Shown here: piece by piece, positions 1-10,613 of the stretch | Layout: the number at the start of each line of letters is the position of its first letter | Position numbering within the stretch: the stretch's first letter is position 1 | DNA from: a virus | Taxonomy: Duplodnaviria; Heunggongvirae; Uroviricota; Caudoviricetes | IMG/VR virus record: IMGVR_UViG_2778261300_000008 | DNA length: 10,613 bases | Strand: one strand, 5' to 3' | Notes under the pieces: generated by a model | What the model was told of the DNA's origin: nothing | Seen by the model: the letters and a program-made list of their open reading frames with translations, nothing else | The model's database searches: none | Made by a program: the position numbers and the translations under genes

Positions 1-183
1 CAGGCAGTTCATCGGCTCAATAACATACGGTGCCACCAGCGGATCCCACGGGACTGAGTTCCCTGCCCCCATGGGCACCCGCATATACTGAGCAACGGCA
101 TCAGCAACCCGCATTCGTCTCGGTGCGCGAAGGATATAACCTGAATCGGTTCGTGCTGCCTTTGCGGTTTCCTGATTCAGCAT
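1..183 (-). CDS. Terminase large subunit, N-terminal 61 codons (partial, runs off window start)
   Basis: The ATG at 181-183 overlaps the TAA stop of the upstream small-terminase gene by one base, and the reading frame stays open to position 1. Assignment is by position after the Nu1-like gene; I do not recognise the sequence itself. Confidence 0.45.
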   Translation of the reverse strand, partial: MLNQETAKAARTDSGYILRAPRRMRVADAVAQYMRVPMGAGNSVPWDPLVAPYVIEPMNCL

Positions 184-677
184 TACTCCTCCTGCTGTAA
201 TTCCTCCTCATCATCCGCACCTGCTTCAGTCACCCGCAGGGCTATCTGATCGCGCAGATCATCAATAATGGACTGAACACGGCTCACAGCGGCAGGCTGC
301 AGACCGCAGTCACGTTCAAGAATATCCGGTAATGTCTCCAGCACCTGCACGACCGCTTTTGCCCAGATGGCAAACTCCCGTCTGACATCACTGGCCGGAA
401 TGAGTTGTGCCGTTTCCTGTTCGAACTTAAGACGCTCACGTTCAGACTGATACCAGGCTTTGCGCTCATGCGCGTCCATTTCGCCTTCTGCAACCGGCGG
501 TGGTAATGCCAGAAATGCTGACACAATATCAACCACCCGATAAAGCTTGAGGTTGCTTTCATGCCCCCCTGCAACGGGTAGATTTTGCAGCCTTGCCGCA
601 GCAGTCTGGCGATGTACACCTGACAGTGCCGCCAGTTGACTGATATTCAGCGTCAGATTTTTTAACTCTCGCTCCAT
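183..677 (-). CDS. Terminase small subunit (Nu1-like DNA-packaging protein)
   Basis: 164-aa ORF whose N-terminus aligns by eye with the lambda Nu1 winged-HTH region (ISQLAALSGVHRQTAAARLQNLPVAGGHESNLKLY versus Nu1 KKQLADIFGASIRTIQNWQEQGMPVLRGGGKGNEVLY), followed by an acidic C-terminus. GGAG lies 8 nt upstream of the ATG, and a cos-like site sits about 175 bp upstream. Confidence 0.65.
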   Translation of the reverse strand: MERELKNLTLNISQLAALSGVHRQTAAARLQNLPVAGGHESNLKLYRVVDIVSAFLALPPPVAEGEMDAHERKAWYQSERERLKFEQETAQLIPASDVRREFAIWAKAVVQVLETLPDILERDCGLQPAAVSRVQSIIDDLRDQIALRVTEAGADDEEELQQEE

Positions 678-844
678 ACCCGCTCCAGAATGTTTTAAAC
701 ATGCATCTTGCGAACAACTTTAGGCAAACGGTGTTAGTGGTGAACAAAAAACAATCAAAATCGACACCATAAAAATAAAACCACCGTAATATCAATACAT
801 TACAGTAGTAGTGATGACGAATGAAATTTCAAAAACTAGCCTTT

Positions 845-870
845 TTCCGCGACGCTCCCGCCCCGTGGCA
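845..870 (-). other. Candidate cos site (cosN-like)
   Basis: The minus strand reads GGGCGGGAGCGTCGCGG, against lambda cosN GGGCGGCGACCTCGCGG as I recall it, and the following AT-rich stretch has GCTA/TTT/TGAAA/TTT elements like lambda cosB. It lies about 175 bp upstream of the small-terminase ATG; lambda cosN to Nu1 is about 190 bp. Confidence 0.4.
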
Positions 871-1256
871 GGCCACCCCACCGGGAGGACCCGTCAGCCT
901 GACAGCTCTGACGAACGTCTGATACAACGCCTTGCATGAATGGCATCGGGATAATCCAGAAAGGCATAGCATCGTGCCCACAAGAATCTGTGTAAGTGTC
1001 CTGTTTCTTCCACCCCCGCACAGGACTGGCGAGCATGAGGGACAAACCCGCGAACCATAAACGCGGTAAAAACCCGGTGTGCATCGTTTTTGATTATTCC
1101 CGCACACTCGCGCAGAAGGAGTTCCCCGTCGGGCTACGGTCTCTGTTAATACGGGAATACGGCGACGATACAGCGCATGATGTGTCAGGCTTGAATACCT
1201 TTATCCGTTAAAAGGGATATCAGTTAAGCTATCCCGTGTAGGGTATAAGCCATTAT

Positions 1257-1286
1257 CAAAGCCACTCTGTAGGGAGTGGCTTTTGT
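1257..1286. terminator. Bidirectional intrinsic terminator
   Basis: Stem GCCACTC (1261-1267) pairs with GAGTGGC (1274-1280) around a 6-nt loop, with AAA on the 5' side and TTTTGT on the 3' side. It lies between the lysis cassette and the cos region. Confidence 0.5.
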
Positions 1287-1492
1287 AATGGCAATAAAAA
1301 GCCCCGCGAATGCGAGGCTAAATCCTGGTATTTGTAATGACTGGCTCTTATCTCAACGCAGCCCCTTACCGCGCGCAAGATGCTCAATATCAAGCATCAG
1401 CAATGAGATGTTTAATCTGGATTCACTCCAGAAGTGATCACCATCCTGTCTACAGAGCCAGATGTGAAGGATGATGAGTAAAATTATCGCTA

Positions 1493-1960
1493 TCATCGAA
1501 GGCATTGCGTCCTGATGTATTCCTGAAGCGTTCTCAGTGCTGTTTGGTCGCGGATAATTCCGTCCCGGATACCGAGAACGTTTCGTCCAGCAACTGGAGA
1601 GAGTTCGACGGTGGCATCATTGCCCATGCCGGAGGCGCTGGAGGTTTCGGCTGAGGATGGCACAGGGCATTTTCCTTTGACGAACACCCGACCACCATTA
1701 TCAAGCTTGCGCCGAAGAGCATCATTTTCAGCTTTCGCATCAGCTAACTCCTTCGTGTATTTAGCATCGAGTGCATCAGCAGAACGCTGGCGCTGCTGCA
1801 TGTCAGTAATGGTGGCGGTCGCCTGCTTCAGCTCACTGACTTTTTTATCTCGCTGTTCTTTGTAGGCGATGGCGTTATCACGGTAATGATTGACCGCCCA
1901 CGACAGGCAGACGATGATGCAGATAACCAGAGCGGAGATAATCGCGGTTACTCTGCTCAT
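1493..1960 (-). CDS. Rz: i-spanin Rz
   Basis: The product [30 protein letters not shown]... closely matches lambda Rz as recalled. I place the start at the MSRV Met (1958-1960), which overlaps the endolysin stop, rather than at the first ATG of the ORF-track entry. Confidence 0.9.
1534..1740 (-). CDS. Rz1: o-spanin Rz1, lipoprotein embedded in the +1 frame of Rz
   Basis: Product [21 protein letters not shown]... has the lambda Rz1 N-terminus pattern, a lipobox (VVGC) and a proline-rich stretch, and is wholly embedded in Rz. Confidence 0.85.
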
Positions 1961-2454
1961 TGTTGCCCCCACAAACAGACTTCACGCTCAATCTCACGAC
2001 GAGTCATCAGGCCTTTCCATTGCTTACCGCCAGCGTATATCCAGCGACGTAGCTGGTCACATGCGCCTTTGATATCGCCCTGGTTTATTTTGCGAAGAAG
2101 CGTCGATGTTCTGAAATTGCCAGCACCCACGTTGTAGACGAACGAGTAAAGAGCGCCGCGCGTTGTTTCCGGTATATCGACTTTGATGTACGGGTTAATT
2201 TGTCTGGCAACCGTGGCAAGGTCTTTATTCAGGAGGGCTTTGCATTCTGCTTCGGTATACGTTTTACCGAGCATGATGTCTTTTCCGGTGTGTCCGTGAC
2301 ATACAGTCCATACGCCAACGATATCTTTGTATGGTATGTAGCTGACACCTTCCAGGCCATCGTCACCACTTGGGCCAGTGATTAACACTGATGCTATAGC
2401 AATTGCTCCGCCACCAATAGCAGCAGCAACTGCTTTTCGTAATGATGGAGGCAT
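1957..2454 (-). CDS. SAR endolysin (phage 21 R-type lysozyme)
   Basis: The 165-aa product begins [27 protein letters not shown], a glycine/alanine-rich signal-anchor-release N-terminus, and matches phage 21 R as recalled. The start overlaps the stop of the holin remnant (TAATG). Confidence 0.9.
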
Positions 2455-2516
2455 TATTCACCTCTCGCAGCCTTGCGCTTATCTTCTTTAATCTTGAAAT
2501 AAAGGTTTGTCAGGTA
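2454..2516 (-). pseudogene. Pinholin (S21-like) 3' remnant, last ~19 codons only
   Basis: The minus-strand frame ending at the TAA that overlaps the endolysin ATG reads [20 protein letters not shown], matching the recalled S21 C-terminus LTNLYFKIREDRRKAARGE. Upstream of the Tyr codon the frame diverges (PG...), and no transmembrane segments or start codon are present. Confidence 0.6.
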
Positions 2517-2749
2517 CCCTGGCGACGCGCCTTACGCGTTAACCAGCCTTCTGCTTCCAGCCGTGCGATAGCCGTTCTGACGGTACTCATCCCCGCGCCA
2601 ATCTGACGGGCAATGGTTTCAATTGATGGCCAGCACACACCTTCGTCATTACTGAAATCAGCCAGGCGGGCCATAATTGCCACGCTGGATAACTTCATGC
2701 CTGATGCAGCGCAACCATCCCATACATAGCCGGTTAATTTAGTGCTCAT
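2510..2749 (-). pseudogene. Replication-initiator (O-like) N-terminal fragment, truncated at a deletion junction
   Basis: The 79-aa ORF MSTKLTGYVWDGCAASGMKLSSVAIMARLADFSNDEGVCWPSIETIARQIGAGMSTVRTAIARLEAEGWL has a winged-helix fold pattern typical of lambdoid replication-protein N-termini. AGAGG lies upstream of the ATG, and the frame ends with a short unrelated tail (TRKARRQGT*) as it enters the holin remnant. Confidence 0.55.
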
Positions 2750-2758
2750 GACCGACCT

Positions 2759-3097
2759 CTATTTCCCTGAATTTACGACGAAACTGTTCGAGCGGACTGA
2801 AGCATTCATGCTCATAACCTTCGCGGAGGTAGATAACCCGTTGTGTTTCCGGCTCCCAACGAATGACTCTGACGGGCACTCCGTAGTGATCTTTGAACCA
2901 GCAGTTAACTTGTCGCAAAGGACTGTCTCCTTCTGCCGGTTGAAATCACCCACAGCCCACTCTGCAAAGCTGTGGGTTACAATTTCCCTGTCACCTGGTA
3001 CATTCACTGCATAGCAATATTCCACCTTCGCTTTTCCACCCGGTACAGGAAGCGCAATCAGTTGCGAGCGACGGTAGTGTGTTGTTAAACTGTTCAT
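2759..3097 (-). CDS. Hypothetical protein in the early-right operon
   Basis: The 112-aa ORF is translationally coupled at both ends: its ATG overlaps the stop of the upstream gene (ATGA at 3094-3097), and its stop lies 8 nt before the replication-fragment start. I do not recognise the product. Confidence 0.45.
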
Positions 3098-3663
3098 GCG
3101 TTAGTTTCTCCACAACCAGAAGCAATCGACGCCACGACGCCCGGAGCTGCACACTCGCGGGCGTCATTACTTTCTGAAATGCAAAAAATTTTGTAGACAA
3201 GTGCTGCATGCTCCTGCAGCTTCGAAATTGAGAGATACAGCTCGTCGTTAATTGCTGTCTTCTCATGCGGTTCCACTACACCGTCTTCGATTGCTGAACG
3301 AATCTGTTTTGAATAACTGCCGATCTGTTCAATGACTTCCAGCAGACGCTGGTTAATATCGGCGTTGTCCACATCCTCGACGTCAGGAAGAGACACAAAG
3401 ACGCCATTTGCAGACTGCGCCACAGCATCAGCAATGAAGTGAGTGCCACCAGCACGCTGTAAAACCATTGCCCATCCCAGCGGGAAAATCTGATCGCCAT
3501 CTGCACGAAGGCGGTTGAATAAAGCGTTTTCTGTTACATCGAGCCAGTCAGCCGCTTCAGCGTAACCACCCGGCAACGCCGCGATAGTTTTTCTGACAGC
3601 TTTCACGTACCACTCAGGCTGTTTTTCTATTTTCCAGTGATGCTTACCCACGATTAGCCTCAT
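3094..3663 (-). CDS. Putative CII/YdaT-like early regulatory protein
   Basis: 189-aa ORF immediately downstream of the Cro-like gene, the position occupied by cII or YdaT in lambdoid prophages. The Shine-Dalgarno is weak, and the family assignment is by position and general character only. Confidence 0.45.
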
Positions 3664-3694
3664 CGTTCTGTGGTTAAAAATTGAAAGTGTTCTG

Positions 3695-3895
3695 CTAATC
3701 TTTCGGATAGATATCCGGTCTTAAGTCAGATTTCGTAATTGCACCTGACGTGCATTGCTCAAGTTTTTTAGCCAGCACAAAACTGGCTTTTTTATAGCCA
3801 TTGAAAACCAGCCGTAAGTAGCCAGGTGTTGAGCCAACTTTTCCGGCCAACTCGCCCTGCTGTTCTTTGGTTAAAGAGTCCCAATACGCTTTCAT
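3695..3895 (-). CDS. Cro/YdaS-like HTH regulator
   Basis: 66-aa product MKAYWDSLTKEQQGELAGKVGSTPGYLRLVFNGYKKASFVLAKKLEQCTSGAITKSDLRPDIYPKD is divergent from the repressor gene. GGAGGT lies about 9 nt upstream of the ATG at 3893-3895. The longer 167-aa ORF-track version (3695..4198) has no ribosome-binding site and overlaps the repressor. Confidence 0.75.
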   Translation of the reverse strand: MKAYWDSLTKEQQGELAGKVGSTPGYLRLVFNGYKKASFVLAKKLEQCTSGAITKSDLRPDIYPKD

Positions 3896-3897
3896 AC

Positions 3898-3922
3898 AAT
3901 ATGTACCTCCGGTGTACATATT
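3898..3922. promoter_or_regulatory. Operator palindrome (OR-like) overlapping the cro-side promoter -10 and leader
   Basis: Perfect 9-bp inverted repeat AATATGTAC (3898-3906) and GTACATATT (3914-3922) around a 7-bp spacer. It overlaps a minus-strand TAATAT -10 (3918-3923), with a TTGAAG -35 at 3940-3945. Confidence 0.5.
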
Positions 3923-3949
3923 ACATGATTGAAATGAACCTTCAAGATA

Positions 3950-3970
3950 CTTGTACCTTAACGGTACAAG
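3950..3970. promoter_or_regulatory. Operator palindrome (OR-like) overlapping the repressor promoter
   Basis: Perfect 8-bp inverted repeat CTTGTACC and GGTACAAG around a 5-bp spacer, sharing the TGTAC core with the other operators. A TTTAAT -10 at 3974-3979 places the transcription start near the cI ATG. Confidence 0.5.
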
Positions 3971-3985
3971 GGTTTTAATTTCGTT

Positions 3986-4660
3986 ATGAAAACAATCCAT
4001 GACATCCGGCGGTCTAACGCCAGAAAACTGAGAGATGGTGTTGGCGGGAATTCTTCCTTTGCCACTATGATTGATCGCGAGCCAACCCAGACCAGCAGGT
4101 TTATGGGAGATGGTGCTACTAAAAATATCGGTGACAGCATGGCACGACACATCGAAAAATGTTTCGACCTGCCTGTCGGATGGCTCGATCAAGAACACCA
4201 GACAACGAACATCACAAAAAAACCTGATGTTTCAATCACTAATAAACAAATCACATTAGTCCCTGTCATATCATGGGTACAGGCCGGAGCATGGAAAGAA
4301 GTTGGATATTCTGAGGTTGATTTGAGCACAGCAGAAACGTATCCCTGCCCTGTACCCTGTGGGGAAATGACTTATATCTTGCGGGTGATAGGTGATTCAA
4401 TGATTGATGAGTACCGCCCGGGAGACATGATTTTTGTCGATCCTGAAGTACCTGCCTGCCACGGTGACGACGTTATTGCATTGATGCACGATACAGGTGA
4501 AACCACCTTCAAAAGGTTGATAGAAGATGGGACACAGCGTTATCTCAAAGCGTTAAACCCAAACTGGCCTGAGCCTTACATTAAGATCAACGGTAATTGC
4601 TCTATAATTGGTACAGTGATTTTCTCAGGAAAACCAAGAAGATACAAAATCAAAGCCTAA
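3986..4660 (+). CDS. CI/C2-like prophage repressor with C-terminal S24 (LexA-type) peptidase domain
   Basis: The C-terminal half (VISWVQAGAWKEV...VIGDSMIDEYRPGDMIFVDPEV...TTFKRL...LNPNWPEPYIKINGNCSIIGTV) resembles the P22 C2 and lambda CI autocleavage domain, with an Ala-Gly site, a GDSM serine and an FKRL lysine. The N-terminal domain is diverged, there is no Shine-Dalgarno upstream, and an intrinsic terminator follows. Confidence 0.85.
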   Translation: MKTIHDIRRSNARKLRDGVGGNSSFATMIDREPTQTSRFMGDGATKNIGDSMARHIEKCFDLPVGWLDQEHQTTNITKKPDVSITNKQITLVPVISWVQAGAWKEVGYSEVDLSTAETYPCPVPCGEMTYILRVIGDSMIDEYRPGDMIFVDPEVPACHGDDVIALMHDTGETTFKRLIEDGTQRYLKALNPNWPEPYIKINGNCSIIGTVIFSGKPRRYKIKA

Positions 4661-4672
4661 TCAATGTTTATG

Positions 4673-4697
4673 AACCTGCTTCGGCAGGTTTTTTTAT
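4673..4697 (+). terminator. Intrinsic terminator of the repressor gene
   Basis: Stem AACCTGC, loop TTCG, stem GCAGGTT, then TTTTTAT, starting 13 bp after the cI stop. Confidence 0.7.
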
Positions 4698-4699
4698 AC

Positions 4700-4732
4700 T
4701 TGACAATGTACCTTTGAGATACATAATGTACC
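4700..4732 (+). promoter_or_regulatory. pL-like early-left promoter with overlapping operators (OL-like)
   Basis: TTGACA (4700-4705), a 16-bp spacer and CATAAT (4722-4727). The 11-bp perfect palindrome TACATAATGTA (4720-4730) overlaps the -10, and ATGTACC occurs at both 4706-4712 and 4726-4732, sharing the TGTAC core with the OR palindromes. Confidence 0.55.
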
Positions 4733-4853
4733 CAAGCGAAACAACGAACAGTCAGGACGCCCACGAAGTAGCCGCCTGGGGCATATGAAGTCCAGGATGA
4801 TTCGTTGAGTCATGTTGTGCCACTAGGCACTCATGTTAAAGCAGGTGTATGAA

Positions 4854-5129
4854 ATGAAAGTCCAGATTTTAAACAATAACTGTGAAGTCGTTTGGTCATA
4901 CGACATAGCCACCCCTGTAGATCAGAGCGGCGATAGCTGGACCAATGGGAAACATCAGATTATGGCTGGAGTTGTGTTCTCTTTACGCCGTGCTTTGGAA
5001 CAGGCTGAAGTATTTCCATCAGACCCTGAATGGAAATGGCCTTTTTCTATTTGTCCAAATTCGGAGAGCACATTTCAGAAAATTGGTCAGAAAGTCGCAC
5101 TCGAAGAGCATCAGCCAACTGTTTCCTGA
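4854..5129 (+). CDS. Hypothetical protein, first ORF downstream of pL (not N-like)
   Basis: AGGTG lies 6 nt upstream of the ATG at 4854 (the ORF track starts at 4833). The product is not arginine-rich and is unrecognised. Its 3' end overlaps the convergent ORF 5047..5292 by 83 nt, so one of the two may be spurious. Confidence 0.35.
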   Translation: MKVQILNNNCEVVWSYDIATPVDQSGDSWTNGKHQIMAGVVFSLRRALEQAEVFPSDPEWKWPFSICPNSESTFQKIGQKVALEEHQPTVS

Positions 5130-5292
5130 TTTTTTCAGGTAACTCGTCGGCATCGCAGAAACAACAACGCTCGATCATGTTGAAAGCCGATTCGTAGAAC
5201 TGTTTCTGCTGAGTGTCGCTGAGACAGGAAAAGAGCGACGTTACGATGATTTTATTAATTGCATTATCAAGTTCTTTTTCATCAAAAGTCAT
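5047..5292 (-). CDS. Hypothetical small Cys-containing protein, antisense to the pL transcript
   Basis: 81-aa ORF with AAGGA 8 nt upstream of the ATG. The composition is protein-like (helical, five Cys including a CCFC motif), the local DNA is AT-rich, and I do not recognise the product. Confidence 0.4.
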   Translation of the reverse strand: MTFDEKELDNAINKIIVTSLFSCLSDTQQKQFYESAFNMIERCCFCDADELPEKIRKQLADALRVRLSDQFSEMCSPNLDK

Positions 5293-5545
5293 TTGATTTT
5301 CCTTTTATGTATACGGGCTTAAAAGGATACCACCGAGCCTGAAGTGGTGAAAAGACAGGCACATAACAGCTAAGTATTTTCAACCAGAGAGAATCCTTAG
5401 CGTTGTGGTGAATGCGGCTCAGCGCACGCGGGTTAAGGTTGAAGCTGACAGTCGACCTTCTGTGAATACCCACCCGCCTGGTGTGCAACCTTCGCCAGGC
5501 ACCGGGAGGCACCCGGCACCACAACTTTATGCTGTGAGTAGTCCT

Positions 5546-5592
5546 GGCGGTACCAGCTTGTACCATTGCTTCCGGCTGGTACCGTCCTTTTT
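5546..5592 (+). terminator. Strong intrinsic terminator in the pL-operon path
   Basis: 12-bp stem GGCGGTACCAGC (5546-5557) pairs with GCTGGTACCGTC (5575-5586), with one G-U pair, around a 17-nt loop, followed by CTTTTTA. The loop contains CTTGTACC, identical to an OR operator half-site. Confidence 0.6.
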
Positions 5593-5681
5593 ACAAAACA
5601 GAGAAGAGCATCACCGGACGACGGGCTCATAACCCAATCCATCCGGGCGGCTGCCACCGCAGGTGTTCTTCTCTGTTTTGT
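5593..5681. repeat. 15-bp perfect inverted repeat flanking a 59-bp GC-rich spacer
   Basis: ACAAAACAGAGAAGA (5593-5607) and TCTTCTCTGTTTTGT (5667-5681); the pairing extends imperfectly to about 20 bp with wobbles. It lies directly after the terminator and about 50 bp before the yfdP-like start. Confidence 0.6.
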
Positions 5682-5729
5682 GGAGAAACTAACCGACCTT
5701 ACAGGGTCGATATGATGAGGAGCAGCAAA

Positions 5730-6092
5730 ATGGCTAGCGAACGCAGTACTGATGTGCAGGCATTTATCGGGGAGCTGGACGGCGGCGTATTTGAAACCAA
5801 AATCGGCGCAGTTCTCAGTGAAGTCGCTTCCGGTGTGATGAACACGAAAACCAAAGGTAAGGTCTCACTCAACCTGGAAATCGAACCATTTGATGAGAAC
5901 CGTGTGAAAATCAAACACAAACTCTCATATGTTCGCCCGACTAACCGCGGGAAAATTTCCGAAGAAGACACCACCGAAACGCCGATGTATGTCAATCGCG
6001 GTGGTCGCCTGACTATTCTGCAGGAAGACCAGGGACAATTACTGACTCTTGCCGGTGAACCTGACGGAAAACTCCGCGCAGCAGGTCATTAA
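5730..6092 (+). CDS. YfdP-like prophage protein of unknown function
   Basis: GAGGAG lies 8 nt upstream of the ATG at 5730 and falls inside the ORF-track N-terminal extension, so 5730 is the likelier start. The resulting 120-aa product MASERSTDVQAFIGELDGG... matches my recollection of KplE1/CPS-53 YfdP in size and sequence. Confidence 0.65.
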   Translation: MASERSTDVQAFIGELDGGVFETKIGAVLSEVASGVMNTKTKGKVSLNLEIEPFDENRVKIKHKLSYVRPTNRGKISEEDTTETPMYVNRGGRLTILQEDQGQLLTLAGEPDGKLRAAGH

Positions 6093-6157
6093 TATCGTTC
6101 TTAATTAACTGATTATTTATCTCATCACTGAATATCTTTATATAGTGAGGACTTATT

Positions 6158-6982
6158 ATGTCTCAGAACTTAGACGCAACCGCAATTAATCAAATCCATG
6201 CCCTTATTTCTGCTCAGGGTGTTAATGAAATTATCAGTAAGATTGGTGCCGATGCTGTGGCATTGCCTGAGAATTTCCGCATTCATGATCTGGAAAAATT
6301 TAATTTAAATCGCTTCCGTTTCCGTGGTGCGCTTTCCACTGCCAGCATCGATGACTTTACCCGTTATTCTAAAGATCTTGCAGATGAAGGCACCCGCTGC
6401 TTTATCGATGCTGATAATATGCGAGCCGTCAGTGTGCTTAACCTGGGTACTATTGATGAACCAGGTCACGCAGATAACACCGCCACTCTCAAACTGAAAA
6501 AGACAGCACCGTTCTCTGCCCTGTTGTCTGTTAACGGCGAGCGTAACTCCCAGAAGTCACTGGCAGAATGGATTGAAGACTGGGCCGACTACCTTGTGGG
6601 CTTTGATGCTAATGGTGACGCCATTCAGGCAACAAAAGCGGCTGCGGCGGTCCGTAAAATCACGATTGAAGCAAACCAGACCGCTGATTTTGAAGACAAT
6701 GACTTCAGCGGCAAACGCTCTCTGATGGAGTCTGTCGAAGCGAAAACCAAAGACATTATGCCAGTAGCATTTGAGTTTAAATGCGTTCCGTTTGAAGGCC
6801 TGAAAGAACGTCCGTTTAAATTACGCCTCAGCATTATCACTGGTGATCGCCCTGTACTGGTTCTGCGCATTATTCAGCTGGAAGCAGTACAGGAAGAAAT
6901 GGCTAACGAATTTCGTAATCTGCTTGTTGAAAAATTCAAAGACAGCAAAGTAGAAACCTTTATTGGTACTTTCACCGCCTGA
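6158..6982 (+). CDS. yfdQ: YfdQ-like protein (DUF2303 family)
   Basis: 274-aa ORF with GAGGA upstream of the ATG. Size and sequence character match recalled YfdQ of the E. coli KplE1/CPS-53 prophage, and a hairpin terminator follows. Confidence 0.75.
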
Positions 6983-6994
6983 TTTCATTACTGC

Positions 6995-7018
6995 AAATGC
7001 CCCTGCGGGGGCATTTAT
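6995..7018. terminator. Hairpin terminator after the yfdQ-like gene
   Basis: AAATGCCCC (6995-7003) pairs with GGGGCATTT around a TGCG-type loop, flanked by an A-tract and a T-tract, 13 bp after the stop. Confidence 0.55.
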
Positions 7019-7109
7019 GGAAACGTAATTAACTCAATAATCGCCTGATGGCGAGGGTTTTCTTTAACCAAAATTCAGCGCGGTGCAGCGCATATACGTG
7101 GAGAACAAA

Positions 7110-7646
7110 ATGTCATTTATTAAAACTTTTTCCGGGAAGCATTTTTATTATGACAGGATAAATAAAGACGACATCGATATTAACGATATCGCGGTTTCCC
7201 TTTCAAATATCTGTCGCTTTGCCGGTCATCTTTCGCACTTCTACAGCGTCGCCCAACATGCGGTTCTTTGCAGCCAGTTGGTGCCGCAGGAATTTGCTTT
7301 TGAAGCGTTAATGCATGATGCAACAGAAGCGTATTGCCAGGACATTCCCGCACCACTGAAACGCCTTCTTCCTGACTATAAACAAATGGAAGAAAAAATA
7401 GACGCCGTAATCCGTGAGAAATACGGGTTACCCCCAGTTATGAGTACGCCCGTGAAATATGCCGATCTCATCATGCTGGCAACCGAACGCCGCGATCTCG
7501 GGCTTGATGATGGCTCTTTCTGGCCTGTACTGGAAGGTATCCCGGCAACAGAGATGTTCAACGTGATTCCACTGGCACCGGGCCATGCCTACGGGATGTT
7601 TATGGAACGCTTTAACGAGTTATCGGAGTTACGCAAATGCGCATGA
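7110..7646 (+). CDS. yfdR: YfdR-like HD-domain phosphohydrolase
   Basis: An H...HD motif is present (AQHAVLCSQLV...EALMHDATEAYCQD). The product from MSFIKTFSGKHFYYD is 178 aa with GGAG upstream, matching recalled K-12 YfdR. The ORF track begins 27 nt earlier at 7083. Confidence 0.8.
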   Translation: MSFIKTFSGKHFYYDRINKDDIDINDIAVSLSNICRFAGHLSHFYSVAQHAVLCSQLVPQEFAFEALMHDATEAYCQDIPAPLKRLLPDYKQMEEKIDAVIREKYGLPPVMSTPVKYADLIMLATERRDLGLDDGSFWPVLEGIPATEMFNVIPLAPGHAYGMFMERFNELSELRKCA

Positions 7647-7960
7647 ATGTTTTCGAAATGGAAGGGTTTCTTCGTGGGAGATGTGTACCGCGAGATCTGA
7701 AAGTAAATGAAACAGATGCTGAATACCTGGTGCGTAAATTCGATGCGCTTGAAGCTAAATGTGCAGCACAGGAAAACAAAGTAATACCAGTGTCAACTGA
7801 ACTGCCACCAGCAAATGAAAGTGTTTTGTTATTCGATGCTAACGGAGAAGGCTGGCTAATTGGTTGGCGTTCTCTCTGGTACACCTGGGGACAAAAAGAA
7901 ACCGGAGAATGGCAGTGGACATTTCAGGTCTTCAGTCTCCGCTGCATACTGTCCAGGTGA
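7637..7960 (+). CDS. YfdS-like hypothetical protein immediately upstream of int (possibly truncated)
   Basis: 107-aa ORF with GGAG 8 nt upstream; an alternative ATG at 7643 makes an ATGA overlap with the yfdR-like stop. It is mildly acidic and lacks an obvious HTH, so it does not look like a typical excisionase. Confidence 0.5.
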   Translation: MRMNVFEMEGFLRGRCVPRDLKVNETDAEYLVRKFDALEAKCAAQENKVIPVSTELPPANESVLLFDANGEGWLIGWRSLWYTWGQKETGEWQWTFQVFSLRCILSR

Positions 7961-7991
7961 GCGCGGGTGATGGCATAACAGAGGAAAGAAA

Positions 7992-9155
7992 ATGTCACTC
8001 TTCCGCAGAGGTGAAATATGGTACGCCAGTTTCACATTGCCGAACGGTAAAAGATTTAAACAGTCTCTTGGAACAAAGGACAAAAGGCAGGCGACAGAAC
8101 TCCATGACAAGCTAAAGGCTGAAGCATGGCGGGTCAGCAAACTTGGTGAAATACCTGATATAACGTTCGAGGAAGCGTGTGTCAGGTGGCTTGAAGAGAA
8201 AGCACATAAAAAATCACTGGACGATGACAAAAGCCGGATCGGATTCTGGCTTCAACATTTCGCAGGAATGCAACTAAGAGACATTACTGAATCAAAAATT
8301 TATTCAGCAATGCAGAAAATGACGAACCGGCGTCATGAGGAAAACTGGAGACTCAGGGCAGAAGCATGCAGAAAAAAAGGGAAACCTGTTCCAGAATACA
8401 CGCCAAAACCAGCGTCCGTTGCAACGAAGGCTACGCATCTTTCATTTATAAAGGCCCTACTAAGAGCCGCAGAGCGTGAATGGAAAATGCTGGATAAGGC
8501 ACCAATTATTAAAGTGCCTCAACCAAAGAATAAACGGATCCGCTGGCTGGAGCCCCATGAAGCACAAAGGCTGATTGATGAATGTCCGGAGCCATTAAAG
8601 TCTGTTGTTGAATTTGCACTGGCAACAGGCTTAAGACGCTCGAACATCATCAACCTTGAATGGCAACAAATAGACATGCAGCGCCGGGTGGCATGGATAA
8701 ACCCGGAAGAGAGTAAATCAAACCGCGCAATTGGCGTTGCGCTGAATGATACTGCATGTCGCGTTTTGAAAAAACAAATCGGGAATCATCACCGTTGGGT
8801 ATTTGTGTACAAGGAAAGCTGTACCAAACCAGACGGAACGAAAGCGCCAACAGTAAGGAAGATGCGGTATGACGCAAACACAGCCTGGAAAGCGGCGCTG
8901 AGACGGGCTGGTATTGATGATTTCAGATTTCACGACTTGAGACACACCTGGGCAAGTTGGCTGGTTCAAGCCGGAGTCCCGTTGTCAGTGTTACAGGAAA
9001 TGGGAGGCTGGGAGTCTATCGAAATGGTTCGTCGATATGCTCACCTTGCACCTAATCACCTTACCGAACACGCACGGCAAATAGACTCGATCCTGAACCC
9101 ATCGGTCCCAAATTCGTCCCAGTCAAAAAATAAGGAAGGTACTAATGATGTGTAA
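7992..9155 (+). CDS. int: Tyrosine integrase, P22 Int type
   Basis: 387-aa product [48 protein letters not shown]...[39 protein letters not shown] closely matches recalled P22 Int, including the catalytic R...HxxR...Y box. GAGGAAAG precedes the ATG, and the stop lies 15 nt from the tRNA 3' end. Confidence 0.95.
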
Positions 9156-9170
9156 CTTATTGATTTAAAT

Positions 9171-9246
9171 GGTGCCGATAATAGGAGTCGAACCTACGAC
9201 CTTCGCATTACGAATGCGCTGCTCTACCAACTGAGCTATATCGGCC
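9171..9246 (-). tRNA. thrW: tRNA-Thr (anticodon CGU)
   Basis: The minus strand reads GCCGATATAGCTCAGTTGGTAGAGCAGCGCATTCGTAATGCGAAGGTCGTAGGTTCGACTCCTATTATCGGCACCA, a 76-nt cloverleaf with a TTCGACT T-loop, anticodon CGT and encoded CCA. P22 Int-type elements are known to target thrW. Confidence 0.92.
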
Positions 9247-9359
9247 CTGAAAGGACATGTTCACGAACGTGAATCACGGTGGACAAGGTTAAAACTAACC
9301 GGGCGATGCGTCAATGGCCTTGTGAATCAAATGGCTACTTTTGCATCACCCGGTTTTAT

Positions 9360-10613
9360 TTACGCACGAATGGTGTAATCACCAATGCCGATCCACTTGT
9401 AAGTGGTCAGTGCTTCCAGCCCCATTGGGCCACGCGCGTGGAGTTTTTGTGTGCTTACCGCCACTTCCGCACCCAGACCAAACTGGCCGCCGTCGGTAAA
9501 ACGCGTAGAGGCGTTAACGTAAACAGCGGACGAATCCACTTCGTTAACAAAACGCTGGGCGTTGCGCATATCGCGGGTCAGGATCGCATCGGAGTGTTGT
9601 GTGCCGTGTTCACGAATATGGGCGATGGCATCGTCAAGATCGCTGACGATTTTAACGTTCAAATCTAATGACAGAAATTCATCGTCATACTCTTCGGCTT
9701 TAACCGCCACCACCTTCGCAGGGCCTGTCTGCAACTGCGCCAGCGCAGCTGCATCTGCGTGTAATGTCACGCCGCTTTCCGCCATTTGTTTGCTTAATGC
9801 GGGCAGGAAGCTATCGGCGATGTTTTTATTCACCAGCAACGTTTCTACCGTATTACATGTGCTCGGTCGCTGAGTTTTCGCGTTGACGATCACTTTTAAT
9901 GCTTCAGCGATCTCTGCGCTTTCATCAACGTAAATATGGCATACGCCTATACCACCTGTGATCACCGGGATTGTCGACTGTTCGCGGCACAGTTTATGCA
10001 AACCAGCCCCGCCGCGCGGGATCAGCATGTCGATGTATTTATCCATACGCAGCATTTCACTGACCAGCGCACGGTCAGGATTATCAATCGCCTGCACGGC
10101 ACCCGCCGGTAAGCCACAGGATTTCAGGGCGTCCTGAATCACCGCCACCGTTGCCGCGTTAGTGCGACAGGTTTCTTTGCCACCACGCAGGATCACCGCA
10201 TTACCGGTTTTCAGGCACAGCGAAGCGACATCAACCGTCACGTTCGGGCGCGCTTCATAAATCACGCCAATCACCCCCAGCGGCACGCGACGACGCTCAA
10301 GACGCAGGCCGCTGTCCAGTACGCTGCCATCGATTACCTGCCCCACCGGATCGGCGAGGTTACACACCTGGCGCACATCATCGGCAATGCCTTTCAGCCG
10401 TGCGGGCGTCAGTGCCAGACGGTCAAGCATCGCTTCGCCAAGGCCATTGGCACGCGCGTCAGCAACATCCTGGGCGTTAGCGTTGAGGATGATTTCGCTT
10501 TGTGCTTCCAGTTCATCGGCGATTTTTTCCAGCACGCGATTTTTTTCGCGGCTGGAGAGTTGCGCTAATTTATACGAGGCTTGCTTCGCGGCAATGCCCA
10601 TTTGTTCCAGCAT
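9360..10613 (-). CDS. proA: Gamma-glutamyl phosphate reductase
   Basis: The 417-aa product [49 protein letters not shown]... matches recalled E. coli ProA over its full length. The start codon sits at the window edge, and proA next to thrW is the known chromosomal context. Confidence 0.95.

Follow-up and report, generated by a model that had tools for sequence, protein, structure and literature searches.

A defective mosaic lambdoid prophage at thrW of Escherichia coli, probably crippled by two short-homology deletions

Organization of the thrW locus

The window (here the whole analyzed stretch of 10,613 nucleotides) runs from a host gene on the right through thrW into a prophage whose genes continue beyond its left end. 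It comprises the following features.

1..183, minus: 5' end (first 61 codons) of terL, large terminase of the GpA type, leaving the window at its left end (called as a gene in L004 and L014, both identical to the window)
183..677, minus: terS, small terminase subunit of the DUF1441 family, intact, 164 aa (PF07278, E 2.7e-41; phrog_141 'terminase small subunit', E 1.2e-73)
678..1492, minus: spacer between terS and the lysis genes; major genes are absent from the same spacer in L003 and L158
1353-1505: hypothetical ORF of 50 aa in the spacer
1493..1972, minus: spanin gene Rz (PF03245, E 8.6e-29)
1534-1740, minus: spanin gene Rz1, embedded in Rz (PF06085, E 3.8e-21)
1957..2454, minus: endolysin of the RrrD/R21 type, GH24 with N-terminal membrane-anchor segment, intact, 165 aa (PF00959, E 1.8e-45)
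2454..2517, minus: essD remnant, last ~20 codons (64 nt) of a P21-type pinholin gene
2510..2749, minus: stump of rep, O-like replication initiator; codons 1-78 (winged-HTH domain; PF13730 HTH_36), then Thr and a stop from the essD remnant
2515..2517: junction of deletion 1, TAC microhomology
2759-3097, minus: ymfM, 112 aa, overlapping a DUF4222 ORF (2739-2918); the pair spans 2739..3097
3094..3663, minus: ymfL, CII-like regulator (PF06892; phrog_101 'CII-like transcriptional activator')
3695..3895, minus: Cro-like repressor gene ymfT/croE, 66 aa (weak PF15943/HTH_3 matches)
3896..3985: divergent cro/cI control region, an inverted repeat with two operator-like palindromes TGTACC-N5-GGTACA, read in the sequence
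3986..4660, plus: cI repressor gene ymfK/cohE, LexA-like, with self-cleaving S24 peptidase domain (PF00717, E 1.5e-26)
4833..5715: small ORFs without assigned function, 98 aa (plus) and 81 aa (minus), and a frameshifted hypothetical gene (phrog_3195, phrog_3311)
5712-6092, plus: yfdP, first gene of the early-left arm spanning 5712..7646
6158-6982, plus: yfdQ, DUF2303
7083-7646, plus: yfdR, HD-domain 5'-deoxynucleotidase
7637..7960, plus: fusion ORF from deletion 2, yfdS codons 1-98 joined to the out-of-frame 3' half of an excisionase-like gene (alignment with L001)
7992..9155, plus: int, tyrosine integrase of the SfV/SfIV/P22-like thrW group, full length, 387 aa (PF00589, E 3.5e-48)
9170..9215: attL core, 46-nt 3' segment of thrW shared with phage attP
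9170..9245, minus: thrW, tRNA-Thr, anticodon CGT (ARAGORN; Rfam RF00005, 71.8 bits)
9360..10613, minus: proA, chromosomal flank outside the prophage (annotated as proA in all matching genomes)

The first-pass annotation described a defective prophage integrated at thrW in which integrase, immunity switch, lysis enzymes and packaging genes persist in the order of a lambda prophage. All of these were found in place, and the surviving modules do follow the lambda order. The att core indeed lies in the 3' segment of thrW, but its span of 9171-9200 had to be corrected to 9170-9215, based on the end of phage homology at 9215 and on the duplicate in the thrW prophage L002, where the two 46-nt copies lie 23 kb apart. 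The attP of phages SfI, SfIV and SfV is 46 bp long as well (PMC3851460). The DNA of int is ~98% identical to that of SfIV and SfV, and its frame is the same as in the intact prophage L001.

The immunity block is that of the K-12 prophage e14: CI is identical to CohE over 224/224 residues, the cro-cI control region is identical, and Cro (65/66), YmfL (184/185) and YmfM (111/112) are nearly so. YmfM of e14 is SfiC, an SOS-inducible division inhibitor (bioRxiv 10.1101/2020.11.19.390815). The hypothetical gene within 4833..5715 is also annotated as frameshifted in L001, L002 and L140. Further toward int, yfdP, yfdQ and yfdR are also carried by SfIV/SfV, CPS-53 and the parent prophages. Lambda-type exo/bet/gam and N, reported as missing functions, are indeed absent, but this is not a loss: the intact relatives lack them in this arm too and have yfdP-yfdT there instead, and such genes were never part of this phage family.

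On the late side, the endolysin matches PDB 4zpu 'Lysozyme RrrD' (E 6e-110) and 3hde (E 4e-109) over residues 1-165, and terS has the length of WP_000373425.1 of L003, L140 and L158. In L014, the full terL encodes 700 aa (PF05876/PF20454) and is followed by the start of a portal gene, hence late genes extend beyond the left end of the window. Since the terminase is lambda-like, cos probably sits in the spacer 678..1492. A terminator scan found minus-strand terminator-like hairpins only downstream of Rz, at 1319-1300 and 809-780.

Two probable deletions through open reading frames

The rep stump matches phrog_11896 and phrog_391 at positions 1-78 of 225 and 298, respectively, and counts 79 codons versus 313 aa for the intact protein of L001. 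From the other side, a 99.8% match to the complete prophage L003 stops at 2517, which is 63 nt into its essD (22454-22669), a gene that when intact encodes PF04971 'P21 holin S'. Base-level alignment with the intact rep of L001 and the intact essD of L003 locates the junction at the shared TAC, with the break within rep at 2516|2517 (GGTTA^CCCTGG). Deletion 1 thus joins rep codon 78 to essD codon ~51 and measures ~6-9 kb. It would have removed the origin, the remainder of rep, yfdN, a small LexA-like gene, RusA, KilA-N, DUF968, Q, a DNA methyltransferase and most of the holin; an N6-adenine methyltransferase gene also falls within this interval in some parents. Iteron-like matches number zero in the window against nine clustered ones in L001. 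The earlier statement that replication, Q and holin functions are missing holds insofar as the window contains no Q, complete holin, replication origin or full replication gene, Q and the P21 holin being present only in the parents; it overlooked the 64-nt holin remnant and the 79-codon rep stump that remain.

Deletion 2 affects the excisionase. Alignment with L001 places its joint at ~7920-7930, between imperfect TTCAG(G)TC repeats, and shows that ~540 bp are gone, comprising the end of yfdS, the whole of yfdT and xis codons 1 to ~52. The xis-like gene, annotated as excisionase in SfIV, has its PF12728 HTH_17 at residues 6-36, which is removed. With the DNA-binding half of its excisionase taken away, the prophage would no longer be efficiently excised. 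This decapitated gene had been missed in the first-pass annotation.

Parental prophages and rarity of the arrangement

Both parts of the window are found in intact prophages. The right part, 2515-9215, shows 98.3% identity to phage SfIV and 99% identity to thrW prophages. The left part, 1-2517, aligns without indels and at 99.8% identity with the lysis-terminase region of complete lambdoid prophages, and in 604 genomes the matches to a query of positions 1-2700 extend over at least 80% of its length. The parent type, with both parts at thrW and undeleted, occurs in 122 of 5426 complete E. coli genomes. In BN01 (L158), the essD-rrrD-Rz-terS-terL block is the same, and rep, RusA, Q and other genes lie in between; WY517-2 (L140) shows the full 41-kb layout through to the tail fibres. 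The rep of BN01 is another allele and the lysis cassette of WY517-2 another cassette, and no complete genome holds the exact rep allele together with the exact lysis cassette at thrW; the single-deletion parent is accordingly a reconstruction from sequence comparison, not a directly observed prophage. It would have been a phage of ~41 kb that combined an SfV/SfIV-type int-xis-yfdTSRQP arm and the e14 immunity module (cI-cro-ymfL-ymfM) with an O-like rep containing an internal iteron origin, the Q antiterminator, a phage-21-type lysis cassette (pinholin, SAR endolysin, spanins) and lambda-type packaging and tail genes.

The compact integrase-to-terminase layout noted at first pass is borne out for the early-to-late interval, though not for the whole prophage: 7.3 kb separate the starts of int and terS, compared to 14.5 kb in BN01 and 17.2 kb in WY517-2. 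The comparison with other thrW prophages that had been proposed at first pass found the arrangement of the window in none of the 5426 complete genomes, and of the two ORFs specific to its junctions, one was found on only 14 contigs and the other on only 4. Known copies of the retained genes are identical to one another, and the early genes share 99.2-99.8% identity with e14 and a parent prophage. Such near-identity of retained late and early genes to e14 and intact prophages indicates that the deletion event is recent. In a sister lineage (L015/L017), the sequence rightwards of 3712 is 100% identical and the xis deletion is shared, but another block, from cro' to DUF968', has been lost, and no lysis or terminase genes lie beside the immunity region. 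This divergent loss fits decay rather than retention.

Comparison with known phages and prophages

The closest system is e14 (intE-xisE ... cohE-croE-ymfL-ymfM-oweE'::aaaE' ... pinE), to which positions 2516-4806 are 99.2% identical at the DNA level. Its rep is broken at this very nucleotide (GGTTA^CCCTGG), with a late gene fused to it; e14 likewise has lost origin, Q and holin and retains ymfM (SfiC). In contrast to the window, which lies at thrW with an SfV-type Int, e14 is integrated in icd with intE. In e14, rep has been joined to the large terminase gene from a late region of the HK97/Mu-tail type, whereas the partner in the window is the pinholin gene of a lambda/P21-type one, and as a result endolysin, spanins, terS and the whole terL survive here. 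The xisE of e14 is annotated as frameshifted, while in the window the HTH of xis is deleted.

CPS-53 (KpLE1) is a further cryptic prophage of K-12. Its yfdP-yfdQ-yfdR(-yfdS-yfdT) arm is 96.8% identical to positions 5711-7929, and its rep fragment (yfdO/oweS) starts at the nucleotide where that of the window ends. Unlike the window, it retains the C-terminal portion of rep, including the iterons, and has lost the immunity module entirely (deletion to 5713|5714 of the window), and it occupies argW with IntS and gtr-type O-antigen genes.

The Shigella serotype-converting phages SfIV and SfV, which integrate at thrW (PMC3851460), share Int, the 46-bp att core, the yfd genes and CI with the window (98% identical, 2515-9215), and SfIV also the first 78 rep codons. 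They differ in being complete and inducible, with genomes of 37-40 kb that include xis, a replication module, Q, their own lysis and head genes, Mu-like tail genes and gtr genes beside attP; positions 1-2514 have no match in SfIV/SfV. The lysis genes in that part resemble the cassette of phage 21 and DLP12 (S21 pinholin, R21 SAR endolysin, Rz/Rz1), with full-length matches of the endolysin to RrrD and to PDB 3hde/3hdf. Unlike these systems, the window has its pinholin reduced to the last ~20 codons, has lost the Q-dependent late promoter region, and has its lysis cassette now abutting the early operon.

Compared by gene order and gene types, the lambda map (int-xis-red-N-cI-cro-cII-O-P-Q-S-R-Rz-cos-Nu1-A) shows the same succession of int, immunity, (replication), lysis and packaging. 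A LexA-like CI, a CII-like gene and a GpA-type terL are common to both, as are iterons inside the initiator gene in the intact relatives; the parents of the window differ from lambda by lacking exo/bet/gam and N and by having another terS family (DUF1441) and another lysis type.

Discussion

In this study, we propose, with a probability of about 0.88, that the window is the thrW-proximal part of a defective mosaic lambdoid E. coli prophage crippled by two illegitimate, short-homology deletions. The gene layout, the two junctions, the existence of intact parents and the scarcity of the arrangement are directly observed.

An assembly artefact, i.e., a chimeric contig joining two prophages at a repeat, would suit the position of the window start, 2 nt from the end of contig NOMQ01000040.1 and within terL, as is typical for a repeat-induced contig break. 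Yet the joint has only 3 common nt, far under any assembler k-mer, and two independent NCBI assemblies (L004, L014) are 100% identical over all 10613 nt, L014 continuing unbroken for a further 2.4 kb. Mis-assembly, named at the outset as a possible refutation, is thereby ruled out for practical purposes. Equally negligible is a phage satellite (PICI-like island) with compact int, repressor pair and small terminase: the ~8 kb from int to terS adjoining a tRNA gene give it a superficial likeness, but next to terS come a full-size terL and a portal gene that do not differ from the ones in ordinary prophages, the only replication gene is a phage O-like stump rather than an own primase-replicase, and no segment falls below 98% identity to full-length phages. 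It is improbable, albeit less so, that the rep'-essD' joint is the scar of a rearrangement with a second lambdoid prophage, whether located in tandem at thrW or at another chromosomal site. Partners are available (a median of three places per E. coli genome match positions 1-2700), no complete genome was found whose thrW prophage has precisely this combination of rep allele and lysis cassette, and the window stops in terL, leaving the leftward linkage beyond it. However, 122 genomes have parents with the same terS/terL (in BN01 also the same essD-rrrD-Rz) at thrW, in unchanged order and orientation, and one simple loss of 6-9 kb suffices. Moreover, wherever a native partner could be identified, the other junctions at this breakpoint all link genes that belong to one prophage map and are oriented alike.

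The first-pass annotation favored selective retention over random decay, which amounts to domestication: the host would keep useful integrase, immunity, lysis and packaging genes while the rest is purged. The CI-Cro-YmfL-YmfM block is perfectly preserved and, but for the single residues given above, identical to that of e14, a long-lived cryptic K-12 prophage; cryptic prophages including e14 and CPS-53 are reported to benefit stressed E. coli (PMC3105296); and immunity plus late genes without replication is a layout common to the independent remnants e14, L005, L006, L071 and L098. Nevertheless, two deletions, both cutting through ORFs, account for everything, the arrangement is limited to a few identical draft assemblies, and the sister lineage decayed otherwise. 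The retained genes are as similar to those of functional phages as these phages are among themselves, leaving no time for selection, and long-term maintenance gives no signal. Without Q, cos-to-cos substrates and replication there is no obvious use for packaging genes, and the likeness among remnants is explained by their common breakpoint. Selective retention is consequently not supported, and we regard domestication as unlikely, if the least unlikely of these alternatives.

The two-deletion reading also suggests what the remnant might still do, as judged from consensus scans and knowledge of related phages, including holin-independent SAR endolysin action. CI would still confer e14-type immunity, and its SOS-driven self-cleavage would open pR, so that cro, ymfL, the division inhibitor gene ymfM and the rep stump would be expressed. 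As no terminator-like site lies between, read-through from pR would also express the endolysin and spanins, now directly downstream. Because Q is lost, transcription would mostly end at the hairpins before terS, and no particles would be formed.

The pattern of loss is nonetheless non-random, as had been suspected, in that one end of deletion 1 coincides with GGTTA^CCCTGG, a nucleotide-precise breakpoint common to at least 15 independent junctions, including those of e14 and CPS-53. This position on a recurrent breakpoint of the rep gene family is a mutational bias and no evidence of retention. The layout of integrase, immunity and late genes, encountered in e14 as well, is therefore a repeated mutational outcome rather than the result of purposeful keeping.

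Gene Content and Overall Organization

The map of the window was built from an ORF listing in combination with family scans and RNA scans.

Features of the window, listed from right to left
9360-10613, minus strand: proA
9170-9245, minus strand: thrW, tRNA-Thr(CGT)
7992-9155: full-length tyrosine integrase gene, int
7637-7960: fusion ORF of 107 aa
7646 down to 4833: yfdR, yfdQ and yfdP, then several small ORFs
3986-4660: LexA-like CI
3695-3895: Cro
3094-3663: YmfL, CII-like
2739-3097, minus strand: ymfM (112 aa) and a DUF4222 ORF (59 aa), overlapping in different frames
2510-2749: HTH_36 ORF of 79 codons, the stump of the O-like replication gene rep
1957-2454: GH24 lysozyme (endolysin)
1493-1972: Rz and Rz1
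678-1492: spacer of about 800 nt from Rz to terS
183-677: terS, DUF1441
1-183: first 61 codons of terL

The tRNA is the sole RNA match in an Rfam scan of the window. These scans confirm the gene content and spacing reported by the first-pass annotation, and the integrase, immunity switch, lysis enzymes and packaging genes that it described as persisting were all located. Its lambda-like module order holds as well, the phage modules standing in lambdoid order and being near-identical to those of complete phages (98-99.8%). The list of missing functions needs refinement. Q is absent, and replication and holin functions are largely gone, but a 78-codon rep stump and 64 nt of the 3' end of the pinholin gene essD remain. 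Recombination and N genes of the lambda type were wrongly counted as missing, the yfd genes occupying that place in intact relatives. The identification of a remnant prophage at thrW stands, with int and a 46-nt att core beside the tRNA gene and essential functions lost.

Two Kinds of Phage DNA and the First Deletion

The window is a joint of two kinds of phage DNA. Its right part (2515-9215) is 98% identical to Shigella phages SfIV and SfV and 99% identical to thrW prophages in many E. coli, and its left part (1-2517) is 99.8% identical, with zero indels, to the region of complete lambdoid prophages that spans the lysis and terminase genes; at least 80% of a query of 1-2700 is covered in 604 genomes. 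None of 5426 complete E. coli genomes carries the window as a continuous stretch, and 2515 is where the majority of matches end. At base level, the left match stops 63 nt into the 3' end of essD and the right match begins at codon 78 of the 313 codons of rep, the two overlapping by TAC. This joint is real because two independent NCBI assemblies (L004 and L014) match the window at 100% identity over all 10613 bases, and the mis-assembly that had been named as a possible refutation is thus not borne out. The start of the window lies 2 nt from the end of the public draft contig NOMQ01000040.1 (L004), which is broken inside terL, presumably because several lambdoid prophages of that genome share terL.

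Parents of the undeleted type are found at the same tRNA gene. A 20-kb query that let the search span the gap recovered both parts of the window at thrW in 122 complete genomes, spread over 27-30 kb. Strain BN01 carries the window's own essD-rrrD-Rz-terS-terL block and, between rep and essD, yfdN, a small LexA-like gene, RusA, KilA-N, DUF968, the Q antiterminator, a hypothetical gene and a DNA methyltransferase. Pfam confirms the Q and the P21-type holin of the parent (intact essD corresponds to PF04971), and in strain WY517-2 the entire 41-kb prophage is visible, through to lambda-like tail fibres. Since the parents carry this DNA between rep and essD, the first deletion took about 6-9 kb. 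Lost with it was the origin, an iteron array with a period of 15 nt that lies within intact rep about 60 nt past the break. In the thrW relative L001 (intact rep at 19294-20235, array at 19786-19942) the iteron pattern gives nine clustered matches, compared to none in the window. The array also codes for a pentapeptide repeat (SKSDP-like), and its copy number differs between prophages in multiples of 15 nt (+30 and +45; relatives H124 and H126).

The Second Deletion and the Attachment Site

A second deletion is located at 7920-7930, where about 540 bp are absent compared to L001, flanked by imperfect TTCAG(G)TC repeats. This deletion took away the final 22 codons of yfdS, the entire yfdT and codons 1 to ~52 of an excisionase-like gene. 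The HTH_17 domain (xis residues 6-36) falls within the deletion, and xis is present as a 3' fragment only; SfIV annotates the intact gene as excisionase. The integrase is unaffected. Its gene ends 15 nt from thrW, phage homology stops at 9215, and both Int and the att core (9170-9215) match SfV and SfIV at about 98%. A 46-bp attP is common to SfIV, SfI and SfV (PMC3851460).

The search for attR was made on relatives, the contigs identical to the window ending in or just past terL. The 46-nt core occurs in two copies 23 kb apart in the thrW relative L002 and in a single copy in WY517-2. The distal ends of thrW prophages vary by strain: L002 has the exact 46-nt repeat at 4999-5044, adjoining a truncated LysR gene and paoD, and WY517-2 has no att repeat at 44680-45012 and carries an integrase pseudogene and IS1 copies there.

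Evidence for Decay Rather Than Selective Retention

The first-pass annotation saw in this gene set a selective retention rather than random decay. Our analysis favours decay. Two deletions, each cutting inside genes, suffice to give the pattern; the survivors resemble functional phages as closely as those phages resemble each other; and the arrangement is rare, with junction ORFs of 79 aa and 107 aa seen on 14 and 4 contigs, respectively. A sister lineage (L015 and L017) that shares the xis deletion and, from 3712 to the right, matches the window at 100% identity has decayed differently. It carries another large deletion that joins cro' to DUF968', followed by Q and an AAA_15/AAA_23 ATPase gene (region L015 1-2400). 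Beside the immunity region, it has kept Q, and the lysis and terminase genes are absent. This shows that decay diverged after a shared first lesion. Plausibly, loss of xis came first and fixed the prophage in place, and later, differing deletions stripped the replication functions in separate descendants.

The att-adjacent int, the lambdoid order and the loss, compared to intact relatives, of the origin iterons, most of rep, Q, most of the holin gene and the xis HTH together characterize a defective lambdoid prophage. A domesticated region would be another class for such a gene set, and the evidence speaks against it: the arrangement occurs in none of 5426 complete genomes, its known copies share 100% identity and the sister lineage lost other genes. 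A phage satellite of the PICI or P4-like kind can be rejected, the O-like gene being only a 78-codon stump and terS being followed by a full terL and a portal gene. The window is a further case of a known kind, a cryptic lambdoid prophage, and the finding as initially stated is ordinary.

Relation to Known Elements

The closest known element is e14 of K-12, with the same immunity module, breakpoint and class of outcome. It differs from the window in integrase, att site and late partner. The window belongs to the e14 immunity group, with the same CI, a near-identical Cro and an identical cI-cro region. CPS-53, also of K-12, is the mirror image of the window at the same rep breakpoint. For the right arm, the functional relatives are SfIV and SfV, which have no match to 1-2514. 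Their late region consists of a P27-type terS, an HK97-like head and a Mu-like tail, whereas the window has a DUF1441 terS and a lambda-type GpA terL. The gtr genes by attP, a trait of SfV and SfIV, are found neither in the window nor in the prophages of WY517-2 and BN01. Phage 21/DLP12 represents the source type of the lysis cassette.

A Recurrent Breakpoint in the rep Gene

One end of the first deletion lies at GGTTA^CCCTGG in codon 78 of rep (window 2516|2517, corresponding to L001 20002|20003), and the same position is used in e14 (6001) and CPS-53 (6353). The exact 79-aa stump is joined at this very nucleotide to a tail-assembly gene (L005), to gpJ (L006) and to unidentified sequence (L007). 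Look-up by the exact stump is biased to the same breakpoint, which was countered by sampling contigs anchored in the flanks and by using the intact gene as query. With the intact gene, the breaks in the K-12 matches fall at this position too: e14 kept the N-terminal side of rep, fused to terL, and in CPS-53 it is the C-terminal side that remains, joined to sequence upstream of yfdP. Among 120 viral contigs sampled by the right flank, 115 are intact and five are broken exactly at TA|CCCTGG, two being of the e14 type and three having new partners; the other 708 nt of rep show four single breaks only (92, 107, 642 and 663 nt from the site). Two of 125 contigs sampled by the left flank (L145 and L153) are broken at the site with the left side kept, and one further contig has a 1-nt deletion there. 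In addition, the 90%-identity cluster of the stump (206 members) contains, among 15 listed, at least four further tails that begin right after ...RRQG.

In total, at least 12 independent junctions with the right side kept and three with the left side kept, to different partners, occur at GGTTA^CCCTGG; none of these junctions breaks in the 60 nt between this site and the iterons. Wherever the native partner is known, the joints show a microhomology of 2-5 nt that includes window A2516 in every case. The tracts are TAC, TAC, TACCC, ACC and TA, and TA is also found for CPS-53 from the opposite side.

Other positions recur as well. A second breakpoint that recurs is window 3711|3712 (GATA|TCCGG), which lies within cro, 17 nt from its 3' end, and is used by the sister lineage (L015 2111|2112, joined to DUF968') and independently by the unrelated L153, which joins the rep site to this very nucleotide. 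At several native break sites, CC(N)GG follows within 0-2 nt on the right-hand side. Within rep, frameshifts recur in the A8 run at codon ~201, in clusters that comprise 148-386 member sequences. At the protein level, codons 233, 252 and 283 have two different fusion partners apiece, both tails at codons 252 and 283 being alike in their first 2-3 residues.

Possible Causes of the Breakpoint

Selection cannot act with nucleotide precision, and the cause of the breakpoint must therefore be mutational. We propose that rep in prophages of the e14/SfV/CPS-53 type contains a sequence-directed break or recombination hotspot that systematically yields cryptic prophages, a reading to which we assign a probability of about one half. 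Such a hotspot, preceding the iteron origin by about 60 nt, would join either side of rep to distant sites via 2-5 nt of homology, and would independently have given rise to e14, CPS-53, the thrW remnant and at least 12 other replication-dead prophages. Fork arrest or a nick linked to the origin, a topoisomerase site or a specific nuclease are candidate causes. The second breakpoint at 3711|3712 hints that the effect is perhaps more general.

A single ancestral joint that later spread is rejected on the foreign sequence, which differs from the first base beside the joint onwards. Several specific mechanisms find no support either. DNA folding of both strands gives z-scores of about -0.1 to -0.8 at the breakpoint, which speaks against a hairpin or cruciform, and iteron-like Rep-binding motifs beside both recurrent breakpoints have no window match at up to three mismatches; the 10-nt fragment TTCGACGCAT is the sole iteron-like sequence recurring near the rep site. 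An IS608-type TTAC target does not fit the junctions keeping the left side, which end at TTA, not TTAC. A cut by EcoRII or at Dcm sites at CCTGG would fall 1 nt too far to the right for L005, CPS-53, L145 and L153. Secondary-site recombination by Int is unlikely, the affected prophages having three different integrases. To our knowledge, the site does not fit the Hin/Gin/Pin invertase sites either. The proposed hotspot has no mention in the searchable literature on the rep-gene names or on e14 as a shared breakpoint, and a prior description may exist.

Surviving Functions and Predicted Behaviour

The immunity block is almost that of e14, with identities of 224/224 (CI), 65/66 (Cro), 184/185 (YmfL) and 111/112 (YmfM) residues and an identical cI-cro intergenic region (3896-3985). 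Two palindromes in this region, TGTACC-N5-GGTACA at ~3901-3919 and ~3951-3969, are likely operators. YmfM is the SfiC of e14, an SOS-inducible division inhibitor (bioRxiv 10.1101/2020.11.19.390815). The RefSeq entry of e14 now annotates the DUF4222 ORF and not ymfM. A cloned 'ymfM' fragment would hold most of both ORFs, and the acting product is not obvious from the sequence.

The endolysin is a full-length match to RrrD, to PDB 4zpu and 3hde (E ~1e-109) and to 3hdf, and is R21-like with an N-terminal membrane segment. In line with the established work on phage 21 and R21, we take it to be of the signal-anchor-release type, reaching the periplasm without a holin. Upstream of it, a functional S21-type pinholin is absent, the 64 nt of the essD 3' end being all that remains. 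A terminator scan found no terminator-like sites from the rep stump to the lysis genes, and two terminator-like minus-strand hairpins between Rz and terS (1319-1300 and 809-780). In WY517-2 the spacer between Rz and terS harbours the iss/bor serum-survival gene (L140 19834-20127), which is absent from the window.

Based on the e14-like immunity block, the full-length endolysin and the terminator positions, the behaviour of the remnant can be predicted. Its CI would confer immunity of the e14 type. Upon SOS-induced cleavage of CI, cro, ymfL, ymfM, the rep stump, rrrD and Rz would be transcribed as one unit, resulting in filamentation and perhaps slow lysis. Lacking Q, transcription would mostly halt before terS, and lacking xis and the origin, the element would neither excise nor replicate.

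Significance

The remnant itself adds little, as another cryptic prophage at a well-known tRNA integration site; it illustrates that a gene set of purposeful appearance can arise from only two deletions of a random type. The recurrent breakpoint is the more useful by-product, with a modest gain in interest: the textbook cryptic prophages e14 and CPS-53 of K-12, the thrW element and many others are broken at the identical nucleotide of rep. If true, a defined break mechanism would explain the frequency, in this phage family, of immobile, replication-dead remnants in which the SOS-responsive immunity switch and the division inhibitor YmfM persist, and would provide a testable entry point into how the domestication of prophages begins.

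Follow-up and report, generated by a model that had tools for sequence, protein, structure and literature searches.

The natural variation of cosN among lambda-like phages is confined to bp 7–12 of the cohesive end, as reported by the Feiss lab (PMC4669245). For example, N15 differs from lambda at bp 9 and 12, and Gifsy-1 differs at bp 8, 9 and 11 (PMC4669245). Changes in this right half of cosN do not measurably affect cleavage (PMC4669245). Conservation extends to the CG pairs at the nicks, to the left cosN half and, to a high degree, to the 7-bp cosQ (PMC4669245). For phages of the mEp460/Ayreon type, the announcement of Ayreon did not map cos and expected it within ~1 kb upstream of the gene for the small terminase subunit (TerS). 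Published phylogeny-based predictions place the large terminase subunits (TerL) of Ayreon and of LLS in the cos / lambda 5'-overhang group. Tritos, a phage that forms virions and plaques on K-12, has been described in a paper that makes no mention of cos (PMC9928086).

Most GenBank records of the mEp460/Ayreon type start at the terminase gene, and cos is not annotated in them. Here, we describe the site in a window of 10,613 nucleotides, the whole stretch of DNA that was analysed (IMG/VR record IMGVR_UViG_2778261300_000008). The site is an ordinary cos of the lambda type and belongs to a lambda-like prophage that is very common in E. coli; both the kind of element and the variant are already known. 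The variant is not new because the same cohesive end already terminates the GenBank records of cdtI and Tritos. The assignment fixes the likely genome ends and the packaging direction for the very common mEp460/Ayreon-type prophages of E. coli. Explicit annotation is a small gain, and the importance beyond annotation is little.

The Cohesive-End Site

It is highly probable that positions 892..678 of the minus strand form a complete cos, consisting of cosQ, cosN and cosB, of a lambda-like mEp460/Ayreon-type prophage that sits at thrW beside proA. The elements of this site are listed below, with bp counted from the predicted left end and slashes delimiting the cohesive end.

886..892, minus strand: cosQ heptamer GGGTCCT (bp -28 to -22 from the left end), the packaging-termination element
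850..865, minus strand: cosN, 16 bp, CG/GGGCGGGAGCGT/CG
863..852, minus strand: predicted 12-nt 5' cohesive end GGGCGGGAGCGT, by homology
831..851, minus strand: block right of the nick, CGCGGAAAAAGGCTAGTTTTT (bp 13-33), between cosN and the R3-equivalent position
803..817, minus strand: (CAY)n tract TCATCACTACTACTG (bp 47-61), candidate TerS binding site at the R3-equivalent position
790..802, plus strand: match to the IHF consensus, TATCAATACATTA (bp 62-74), candidate equivalent of lambda I1
742..766, minus strand: conserved T-rich block TGTCGATTTTGATTGTTTTTTGTTC (bp 98-122)

A preliminary description of this DNA had pointed to positions 845-870 as a cos-like site, and direct reading confirms the sequence on which that proposal was built: the minus strand at 863..847 is GGGCGGGAGCGTCGCGG. 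An ungapped comparison with the corresponding lambda sequence, GGGCGGCGACCTCGCGG, finds 13 of 17 bases identical. The mismatches fall on bp 7, 8, 9 and 11 of the cohesive end and nowhere else in cosN. The left half of cosN (GGGCGG, 863..858) and the CG dinucleotides that flank both predicted nick positions (865..850) are the same as in lambda. By homology, the nicks are predicted at 864/863 on the minus strand and at 852/851 on the plus strand. The junction reads ACGGGTCCTTTCCGGTGATCCGACAGGTTACG/GGGCGGCGACCT/CGCGG in lambda and ACGGGTCCTCCCGGTGGGGTGGCCTGCCACG/GGGCGGGAGCGT/CGCGG in the window. Two-fold rotational symmetry, a property for which no threshold is defined, holds at 8 of the 16 cosN positions in the window and at 10 of 16 in lambda.

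Since the right half of cosN tolerates change, the window variant is a normal allele and not a defect. The preliminary description had spoken of a variant cosN. This wording is literally true, in that the sequence differs from that of lambda, but it is overstated: the same variant is carried by 63 of 80 related IMG/VR loci, it ends the records of cdtI and Tritos, a single base separates it from the Gifsy-1 end, and its changes lie in the cleavage-neutral half. The same description had also noted a lambda-like spacing from the small-terminase ATG, which holds: counted from the predicted left end, the TerS ATG (677) is bp 187, so that 186 bp intervene, and the Nu1 ATG of lambda is bp 191. The site is a further example of a cosN that varies in its right half only, with cosQ and the left half fixed, even with a TerL that is only 25% identical to gpA.

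Termini of Related Phages

The region aligns with the cos of lambda, N15, Gifsy-1, mEp213/LLS, cdtI and Tritos; for lambda and N15, such an alignment was a check that the preliminary description had proposed. The reading as a cos upstream of the small terminase gene is supported. The most direct comparison comes from cdtI (AB285204) and Tritos (OV696610). Both records begin at GGGCGGGAGCGT; their first 33 nt, GGGCGGGAGCGTCGCGGAAAAAGGCTAGTTTTT, equal window positions 863..831, and their last 9 nt, CCTGCCACG, equal 872..864. In a BLAST search against phage records, cdtI begins exactly at window position 863 and Tritos ends exactly at 864. These termini are the ends as deposited in the records and may have been set by analogy with lambda.

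The two phages also share cosQ with the window, and their TerS belongs to the same DUF1441 / PHROG 141 family. They differ from the window in that cosB diverges from bp 34 on and in that the N-terminal region of TerS is different, with ~42% identity overall. A shared 33 bp followed by a diverging cosB and TerS N-terminus is the modular pattern seen in lambda versus phage 21. Given this divergence, cdtI and Tritos probably have a packaging specificity other than that of the window, just as lambda and phage 21 differ in theirs.

Close relatives are the lambdoid coliphages mEp460, Ayreon, phi458 and vB_EcoS-569R4, in which the cos-to-TerS region is ~95-98% identical to that of the window and the N-terminus of TerL is the same. 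The cos of the window differs from those of mEp460, mEp460_4F5 and 569R4 by a few bases only; one of these is bp 12 of the cohesive end, which is G in mEp460 and T in the window. The record of mEp460_4F5 (LR595868; locus L001, positions 1-20) starts 5 nt ahead of the predicted nick and has a right cosN half that is 3 nt short: GGGCGGGAG is followed, after a gap of 3 nt, by CGCGG. If this gap is real, the overhang of mEp460_4F5 would be 9 nt, as reported for the cyanophage Cr-LKS3, so overhang length may not be uniform in the mEp460 lineage; the gap could also be an assembly artefact at the physical ends.

Among other phages, Gifsy-1 has the cohesive end GGGCGGCAGCGT, which differs from that of the window at bp 7 only, and the same cosQ. 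Unlike the window, it encodes a Nu1-type TerS (PHROG 57) and a TerL of the lambda/21 type. The record of Hafnia phage yong2 begins at bp 13. Cr-LKS3, with a TerS that is 40% identical, has been reported to have 5' cohesive ends (PMC9303873), which are followed by a CGCGGAA..GGC.AGTTTTT block. Our procedure recovers the known Gifsy-1 end GGGCGGCAGCGT, differing from lambda at bp 8, 9 and 11 as published (PMC4669245), and it recovers the mEp213/LLS end GGGCGGCGCGCT given both in the literature (PMC12315714) and in the LLS record. A full-text literature search for GGGCGGGAGCGT returned unrelated eukaryotic papers only.

Gifsy-2 (locus L229, positions 370-470) encodes a TerS of the same family with 47% identity and reads CACG/GGTGGCTTCGGGCT/CGCGGG at the equivalent place. 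Neither GGGCGG nor a clear GGGTCCT is present there, and the site is either a divergent or a degenerate cos.

Elements on Either Side of cosN

The heptamer GGGTCCT, which we take to be the cosQ of lambda, lies one base further from the nick in lambda than in the window. It occurs at the equivalent position in cdtI, Tritos, mEp213, Kp4865-4, yong2 and Gifsy-1. Relatives (loci L010-L089) show 1-nt insertions and deletions between cosQ and cosN. Together with the 1-bp-shorter gap in the window, these indels imply that the spacing between cosQ and cosN is not strictly fixed.

Right of the nick, CGCGGAAAAAGGCTAGTTTTT is identical in cdtI and Tritos, phages with a different cosB and a different TerS N-terminus, and it is nearly invariant among 74 distinct relatives. 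It resembles bp 13-33 of lambda, CGCGGGTTTTCGCTATTTATG. The pattern CGCGGAA...GGC.AGTTTTT after the nick is recognisable in LLS, in yong2 and in the cyanophage Cr-LKS3 (CGCGGAAGTCGGCAGTTTTT). A block shared even with a cyanophage suggests a conserved contact for terminase or IHF adjoining cosN.

The (CAY)n tract at 803..817 occupies roughly the place of R3, which spans bp 50-65 in lambda and bp 48-60 in N15 (PMC9026076). Tracts rich in CAT and CAC stand about as far to the right of cosN in PhiR47_1, 606R10, 1720a-02, VT1-Sakai, mEp213, Kp4865-4, LLS and yong2. The tract of the window may be a TerS binding site. A repeat search of positions 678-900 found no direct or inverted repeats of the R3/R2/R1 type known from lambda, 21, phi80 and Gifsy-1. 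R2 and R1 are absent from N15 too (PMC9026076), so the three R sequences are not required for membership among lambda-like cos sites.

The adjoining candidate IHF site, TATCAATACATTA, matches the consensus WATCAANNNNTTR exactly, in a window that holds four such matches against 0.42 expected. Its TTATTGA core is common to the window, PhiR47_1, 606R10 and 1720a-02, and VT1-Sakai has TTGTTGT. Similar cores lie in the same area of cdtI (TTTATTGAT) and mEp213 (CTTTGAT). Further right, GTTTTTTGTTC and parts of the rest of the T-rich block are kept in divergent members of the TerS family as well as in the 74 distinct close relatives, and the block at 742..766 is probably the distal part of cosB.

Terminase Genes

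Two terminase genes follow the site on the minus strand.

183..677, minus strand: small terminase subunit gene, 164 aa, DUF1441 type (Pfam E = 2.7e-41)
1..183, minus strand: large terminase subunit gene, first 61 codons, truncated where the window and the source contig end

TerS matches PHROG 141, annotated as terminase small subunit, with E = 1.2e-73. It differs by one amino acid from its counterpart in phage vB_EcoS-569R4 and is 99.4% identical to those of Ayreon, phi458 and mEp460. A comparison of TerS with lambda Nu1 by BLASTP found no similarity, and the protein does not match the Phage_Nu1 model (PF07471), DUF1441 being the only family returned by Pfam. TerS also hits PHROG 57, the family of Nu1, more weakly (6e-10), and Nu1 in turn hits PHROG 141 (6e-8). 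These reciprocal weak profile hits indicate that TerS is a distant relative of Nu1. A search of PDB sequences with TerS gave nothing meaningful, and a single-sequence AlphaFold model of the protein was poor, with a mean pLDDT of 59.7 and values below 50 for the N-terminal 36 residues.

The 61 codons of TerL give no Pfam hit by themselves. All 61 residues are identical to the 700-aa TerL of vB_EcoS-569R4, a protein with GpA_ATPase and GpA_nuclease domains that is 25% identical to lambda gpA (E = 5e-19). What the window shares with lambda is the cosQ heptamer, the ACG that precedes the nick, the left half GGGCGG, the CGCGG that comes after the nick, a distance of ~190 bp to the start of TerS, an IHF site within cosB (a candidate in the window) and, going by the closest phage relative, probably a TerL of the gpA family. 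The unlikeness resides in the position of cosQ, 1 bp closer to the nick, in bp 7, 8, 9 and 11, in the lack of detected R3/R2/R1, in a TerS with no BLASTP similarity to Nu1 and in the low identity of TerL to gpA.

By homology with lambda, the DUF1441-type TerS would bind cosB, between cosN and the TerS gene, probably aided by an IHF-induced bend at 802..790. This binding would position two protomers of the gpA-type large terminase on cosN. Staggered nicks at 864/863 on the minus strand and 852/851 on the plus strand would then leave the 12-nt 5' overhang GGGCGGGAGCGT. Packaging would proceed toward the terminase and structural genes, and GGGTCCT (892..886) would end it at the next cos.

Conservation among Related Loci

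We examined 80 IMG/VR loci, each with a TerS 99% identical to that of the window. The pattern ACG-GGGCGG-N6-CG-[C/G]-GG was matched in 76 of them, 185-187 bp before the ATG; in the other four, a variant lies around the cohesive end or just to its right. GGGCGGGAGCGT, as in the window, is the cohesive end in 63 loci (60 pattern matches and three of the four flank-variant loci), GGGCGGGAGCGG is present in 13, and GGGCGGGAGCAT, GGGCGGCAGCGG and GGGCGGGAGCAG occur in one locus each. One locus (L054) has an expanded, G-rich variant of the cohesive end. Variation of the cohesive end among the 80 loci touches bp 7, 11 and 12 only. GGGCGG is found in all 80, preceded by ACG in all but one.

Left of cosQ, the 80 loci carry flanks of several unrelated sequence types, a mosaic across which the conservation profile climbs sharply at position 892. 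GGGTCCT is kept in every listed flank, and the unmatched locus L054 lacks it in the stretch shown. In a scan of IMG/VR for a 24-mer of the site, all of the matches listed are internal to their loci, none being at a locus end, and they belong mostly to prophages from isolate genomes. The cos together with the DNA-binding segment of TerS is present in 1466 of 5426 complete E. coli genomes (27%), in up to 7 places per genome.

State of the Prophage

Contig NOMQ01000040.1 of GCA_002518655.1 matches the window with 100% identity; in it, the prophage lies at a tRNA-Thr gene (thrW), adjoining proA, and has an integrase gene. The tRNA-Thr (CGT) at 9170-9245 stands directly beside the integrase gene (7992-9155), and an exact IHF consensus at 9153-9165 likely marks the attL region of the prophage. 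An Rfam search returned the tRNA only.

A cos may be genuine by descent and nevertheless inert, in a remnant prophage that can neither replicate nor express its late genes, meets no matching helper and is never cut in its host. We regard this outcome as quite possible, with chances a little below even. It draws its strength from a junction at 2510-2517, where a truncated replication-type gene of the HTH_36 family (79-aa ORF, 2749..2510, minus strand) abuts the final 64 nt of a holin gene; the endolysin gene (2454..1957) follows immediately downstream. Relatives have ~5 kb between the two junction points, with the replication gene, a methylase, RusA, KilA-N, DUF968 and the antiterminator Q. The junction lacks the Q antiterminator gene, the nin-type genes and the greater part of the holin gene, and none of the complete E. 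coli genomes in the collection spans it. The prophage appears to be without Q, most of the replication gene and most of the holin gene, and because this Q-to-holin segment is missing it is probably defective; the phages of the mEp460 group, in contrast, are complete. The contig also breaks inside TerL, ending 2 nt past window position 1 and 185 nt into the large-terminase gene. This contig end hints at a segment of the prophage that is repeated elsewhere, or at an inserted IS element.

Other observations argue against an inert site. In cos, in TerS and in the 61 codons of TerL, the prophage is practically the same as viable phages, and no sign of decay is seen. A matching helper is not far-fetched, given that more than a quarter of the complete E. 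coli genomes carry this type of site. Moreover, with Q deleted, the early rightward operon runs into R, Rz, cos and TerS, and read-through into these genes is conceivable. The cos is intact in sequence in this genome but, given the apparent loss of Q, most of the replication gene and most of the holin gene, would be used only if a matching terminase were supplied from elsewhere or otherwise expressed.

Other Readings of the Motif

Phage records annotate small ORFs across cosQ and cosN, which in the window correspond to 836-1084 (minus strand) and 814-939 (plus strand). The conserved sequence could on this basis be the 3' end of a coding gene, the 82-aa ORF at 1084..836 on the minus strand, which is annotated in mEp460 as mEp460_059 and matches PHROG 17397 (unknown function). 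We consider this very improbable. The ORF has no Pfam match and would be split in virion DNA; the sequence upstream of cosQ is mosaic and poorly conserved, so that conservation begins at cosQ and not at the ORF start; and the 1-nt indels of the relatives between cosQ and cosN would break the frame. Because of these frame-shifting indels and of the onset of conservation at cosQ, the small ORFs annotated across the site are probably not genes.

A GC-rich motif might also resemble lambda cosN by chance and have no role in packaging. The bare match of 13 out of 17 is indeed weak evidence, because a second one exists in the window (4777..4761, minus strand) and because 40 of 300 shuffled windows (13%) contain one or more matches this good to the lambda 17-mer. 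The significance of the site lies in which positions match, in the cosQ 22 bp upstream and in the identity to deposited phage termini. The pattern of functionally conserved positions, ACG/GGGCGG-N6/CGCGG, occurs once in the window with no mismatches, against a chance expectation of 0.01 with one mismatch allowed. In addition, the motif keeps a fixed position upstream of TerS in 76 of the 80 loci and is conserved across a mosaic boundary. Chance resemblance, to which we attach a minimal probability, is contradicted by these comparative data and was rejected.

Finally, headful (pac) packaging, under which the motif would be irrelevant, merits practically no credence: no points in its favour were found, the closest phage encodes a cos-type rather than headful TerL of the gpA family, with both domains of lambda gpA (GpA_ATPase and GpA_nuclease), and the phylogeny-based predictions for Ayreon and LLS point to cos.

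Possible Packaging by a Helper

The preliminary description had further suggested that the element, if its large terminase is intact, might be packaged or mobilised in trans by a helper phage with matching terminase specificity. This idea is plausible, and such packaging would be conceivable because the same cos/TerS type is found in 1466 of 5426 complete E. coli genomes. In the helper-packaging experiments of Feiss, the passive prophage lay between two tandem cos sites (PMC4669245). An unreplicated prophage that has just one cos makes a poor substrate for packaging.

It is unlikely that the intact cos acts as a hitch-hiking packaging origin, at which a phage of the same TerS specificity, either resident in the same cell or superinfecting it, would start packaging in situ at 863/852. 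If it did so, the structural-gene side of the prophage and host DNA beyond attR would be carried into capsids. Such a process would amount to a cos-driven counterpart of lateral transduction or to a rescue of the defective prophage. Helper packaging would bear on gene transfer from defective prophages.

The concept of a non-autonomous element with a cosN that is packaged by the terminase of a helper is that of the cos of PICI satellites, which hijack lambda-like helpers (PMC9026076). PICIs have an rpp gene beside cos and no terminase genes, whereas in the window the cos is followed by the element's own TerS and TerL. A PICI-type cos was rejected, and PICI-like features were not seen in the window.

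A terminator-like hairpin at 1300-1319 (minus strand) follows Rz, and a second hairpin can be seen by eye at ~1240-1270. Next to these hairpins, an opposite-strand ORF at 996-1211 (plus strand; 58-71 aa) matches no family and may be a small moron, situated between the lysis genes and cos. Other contigs (L219, L220 and L221) carry an identical copy of the 79-aa truncated ORF found at the junction, and their homology to the window ends precisely at the stop codon of this ORF (2510). Beyond this position their DNA is different, such as the Mu-like tail and baseplate genes of L219, and position 2510 looks like a recurrent recombination point.

Follow-up and report, generated by a model that had tools for sequence, protein, structure and literature searches.

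A deletion scar at a recurrent breakpoint in the O-like initiator gene of an e14-family prophage places a holin-less lysis cassette downstream of the early genes

How does a complete endolysin and spanin pair come to lie directly behind the regulatory genes of a prophage, with neither a holin gene nor Q in between? This question is raised by a stretch of 10,613 nucleotides (IMG/VR virus record IMGVR_UViG_2778261300_000008, referred to as the window in the following), which is the end of the draft contig NOMQ01000040.1 (GCA_002518655.1) and contains a lambdoid prophage remnant beside thrW and proA. The proA gene (9360-10613, minus strand) is followed by the tRNA-Thr gene thrW (9173-9245), the only match of an Rfam search, by an integrase gene (7992-9155), by yfdP-T-like genes and then by an immunity region of the e14 type. 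The latter comprises a gene for a YmfK-like repressor of the LexA family with 224 aa (3986-4660, plus strand; Pfam Peptidase_S24, E=1.5e-26; annotated as ymfK in relatives) and a divergent promoter/operator region (3892-3985) in which inverted repeats form operator-like palindromes at 3892-3928 and 3950-3970. On the minus strand follow ymfT, a cro-like gene for 66 aa (3695-3895; annotated as such in relatives; PHROG 35, transcriptional repressor), ymfL for a CII-like regulator (3094-3663; Pfam Phage_CP76; PHROG 101, CII-like activator), a ymfM-like open reading frame for 112 aa (2759-3097; PHROG 1170 over its full length; named after the K-12 annotation, bioRxiv 10.1101/2020.11.19.390815) and, overlapping it in another frame, an open reading frame for a 59-aa DUF4222 protein (2739-2918; Pfam DUF4222, E=7.6e-19). 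Intact relatives occupy the same site in the complete Escherichia coli genomes XJ55 and MEI7BO1-21, where ymfK, ymfT, ymfL and the DUF4222 gene are followed by a gene for a 313-aa O-like protein with a helix-turn-helix (HTH) domain, by genes for PerC and a methylase, by nin-type genes and Q, and finally by lysis and terminase genes.

Alignment of the window to essD and O genes in their intact form revealed that the locus is a prophage deletion scar, just as the initial annotation had proposed: codon 78 of the gene for the 313-aa O-like initiator is joined, on the minus strand, to codon 52 of the gene for a 71-aa pinholin of the S21/EssD type. The O gene reads CGCCAGGGTA/ACCGC at this point (CAGGGTA/ACC; slashes mark breaks here and below), the pinholin gene reads CTGACGTA/CCTGAC (GACGTA/CCT) and the window reads CGCCAGGGTACCTGAC. 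Identity on the O side extends down to position 2515 and identity on the pinholin side starts at 2517, so that the joint lies within a common GTA (2515-2517), within the interval 2515-2522 in which it had been placed before. From 2517 downward, the DNA shows 100% nucleotide identity to the 3' end of essD and to rrrD of phage Ayreon and of numerous E. coli genomes.

The pinholin part (2454-2516, minus strand) comprises codons 52-71 of the EssD/S21-type gene and its stop codon. Its frame runs from 2516 to 2457, its stop codon TAA (2456-2454) shares a base with the ATG of the endolysin gene (2454-2452), and the frame has a stop codon upstream and no start codon. The translation of intact EssD has 71 aa, and the remnant thus corresponds to residues 52-71; the earlier assignment to the C-terminus of a pinholin was correct, while the count of about 19 codons has to be raised to 20. 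The charged C-terminal tail is encoded by DNA that is 100% identical to E. coli essD and the Ayreon holin gene. Both transmembrane domains (TMD), i.e., the SAR-like TMD1 and the hole-forming TMD2, and the dual-start motif typical of S21-type pinholins are missing from residues 52-71. The fragment is therefore a remnant and not a functional member of this group. It still contains the Shine-Dalgarno sequence native to the endolysin gene, GAGAGGTGAATAATG.

On the other side of the joint, an open reading frame of 79 codons (2749-2510, minus strand), here termed O', encodes residues 1-78 of the 313-aa O-like protein of the intact relatives plus a single threonine, and ends with a TGA that was created by the junction. 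It is thus a truncation and not a small protein in its own right, in agreement with what had been claimed for it. O' matches positions 1-78 of the 298 positions in the profile of PHROG 391 ("replication initiation O-like") and consists of the N-terminal winged-HTH domain only (Pfam HTH_36, residues 22-70). The iterons, located at O nt 313-366, and residues 79-313 with the C-terminal domain are deleted, and O' can therefore not initiate replication. The absence of replication functions, nin region, Q and holin N-terminus, which the initial annotation had pointed out, was confirmed. In total, about 7 kb appear to be missing, with the ori iterons, the C-terminal part of O, the genes for PerC, methylase, RusA, KilA-N and DUF968 proteins, Q, the late promoter and 51 pinholin codons. 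This likely size of the loss is deduced from 12 viral contigs that carry the intact O allele together with an S21-type holin gene, in which the O site and the pinholin site are 1.7-9.9 kb, mostly about 7 kb, apart.

The genes downstream of the joint, all on the minus strand, form a lysis cassette that, as judged from its sequence, is of the phage 21/DLP12 type minus the pinholin. The endolysin gene (1957-2454) is intact and encodes a SAR endolysin of the R21/RrrD type with 165 aa, which has a Pfam Phage_lysozyme domain and aligns over residues 1-165 with RrrD (PDB 4ZPU) and R21 (PDB 3HDE) with 98% identity (E about 1e-109). Its full-length lysozyme domain contains the triad E-X8-D-X5-T (E35, D44, T50), and its N-terminus is weakly hydrophobic and rich in glycine and alanine, with residues 8-27 equal to those of RrrD. 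The gene for the inner-membrane spanin Rz (1493-1960; 155 aa; Pfam Phage_lysis, E=8e-29; 99.9% nucleotide identity to Ayreon) starts with an ATG that overlaps the endolysin stop codon (ATGA), and the gene for the outer-membrane lipoprotein spanin Rz1 (1534-1740; Pfam Rz1, E=3.8e-21; lipobox-like motif ...VVGC) is nested within it in another frame. An N-terminal TMD in Rz and a lipoprotein gene embedded out of frame are the hallmarks of two-component spanins, and Rz/Rz1 of the window conform to them. The earlier statement that the SAR endolysin and Rz/Rz1 are intact is thus well founded. A small hydrophobic open reading frame for 50 aa (orf50, 1353-1505; full-length match to PHROG 11822; hypothetical in Ayreon and E. 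coli 4/1-1) accompanies the cassette, which ends with two tandem terminator-like hairpins (1250-1319), one at 1319-1300 with 8 pairs and a T run and a second one that was read by eye; Ayreon has an annotated terminator at the matching place. The DNA that carries Rz and Rz1 differs from Ayreon at 2 of 1,657 positions. Gene order, overlaps and the embedded Rz1 gene are the same as in phage 21 and DLP12, but only the last 20 codons of the pinholin gene are left, and the drive would come from the early operon instead of a Q-dependent late promoter. Further downstream, a DUF1441 small-terminase-like gene (183-677, minus strand; Pfam DUF1441), colinear with the late region of E. coli 4/1-1, marks the start of the structural region. 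Taken as a whole, the lysis/late side of the joint shares 99.9% identity with Ayreon and runs colinear with a late region of the lambda type; the gene next to the DUF1441 gene is cut off by the end of the contig, 2.5 kb past the joint.

As a consequence of the deletion, the order on the minus strand is now cro, the cII-like gene, ymfM, the DUF4222 gene, O', R, Rz/Rz1, orf50 and terminators, and the endolysin ATG lies 55 nt downstream of the O' stop codon. A candidate early promoter was assigned by eye upstream of cro (TTGAAG at 3945-3940, a 16-nt spacer and TAATAT at 3923-3918, minus strand), which a consensus promoter scan at 9/12 did not list. A consensus scan predicted no strong minus-strand terminator between cro and the endolysin gene, in accordance with the earlier reading of this interval, and detected only weak terminator-like hairpins inside cro (3825-3784), which must be read through in the intact relatives because O is expressed downstream of them there. 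A homologue of ymfM here lies between the CII-like gene and O', and in e14 the ymfM gene is induced by the SOS response in dependence on RecA (bioRxiv 10.1101/2020.11.19.390815). The homologous early region of e14 thus being SOS-inducible, cleavage of the repressor should lead to transcription of a SAR endolysin without its pinholin. We therefore consider the wiring argument of the initial annotation sound: upon derepression, the endolysin and spanin genes should be transcribed as parts of the early operon by read-through into R. SAR endolysins that lack a holin are released spontaneously at a low rate and then cause later, more gradual lysis (PMC9239132), and by analogy slow, poorly timed, holin-independent lysis upon induction is plausible for the prophage in the window. 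Phage Mu resembles the present arrangement in naturally combining a SAR endolysin and spanins with the lack of a holin (PMC9239132), but Mu requires a dedicated releasin (gp25); none is evident here, and release would be spontaneous.

The initial annotation had missed that the O-side breakpoint is a recurrent one. The break between T234 and A235 of the O gene (GGGT/AACC) is used by at least 24 different junctions, i.e., at least 23 besides that in the window, and these include K-12 e14 and CPS-53. The total stems from pattern scans of IMG/VR and metagenomes and from complete genomes (loci L006-L008, L016-L021, L076/L090/L105, L142-L149 and L152-L156). Other contigs with the same 79-aa open reading frame carry different DNA directly after ...CAGGGTAC, among them a sequence upstream of a tape-measure gene, one from the central part of a gene resembling lambda J and a further sequence. 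Partners at the hot spot include a LexA-like nin gene, the genes for RusA, KilA-N (twice) and DUF968 (twice) proteins, the N-terminus of Rz and, among others, lysis, head, baseplate, tail-fibre and lom regions. The intact partner is known for 16 junctions, and T234 lies inside the microhomology in 16 of the 16, as does A235 in all except e14. These microhomologies have a length of 2-6 nt and consist of TA (8 junctions), GTA (2), GGT (1), GGTA (2), GGGTA (2) and TAACCG (1). When sorted by the last base derived from O in exhaustive IMG/VR scans, one junction type ends at nt 234, ten at 235, one at 236, two at 237, none at 238 and one at 239. Accordingly, the site behaves as a deletion hot spot, with at least 24 junction types fixed at O nt 234-239, many different partners and short homology.

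Many of the hot-spot loci were found through the breakpoint itself, the unbiased sample amounting to five loci of four types. These five emerged from 120 loci for which the presence of the 20-mer on the left side of the hot spot had been the sole criterion; the other 115 were intact there, and other internal ends occurred only at O nt 325 and 340, which are iteron ends, and at nt 896. In evenly spaced samples of matches from 5,426 complete E. coli genomes, partial classes broke only at nt 229-237 within the first 500 nt of O, and no high-identity truncation class was present in the last 507 nt. Selection for the encoded domain cannot explain this precision because ends at nt 240-312 would serve equally well and none was seen. 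A full-length protein search, which retrieved mostly late-breaking fusions and does not represent a census of fusions at residue 78, yielded three further O breakpoints with two independent partners each, at nt 700 (after CGCCTGA), 757 (after GCGTCA) and 850 (after CCGTCA), the latter two exactly at the ends of iteron-core-like hexamers. The hot spot is thus the strongest of several and not unique, and distinct continuations are equally or more numerous at ordinary mosaic boundaries in other places. Among GTDB species representatives, we found CPS-53-type copies only, in addition to one intact copy from Shigella and two chance matches to the 20-mer.

Two textbook elements of K-12 are informative in this respect. 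The immunity region of e14 is 99.2% identical to that of the window over 2.3 kb, and this identity ends exactly at the joint. The e14 gene ymfN, an oweE'-'aaaE chimera, contains the same O allele, cut after GGGT and linked through a GGT microhomology to a late gene (CAGGGT/GATGG), and the oweE pseudogene represents exactly those 78 O codons joined to the large terminase gene. In contrast to the window, the partner is located about 11 kb away, the product is an in-frame fusion of 455 aa and the lysis genes of e14 are deleted. In CPS-53 (KpLE1), the same O gene (yfdO) is broken at the same TA with a TA microhomology, but the event is reciprocal: O is kept from nt 235 on and joined to the start codon of yfdP (catcat/AACCGC; intact partner catcat/ATCGACC), while nothing is left of the immunity region or of the N-terminal domain. 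The locus in the window consequently belongs to the same family of lambdoid prophage remnants as e14 and CPS-53 and was broken at the same point.

A related signature appears at other sites. We chained all retrieved loci against the intact XJ55 prophage, which resulted in 36 distinct deletion-type events. TA is part of the microhomology in 8 of the 14 events outside the hot spot in which the exact microhomology measures 2 nt or more (TTA, TA, TA, TAC, TATCC, TACC, GGTA and TATC), as compared with 4.7% of random position pairs in the XJ55 reference (p = 5e-8), and the second deletions of both e14 and CPS-53 are among these eight. The sites used tend towards GG(N0-1)TA(N0-1)CC. The RusA gene contains the 9-mer of the hot spot (GGATAACCG versus GGGTAACCG) and has repeatedly served as a deletion end as well, in four events. 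Single remnants frequently contain two or three deletions of this kind. GGTACC is recreated at many hot-spot junctions, and nested deletions starting from an earlier junction could therefore explain the excess of ...GGGTA/CCG... without any need for bulged pairing.

What pins one end of these deletions? The joining step itself is colinear illegitimate recombination at short homology. Deletion hot spots at terB and at the M13 and pC194 origins, reportedly described by Bierne, Ehrlich and Michel in 1991 and by Michel and Ehrlich in 1986, resemble the O site in that one end is fixed to within a few nucleotides and the other is variable, with a few bases of homology; at the O site, unlike there, either side can be retained and a TA motif with GG..CC flanks recurs at other positions. 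Our first preference among the candidate causes is a sequence-specific break or nick at the TA in GGRTAACC, which would agree with the fact that either side of the site is used, that the overlap can be as short as TA and that the motif in RusA is hot despite differing flanks. The second candidate is arrest of a fork or polymerase beside initiator-binding motifs; iteron-like GCGTCG sequences at O nt 222 and 244 flank the hot spot, and the breaks at nt 757 and 850 come directly behind iteron-like hexamers. Such an arrest would be comparable to the hot spots at terB and at rolling-circle origins. Generic microhomology combined with nested reuse of a "sticky" junction is our third candidate. Several other explanations were rejected. 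Folding of 151 nt as DNA gave a non-significant z of -0.3 and hence no indication of a hairpin or cruciform, and the breakpoint falls in a short linker between two weak and unconvincing predicted stems. Pseudo-sites of the Pin invertase do not apply because the real pix of the family, TTCTCCAAAACC/AA/GGTTT, has another core and a reversed arrangement of GG and CC. Secondary integrase sites are incompatible with the differing integrases of the affected prophages, and repressor operator half-sites (GGTACAAG) do resemble the junction, yet prophages of other immunity types share the hot spot. By inspection, the consensus sequences of Chi, Ter, the DnaA box, Dcm/Vsr, EcoKI and RusA (5' of CC) either match poorly or fit the wrong joint. 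A cut-and-paste immunity cassette common to e14 and CPS-53 is contradicted by e14, in which the homology ends elsewhere on the left. Taken together, we tentatively propose, as a possibility that we would not call probable, that GGRTA/ACCG in O genes of the e14/CPS-53 family is a fragile site at which a TA-directed activity or arrest repeatedly "grounds" prophages and shapes most other deletions of the family, and that in the present case it accidentally gave rise to an SOS-controlled, holin-less lysis operon.

As to the scar in the window, we are confident that it is recent, probably unselected and due to a short-homology deletion at the fragile O site, with lysis genes in the early operon as a by-product. 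An e14/CPS-53-family lambdoid prophage at thrW-proA would have lost about 7 kb when illegitimate recombination joined T234/A235 of O via the three common bases to codon 51/52 of the pinholin gene, and the lysis genes, equipped with their own translation signals, would thereby have become the 3' end of an operon controlled by the repressor. The initial annotation had suggested a "domesticated or addictive" module instead, i.e., SOS-triggered lysis selected for a population benefit such as the release of toxin, DNA or public goods. Such a function would be compatible with the intact endolysin, spanin and repressor genes, the lack of a strong terminator between them, the SOS-inducible early region of e14 and the ability of SAR endolysins to lyse cells without a holin (PMC9239132), but we regard it as very unlikely in view of the distribution of the junction. 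The exact 79-aa product is encoded on 17 contigs and is followed by the endolysin gene on a single one of them, which was present in two samples, and a 1.2-kb query centered on the joint found both halves together in none of 5,426 complete E. coli genomes. Between the lysis DNA and the cassettes of intact phages, identity reaches 99.9-100%, which argues for a recent event with no sign of retention or spread. Furthermore, the same hot spot yields fusions to terminase, tail, Q, KilA-N and other genes, and this argues for a mechanical over an adaptive origin. Were the scar to lyse SOS-induced cells, its rarity would be expected from the cost.

Selection could also have acted on O' itself, provided that the free DNA-binding domain binds the iterons of related incoming phages and blocks their replication. 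Residues 1-78 correspond exactly to the winged-HTH domain, and the fragment is kept in many remnants; selection for a domain, though, cannot position an end with a precision of 1-3 nt, junctions were absent at O nt 240-324, where the domain is equally intact, most junctions fuse O' to differing tails (fusions of 455, 327 and 1,047 aa), and CPS-53 retains the other half of O. It is therefore improbable that O' was the target of selection. A chromosomal rearrangement by recombination between two resident prophages, one e14-like at thrW and the other DLP12- or lambda-like elsewhere, would account for the different lysis and terminase modules of the thrW prophages in XJ55 and MEI7BO1-21 and for the resemblance of the late region in the window to a lambda-like prophage that strain 4/1-1 carries at a different locus, and the contig stops too early, 2.5 kb past the joint, to contradict it. 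We nevertheless consider this origin unlikely because the orientation is colinear and because the 12 single viral contigs mentioned above carry the O allele and the S21-type holin gene in the same orientation, so that one parent phage suffices. Finally, a mis-join of two prophage repeats could be suspected in a short-read draft contig with repeated prophage DNA in both halves. The exact contig was recovered from two samples, the microhomology has the same anatomy as verified junctions in finished genomes, K-12 included, and assemblers do not make joins on 3 nt, which renders an assembly chimera extremely improbable. The short-homology deletion at the O site thus stays our preferred reading.

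On its own, the scar is a case of ordinary prophage decay, unusual only in its side effect of bringing lysis genes under an early promoter that is presumably SOS-controlled. In a wider context, prophage inactivation in this family is not random: a single dinucleotide in O accounts for a large share of the independent deletions, including defects that define two textbook cryptic prophages of K-12. In a non-exhaustive search of the searchable literature, we found no description of the recurrent break in O or of the TA signature. Should a specific mechanism of breakage or arrest prove true, the hot-spot stretch GGGTAACC, which can be replaced by a synonymous equivalent such as GGCAATCG, would provide a defined and mutable sequence for studying how prophages are grounded and domesticated.

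In the late region of the window, homology to Ayreon, the phage that matches its lysis DNA, is interrupted at about 690-860 and restarts at the end of Ayreon's linear genome; the cos site probably lies directly upstream of the DUF1441 terminase gene. A hydrophobic ORF of 50 amino acids (1353-1505, minus strand, PHROG 11822) overlaps the end of Rz and is a constant companion of this S21-type cassette. On the minus strand at 2739-3097, a ymfM-like ORF (112 aa, PHROG 1170) and a DUF4222 ORF (59 aa, Pfam DUF4222) overlap in different frames and each has family support of its own; ymfM is retained in the K-12 annotation, whereas the RefSeq annotation of relatives retains DUF4222. Two convergent ORFs of 98 (plus strand, PHROG 3195) and 81 amino acids (minus strand, PHROG 3311) overlap partially at 4833-5292, with the repressor gene to one side and the yfdP-like gene to the other, and a frameshifted gene is annotated in relatives immediately past this pair.

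The two cryptic prophages of K-12, e14 and CPS-53, split the same gene for the O-like replication initiator exactly, into nt 1-234 and nt 235-942, respectively. Their remaining flanks are mismatched and a single reciprocal exchange therefore does not explain the complementary pieces. Each of the two elements carries a second deletion with TA-containing microhomology (GGTA and TAC). Further recurrent deletion ends are present within the O gene, numbered here on the intact copy in relative L002 (11294-12235), and each of them has two independent partners. Those at nt 700, 757 and 850 read CGCCTGA|, GCGTCA| and CCGTCA|, while those at nt 325 and 340 coincide with the termini of iterons 1 and 2 (TCAAAAT|). 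In the RusA gene of relatives (about 9645-10044 in L002), four distinct deletions (in L156, L066, L051 and L166) have one end at the site CCGGAT|AACCGG (e.g., L137:7264), which has the 9-mer GGRTAACCG in common with the O hot spot, the recurrent end at T234/A235.

Several members of the e14/CPS-53 prophage family carry a gene for a LEM-3-like GIY-YIG nuclease at their end, where it adjoins pin (L152:8397-9170, L166:2243-3016 and L162:16192-16966). The gene is frameshifted in XJ55 (L162) and K-12 e14 lacks it. Speculatively, this nuclease may be considered a candidate source of a TA-cutting activity.

Follow-up and report, generated by a model that had tools for sequence, protein, structure and literature searches.

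A probable cI/cro-type immunity switch of an e14/SfV-type lambdoid prophage, with putative operator sites and a leaderless repressor mRNA

The DNA analyzed here (the window, a stretch of 10,613 nucleotides) contains at positions 3896-3985 a 90-bp gap separating a minus-strand open reading frame of 66 amino acids from a plus-strand open reading frame of 224 amino acids (Table 1). The cI-cro regions of several phages share 98-99% identity with the 1.3 kb surrounding this gap, namely those of the Shigella phages SfV and SfIV, of the Escherichia phages PhiR29 and PhiR49, and of Ayreon, 2H10, cdtI and Stx2c-converting phages. The locus was also matched in 2452 of 5426 complete E. coli genomes (~45%), where the genes carry the names ymfK, ymfT and ymfL, and across the intergenic region 121 of 121 bp are identical to the e14 prophage of E. 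coli K-12 MG1655 (ymfK/cohE - ymfT/croE). On a larger scale the prophage is a mosaic, e14-like over window positions 2516-4806 (99.2% identity) and SfV-like over 3084-7930 (97% identity). A tyrosine integrase gene (7992-9155, plus strand) is followed directly by tRNA-Thr(CGT) (9170-9245, minus strand) and by host proA (9360-10613, minus strand). At this junction lie the end of the prophage and its attachment site, which is of the SfV/SfIV type at thrW and not the icd site of K-12 e14. The prophage is probably defective. Further inverted repeats with perfect arms of 8-10 nt are found at 1258-1283, 5012-5037 and 6995-7016, the last of which lies directly after a DUF2303 gene and is terminator-like. 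At the other end of the window, a lysozyme gene (1957-2454, minus strand) and a DUF1441 gene (183-677, minus strand) stand close behind ymfM, and the replication, dam and Q genes that SfV carries after ymfM are absent at that place; coverage of the window reached at most 79% in any complete E. coli genome of the collection.

The C-terminal domain of the rightward gene product aligns to lambda CI, with VQAG (Ala100-Gly101), GDSM (Ser138) and TFKR (Lys176) opposite VQAG, GNSM and TFKK of the lambda protein, and in this sequence alignment Ala100-Gly101 takes the place of the lambda cleavage site, with Ser138 and Lys176 in the places of the catalytic pair. The N-terminal domain gave no Pfam HTH match at E<=0.01. 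For the leftward protein, the Pfam matches to YdaS and HTH_3 are weak and below the cut-off, and there is a weak match to the solved Cro proteins 8co2/8c7k (PDB, E 0.01); the annotations of SfV and e14 agree with the assignment of both genes. The gene following the cro-like gene (3094-3663, minus strand) belongs to the phage 186 CII (CP76)/YmfL family, and beyond it the ymfM product of the window is 99% identical to K-12 YmfM, a cell-division inhibitor. In K-12, cohE (= ymfK), which is essential in the Keio collection, has been reported as the CI-like repressor of e14. A divergent repressor and Cro-like gene thus flank a short control region, as in a lambda-type switch, and we consider it very probable that the locus is a cI/cro-type lysis/lysogeny (immunity) switch of an e14/SfV-type lambdoid prophage, built like that of lambda, in support of a sequence-only reading that had proposed an immunity switch here. 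Two side observations concern these genes. In the record of Hafnia phage yong2 an internal Met (locus 1723) is given as the start of the repressor; the open reading frame in its full length of 224 amino acids (1606-2280) aligns with YmfK and has the same layout of TTTAAT, 6 nt and ATG. If YmfL drives a repressor establishment promoter, that transcript would be leadered, yet without a Shine-Dalgarno sequence before the ATG at 3986.

Two perfect palindromes had been described in the gap, and the coordinates and the arms are indeed exact. The first, 3898-3922, reads AATATGTAC-CTCCGGT-GTACATATT with perfect 9-nt arms, and the second, 3950-3970, reads CTTGTACC-TTAAC-GGTACAAG with perfect 8-nt arms. 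Their centers of 7 and 5 nt are, however, not palindromic, and the two elements are properly inverted repeats, which do share the TGTAC(C) half-site ascribed to them, in the form TGTACC/GGTACA. The recurring unit is a 17-bp site, TGTACC-N5-GGTACA, and comparison of the sequences strongly supports three putative copies of it in the cI-cro gap, designated O1, O2 and O3. The claim that palindromes sit over the divergent promoters holds for the two sites originally seen, but it had overlooked the third and weaker one, O2, which appears when three mismatches are allowed and which by itself is a chance-level match in the window. O2 shares 79% identity over 19 nt with the OL1 site (4705-4723) downstream of the repressor gene (family D1). 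O1 overlies the predicted start of pR and the ribosome-binding site of the cro-like gene, O2 adjoins O3 without a spacer, and O3 overlies the -35 element and the spacer of the repressor promoter, such that several related pseudo-palindromic sites lie over both divergent promoters, one defined by a mapped repressor start and the other being the inferred pR. The center-to-center distances are 33 bp from O1 to O2, 17 bp from O2 to O3 and 20 bp from OL1 to OL2, and the OR and OL clusters are ~800 bp apart.

Table 1. Features of the switch region and conserved intergenic segments, in window coordinates; conservation refers to the 21 distinct regions compared.
Feature	Position	Strand	Description
cro-like gene (ymfT/croE)	3695..3895	-	66-aa ORF; annotated cro/ymfT in SfV, E. 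coli
O1 putative operator	3902-3918	.	TGTACC-TCCGG-TGTACA; 1 mismatch; core of 3898-3922
Segment TGTACCTCC	3902-3910		invariant (n=21)
cro-like gene Shine-Dalgarno GGAGG	3906..3910	-	10 nt before ATG; inside O1; invariant across relatives
Segment, O1 center	3911-3914		variable
Segment TACA	3915-3918		invariant
pR (inferred)	3918..3945	-	-35 TTGAAG 3945..3940, 16-nt spacer, -10 TAATAT 3923..3918; predicted start ~3911
O2 putative operator	3935-3951	.	TGAACC-TTCAA-GATACT; 3 mismatches; weakened site over pR -35
Segment TGAACC	3935-3940		invariant
Segment CAAG	3943-3946		(near-)invariant
Segment ACTTGTACC	3949-3957		invariant, except 3949 (20/21)
Repressor promoter (pRM-like)	3951..3979	+	-35 TTGTAC 3951-3956, 17-nt spacer, -10 TTTAAT 3974-3979
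O3 putative operator	3952-3968	.	TGTACC-TTAAC-GGTACA; 0 mismatches; core of 3950-3970
Segment, O3 center	3958-3962		0.2-0.6 bits
Segment GGTACA	3963-3968		(near-)invariant
Segment TnTAAT	3974-3979		conserved
Segment before ATG	3980-3985		0.1-0.5 bits; length constant in 20/21, one 7-nt exception
cI-like repressor gene (ymfK/cohE)	3986..4660	+	224 aa; Peptidase_S24, E 1.5e-26; leaderless mRNA
Segment ATGAAAAC	3986 onward		conserved; wobble position 3994 fully degenerate
Intrinsic terminator after repressor gene	4672..4698	+	hairpin 4672-4691: 8-bp stem, 4-nt loop; T-run
pL-like promoter	4700..4727	+	TTGACA-16-CATAAT; 11/12 match; predicted start ~4734
OL1 putative operator	4707..4723	.	TGTACC-TTTGA-GATACA; 1 mismatch; within pL spacer
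OL2 putative operator	4727..4743	.	TGTACC-CAAGC-GAAACA; 2 mismatches; over pL -10 edge + start

With up to two mismatches, TGTACCNNNNNGGTACA occurs five times in the 10.6-kb window compared with an expectation of 0.28, and none of 200 shuffles reached five occurrences. The matches are located at 3902, 3952, 4707 and 4727 and at one position within the repressor gene, four of the five falling in the two promoter regions. The match inside the repressor gene (4351-4367) was discarded as a chance occurrence, and it is not kept as a site in Hafnia phage yong2. In the SfV record (GenBank U82619) a regulatory feature named "putative operator region" corresponds to window 3901-3969 and runs exactly from the first half-site of the first repeat to the last half-site of the second. 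This annotation, together with the phylogenetic footprint described below, supports the reading of the inverted repeats as candidate operators. The searchable literature yielded neither an experimental operator definition (for ymfK, cohE, croE, SfV, SfIV or the motif) nor a binding experiment with YmfK or YmfT on these sites.

For the footprint, homologous regions were gathered by a genome scan with the repressor protein and from phage matches, which included Hafnia phage yong2 at 77% identity, giving 22 regions of which 21 are distinct. The hosts belong to the Enterobacterales (among them Escherichia, Hafnia, Pseudocitrobacter, Klebsiella, Atlantibacter, Leclercia, Phytobacter, Enterobacter, Pantoea, Trabulsiella, Kluyvera, Limnobaculum, Rahnella, Edwardsiella and Entomohabitans), and the repressors of the compared regions are 73-100% identical. 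The intergenic alignment over 3902-3971 is free of indels, and among the 21 distinct regions the half-sites are invariant or nearly so while the 5-bp centers vary. O2 reads TGAACC-N5-GGTACT in most genera, with two mismatches to the consensus, and has GATACT as its right half in the window; the departures of O2 from the consensus are themselves conserved, which suggests that this site is kept weak on purpose.

The same alignment bears on two explanations in which the repeats would not be prophage operators at all. The first takes 3950-3970 with its T-run for an RNA hairpin or intrinsic terminator and not for a protein site, as might be supposed from a terminator scan that flags 3950-3970 plus GGTTTTAATT. 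We consider this very improbable, as the T-run is not kept in relatives, which have CAATGTTTAAT, GGCTATGTAAT and other sequences in its place, the stems are invariant without any compensatory changes, and the same motif lies within the pL spacer in the form of the less self-complementary OL1. The second takes the sites for LexA (SOS) boxes of the host, or for repeats that arose by chance. The e14 genes do appear in lists of SOS genes, and TGT...ACA is superficially like CTGT-N8-ACAG, but no CTGT-N8-ACAG occurs at two or fewer mismatches in 3890-3990 or 4695-4750, the spacing here is TGT-N11-ACA as against TGT-N8-ACA for LexA, and the e14 genes are induced late and do not track the LexA heterology index. 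Chance is excluded by the shuffle statistics and by the conservation, and this explanation as a whole is hardly credible, the least probable of those considered here.

The repressor promoter can be placed with reference to published transcription-start data. The sequence-only reading had proposed that the repressor ATG lacks a Shine-Dalgarno sequence and that the TTTAAT, which ends 6 nt before the ATG at 3986, is a -10 element from which transcription would start at or next to the start codon, giving a leaderless mRNA, and it had suggested dRNA-seq as one means of checking this. Such mapping was already in print with the predicted result. In the dRNA-seq study of Romero et al. (2014), the ymfK start site coincides with the A of the start codon, which leaves a leader of 0 nt and not a long one, the nearest start in Table S3, RVS_(I)-1202156, is the gene start itself, and ymfK is one of five E. 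coli K-12 mRNAs with leaders of <10 nt (PMC4681348). The start was mapped in the K-12 lysogen and not in the window's own host, and because the window DNA is identical to K-12 e14 it carries over to window position 3986. The leaderless repressor mRNA is thereby confirmed, and the TTTAAT fits the mapped start as its -10 element. No Shine-Dalgarno core is present in the 20 nt upstream of the ATG, as had been claimed, and the start codon is ATG in 22 of 22 loci. Going back in frame from the repressor ATG, a stop is reached at 3959-3961 before any other start codon, and the full degeneracy of the wobble position of codon 3 shows that translation begins at the ATG at 3986. The mRNA therefore starts at its initiation codon, which is AUG, and has neither a Shine-Dalgarno sequence nor an upstream start codon; it is among the few leaderless mRNAs that occur naturally in E. 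coli.

In 19 of the 21 sequences the repressor -10 element lacks an A at -11, and the promoter is for this reason probably intrinsically weak. Relative to the start at 3986, O3 extends from -34 to -18 and O2 from -51 to -35, with its center at -43. A simple sigma-70 consensus scan finds pL only, the repressor promoter and pR falling below it, and these two promoters are instead identified from the mapped repressor start and from conservation. pR scores 8/12 against the consensus, the TTG of its -35 element and the -11A and -7T of its -10 element are invariant or nearly so, and its spacing is constant. From its predicted start, O1 would span -7 to +10 and include the Shine-Dalgarno sequence of the cro-like gene.

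Beyond the repressor gene a hairpin with a T-run is present in all relatives compared, and the SfV and Ayreon records both carry an annotated terminator behind cI. It is followed by the pL-like promoter, which is annotated as a promoter in phage Ayreon and whose two hexamers are invariant in 22 sequences. The half-site was said to recur at this promoter, and it does so twice, as OL1 and OL2, such that a second putative operator cluster lies at a pL-type promoter beyond the repressor gene. In OL1 the TGTACC and GrTACA half-sites are conserved and the center is variable; OL2 has a nearly invariant left half and a weak right half that is degenerate between genera. The pL footprint as a whole reads as an invariant TTGACA-aTGTACC, a variable N5, GrTACATAATGTACC and then the degenerate right half. 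The Romero table lists no start at the predicted pR or pL (~1202231 and ~1201408; PMC4681348), which is absence of evidence only, though the missing start sites fit repression of both promoters in the lysogen.

The first ~70 nt of the predicted pL transcript contain a further element at ~4745-4806 (plus strand), of the form AACAGGCAGGACGCCCACGAAGTAGCCGCC-[5-bp stem]-GCrUAyGAAnn-[stem]-GAUGAUUCGC, which is present as a single copy in the window. It is found in 11 of 22 related loci (12 sequences with K-12 e14), independent of the next gene, and its 5-bp hairpin (4775-4779 / 4792-4796) has three covarying pairs and none broken among 10 sequences. The hairpin matches no Rfam family, even at E<=10, and over 3850-4900 the Rfam search gave only sub-threshold matches, on the cI terminator. 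The element could be a cis-acting RNA, with a role in antitermination, in stability or as a nut-like site. SfV and SfIV are reported to be without N (PMC3851460), and for that reason a cis-acting leader RNA at pL deserves attention. A tRNA-like sequence was also seen by eye in yong2 at ~2470-2545, downstream in the pL operon.

Taken together, these features suggest a mechanism on the model of lambda. The rightward gene would encode a lambda-CI-like repressor, YmfK/CohE, with an N-terminal DNA-binding domain and a self-cleaving S24 peptidase domain, and the leftward transcript would supply the Cro-like YmfT/CroE, the CII-like YmfL and the division inhibitor YmfM. Repressor dimers at O1/O2 and at OL1/OL2 would silence pR and pL by analogy with lambda, and repressor bound at O2 may stimulate its own weak promoter, as it does from lambda OR2. 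O3 might serve in negative autoregulation, or as the target through which Cro shuts off repressor synthesis, or both, and RecA-stimulated self-cleavage at Ala100-Gly101 would free both lytic promoters. The repressor promoter is active in the K-12 lysogen (PMC4681348). Late in the SOS response there is a joint rise of ymfM, on the pR side, and of ymfJ, which in K-12 is the gene directly behind pL, and the authors of the SOS study ascribe this late induction to a CI-like mechanism and not to LexA. The five putative operator sites and their overlaps with the promoters are strongly supported in silico; which protein takes which site, and in what order, we infer.

One alternative concerns the identity of the bound protein. 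The inverted repeats might be bound mainly by YmfT or by another prophage regulator, such as the CII-like YmfL, instead of the S24 repressor, and it is the case that in lambdoid phages the Cro protein and the repressor use common operators and that YmfL is a predicted DNA-binding regulator. Nevertheless, the same motif covers both pR and pL, where a maintenance repressor is expected; both arms appear silent in the lysogen, only the repressor promoter being seen to fire; and the SOS induction of both arms is in keeping with a self-cleaving repressor. In addition, the N-terminal residues of the repressor (the first 20 amino acids, in all loci) are conserved where the half-site is kept, a wider N-terminal stretch having been compared between the window and Hafnia phage yong2. 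Binding mainly by YmfT or YmfL is accordingly unlikely in our estimation, and we retain the S24 repressor as the predicted principal ligand.

A more substantial alternative is that the operators are real but follow a logic different from that of lambda, either with O3 acting in a purely self-limiting manner without activation from O2, or with O2 and O3 forming a single 34-bp site for a tetramer. O3 is the only site with no mismatches, and it lies over the -35 element and spacer of the repressor promoter; O2 and O3, at 17 bp from center to center, are on roughly opposite faces of the helix; and the O2/O3 junction, GGTAC-TT-GTACC, is itself an inverted repeat. A non-lambda order of occupancy is a live alternative, given that O3 agrees best with the consensus and has no spacer between it and O2. 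With the two sites abutting, unlike those of lambda, and the one nearest to the consensus lying over the repressor's own promoter, neither the lambda order nor positive autoregulation can simply be assumed. Against this, activity of the repressor promoter can be detected in the lysogen, and the poor -10 element of this promoter, without an A at -11, suggests that it needs help. Lambda OR2 is centered at ~-42 from the pRM start and activates from there, and the position of O2 at -43 is near this activating position, while agreement with a consensus is a poor predictor of affinity. We therefore regard a non-lambda logic as possible though the less probable course, and prefer the lambda-like order as the working model.

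It is more doubtful whether the e14/SfV switch should be regarded as a distinct variant of lambda's, defined by a weakened O2 with an abutting O3, a repressor promoter without the -11A, repressor transcripts free of a Shine-Dalgarno sequence, and the leader hairpin. On such a reading O2 and O3 may constitute a 34-bp composite over the repressor promoter -35, and since no conceivable transcript carries a Shine-Dalgarno sequence, synthesis of the repressor would always need initiation at a 5'-terminal AUG. If true, the variant could mean that a lambda-like switch is coupled to a protein-independent (put-like) or new form of early-transcript control.

Both main claims were already on record, the operators through the putative operator region of SfV and the leaderless ymfK mRNA through its mapped start, and the finding leaves the understanding of such switches unchanged, being correct but ordinary. 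New here is the comparative map, with its three OR and two OL sites and their promoter overlaps, which provides a ready basis for footprinting and reporter work. The switch governs the SOS-inducible division inhibitor YmfM as well as prophage induction, and it is carried by Shigella serotype-converting, Stx2c and cdt phages in addition to the large share of complete E. coli genomes noted above.

The closest known systems are the prophage e14 and the phages SfV and SfIV. The repressor, cro, ymfL and ymfM genes of K-12 e14 are the same as those of the window, but e14 sits at icd, whereas the window prophage is at tRNA-Thr/proA with an SfV-type integrase, and to the right of ~4806 the window follows SfV and not e14. 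SfV and SfIV are 98% identical in the cI-cro region, with the cI terminator and the operator region annotated, and SfV differs in having TATACA in place of TGTACA as the right half of O1 and CTATC in place of TTAAC as the center of O3, the other half-sites being the same. With lambda itself the switch shares the divergent cI/cro genes, three 17-bp pseudo-symmetric sites in OR, a further cluster of sites at a pL lying beyond cI, a predicted self-cleaving repressor of the S24 type with a C-terminal domain that aligns to that of lambda CI, a repressor mRNA that begins at the AUG as cI does from pRM, and a middle site ~43 bp upstream of the repressor start. It differs from lambda in that the operator sequence is unrelated, that O2 and O3 abut whereas the lambda operators are separated by 6-7-bp spacers, that O3 covers the -35 and not the -10 side, that there are only two OL sites, and that pL lies ~40 bp after cI with no rexAB. 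In addition, N and cIII are reported to be absent (PMC3851460), and the CII-like protein is of the phage 186 CP76 family. Finally, racR, dicA and ymfK have been reported together as prophage regulators of E. coli K-12 with leaders of 0-3 nt (PMC4681348), and racR and dicA are leaderless like ymfK, but they belong to other protein families and have other operators.

What the first reader, a model, noticed from the sequence alone, without database searches (positions are those of the whole stretch)
4833..5292. Unrecognised convergent, overlapping small-gene pair in the position normally held by N
The first ORF after the pL-like promoter is not an arginine-rich N-like antiterminator, although a strong terminator lies downstream in the same operon. 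An 81-aa Cys-containing ORF runs antisense to it and overlaps its 3' end by 83 nt. A gene transcribed against the repressed early operon, in the AT-rich moron position beside cI where lambda carries rexAB and sieB, is a plausible lysogen-expressed exclusion or toxin-antitoxin-like module. I cannot assign either product to a known family, and one ORF may be spurious.
Basis: inference. Interest (0 to 1): 0.6.

Follow-up and report, generated by a model that had tools for sequence, protein, structure and literature searches.

The report
Conserved convergent overlapping prophage gene pair
Just downstream of the repressor gene of this defective SfV-like prophage sit two small genes that face each other and overlap at their ends; both are real, conserved protein genes that travel together between prophages of enteric bacteria, but what they do is still unknown.

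Summary
ORF A (+ strand, 4833/4854-5129) and ORF B (- strand, 5047-5292) overlap by 83 nt, directly downstream of an 11/12-match pL promoter.

Neither ORF is spurious. Eight divergent lineages from Escherichia, Klebsiella, Salmonella, Yersinia and metagenomes keep both ORFs in the same convergent layout. Substitutions follow frame A in the A-only part and frame B in the B-only part (pN 0.18-0.36, pS 0.64-0.93). Antisense control frames give dN/dS of about 1 or more.

A's conserved start is 4854, giving 91 aa, and its stop is not conserved. A is never found without B. B also occurs alone, always antisense to a phage operon. B has a conserved promoter-like element with an extended -10.

Both proteins lack any Pfam, NCBIfam, PADLOC or PDB relative. 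AF2 models are low-confidence.

A is not an N substitute. The slot is a variable cassette, and E. coli K-12 e14 carries the unrelated convergent pair ymfJ/ymfI between identical flanks.

Best reading, by inference: A is an induction-expressed early gene and B a lysogen-expressed antisense moron. They are functionally coupled and mutually exclusive in expression. The exclusion and toxin-antitoxin ideas remain untested.

The parts
3986..4660 (+). cI-type (LexA/S24 family) repressor gene, equivalent to ymfK/cohE of e14 and cI of SfV
   Evidence: ORF list; annotated as ymfK LexA family protein or cI in matching records
4672..4699 (+). Intrinsic terminator after the repressor gene
   Evidence: 8-bp stem, GC-rich, followed by a T run; annotated as a terminator in SfV
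4700..4743 (+). pL promoter (TTGACA-16-CATAAT, 4700-4727) with two AATGTACC operator-like repeats (4705-4723 and 4725-4743)
   Evidence: 11/12 consensus match; direct repeat D1; similar ATGTACC..GGTACAT inverted repeats in the cro-cI intergenic region 3900-3970. Identical sequence in K-12 e14
4728..4853 (+). pL leader, shared with e14 and, in part, with L003. It contains the conserved motif CAGGACGCCCACGAAGTAGCC and a stem-loop that covaries between the window and e14
   Evidence: Read directly. The fold is only weakly better than shuffles, z=-1.6. Function not tested
4854..5129 (+). Gene A (91 aa from the conserved ATG; an alternative upstream ATG at 4833 gives the 98 aa of SfV orf33). Early gene in the pL direction. 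phrog_3195, unknown function
   Evidence: Purifying selection in frame A over 4854-5045: pN 0.19-0.34 against pS 0.64-0.93. Homologues in L003, L171, L172, L179, L180, L181 and L209. The stop is not conserved, giving 91-122 aa
5047..5129 (.). 3'-3' overlap of genes A and B. It is 83 nt here and 110-173 nt in four measured homologous loci
   Evidence: Codon-position signal is mixed here and the switch from the A pattern to the B pattern lies at about 5050-5065
5047..5292 (-). Gene B (81 aa). Acidic, soluble, predicted three-helix protein. phrog_3311, unknown function. Antisense to the pL operon
   Evidence: Purifying selection in frame B over 5130-5292: pN 0.18-0.36 against pS 0.67-0.93. Family of 72-84 aa proteins in Escherichia, Klebsiella, Salmonella, Yersinia and Cronobacter. 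pI 4.3-5.2 and no transmembrane segment. AF2 gives 3 helices at pLDDT 58
5300..5304 (-). Shine-Dalgarno of gene B (AAGGA on the - strand, 7 nt before the ATG)
   Evidence: Read directly. AAGGAAA or GAAGGAAA is kept in most homologous loci
5324..5351 (-). Candidate sigma-70 promoter of gene B on the - strand: -35 TTCACC (5351-5346), 16-nt spacer, extended -10 TGgTATCCT (5332-5324). The spacer holds the inverted repeat ACCAC-N10-GTGGT
   Evidence: My own scan of 12 upstream regions. The same geometry, with the -10 ending 31-35 nt before the ATG, is found upstream of B in L003, L171, L174, L179 and L180, with a weaker match in L173, but not as a top match in L172 or L181. It is also found upstream of e14 ymfI, SfII_36 and the L007 chimera. 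At 8/12 it is below the threshold of the consensus tool, which instead flags the inverted repeat as terminator-like on the - strand
5323..5362 (.). 40-nt block that is 100% identical between the window and L003, although the flanking coding DNA is only about 70% identical
   Evidence: Pairwise alignment. Also present in e14, SfII and L007
5372..5594 (+). STnc100-like structured RNA ending in an intrinsic terminator (stem 5548-5557/5575-5584, then a U run). It is a neighbour of the pair, not part of it
   Evidence: Rfam RF02076 at 44.7 bits, gathering score 47, E=3e-7. Inverted repeat I4. Fold of 5293-5720 has z=-7.7

Best explanation
The pair is a mobile two-gene accessory module in the repressor-proximal part of the leftward early operon of lambdoid prophages.

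Gene A (91 aa) is the first gene transcribed from the repressor-controlled pL. It would therefore be made only on induction or infection.

Gene B (81 aa) is a soluble, acidic, helical protein. It is transcribed in the opposite direction from its own promoter with an extended -10, and so is most likely made in the lysogen while pL is shut.

Because the two genes converge and overlap at their 3' ends, strong pL transcription and B transcription should interfere with each other, both by polymerase collision and through complementary 3' RNA. Expression would then be reciprocal, as in an excludon: B on and A off in the lysogen, A on and B off after induction.

A is never found without B, while B can stand alone. 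I therefore read the two products as functionally coupled. B would be the lysogen-phase effector and A an induction-phase partner that counteracts or needs it.

My graded confidence is as follows:
- Both are genuine, co-inherited protein genes: about 0.95 (shown).
- A is an early gene and B a lysogen-expressed antisense gene, with reciprocal expression: about 0.55 (inferred).
- The products antagonise each other, as exclusion factor plus self-antidote or as toxic early protein plus antidote: about 0.25 (speculative).
For: Shown:
- Both frames are under purifying selection, each only in its own segment. Antisense control frames give dN/dS of about 1 or more.
- The pair is kept in the same layout in eight divergent lineages. 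The distance from the A ATG to the B ATG is 439 nt in six, 442 nt in L181 and 430 nt in L209.
- All 28 complete metagenome loci holding an A homologue also hold B convergently.
- A and B diverge in step, which fits co-inheritance. Identity to the window copy runs from 58% down to 41% for A and from 61% down to 33% for B.
- B occurs without A in four loci. In each it is antisense, between the Q antiterminator gene and the lysis genes.
- pL and its operator-like repeats are present.
- The promoter-like element and Shine-Dalgarno are conserved upstream of B in most of the divergent loci.

By analogy:
- K-12 e14 has the identical repressor, pL and leader. Its slot gene ymfJ is induced late in the SOS response and its protein was detected (PMC11002266).
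- ymfI-ymfJ is listed as a convergent excludon from RNA-seq coverage (PMC12288877).
Against: - I found no transcript, transcription-start or ribosome-profiling data for this pair.
- The B promoter matches only 8/12 of the consensus and was not called by the scanning tool. The same inverted repeat can be read as a weak terminator on the - strand.
- Neither protein has a detectable homologue of known function. AF2 models are low-confidence (pLDDT 58 and 52) and Foldseek found nothing.
- Coupling of the two products rests on co-occurrence alone.
- Within the overlap neither frame shows clean purifying selection, and A's stop is not conserved. The overlap may therefore be tolerated rather than selected.
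Confidence: 0.55

Rival explanations
1. Two unrelated accessory genes simply sit next to each other and are inherited together because they are tightly packed. The 3' overlap has no regulatory meaning and the proteins do not interact.
For: The slot collects many unrelated antisense genes. Selection in the overlap is weak or mixed, and A's stop drifts between 91 and 122 aa. B functions without A in four loci.
Against: A is never seen without B across eight divergent lineages and 28 metagenome loci. The pair also appears against different neighbouring genes: yfdP-type, Rac/DUF1482-type, and next to holin genes. That is hard to reconcile with the heavy mosaicism seen at this slot.
Confidence: 0.2
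2. This is a toxin-antidote module. A is a toxic early protein of the kil type, made from pL. B is a lysogen-expressed antidote that buffers leaky A expression, and its antisense transcript also damps A mRNA.
For: A depends on B but B does not depend on A, which is the asymmetry expected of a toxin and its antidote. The orientation puts B expression in the lysogen and A under the repressor.
Against: There is no similarity to any toxin or antitoxin family. A type II operon architecture is absent. A is intact in most copies within defective prophages, though that sample was biased towards intact copies. No toxicity data exist.
Confidence: 0.13
3. The main product of the B locus is RNA or transcription itself. 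A constitutive promoter firing against pL, or against pR' in the B-only loci, acts as a brake on leaky early or late transcription in the lysogen. On this view the B protein is secondary.
For: B always faces a major regulated phage promoter, either pL or the Q-dependent late operon. The same promoter block drives unrelated antisense genes in e14 and SfII.
Against: The B protein sequence is strongly conserved, with pN far below pS and 9 invariant and 6 nearly invariant residues in 14 sequences. The protein itself is therefore under selection.
Confidence: 0.07
4. Gene A is a non-canonical substitute for the N antiterminator, needed to read through the terminator at 5548-5592.
For: A is the first gene after pL, and a terminator lies downstream before yfdP through int.
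Against: A has no arginine-rich motif. Phages with the same repressor, pL, leader and downstream terminator lack A altogether: e14, SfII, SfIV, Kati and PhiR29. In L003 and L180 A is the second gene after the repressor gene.
Confidence: 0.03
5. One of the two ORFs is a chance reading frame on the antisense strand of the other.
For: PGAP annotates only A. Antisense ORFs are common opposite real genes.
Against: Each frame has its own codon-position signature and low pN/pS in its own segment. B has homologues in five genera, some of them without A.
Confidence: 0.02

Closest known systems
ymfJ/ymfI of the E. coli K-12 cryptic prophage e14
   Same: The slot and flanks are the same: identical ymfK-type repressor, terminator, pL and leader upstream, and the same conserved block and STnc100-like RNA downstream (annotated ymfH in K-12). 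The layout also matches, with a small gene in the pL direction overlapped at its 3' end (63 nt) by an antisense gene that starts just after the conserved promoter block. ymfJ is induced late in the SOS response (PMC11002266), and ymfI-ymfJ is listed as a convergent excludon (PMC12288877).
   Different: There is no sequence similarity. BLASTP of B against YmfI gives E=5.8, and A against YmfJ gives no alignment. The function of ymfI/ymfJ is also unknown.
Prophage morons and lysogenic-conversion genes of lambdoid phages (lambda bor and lom; rexAB and sieB beside cI). Comparison drawn from established knowledge
   Same: It is an accessory gene with its own promoter, inserted between conserved phage modules, lying beside the repressor gene or downstream of Q. 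B is oriented against the phage operon, as bor is.
   Different: There is no homology. B is a soluble acidic protein with no transmembrane segment. rexAB are co-directional with cI. The obligatory convergent partner gene A has no counterpart.
Excludons (overlapping convergent or divergent transcription units with mutually exclusive expression)
   Same: Convergent genes with overlapping 3' ends, one under a strong regulated promoter.
   Different: Only the gene-level overlap is shown here. Overlapping transcripts, RNase III dependence and mutual exclusion are untested.
Toxin-antitoxin systems (type I antisense-RNA type, type II two-protein type)
   Same: It is a two-component module in a mobile element. 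One partner (A) never occurs without the other (B). The 3' ends are complementary at the antisense level.
   Different: Both partners are conserved proteins on opposite strands. This is neither a type II operon nor a type I pair of toxin and non-coding antitoxin. No family match was found.
Lambda N, P22 gp24 and HK022 Nun/put antitermination at pL
   Same: The first position after pL, with a terminator further downstream.
   Different: A has no arginine-rich motif. The slot content varies among phages sharing the same pL. The downstream structured RNA does not resemble HK022 putL, and STnc100 does not hit HK022.

Membership tests
Lambda N-type antiterminator | N-terminal arginine-rich motif that binds boxB RNA | tested here: not met
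   A homologues have 1-3 Arg/Lys in their first 25 residues. The window copy of A has pI 4.95.
Lambda N-type antiterminator | Essential, fixed first gene of the pL operon in phages sharing the same pL and nut region | tested here: not met
   e14, SfII, SfIV, Kati and PhiR29 share the flanks but carry other genes or none.
Type II toxin-antitoxin | Two co-directional, co-transcribed genes | tested here: not met
   The genes are convergent on opposite strands.
Type II toxin-antitoxin | Homology of either partner to a known toxin or antitoxin fold | tested here: not met
   Pfam, NCBIfam, PADLOC and PDB profile searches all found nothing.
Type II toxin-antitoxin | Toxicity of one partner that is neutralised by the other | not testable with these tools
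   Needs expression experiments.
Type I toxin-antitoxin | Small hydrophobic toxin peptide plus a non-coding antisense RNA | tested here: not met
   Neither protein has a transmembrane segment (maximum KD19 of 1.03 or less). The antisense partner is a conserved protein gene.
Known anti-phage defence systems (PADLOC-DB v2) | Match to a defence-protein model | tested here: not met
   The only hit was a chance-level SspC match at E=0.035. The other slot occupants also gave nothing.
Membrane superinfection-exclusion proteins (SieA/SieB, Rex, HK97 gp15 type) | Transmembrane segment or signal peptide | tested here: not met
   Maximum 19-residue Kyte-Doolittle mean is 0.35-0.95 for the B family and 0.55-1.03 for A.
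Moron (autonomous accessory gene in a prophage) | Own promoter, independent of the flanking phage operon | tested here: inconclusive
   A conserved TT(C/A)ACC-16-TGnTATCCT-like element lies 31-35 nt before the ATG in most loci. It matches only 8/12 and was not called by the consensus tool. No transcript data.
Moron (autonomous accessory gene in a prophage) | Presence or absence between otherwise conserved flanks, with deviant base composition | tested here: met
   2875 of 5426 E. coli genomes match some part of the 1151-nt query spanning the flanks and the pair, but only 425 carry the pair. Phages share the flanks with other inserts. GC is 0.38-0.46, against 0.55 in the adjacent RNA.
Excludon | Convergent neighbouring genes whose transcripts overlap | tested here: inconclusive
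   The coding regions overlap by 83-173 nt, and the scan of 4550-5800 placed no terminator between the two genes. Transcript ends are unknown.
Excludon | Mutually exclusive expression | not testable with these tools
   Needs strand-specific RNA-seq of the lysogen compared with induced cells.
STnc100 / PasD sRNA family (the neighbouring element at 5372-5594, not the pair) | Rfam RF02076 covariance-model score at or above the gathering threshold | tested here: inconclusive
   44.7 bits against a gathering score of 47. E=3e-7, full-length match to model positions 1-206.

The most novel reading that the evidence does not exclude
The pair is a previously undescribed kind of prophage switch module. 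B would be a small cytoplasmic lysogen-phase effector, for example an exclusion or anti-phage factor, or an inhibitor of a host or phage protein. A would be its dedicated induction-phase antagonist. The convergent 3' overlap would hard-wire their mutually exclusive expression, so that the prophage disarms its own lysogen-phase factor the moment pL fires. The neighbouring examples (e14 ymfJ/ymfI, Kati CDS0003/0004, and the YmfJ-like pair in the Yersinia locus) would then be other members of a general class of sense/antisense pair modules at this hot spot.
Probability: 0.2. Interest if true: 0.7.

Novelty: new variant of a known kind. Interest (0 to 1): 0.45.

Why it matters
The pair is present in about 8% of complete E. 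coli genomes (425 of 5426), yet one of its two genes is systematically left out of RefSeq annotation because it overlaps the other. It is a clean, evolution-backed example of two protein genes overlapping tail to tail.

It also marks a hot spot next to the prophage repressor gene where unrelated antisense genes are swapped in behind one shared promoter block. If the two products prove to be an effector and its antagonist, the module would be a compact model of how a prophage keeps a lysogen-phase function from interfering with its own induction. It would also give a handle on the unexplained K-12 genes ymfI and ymfJ.

If the two genes are merely neighbours, the finding is an annotation correction plus two new small protein families.

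Tried and rejected
- Family and structure assignment failed. Pfam, PHROGs, NCBIfam and PADLOC searches on single sequences, and on every member of the two family alignments, gave only PHROG families of unknown function. PDB sequence and profile searches found nothing.
- AF2 models were poor. B from a single sequence reached pLDDT 58, and A from a 5-sequence alignment reached pLDDT 52. Foldseek against BFVD gave no hit with E below 1. I did not run further fold searches because the models are too weak to trust.
- I tested whether the structured RNA with its terminator downstream is an HK022 put-like antiterminator RNA. It is not supported. STnc100 does not hit the HK022 pL region, and the putL sequence is unrelated by eye.
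- Homology of A and B to the e14 pair YmfJ/YmfI is rejected.
- The representative-genome collection gave nothing in two scans. The family is confined to accessory prophages absent from the species representatives.
- Among 50,697 phage records, only SfV, vB_EcoM-720R4 and SKA5 carry B.
- Polymorphism among near-identical E. coli copies was too sparse and too biased towards intact copies to be informative.
- I could not read the two SfV papers: Allison et al. 2002, and Roberts et al. 2007 on termination-mediated immunity. A citing paper shows that the latter concerns immunity mediated by a non-coding RNA. The SfV record labels orf37, on the pR side, as the 'immunity region', so that work probably does not concern this pair. 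This is unverified.
- The 'putative rho-independent terminator' in the SfV record maps to window 5280-5312. It overlaps B's start codon and Shine-Dalgarno and shows only a weak AT hairpin. I do not accept it as a terminator.

Full report
**Context**

The window is a defective SfV-like lambdoid prophage inserted at tRNA-Thr (9173-9245) next to proA. From right to left on the map it carries:
- a P22-type integrase;
- yfdR, yfdQ and yfdP;
- a highly structured RNA region;
- the pair under study;
- a LexA/S24-type repressor gene (3986-4660, equivalent to ymfK of e14 and cI of SfV);
- a divergent cro/ymfL side.

The 1151 nt around the finding are 98.3% identical to phage SfV. In SfV the + strand ORF is orf33, 'unknown'. 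The same stretch is about 99% identical to many E. coli chromosomes.

**Checking the observation**

ORF A (+, 4833-5129) and ORF B (-, 5047-5292) exist and overlap by 83 nt. Directly upstream lie the repressor gene's terminator (4672-4691) and a near-consensus promoter, TTGACA-16-CATAAT, at 4700-4727. The promoter is bracketed by two AATGTACC repeats. These resemble the ATGTACC...GGTACAT inverted repeats of the cro-cI intergenic region. Calling it a repressor-controlled pL is therefore reasonable.

The region has GC 0.38-0.46 and so is only mildly AT-rich.

**Are both ORFs genes?**

Word-indexed protein searches found only near-identical E. coli sequences, plus one divergent A homologue, P0040. 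The contig encoding P0040 (L003, a different lambdoid prophage with another repressor and a lambda-type integrase) also carries a B homologue on the opposite strand, in the same layout.

Window 4854-5292 aligns to L003 4001-4439 without a single gap, at about 68-70% identity. The substitutions behave as follows:
- In the A-only part they fall 18/7/37 on A codon positions 1/2/3.
- In the B-only part they fall 15/4/30 on B positions 1/2/3.
- The switch between the two patterns lies at B's stop codon (chi-square p=1.4e-5 and 3e-5).

An exhaustive HMMER search with B and a profile search then revealed a family of 72-84 aa proteins in Klebsiella, Salmonella, Yersinia, Cronobacter and metagenomes. 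Looking up their contigs showed A homologues opposite B in L171 (Yersinia), L172, L179 (Salmonella), L180 (Klebsiella) and L181. A further one turned up in L209.

The distance from the A ATG to the B ATG is exactly 439 nt in six lineages, 442 nt in L181 and 430 nt in L209.

Nei-Gojobori estimates over four lineages give:
- frame A in the A-only segment: pN 0.19-0.34 against pS 0.64-0.93;
- frame B in the B-only segment: pN 0.18-0.36 against pS 0.67-0.93;
- the antisense frame read over the same segments: dN/dS of about 1 to 7.

Both are therefore protein-coding genes under purifying selection. The suggestion that one may be spurious is refuted.

Inside the overlap the signal is mixed. A's stop codon drifts, giving 91, 98, 107 or 122 aa. 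The overlap is thus always present but its extent is not fixed.

A's conserved start is the ATG at 4854 (MKVQIL..., preceded by AGGTG). This is also the PGAP start. The 4833 start is not conserved.

**Linkage**

Every locus with an A homologue also has B in the convergent arrangement. This holds for the eight divergent lineages and for all 28 complete metagenome loci.

B occurs without A in a more distant clade (L173, L174, L211, L212). There it lies between the Q antiterminator gene and the lysis genes, again antisense to the phage operon.

A and B diverge in parallel across lineages, as expected if they are inherited as a unit. The unit appears against different backgrounds:
- yfdP/yfdQ-type early regions (window, L171, L179);
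- Rac/DUF1482-type early regions (L003, L180);
- next to holin genes (L172, L181).

In six of the seven lineages with enough flanking sequence, A is the first or second gene after a repressor gene.

**What the proteins look like**

Neither protein matches Pfam, NCBIfam, PADLOC or any PDB sequence. PHROGs has both (phrog_3195 and phrog_3311), each with unknown function.

B is consistently acidic (pI 4.3-5.2), has no hydrophobic segment, and is predicted as three helices. Its Cys cluster (RCCFC) is not conserved.

A has a predicted beta-hairpin followed by helices, conserved Trp residues and no arginine-rich N-terminus.

Both AF2 models are low-confidence, and Foldseek found nothing.

**The slot and B's promoter**

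Many phages and about half of complete E. coli genomes share the flanks but not the insert. Only 425 of 5426 genomes carry the pair.

K-12 e14 has the identical repressor, terminator, pL and leader upstream, and the same downstream sequences. Between them it carries ymfJ (pL direction) and ymfI (antisense), which overlap by 63 nt and are unrelated in sequence to A and B.

Other occupants of the slot are:
- SfII and SfIV, which carry other antisense genes;
- PhiR29_1, with a 242-aa antisense gene;
- Kati, with another convergent overlapping pair;
- the Yersinia locus, which carries both an A/B pair and a YmfJ-like gene with its own convergent partner.

None of these occupants matches Pfam or PADLOC.

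Just upstream of B, of ymfI, of SfII_36 and of a chimeric B gene (L007) lies a 40-nt block, 5323-5362. It is 100% identical even between loci whose coding DNA is about 70% identical. On the - strand it reads TTCACC-16 nt-TGgTATCCT, a -35 element plus an extended -10, ending 31 nt before B's ATG. Equivalent elements at the same distance occur upstream of most of the more distant B genes, but not as top matches in L172 or L181.

I take this as B's promoter, but the evidence is consensus only. It scores 8/12 and was not called by the scanning tool. That tool instead flags the spacer's inverted repeat (ACCAC-N10-GTGGT) as terminator-like.

**Mechanism (inference)**

pL is shut in the lysogen. By analogy with e14, where ymfJ behind the same repressor and pL is induced late in the SOS response and its protein is detected (PMC11002266), A should be an induction-phase protein.

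B is driven from its own promoter against pL and should be a lysogen-phase protein. The scan of 4550-5800 placed no terminator between the two genes. Their transcripts should therefore overlap and interfere, as proposed for ymfI-ymfJ by ExcludonFinder (PMC12288877).

A needs B but B does not need A. This asymmetry suggests that A acts on or through B. The function itself is not determined. It could be an exclusion factor with a self-antidote, a toxic early protein with an antidote, or something else.

**Comparison with N**

A is not an N analogue. It lacks an arginine-rich motif, and it is dispensable in phages with the same pL, leader and downstream terminator.

The 'strong terminator' belongs to an STnc100-like structured RNA at 5372-5594 (44.7 bits against a gathering score of 47). 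STnc100 is a prophage sRNA family that is transcribed in EHEC lysogens (PMC5331693) and is related to PasD (bioRxiv 10.64898/2026.05.13.724894). It does not resemble HK022 putL. How pL transcription passes this terminator is unknown.

**Verdict**

This is a real, conserved, co-inherited pair of convergent overlapping genes encoding two uncharacterised small protein families. It sits at a prophage hot spot for antisense accessory genes. It is a new variant of known themes (moron, excludon), with an analogous but non-homologous pair in K-12. Interest is moderate. It would rise considerably if the two products prove to be an effector and its antagonist.

Noticed in passing
window 5372-5594 (+), extending to 5681: An STnc100 (RF02076)-like structured RNA, just under the Rfam gathering score (44.7 against 47 bits), ending in an intrinsic terminator. 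A second hairpin of about 90 nt follows (arms 5593-5617 and 5657-5681) just before yfdP. The stretch 5293-5720 folds with z=-7.7. K-12 annotates the homologous stretch as the protein gene ymfH, and PGAP calls a frameshifted pseudogene on it. Both are probably mis-annotations of an RNA element.
   Followed up: partly
window 5323-5362: A 40-nt block that is 100% identical between loci whose neighbouring coding DNA is only about 70% identical. It holds the candidate B promoter and the inverted repeat ACCAC-N10-GTGGT. Conservation is stronger than a promoter alone would need, so it may also serve the rightward RNA or be a protein-binding site.
   Followed up: partly
window 4728-4853: The pL leader carries a conserved motif (CAGGACGCCCACGAAGTAGCC) followed by a stem-loop that covaries between the window (CCTGG..CCAGG) and e14 (CCCGGT..ACCGGG), and then GATGATTCGTT. 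It might be a nut-like or other regulatory RNA site. The fold is only weakly better than shuffles (z=-1.6).
   Followed up: no
slot between the pL leader and the STnc100-like RNA; loci L010, L171, L175-L178: This slot is a hot spot for unrelated antisense genes behind one shared promoter block: e14 ymfI/ymfJ, SfII_36, SfIV_35/36, a 242-aa gene in PhiR29_1, and Kati CDS0003/0004. Several of these are again convergent overlapping pairs. None matches Pfam or PADLOC.
   Followed up: partly
L007 1028-1336 (protein P0023); L008 4001-4324 (protein P0011): Chimeric B genes. In L007 the first 33 residues of B, with its promoter and Shine-Dalgarno, are fused to an unrelated C-terminal part. In L008 the first 67 residues are fused to other sequence in a deleted prophage. 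This suggests recombination within or next to B.
   Followed up: no
window 1493-2749: The prophage is defective. A remnant of a replication (O-like) gene at 2510-2749 lies directly next to the lysozyme and Rz/Rz1-type lysis genes (1493-2454), so most of the late and replication regions are deleted.
   Followed up: no
window 5047-5292 (-), in RefSeq E. coli genomes: Gene B is not annotated by PGAP in the matching complete genomes. Only one hypothetical protein, gene A, is listed under the pair, although B is the better conserved of the two across genera.
   Followed up: yes
L001 668-1504 (SfV orf37, pR side): The SfV record labels orf37 as 'immunity region'. Roberts, Allison and Verma 2007 (J Gen Virol 88:3187) is cited elsewhere as showing superinfection immunity mediated by a non-coding RNA in SfV. 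I could not read that paper. Whether that system relates to the STnc100-like RNA or to this pair is unknown.
   Followed up: partly
L001 3681-3713, equivalent to window 5280-5312: The 'putative rho-independent terminator' annotated in the SfV record coincides with the start codon and ribosome-binding site of gene B. It shows only a weak AT-rich hairpin and is probably not a terminator.
   Followed up: yes

Follow-up and report, generated by a model that had tools for sequence, protein, structure and literature searches.

STnc100 (RF02076) is a family of small RNAs carried by prophages, which includes EcOnc27/sRNA103 of E. coli O157 and has a relative, PasD, in EPEC. EcOnc27/sRNA103 and PasD are sRNAs bound by Hfq and verified by Northern blot (PMC12711010, PMC8550237, PMC5331693). 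Members of the family are expressed in lysogens, with Northern verification and with Hfq dependence or Hfq binding (PMC5331693, PMC8550237, PMC12711010, bioRxiv 10.64898/2026.05.13.724894), and they accumulate as stable Hfq-dependent RNAs (PMC8550237). The canonical copies are found in the late region, near Q, stx2B and the lysis genes (PMC12370729, PMC12711010 and the same preprint).

Here we describe an RNA named M2, along with two other RNA structures, M1 and M3, in a window of 10,613 nt (IMG/VR record IMGVR_UViG_2778261300_000008), which is the whole stretch of DNA that was analysed and to which all positions refer unless otherwise indicated. M2 is prophage-borne like STnc100, and shares with it the P1 closing helix, the GGUGAAU motif, the invariant CACCGGGAGGCACCCGGCACCA, a P5 hairpin with CACCGGGAGGCACCCGGCACC and a following terminator. 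It differs in the P2 hairpin, which is replaced, with GCGGCUCAGCGCACGC instead of CCCCU..AGGGG; compared with canonical copies, the P0 hairpin is additional and the conserved linker is not the same, and M2 is located in an early-left operon leader, and not in the late region with Q, stx or the lysis genes nearby. Judged from its sequence, M2 is a divergent, sub-threshold member of the STnc100/PasD/EcOnc27 family of prophage sRNAs.

Two other systems resemble M2 in part. DicF, from the dicB operon of prophage Qin, likewise belongs to an early operon under repressor control in a lambdoid prophage, and is a small RNA that has a terminator of its own. It is about 53 nt long and is made by RNase E/III processing, whereas M2 is four times its size and highly structured, and there is no sequence relationship between them (Rfam DicF 14.2 bits, E 5.5); in the ban leader of phage P1, an M2-type core occurs together with a dicF-like region. 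The eps-associated RNA (EAR) of Bacillales is a pseudoknotted RNA of about 120 nt in a long operon, with terminators after it. The pseudoknot, the long operon and the following terminators are parallels to M2, but phylum and sequence are unrelated, and the likeness is architectural.

In lambda, an RNase III-sensitive hairpin is found at the N-leader position, together with nutL. M3 likewise places a long, near-perfect dsRNA stem immediately ahead of the first early-left gene, within the leader; in contrast to the lambda leader, boxA/boxB and N are absent, and M3 forms a three-way junction with an invariant inner loop. The lambda sib site, proposed as an analogue in the initial annotation of the locus, lies beyond int and acts in retroregulation, a position unlike that of M3, and the N-leader hairpin is the better positional counterpart. 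The put RNAs of HK022 and HK639 also belong to N-less lambdoid phages and form structured RNAs straight after PL, with terminators downstream. The GGAUGA motif is common to M1 and the putL apical loop, but homology between put and M1 was undetected by covariance model and motif search; M1 has a closed two-helix architecture, unlike put stems I and II, and is single, whereas put has a PR-side partner.

Genetic organization of the early-left region

The window is a lambdoid, SfV-like prophage integrated at the tRNA-Thr(CGU) gene thrW, adjoining proA. The closest phage is Shigella phage SfV, with 97.6% identity across the 5293-5729 region. This region was found in 2787 of 5426 complete E. coli genomes, and also in Shigella, Salmonella, Klebsiella and Cronobacter phages. 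Where it carries any annotation, this is as a hypothetical or frameshifted protein.

The operator pattern TGTAC-N7-GTACA occurs at only three sites (3902, 3952 and 4707; chance expectation 0.14), two between ymfK and ymfT (OR) and one across the promoter that follows ymfK (Table 1). The operator at this promoter, and the few sites expected by chance, indicate that it is the equivalent of PL, and the 5293-5729 region therefore sits in the leader of the early-left operon. The corresponding position in lambda is occupied by nutL and N. No N-like protein was found between PL and int; the orf98 product is not arginine-rich and had no Pfam match. The lack of a visible N/nut system pointed out in the initial annotation thus holds for N, although a conserved promoter-proximal RNA, M1, had been overlooked.

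The whole region is the non-coding leader of the prophage early-left (PL) operon, and contains two independent conserved RNA modules on the + strand, M2 (5369-5592) and M3 (5593-5729). The start of yfdP was placed at ATG 5730, based on the length of the K-12 yfdP gene, with GAGGAG as its Shine-Dalgarno sequence (SD).

Table 1. Features of the prophage early-left region in the window.
Feature	Position	Strand	Description
ymfL and ymfT/cro		leftward	First in the gene order of the window
ymfK	3986-4660	+	LexA-family cI-like repressor; followed by its own terminator, 4672-4691
PL	4700-4727	+	TTGACA-16-CATAAT, near-consensus; overlapped by operator 4707-4723
M1	4738-4809	+	Conserved structured RNA immediately 3' of PL; outside 5293-5729
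orf98 (= SfV orf33)	4833-5129	+	Between PL and the non-coding region
orf81	5047-5292	-	81 aa; between PL and the non-coding region
Promoter and 5'UTR of orf81 (probable)	5293-5368	-	Read from the sequence
P0 hairpin	5369-5401	+	13-nt arms, 85% complementarity; in the MFE fold; abuts the M2 core
M2 core	5402-5525	+	STnc100-like multi-helix domain, 124 nt; Rfam match and covariation
P1	5402-5410/5517-5525	+	Closing helix of the M2 core
P2	5413-5416/5423-5426	+	M2 core
P3	about 5429-5433/5472-5476	+	M2 core
P4	5476-5483/5493-5500	+	M2 core
P5	5502-5506/5512-5516	+	M2 core
Pseudoknot	5435-5441 with P4 loop 5486-5492	+	Complementary-run statistics
Linker	5526-5545	+	Single-stranded, UUUAUGCUGUGAGUAGUCCU; unpaired in the centroid fold; candidate seed
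Intrinsic terminator	5546-5592	+	12-bp stem, 17-nt loop, U5
M3 three-way junction	5593-5681	+	MFE -54.7 kcal/mol, z -6.63
M3 outer stem	5593-5612/5662-5681	+	20 bp, consecutive pairs, two of them G-U
Hairpin Ha	5614-5618/5642-5646	+	Carries invariant GACGGGCUCAUAACCCAAUCCA
Hairpin Hb	5647-5650/5657-5660	+	M3 fold
Leader remainder	5682-5729	+	Conserved GGAGAAAC, 5682-5689; small hairpin, 5694-5709; SD, 5717-5722
yfdP, yfdQ, yfdR, 107-aa ORF, int		+	3' of the non-coding region

The initial annotation had described 5293-5711 as non-coding, without a credible ORF, and this was borne out. A Pfam search of the region gave no matches, tblastn "protein" matches were equivalent for frames of both strands, and the lengths of homologous elements cover all mod-3 classes (37/31/26 for the M2 cores; 89-114 nt for M3). 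The translations of the ORFs are rich in Pro, Gly and Arg, as had been stated. The limits of the region were revised, since its end was moved to 5729 and its leftmost ~75 bp were assigned to the promoter and 5'UTR of a leftward ORF; it had also been called GC-rich, and its GC content is raised moderately (0.57 at 5401-5700).

The 5293-5368 block probably serves orf81, the leftward ORF of 81 aa, as its promoter and 5'UTR. The - strand reads TTTTCA-18-(TG)GTATCCT, with TTTTCA as a -35-like element and the extended -10-like TGGTATCCT at 5333-5325, followed by the ribosome binding site AAGGAAAA ahead of the orf81 ATG at 5292. The conserved block extends over 5326-5367 and recurs, with TGGTATACT/TGGTATCTT and accompanied by a leftward ORF, in phiES15 and in contigs L133 and L220. 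The orf98 and orf81 genes are convergent, with overlapping 3' ends, and PGAP annotates the + strand one alone. Homologues of orf98 have diverged (33-40% over residues 1-77), and those of orf81 are represented by a diverged one, 59% identical; as orf98 conservation is limited to its first 77 residues, the true overlap is small.

In K-12, prophage CPS-53 keeps yfdPQRST, and its yfdO-yfdP spacer (L231 1248-1604) is without M2 and M3, so K-12 transcriptomes are uninformative on these two elements. This spacer has in common with the window the last ~25 nt before yfdP, and the rest is repetitive GACGG-rich sequence. On the PR side of ST64B, near sb41/sb42, the Rfam scan detected a C4 antisense RNA (79.7 bits) adjoining isrK (64.3 bits; L125 909-996 and 1021-1097, - strand).

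M2 and its terminator

A relaxed Rfam scan matched M2 to STnc100 with 44.7 bits (E 3.7e-8), over model positions 1-206 of 206, which is below the curated gathering score of 47 bits. The match covers 5372-5594 end to end, and the terminator recognised in the initial annotation aligns to that of the model. A regulated terminator, an RNase III site, an sRNA and a recombination site had been offered there as functions, and the sRNA is the best supported of the four, if as a sub-threshold match. Variants of M2 in phiES15, ST64B and P1 scored 40.6, 35.1 and 33.4, and a canonical STnc100 copy 131.4. The variant subfamily is marked by GAAUGCGGCUNAGCGCACGCGGG and the added P0 hairpin, and all its members fall under the gathering score, so that Rfam-based annotation misses them. 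In SfV, ST64B and Cronobacter phiES15, the subfamily is located between the repressor/PL and the early-left genes; the genes 3' of M2 in phiES15 (kil-gam...xis-int) are unrelated to those of the window.

The structure of M2 is supported by folding and by covariation. None of 200 shuffles folded as well as 5369-5592 (z = -3.57). The hairpins upstream of the terminator mentioned in the initial annotation correspond to P0 (5369-5381/5389-5401) and to the 9-bp perfect pair of P1. A hairpin of different sequence is found at the P0 position in ST64B, phiES15 and P1. An IMG/VR scan with the invariant 22-mer of M2 retrieved at least 120 loci, with 94 distinct cores of 84-135 nt. RNAalifold, applied to 61 diverse copies with the window as first row, recovered P1, P2 and P5 with many double substitutions; 21 columns of this alignment are invariant, and P1 and P5 are kept. 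P4 stems anchored beside P5 have a mean of 7.5 bp, versus 4.5 in shuffles. The pairing is kept with compensatory changes among homologues, the check that had been suggested for the region.

A pseudoknot joins the strand just 3' of P2 to the P4 loop, AAGGUUG with CAACCUU in the window. The complementary run has a mean of 6.57, versus 4.84 +/- 0.11 for permuted partners, and at least 15 distinct sequence pairs occur across copies, such as AAGGCUG/CAGCCUU (phiES15), UGGUUAU/AUAACCA (P1), CCAGUC/GACUGG and AGACUGACA/UGUCAGUCU. The pseudoknot runs through the whole family and is absent from the Rfam STnc100 consensus, and should enter the STnc100 model.

Between P1 and the terminator lies a linker of 20 nt, with the family consensus AUUGCUGUGUGUAGUCUU. 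It is conserved in ST64B, phiES15, L127, L132 and L210 and persists in phages with a shortened or substituted P1-closed domain, which is the pattern expected of a seed, and the linker motif was found within 200 nt upstream of 61 of 127 M3 copies. No target of the linker was found inside the window, where the best duplex (-22.3 kcal/mol) was no better than those of shuffled seeds (mean best -23.3).

The terminator has the 12-bp stem that had been reported, composed of 10-bp perfect arms (5548-5557/5575-5584) plus G5547-U5585 and G5546-C5586, then T5 at 5588-5592, with a hairpin energy of about -22 kcal/mol. In 95 of 117 distinct family copies a terminator is found within 160 nt after the core, with the T-run mostly 31-83 nt 3' of it; the terminator sequences of different copies are unrelated, and the P1 copy has none. 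The CTTGTACC of the loop does match an operator half-site, as had been noticed, but an operator role was rejected: at least four operator types unrelated to one another are found in phages with this loop motif, TGTAC-N7-GTACA is absent here and full operators are found at OR and PL only. The resemblance is coincidental. No sigma-70-like + strand promoter was found between the terminator and int (5600 to 9300), and PL-driven transcription of yfdP...int therefore needs passage through 5546-5592. The suggestion of a regulated terminator is plausible in this respect, whereas regulation by the repressor is without support.

An M2-type core (33.4 bits) is present in phage P1, in the leader of the C1-controlled ban operon (L124 2999-3128; NC_005856.1 about 70075-70204). 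It is located between upl/plp and tciA, without a terminator, amid three tRNA genes and the "dicF-like region", and is absent from the annotation of the record. Arrays of STnc100-type cores were also observed, with four copies in L011 and three tandem copies ~255 nt apart in L019 and L058. In contig L005, a canonical STnc100 copy lies directly 3' of three tRNA genes, on the same strand.

M3, a conserved three-way junction

The perfect inverted repeat of the initial annotation (5593-5607/5667-5681) was recovered and extends to 25-nt arms with 84% complementarity. Folding of 5593-5711 was matched by none of 200 shuffles (z = -6.63). The inner motif GACGGGCUCAUWACCCAAUCCA was found at at least 120 viral loci, in 56 distinct versions. 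Among these versions, pairing was kept in 96.1% of cells, versus 41-50% with partners slid, and compensatory change affected 10 pairs and 100 cells, with 0 of 500 shuffles reaching the covariation score. Three of the stem pairs are G-U in 18, 14 and 51 rows, respectively; read from the complementary strand, each of these would become an A-C mismatch, indicating that M3 is a + strand RNA. Scans of the window and of M3 found it not to be in Rfam; in the window, the Rfam search that had been proposed identified M2, as a sub-threshold STnc100.

M3 starts almost always directly after a terminator T-run. The first gene 3' of it encodes YfdP in 82 of 108 copies, and RdgC-like, YfdR-like or other proteins in the remainder, while an STnc100-like core is found upstream in only 35 of the 108, which makes M3 a generic leader, independent of M2, for whichever gene opens the early-left operon. 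The sequence of the small hairpin in the leader remainder covaries, and ST64B and others carry a hairpin of different sequence there. Two other roles for M3 were considered and rejected. Most variants are without a U-tract after the stem, as a terminator would have, and for an element of the - strand, that strand folds slightly worse and the G-U pairs favour the + strand. The "M3-like RNA" of the HK639 record, after cII on the PR side, is unrelated to the M3 described here.

M1, a conserved RNA next to PL

At least 120 viral loci carry M1, preceded by promoters and operators of many different types, and 10-20 nt separate its start from the -10 of many unrelated PL-type promoters. Pairing was kept in 95.1% of cells, versus 17-45% when slid, with 192 compensatory cells, and the closing helix and the inner 3-bp helix covary strongly. 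The Rfam scan found no M1 family. Two GGA motifs of M1 (GGC-AGGAC-GCC and CNGGAUGA) resemble CsrA-binding sites.

The M1 covariance model gave a single match each in the window, SfV and ST64B, and none on the PR side. Homology of M1 to put was rejected, since the model was without a match at HK022 putL/putR or HK639 putL, sequences that were also compared by eye, and each phage has M1 only once. M1 and M3 co-occur in about 60% of loci in either direction, 300-1700 nt apart, in a sample that is biased because loci were retrieved by motif. M1 is also present in e14 of K-12 (NC_000913.3 1202109-1202181, - strand; L308 1110-1182), between the ymfK-side promoter and ymfJ, and experiments could therefore be easily set up. 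In the early-left region of HK639, a sequence downstream of the annotated putL-like RNA (L306 about 5700-5790, - strand), ...GGTTCGAATCCGGAGCACTCCACCA, resembles a tRNA 3' half or a tRNA-like end.

Discussion

The reading that we favour, with modest confidence, is that M2 provides an Hfq-type sRNA and a terminator barrier, and is followed by an mRNA leader or processing structure, M3. Transcripts ending at 5592 would yield an RNA of about 190-225 nt, with a putative 5' end, which by homology would be expected to bind Hfq via its terminator and U-tail, and to pair with targets via the conserved linker. The terminator would keep unmodified polymerase from yfdP...xis-int. The M3 20-bp stem and its invariant inner loop would most likely be an RNase III-type processing or stability element, and processing could detach the sRNA from the mRNA and define the 5' end of the latter; in the predicted fold, the stem has the about 20 bp of near-uninterrupted dsRNA of an RNase III site. 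The order of repressor, PL, element and early-left genes, which is also found in ST64B and phiES15, favours this explanation. M2 would extend a clinically discussed sRNA family, with one copy downstream of stx2, to a new genomic context, and M1 and M3 are conserved, covarying RNA structures new to Rfam.

Several observations go against the sRNA reading. No sigma-70-like + strand promoter was found just upstream of M2, and a sigma-54-like GGCAC...GC candidate was rejected because its spacing is wrong (GG-N9-GC). The P1 copy, which has no terminator and abuts tciA, is at odds with a pure Hfq-sRNA model. As an sRNA scaffold, a pseudoknotted core of 124 nt that has near-invariant nucleotides is unusual, the location of M2 is unlike that of the canonical late-region copies, its Rfam score is under the gathering score, and the linker had no target within the window.

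Cis-acting control of transcription is a possible, although rather unlikely, alternative. M1, the STnc100-like core or M3 would bind the elongating polymerase, like HK022 put or Bacillus EAR, and the terminator would be a checkpoint passed only by modified PL polymerase, with any sRNA as a by-product. Such a role is consistent with an operon that encodes no N-like protein between PL and int and that lacks promoters 3' of the terminator, which makes read-through necessary. The start of M1 at 10-20 nt past the -10 of unrelated promoters is like that of putL (PMC9378689), the operon-leader position is kept in ST64B, phiES15 and the P1 ban operon, and the pseudoknotted core has a complex structure and near-invariant residues. 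However, M1 is found in one copy per phage, none of them PR-side, and its model fails to match the known put sites; the M2 22-mer is absent from HK022; and phiES15 and P1 have M2 without M1. M3 cannot aid passage of the terminator because it is located after it, and canonical STnc100 copies are in Q-antiterminated late operons, where this function is unneeded.

Of the two readings, cis-antitermination is the more interesting one. In a broader and still more doubtful form, N-less and put-less phages of the SfV/ST64B/e14 type would run their early-left operon by RNA-only control: M1, the first to be made at PL, would give rise to a terminator-resistant polymerase that overrides the M2 terminator, the terminated product would also serve as an sRNA, the role of M3 would be to process or stabilise the downstream mRNA, and the STnc100 core would bind a factor or the polymerase instead of being a passive scaffold. 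If this were true, a very common "sRNA" family would be a cis-regulatory element too. M1-M3 are testable candidates for how lambdoid phages without N or put pass early terminators.

It is improbable that M2 is a riboswitch-like attenuator, with the pseudoknotted core as the aptamer for a ligand or factor and the linker and terminator as the expression platform. As such a design would have it, 95 of 117 copies have a short linker and then an intrinsic terminator after the core, which contains a pseudoknot and near-invariant nucleotides, and the distance to the T-run is mostly 31-83 nt. Nevertheless, inspection of diverse copies showed no conserved antiterminator pairing of the core with the terminator, the terminators are unrelated among copies and missing from some, tandem arrays of three or four copies occur, and members of the family are stable Hfq-dependent RNAs (PMC8550237).

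A DNA-level element, in which the inverted repeats are a recombination or protein-binding site at a module junction, is very unlikely. A mosaic boundary does exist near 5545, as many phages (Stx2c phages, mEp460) share only 5545-5711, with 95.8% identity, and M2 and M3 assort independently. This exchange of modules is explained by homologous recombination of the ordinary kind at conserved sequence, and neither the repressor operator pattern nor an adjacent recombinase gene is present; the G-U-rich covariation of M3, which would give A-C mismatches on the opposite strand, is that of a + strand RNA, and the recombination site proposed in the initial annotation is not sustained.

Finally, a degraded, frameshifted gene spanning the region, which had been named as the finding that would overturn a non-coding reading, is scarcely credible and was rejected along with an intact one: in a close relative, the stretch equivalent to 5405-5715 is called a "hypothetical protein, frameshifted" by PGAP, and PHROG families phrog_3651 and phrog_33599 match the - strand ORF 5433-5657 and 5566-5715, respectively, but Pfam gave no match, the element lengths are spread across mod-3 classes, frames of either strand match equally well, the translations are Pro/Gly/Arg-rich, and the helices are preserved via compensatory and G-U changes. 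The best explanation of the PGAP and PHROG entries is that ORFs were called on top of conserved RNA. The PGAP call (L001 6113-6423) and phrog_3651, phrog_33599 and phrog_36251 are likely annotation artefacts that propagate.

Follow-up and report, generated by a model that had tools for sequence, protein, structure and literature searches.

The window, that is the whole 10,613-nucleotide stretch of DNA analysed here, is confirmed to carry a decayed SfV-type prophage at thrW, whose yfd genes are the known yfdPQRS genes in an arrangement that has already been published. What is new here is a 539-bp deletion private to this prophage, together with conserved RNA hairpins around yfdPQ. As the best explanation, and one that we hold to be fairly probable, we propose that the block forms the distal portion of an early-left (pL) operon, repressed by cI, in a SfV/SfIV-type lambdoid prophage at thrW that is now defective. 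The features discussed below are located in Table 1.

Table 1. Location of the genes and of the DNA and RNA elements described in the text (positions in the window)
Feature	Positions	Strand	Description
Putative pL and operators	4700-4743	+	TTGACA-16 nt-CATAAT at 4700-4727; operator-like half-palindromes at 4707-4723 and 4727-4743
STnc100/PasD-family prophage sRNA-like element	5372-5594	+	Rfam RF02076, 44.7 bits (gathering score 47), E 3e-7
yfdP 5' leader	5593-5711	+	Long hairpin 5593-5681, conserved GGAGAAAC motif 5682-5689, small GC hairpin 5692-5711
yfdP	5730-6092	+	120 aa, intact; 119/120 identity to K-12 YfdP
yfdQ	6158-6982	+	274 aa, DUF2303, intact; 271/274 identity to K-12 YfdQ
yfdQ-yfdR intergenic hairpins	6995-7065	+	9-bp AAAUGCCCC/GGGGCAUUU hairpin 6995-7016; 5-bp hairpin, then GGGUUUUCUUU, 7041-7065
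yfdR	7110-7646	+	178 aa, HD-domain phosphohydrolase, intact; 174/178 identity to K-12 YfdR
yfdS'	7637-7960	+	107 aa, truncated fusion ORF
Junction of the 539-bp deletion	7929-7932		From alignments to E. coli WY517-2, MEI7BO1-21 and SfV
xis remnant	7933-8115	+	C-terminal 60 codons (residues 57-116) of a P22/SfV-type excisionase, from translations
int	7992-9155	+	SfV/P22-type tyrosine integrase, 387 aa, intact; Pfam Phage_integrase, E 3.5e-48
thrW tRNA-Thr(CGT), attachment site	9170-9245	-	ARAGORN; Rfam tRNA, 71.8 bits

Gene content, integration site and proposed operon organisation

The initial annotation had likened the four + strand genes to yfdPQRS, and comparison with the proteins of the K-12 MG1655 CPS-53 prophage (BLASTP) bore this out: YfdP (E 3e-90), YfdQ and YfdR are 99%, 99% and 98% identical to their orthologues, YfdS matches over residues 1-98 (94/98) and is divergent afterwards, and the K-12 order P-Q-R-S on one strand is kept. 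It had also assigned the integrase to the P22 type at thrW rather than to IntS, correctly so. Indeed, int encodes a tyrosine recombinase 99.5% identical to that of SfIV, 99% to those of SfV, SfII and SfI and 90% to P22-group Int, and unrelated to IntS beyond the family level; thrW adjoins proA (9360-10613), and this proA-thrW-int context is also found in E. coli genomes. The proposal that the Yfd block and a P22-type integrase had been combined by a new modular exchange was not retained, because SfV and SfIV have the same published order cro/cI/orf33/yfdP/Q/R/S/T/xis/int at thrW (orf28-32-xis-int), as PMC4776307 also notes. This settles the annotation as an SfV-type prophage remnant at thrW, with no new exchange event required.

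The block is present in thousands of E. coli genomes, in some of them at thrW; copies of yfdP, yfdQ and yfdR occur in 3,595 of the 5,426 complete genomes of this species, and the cI...yfdP-yfdQ-yfdR...int arrangement recurs in prophages of Klebsiella, Yersinia and Buttiauxella. The yfd cluster is common in the early-left operons of lambdoid phages (PMC12315714). A role as recombination module, whose position the block occupies, was ruled out since some phages have both the cluster and a complete Rec module (PMC12315714). A search for defence systems with PADLOC gave no match for any protein of the block.

The organisation of the window fits a lambdoid early-left operon, with a putative repressor-controlled promoter that would read from the immunity region towards xis/int. 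The putative pL, situated just after the cI terminator (4672-4691), is the best sigma-70 match of the window (11/12), and the TGTACC-N5-GGTACA-like repeats that overlap it are common to the cro/cI intergenic region (3902-3918 and 3952-3968). In Cronobacter L090 the same promoter/operator sequence precedes the yfdP leader by about 90 nt, and a promoter is annotated at the corresponding position in phage Ayreon. Every gene from 4833 to int is on the same strand, and neither scan nor inspection revealed a convincing sigma-70 promoter in the interval 5594-5730 or in the spacer that separates yfdQ from yfdR. Along the window, pL/OL (4700-4743) is followed in turn by orf33, the STnc100-like sRNA and its terminator, the leader hairpin, yfdP-yfdQ, the 3' hairpin(s), yfdR, yfdS', the deletion, int and thrW. 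In the intact phage, the block genes would be expressed early once cI is inactivated; cI being a LexA-like S24 repressor, this presumably occurs via the SOS response. We infer pL, its operators, SOS inducibility and the RNase III cleavage considered below from sequence features.

A private deletion and the putative replication-control genes

The deletion junction lies between 7930 and 7931 (…TTTCAGGTC joined to TTCAGTCTCC…), with a microhomology of 2 nt. The 539 bp removed comprise the last 22 codons of yfdS, the whole of yfdT and codons 1-56 of xis. The 40-nt junction sequence was found in none of the 5,426 complete E. coli genomes and is absent from 89 related loci and from the GTDB species representatives. 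The 107-aa ORF is truncated, as had been suspected: of the 120 residues of YfdS, yfdS' encodes the first 98, with 9 residues read out of frame from xis DNA appended to them, and it no longer matches DUF551, which covers residues 50-117 of the intact protein. The xis remnant, which overlaps the start of int, has lost the HTH_17 domain (residues 6-36 of intact Xis), so that the cognate excisionase of the thrW integrase is not intact in the window and only its residues 57-116 are left. This lineage-specific deletion inactivates xis and thereby locks the element in place; it also probably disables the published anti-initiation set. Q, the holin, the early-right genes that lie downstream and the greater part of the replication gene are also gone from the prophage. 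Its cI is intact (223/224 identity to SfV cI). The loss of yfdT, the yfdS end, Xis and the replication and late genes would leave a locked-in remnant.

These losses are also what would be seen if the block were decaying, unexpressed prophage cargo without current function, its intact ORFs reflecting recent acquisition and not selection. The missing replication, early-right, Q and holin functions, the absence of yfdT and of the 5' half of xis and the truncated yfdS all agree with such decay, and the operon should be repressed because cI and the operators are intact. We nevertheless regard this as somewhat unlikely: yfdP, yfdQ and yfdR have kept their full length and share 98-99% identity with the widely retained copies of 3,595/5,426 complete E. 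coli genomes, and CPS-53 genes including yfdQ and yfdS reportedly affect stress tolerance, according to work cited in PMC4776307.

Regarding yfdR, the start codon is the ATG at 7110, preceded by a GGAG Shine-Dalgarno sequence, with a GTG at 7083 as an alternative upstream. The initial annotation had stated that YfdR binds DnaA and that overexpression of yfdQRST inhibits the initiation of chromosomal replication; both were indeed reported for K-12 by Noguchi & Katayama 2016 (PMC4776307). In that study, YfdR binds DnaA domain I in a Phe46-dependent manner and competes moderately with DiaA and DnaB. The minimal set inhibiting initiation at oriC on overexpression is YfdQ and YfdR plus YfdS or YfdT, YfdP being dispensable, and yfdQ together with yfdR is genetically required for suppressing overinitiation. 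The phenotype comes from multicopy or overexpression conditions, a yfdQRST deletion has no initiation phenotype, and the authors allow for a possible artefact (PMC4776307). From its 98% identity to K-12 YfdR, the YfdR of the window is likely also a DnaA-binding initiation inhibitor, and in the intact phage the block genes would damp initiation on the host chromosome, analogous to the action of lambda P on DnaA. Replication control by the block has been reported for the K-12 proteins (PMC4776307), but the required gene set is incomplete in the window, where yfdS ends after codon 98. As yfdT is deleted and yfdS is short of 22 DUF551 codons, the replication-control activity may be lost here, and we consider the anti-initiation activity of the block as probably weakened or lost.

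It has to be considered whether the block mainly manipulates nucleotide pools, YfdR acting as a 5'-deoxynucleotidase during phage development and its binding to DnaA being incidental. The HD motif residues of YfdR are intact: H50, H69-D70, E73, D78 and D119 correspond to HD residues in an alignment with Atu1052 (PDB 2gz4) and are unchanged in K-12 YfdR, all four substitutions between the two YfdR proteins lying outside the motifs. The protein belongs to phrog_318 (E 3e-110), and PGAP and PHROG label the family 5'-deoxynucleotidase or dNMP phosphatase. However, its weak match to the Pfam YfbR-like family (PF12917) is just short of the cut-off (25.0 bits versus 25.9) and its score against the YfbR equivalog NCBIfam NF003009 is far short (20.4 versus 122), so that YfdR is to be classified, from these profile scores, as a distant HD relative and not as a YfbR orthologue. 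Moreover, an enzyme activity does not explain the need for YfdQ and for YfdS or YfdT, and we judge this possibility very unlikely.

The yfdP-yfdQ pair and its RNA hairpins

The yfdP and yfdQ genes form a pair that is invariant in eight genera: at the loci examined, yfdP homologues are always directly upstream of yfdQ, and it is the downstream gene that varies. YfdP belongs to phrog_204 and its homologues carry the precomputed Pfam family PF27127. YfdQ is a DUF2303 protein (Pfam PF10065, 309.4 bits for a gathering threshold of 26.6, profile positions 2-269 of 269) and a homologue has a deposited structure of 36 chains (PDB 9o7m, 'YfdQ Protein', E 1e-44), an entry that we did not find mentioned in any paper. 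The AF2 model of YfdQ (pLDDT 76.5) gave no informative fold relatives in a fold library that does not include PDB 9o7m, and relatives with solved structures were looked for and not found for YfdP and YfdS. In most lineages YfdR comes next after yfdQ, but a 411-aa protein takes this place in Cronobacter and a 100-aa protein in Xenorhabdus. Since yfdR is not always next to yfdQ, the yfdPQ pair may function independently of YfdR and DnaA.

Taken further, yfdP-yfdQ could be an autonomous two-gene cassette (for example for counter-defence, or a host- or DNA-targeting assembly) unrelated to DnaA control, with YfdR/S/T as mere neighbours and the YfdQ requirement on overexpression as an indirect effect. 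Besides the invariance of the pair in front of differing genes and the 36-chain assembly, this agrees with its own conserved 5' leader hairpin and 3' hairpin (see below), with a DUF2303 protein reported as virion-associated in phage JC1 (PMC9144972) and with the altered production of another phage upon yfdQ deletion or overexpression in K-12 (bioRxiv 10.1101/413146). On the other hand, suppression of overinitiation genetically needed yfdQ together with yfdR, YfdR does follow yfdQ in most lineages, and neither a defence or anti-defence family match nor an informative fold match was found. Overall, we see such autonomy as unlikely.

Two terminators had been proposed to flank yfdPQ and to make it a unit separate from yfdR/S and int. 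Both hairpins exist, and yfdPQ is a discrete conserved pair between conserved hairpins; the upstream one (5546-5592), however, ends a putative STnc100-like sRNA, the downstream one (6995-7016) has a tail poor in U, and the yfdQ-yfdR hairpins probably do not isolate a transcription unit. The upstream element matches RF02076 over its full length (model positions 1-206), but its 44.7 bits are below the gathering score of 47, and it is best treated, on this alignment, as a divergent relative within the STnc100/PasD group. Its fold is more stable than expected (MFE z -3.3) and its 3' end is a hairpin (5546-5586) with a 13-bp stem (dG -23 kcal/mol, z -3.7) followed by CCUUUUUAC. Relative to our criterion for intrinsic terminators (GC-rich stem with at least 5 consecutive U in the next 8 nt), region 5546-5594 has the 13-bp stem and UUUUU, yet the loop is of 15 nt and the scan did not call it. 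The same match is present in SfV and E. coli WY517-2, and among 89 related loci the core motif is found in about half and the terminator hairpin in nearly all. The 'frameshifted hypothetical protein' annotated by PGAP upstream of yfdP is better explained as this STnc100/PasD-like sRNA. A second STnc100 match (6974-7153, 22.7 bits, E 0.03-0.14) was rejected, its poor alignment merely tracking two intergenic hairpins.

The yfdP leader begins with a hairpin (5593-5681) with an outer stem of about 20 bp, an inverted repeat with 25-nt arms, and is followed by the yfdP Shine-Dalgarno sequence (GAGGAG, 5717-5722). The leader fold is very stable (dG -45.5, z -7.3) and has no match in Rfam families. 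When the leaders of divergent genera were folded individually with shuffling controls, Klebsiella, Yersinia, Cronobacter, Serratia and Xenorhabdus all proved to have equivalent long stems, of different sequence, ahead of yfdP (z -5.2 to -8.4). Downstream, hairpin 6995-7016 has a good 9-bp stem (dG -16.5, z -2.8), whereas its tail, only AUUUAU (AUUUAUGG), lacks a run of 5 U. It is kept after every yfdQ examined, in eight genera, and in an alignment of six sequences 100% of cells are paired and 4 of the 10 pairs show double compensatory changes, values that none of 500 shuffles reached; being conserved with compensatory changes, this hairpin is not due to chance. The second one (7041-7054) is small with a better U tract, its 5-bp stem and UUUUCUUU (7041-7065) being called by the terminator scan; it shows compensatory changes in K-12 and Buttiauxella but is missing from Yersinia, Serratia and Xenorhabdus. 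Hairpin 1 is identical in sequence in K-12, and there one PBAD promoter placed in front of yfdQ gives prominent YfdQ, R, S and T bands (PMC4776307). The poor U tracts and this read-through speak against a separate transcription unit isolated by the hairpins, and suggest that they are leaky and not strong terminators.

Within the pL operon, yfdP-yfdQ would form a cassette that is discrete in evolution. RNase III probably processes its long dsRNA leader, the 3' hairpin would act as leaky terminator or mRNA stabiliser, and both together would yield a separate, more abundant yfdPQ message. A bolder proposal, which we consider quite unlikely, is that the leader hairpin, the GUGGAGAAAC motif and the post-yfdQ hairpin constitute a cis-acting RNA system, so far undescribed, in lambdoid phages that lack N, either a put-like RNA letting RNA polymerase pass the downstream hairpins and reach xis/int or, less novel, an RNase III-dependent switch setting the yfdPQ:yfdR-int ratio. 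Either of these would make yfdPQ a mobile expression cassette that is self-contained. The pair, flanked by covarying hairpins without Rfam family, offers a handle on the function of very common prophage genes.

Comparison with known systems

Lambda P offers a functional analogy, as a DnaA-binding phage protein that blocks initiation in the host (PMC4776307); lambda P targets DnaA domain III whereas YfdR targets domain I, and the sequences are unrelated. B. subtilis SirA is likewise an analogue only in function, as an inhibitor acting on DnaA, with no sequence relationship. The dicBF operon of the Qin prophage, also unrelated in sequence, offers another functional analogy, that of an sRNA embedded in a repressor-controlled prophage operon; Faubladier is said to have described in 1990 the maturation of the DicF sRNA from this immunity-controlled operon. 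A Klebsiella prophage has a DicF-like match at the equivalent place, which is weak (31 bits). With the STnc100/PasD prophage sRNAs of RF02076, the element of the window shares the conserved CACCGGGAGGCACCCGGCACC core, the 3' terminator hairpin and the prophage location; it differs in its surroundings, since this putative sRNA precedes yfdP within an early-left operon and is neither placed after stx nor close to esterase genes.

The closest systems are the Shigella flexneri serotype-converting phages SfV (orf32-orf28, xis, int) and SfIV (orf34-orf30), which share with the window the gene order from cro to int, the thrW attachment, 97-98% DNA identity over 3061-7930, and near-identical Int (99-99.5%) and cI (223/224). 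In contrast to these phages, the window is without the 539 bp (yfdS 3' end, yfdT and xis 5' half), the Q/holin region and the greater part of the replication gene, and no gtr genes are visible within it. The K-12 CPS-53/KplE1 prophage has Yfd proteins 98-99% identical to those of the window, in the same order and with the same intergenic hairpins, and it keeps yfdT and the full yfdS. However, it uses IntS at argW and the TorI excisionase, and pL, the STnc100-like sRNA and the leader hairpin of yfdP have been lost from it. Since CPS-53 keeps only the first ~55 nt of the P22-type xis (ypdJ region), it is the derived, recombinant form, and this xis stub gives the direction of the mosaic exchange.

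The yfd genes and their prophage setting

The four plus-strand genes of the block at 5730-7960 are nearly identical to the corresponding proteins of the cryptic prophage CPS-53 of E. coli K-12 (Table), which bears out their initial annotation as yfd genes. The HD-domain ligands, whose loss would have spoken against the initial annotation, are kept in YfdR (H50, H69-D70, E73, D78 and D119), which is only distantly related to YfbR. The block is extremely widespread, with matches in 3,595 of the 5,426 complete E. coli genomes, and in the phages SfV, SfIV, mEp460, Ayreon and Stx2c phages.

Table. Coordinates of the features in the window
Feature	Position	Strand	Description
Sigma-70 match	4700-4727		TTGACA-16 nt-CATAAT; best in window; directly after cI terminator 4672-4691
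STnc100/PasD-like prophage sRNA	5372-5594	+	Rfam RF02076, full-length match, 44.7 bits, E 3e-7
yfdP leader hairpin	5593-5681	+	outer stem ~20 bp (20-25 bp); dG -45.5, z -7.3
yfdP	5730-6092	+	119/120 identical to K-12 CPS-53
yfdQ	6158-6982	+	271/274 identical to K-12 CPS-53; full-length DUF2303 protein
Second small hairpin	7041-7054		then UUUUCUUU; kept in closer relatives only
yfdR	7110-7646	+	174/178 identical to K-12 CPS-53
yfdS'	7637-7960	+	first 98 residues: 94 identical to K-12 CPS-53, divergent after
int	7992-9155		identity 99.5% to SfIV Int, 99% to SfV, SfII and SfI Int, 90% to P22-group integrases
thrW, tRNA-Thr(CGT)	9170-9245	-	
proA	9360-10613	-	

To the left of proA and thrW, the window contains a lambdoid prophage. 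The Int identities and the adjoining tRNA-Thr(CGT) agree with the proposal of a P22-type integrase at thrW instead of IntS, and comparison of this Int with IntS of CPS-53 gave no meaningful similarity. The immunity region is intact and includes a Cro-like gene, a LexA-like S24 repressor of 224 aa (223/224 identical to SfV cI) and a CII/CP76-like gene. The prophage is broken left of ~2515, at a second breakpoint (~2454-2515) where the HTH_36 replication gene, down to 78 codons, is joined to a lysozyme/Rz cassette of a different module that is only ~74% identical to the version of related prophages. The Q antiterminator, the holin and the remaining early-right genes are missing from the window prophage. 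Between the DUF1441 gene and Rz, ~800 nt (680-1490) contain only short, mutually overlapping ORFs, none longer than 92 aa, together with a strong terminator-like hairpin on the minus strand (1319-1300) and a non-significant STnc560 match (21 bits). Two convergent ORFs, 4833-5129 (+) and 5047-5292 (-), overlap by 83 nt and belong to separate PHROG families (phrog_3195 and phrog_3311); likely at most one is a real gene, and the SfV annotation has only the plus-strand orf33 there.

The predicted promoter at 4700-4727 is overlapped by two operator-like repeats (4707-4723 and 4727-4743) of the TGTACC…GGTACA palindrome type also present between cro and cI, and the same promoter/operator sequence is found in a Cronobacter prophage, ~90 nt upstream of the yfdP leader. 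From these sequence features, the yfd block is read as part of a putative cI-repressed early-left operon, in agreement with the description of yfdP/Q/R-type clusters as common in lambdoid early-left operons (PMC12315714).

RNA structures around yfdPQ

The initial annotation placed yfdP and yfdQ, as a separate unit, between two terminators. The first (5546-5592) includes a real hairpin but corresponds to the 3' end of the STnc100-like sRNA, whose score lies just below the RF02076 gathering score of 47. This element contains the near-invariant core CACCGGGAGGCACCCGGCACC and closes with a 13-bp hairpin (5546-5586) followed by CCUUUUUAC; SfV gave the same match, as did E. coli WY517-2. The prophage sRNA STnc100 was recently tied to the PasD family (bioRxiv 10.64898/2026.05.13.724894). 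In RefSeq genomes, the equivalent stretch is labelled by PGAP as a 'frameshifted hypothetical protein' pseudogene (loci L001 6006-6316 and L005 10263-10573). About half of the 89 related loci have this RNA body; the others have another one, of Ayreon type, that shares its closing helix and its terminator. K-12 lacks the entire region. In a Klebsiella prophage (L086 3385-3432), a weak DicF-like match (31 bits, below threshold) upstream of yfdP occupies the place of the STnc100-like RNA in E. coli. Beyond the CII-like gene, SfV (L004 256-444) gave clear matches to C4 antisense RNA (82 bits) and IsrK (64 bits), in a part that is not present in the window.

From the sRNA terminator to yfdP, the leader is composed of the long hairpin, GGAGAAAC, a small GC hairpin (to 5711) and the yfdP ribosome-binding site. 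Long stems upstream of yfdP were also found in Klebsiella, Yersinia, Cronobacter, Serratia and Xenorhabdus (z -5.2 to -8.4; 0/200 shuffles folding as well for each); the structure is kept across six genera but the sequence is not, several being unrelated, and no Rfam family matches it. A GUGGAG(A/U)AAC motif lies 3' of the long hairpin in the window (5593-5711) and in five related loci (L086, L087, L090, L091 and L092). yfdP adjoins yfdQ in 8/8 genera examined, and the next gene is usually YfdR-like, except in Cronobacter and Xenorhabdus. Every yfdQ stop is followed, 10-25 nt downstream, by a GC-cored hairpin between AAAU and AUUU; in a six-sequence alignment all cells pair, with double compensatory changes in 4/10 pairs (shuffles matching, 0/500).

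The shared adjacency and conserved hairpins therefore support yfdPQ as a discrete unit in terms of evolution and RNA structure. Separation from yfdR by termination is unlikely: the U tract of the 6995-7016 hairpin (AUUUAUGG) is poor, and the terminator scan did not call this hairpin. [quoted passage not shown] The yfdQ-yfdR hairpins are therefore probably leaky at most. We suggest that RNase III may cut at the ~20-bp leader stem and that the hairpin 3' of yfdQ could be an attenuator or stabiliser; together they would give a distinct yfdPQ message inside the operon.

A private deletion and its bearing on function

The suspected truncation of the 107-aa ORF was confirmed against K-12 YfdS and SfV-type relatives. 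Alignments with E. coli WY517-2, E. coli MEI7BO1-21 and SfV indicate that the window lacks 539 bp, the junction at 7930/7931 (…TTTCAGGTC/TTCAGTCTCC…) having a 2-nt microhomology. This deletion removed YfdS residues 99-120, which explains why the yfdS' ORF has no DUF551 match, as well as the whole yfdT and Xis residues 1-56 including the HTH. As yfdS codon 98 is joined out of frame to xis codon 57, the ORF consists of YfdS(1-98) and 9 further residues that are out of frame. Searches with the 40-nt junction sequence found no match in the 5,426 complete E. coli genomes, the 89 related loci or the GTDB species representatives; the deletion, which cripples xis, yfdS and yfdT, is private to the window's lineage. 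What interest remains lies in this deletion and in the RNA structures flanking yfdPQ, which are conserved and uncatalogued.

The published findings given in the initial annotation were stated correctly. Binding of K-12 YfdR to domain I of DnaA depends on Phe46, with moderate competition with DiaA and DnaB, and initiation at oriC is inhibited by multicopy yfdQ plus yfdR, together with yfdS or yfdT, yfdP not being needed (PMC4776307). Deletion of the K-12 genes gave no phenotype and the authors allow a possible overexpression artefact (PMC4776307). Judging from their sequences, YfdQ and YfdR of the window should behave like their K-12 counterparts; the published minimal inhibitory set is incomplete because yfdT is gone and yfdS truncated. 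The PDB holds a 36-chain assembly of a YfdQ homologue (9o7m, 'YfdQ Protein', E 1e-44), for which a literature search found no paper, and the AF2 model of YfdQ yielded no informative fold relatives. A DUF2303 protein of Burkholderia phage JC1 is reported as virion-associated (PMC9144972).

Comparison with SfV and CPS-53

The combination of a P22-type integrase with the yfd block had been taken to imply modular exchange. The combination is not new: the Shigella flexneri phage SfV already has exactly this order: cro, cI, orf33, orf32 (yfdP), orf31 (yfdQ), orf30 (yfdR), orf29 (yfdS), orf28 (yfdT), xis and int. The same cluster was noted for SfIV (PMC3851460), and the SfV homologues of the yfd genes were pointed out by Noguchi and Katayama (PMC4776307); the arrangement is thus already described. 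Collinearity between K-12 CPS-53 and the SfV-type sequence extends past yfdT to ~55 nt into a P22-type xis; beyond this point, towards torI, they diverge. The xis stub, whose start ATG is changed to ATA, is annotated in K-12 as ypdJ (L002 12095-12235) and is a relic of the SfV-like yfdT-xis-int arrangement from which CPS-53 derives. This collinearity into xis therefore marks CPS-53 as the recombinant derivative, the arrangement at thrW, that of SfV and the window, being the ancestral one.
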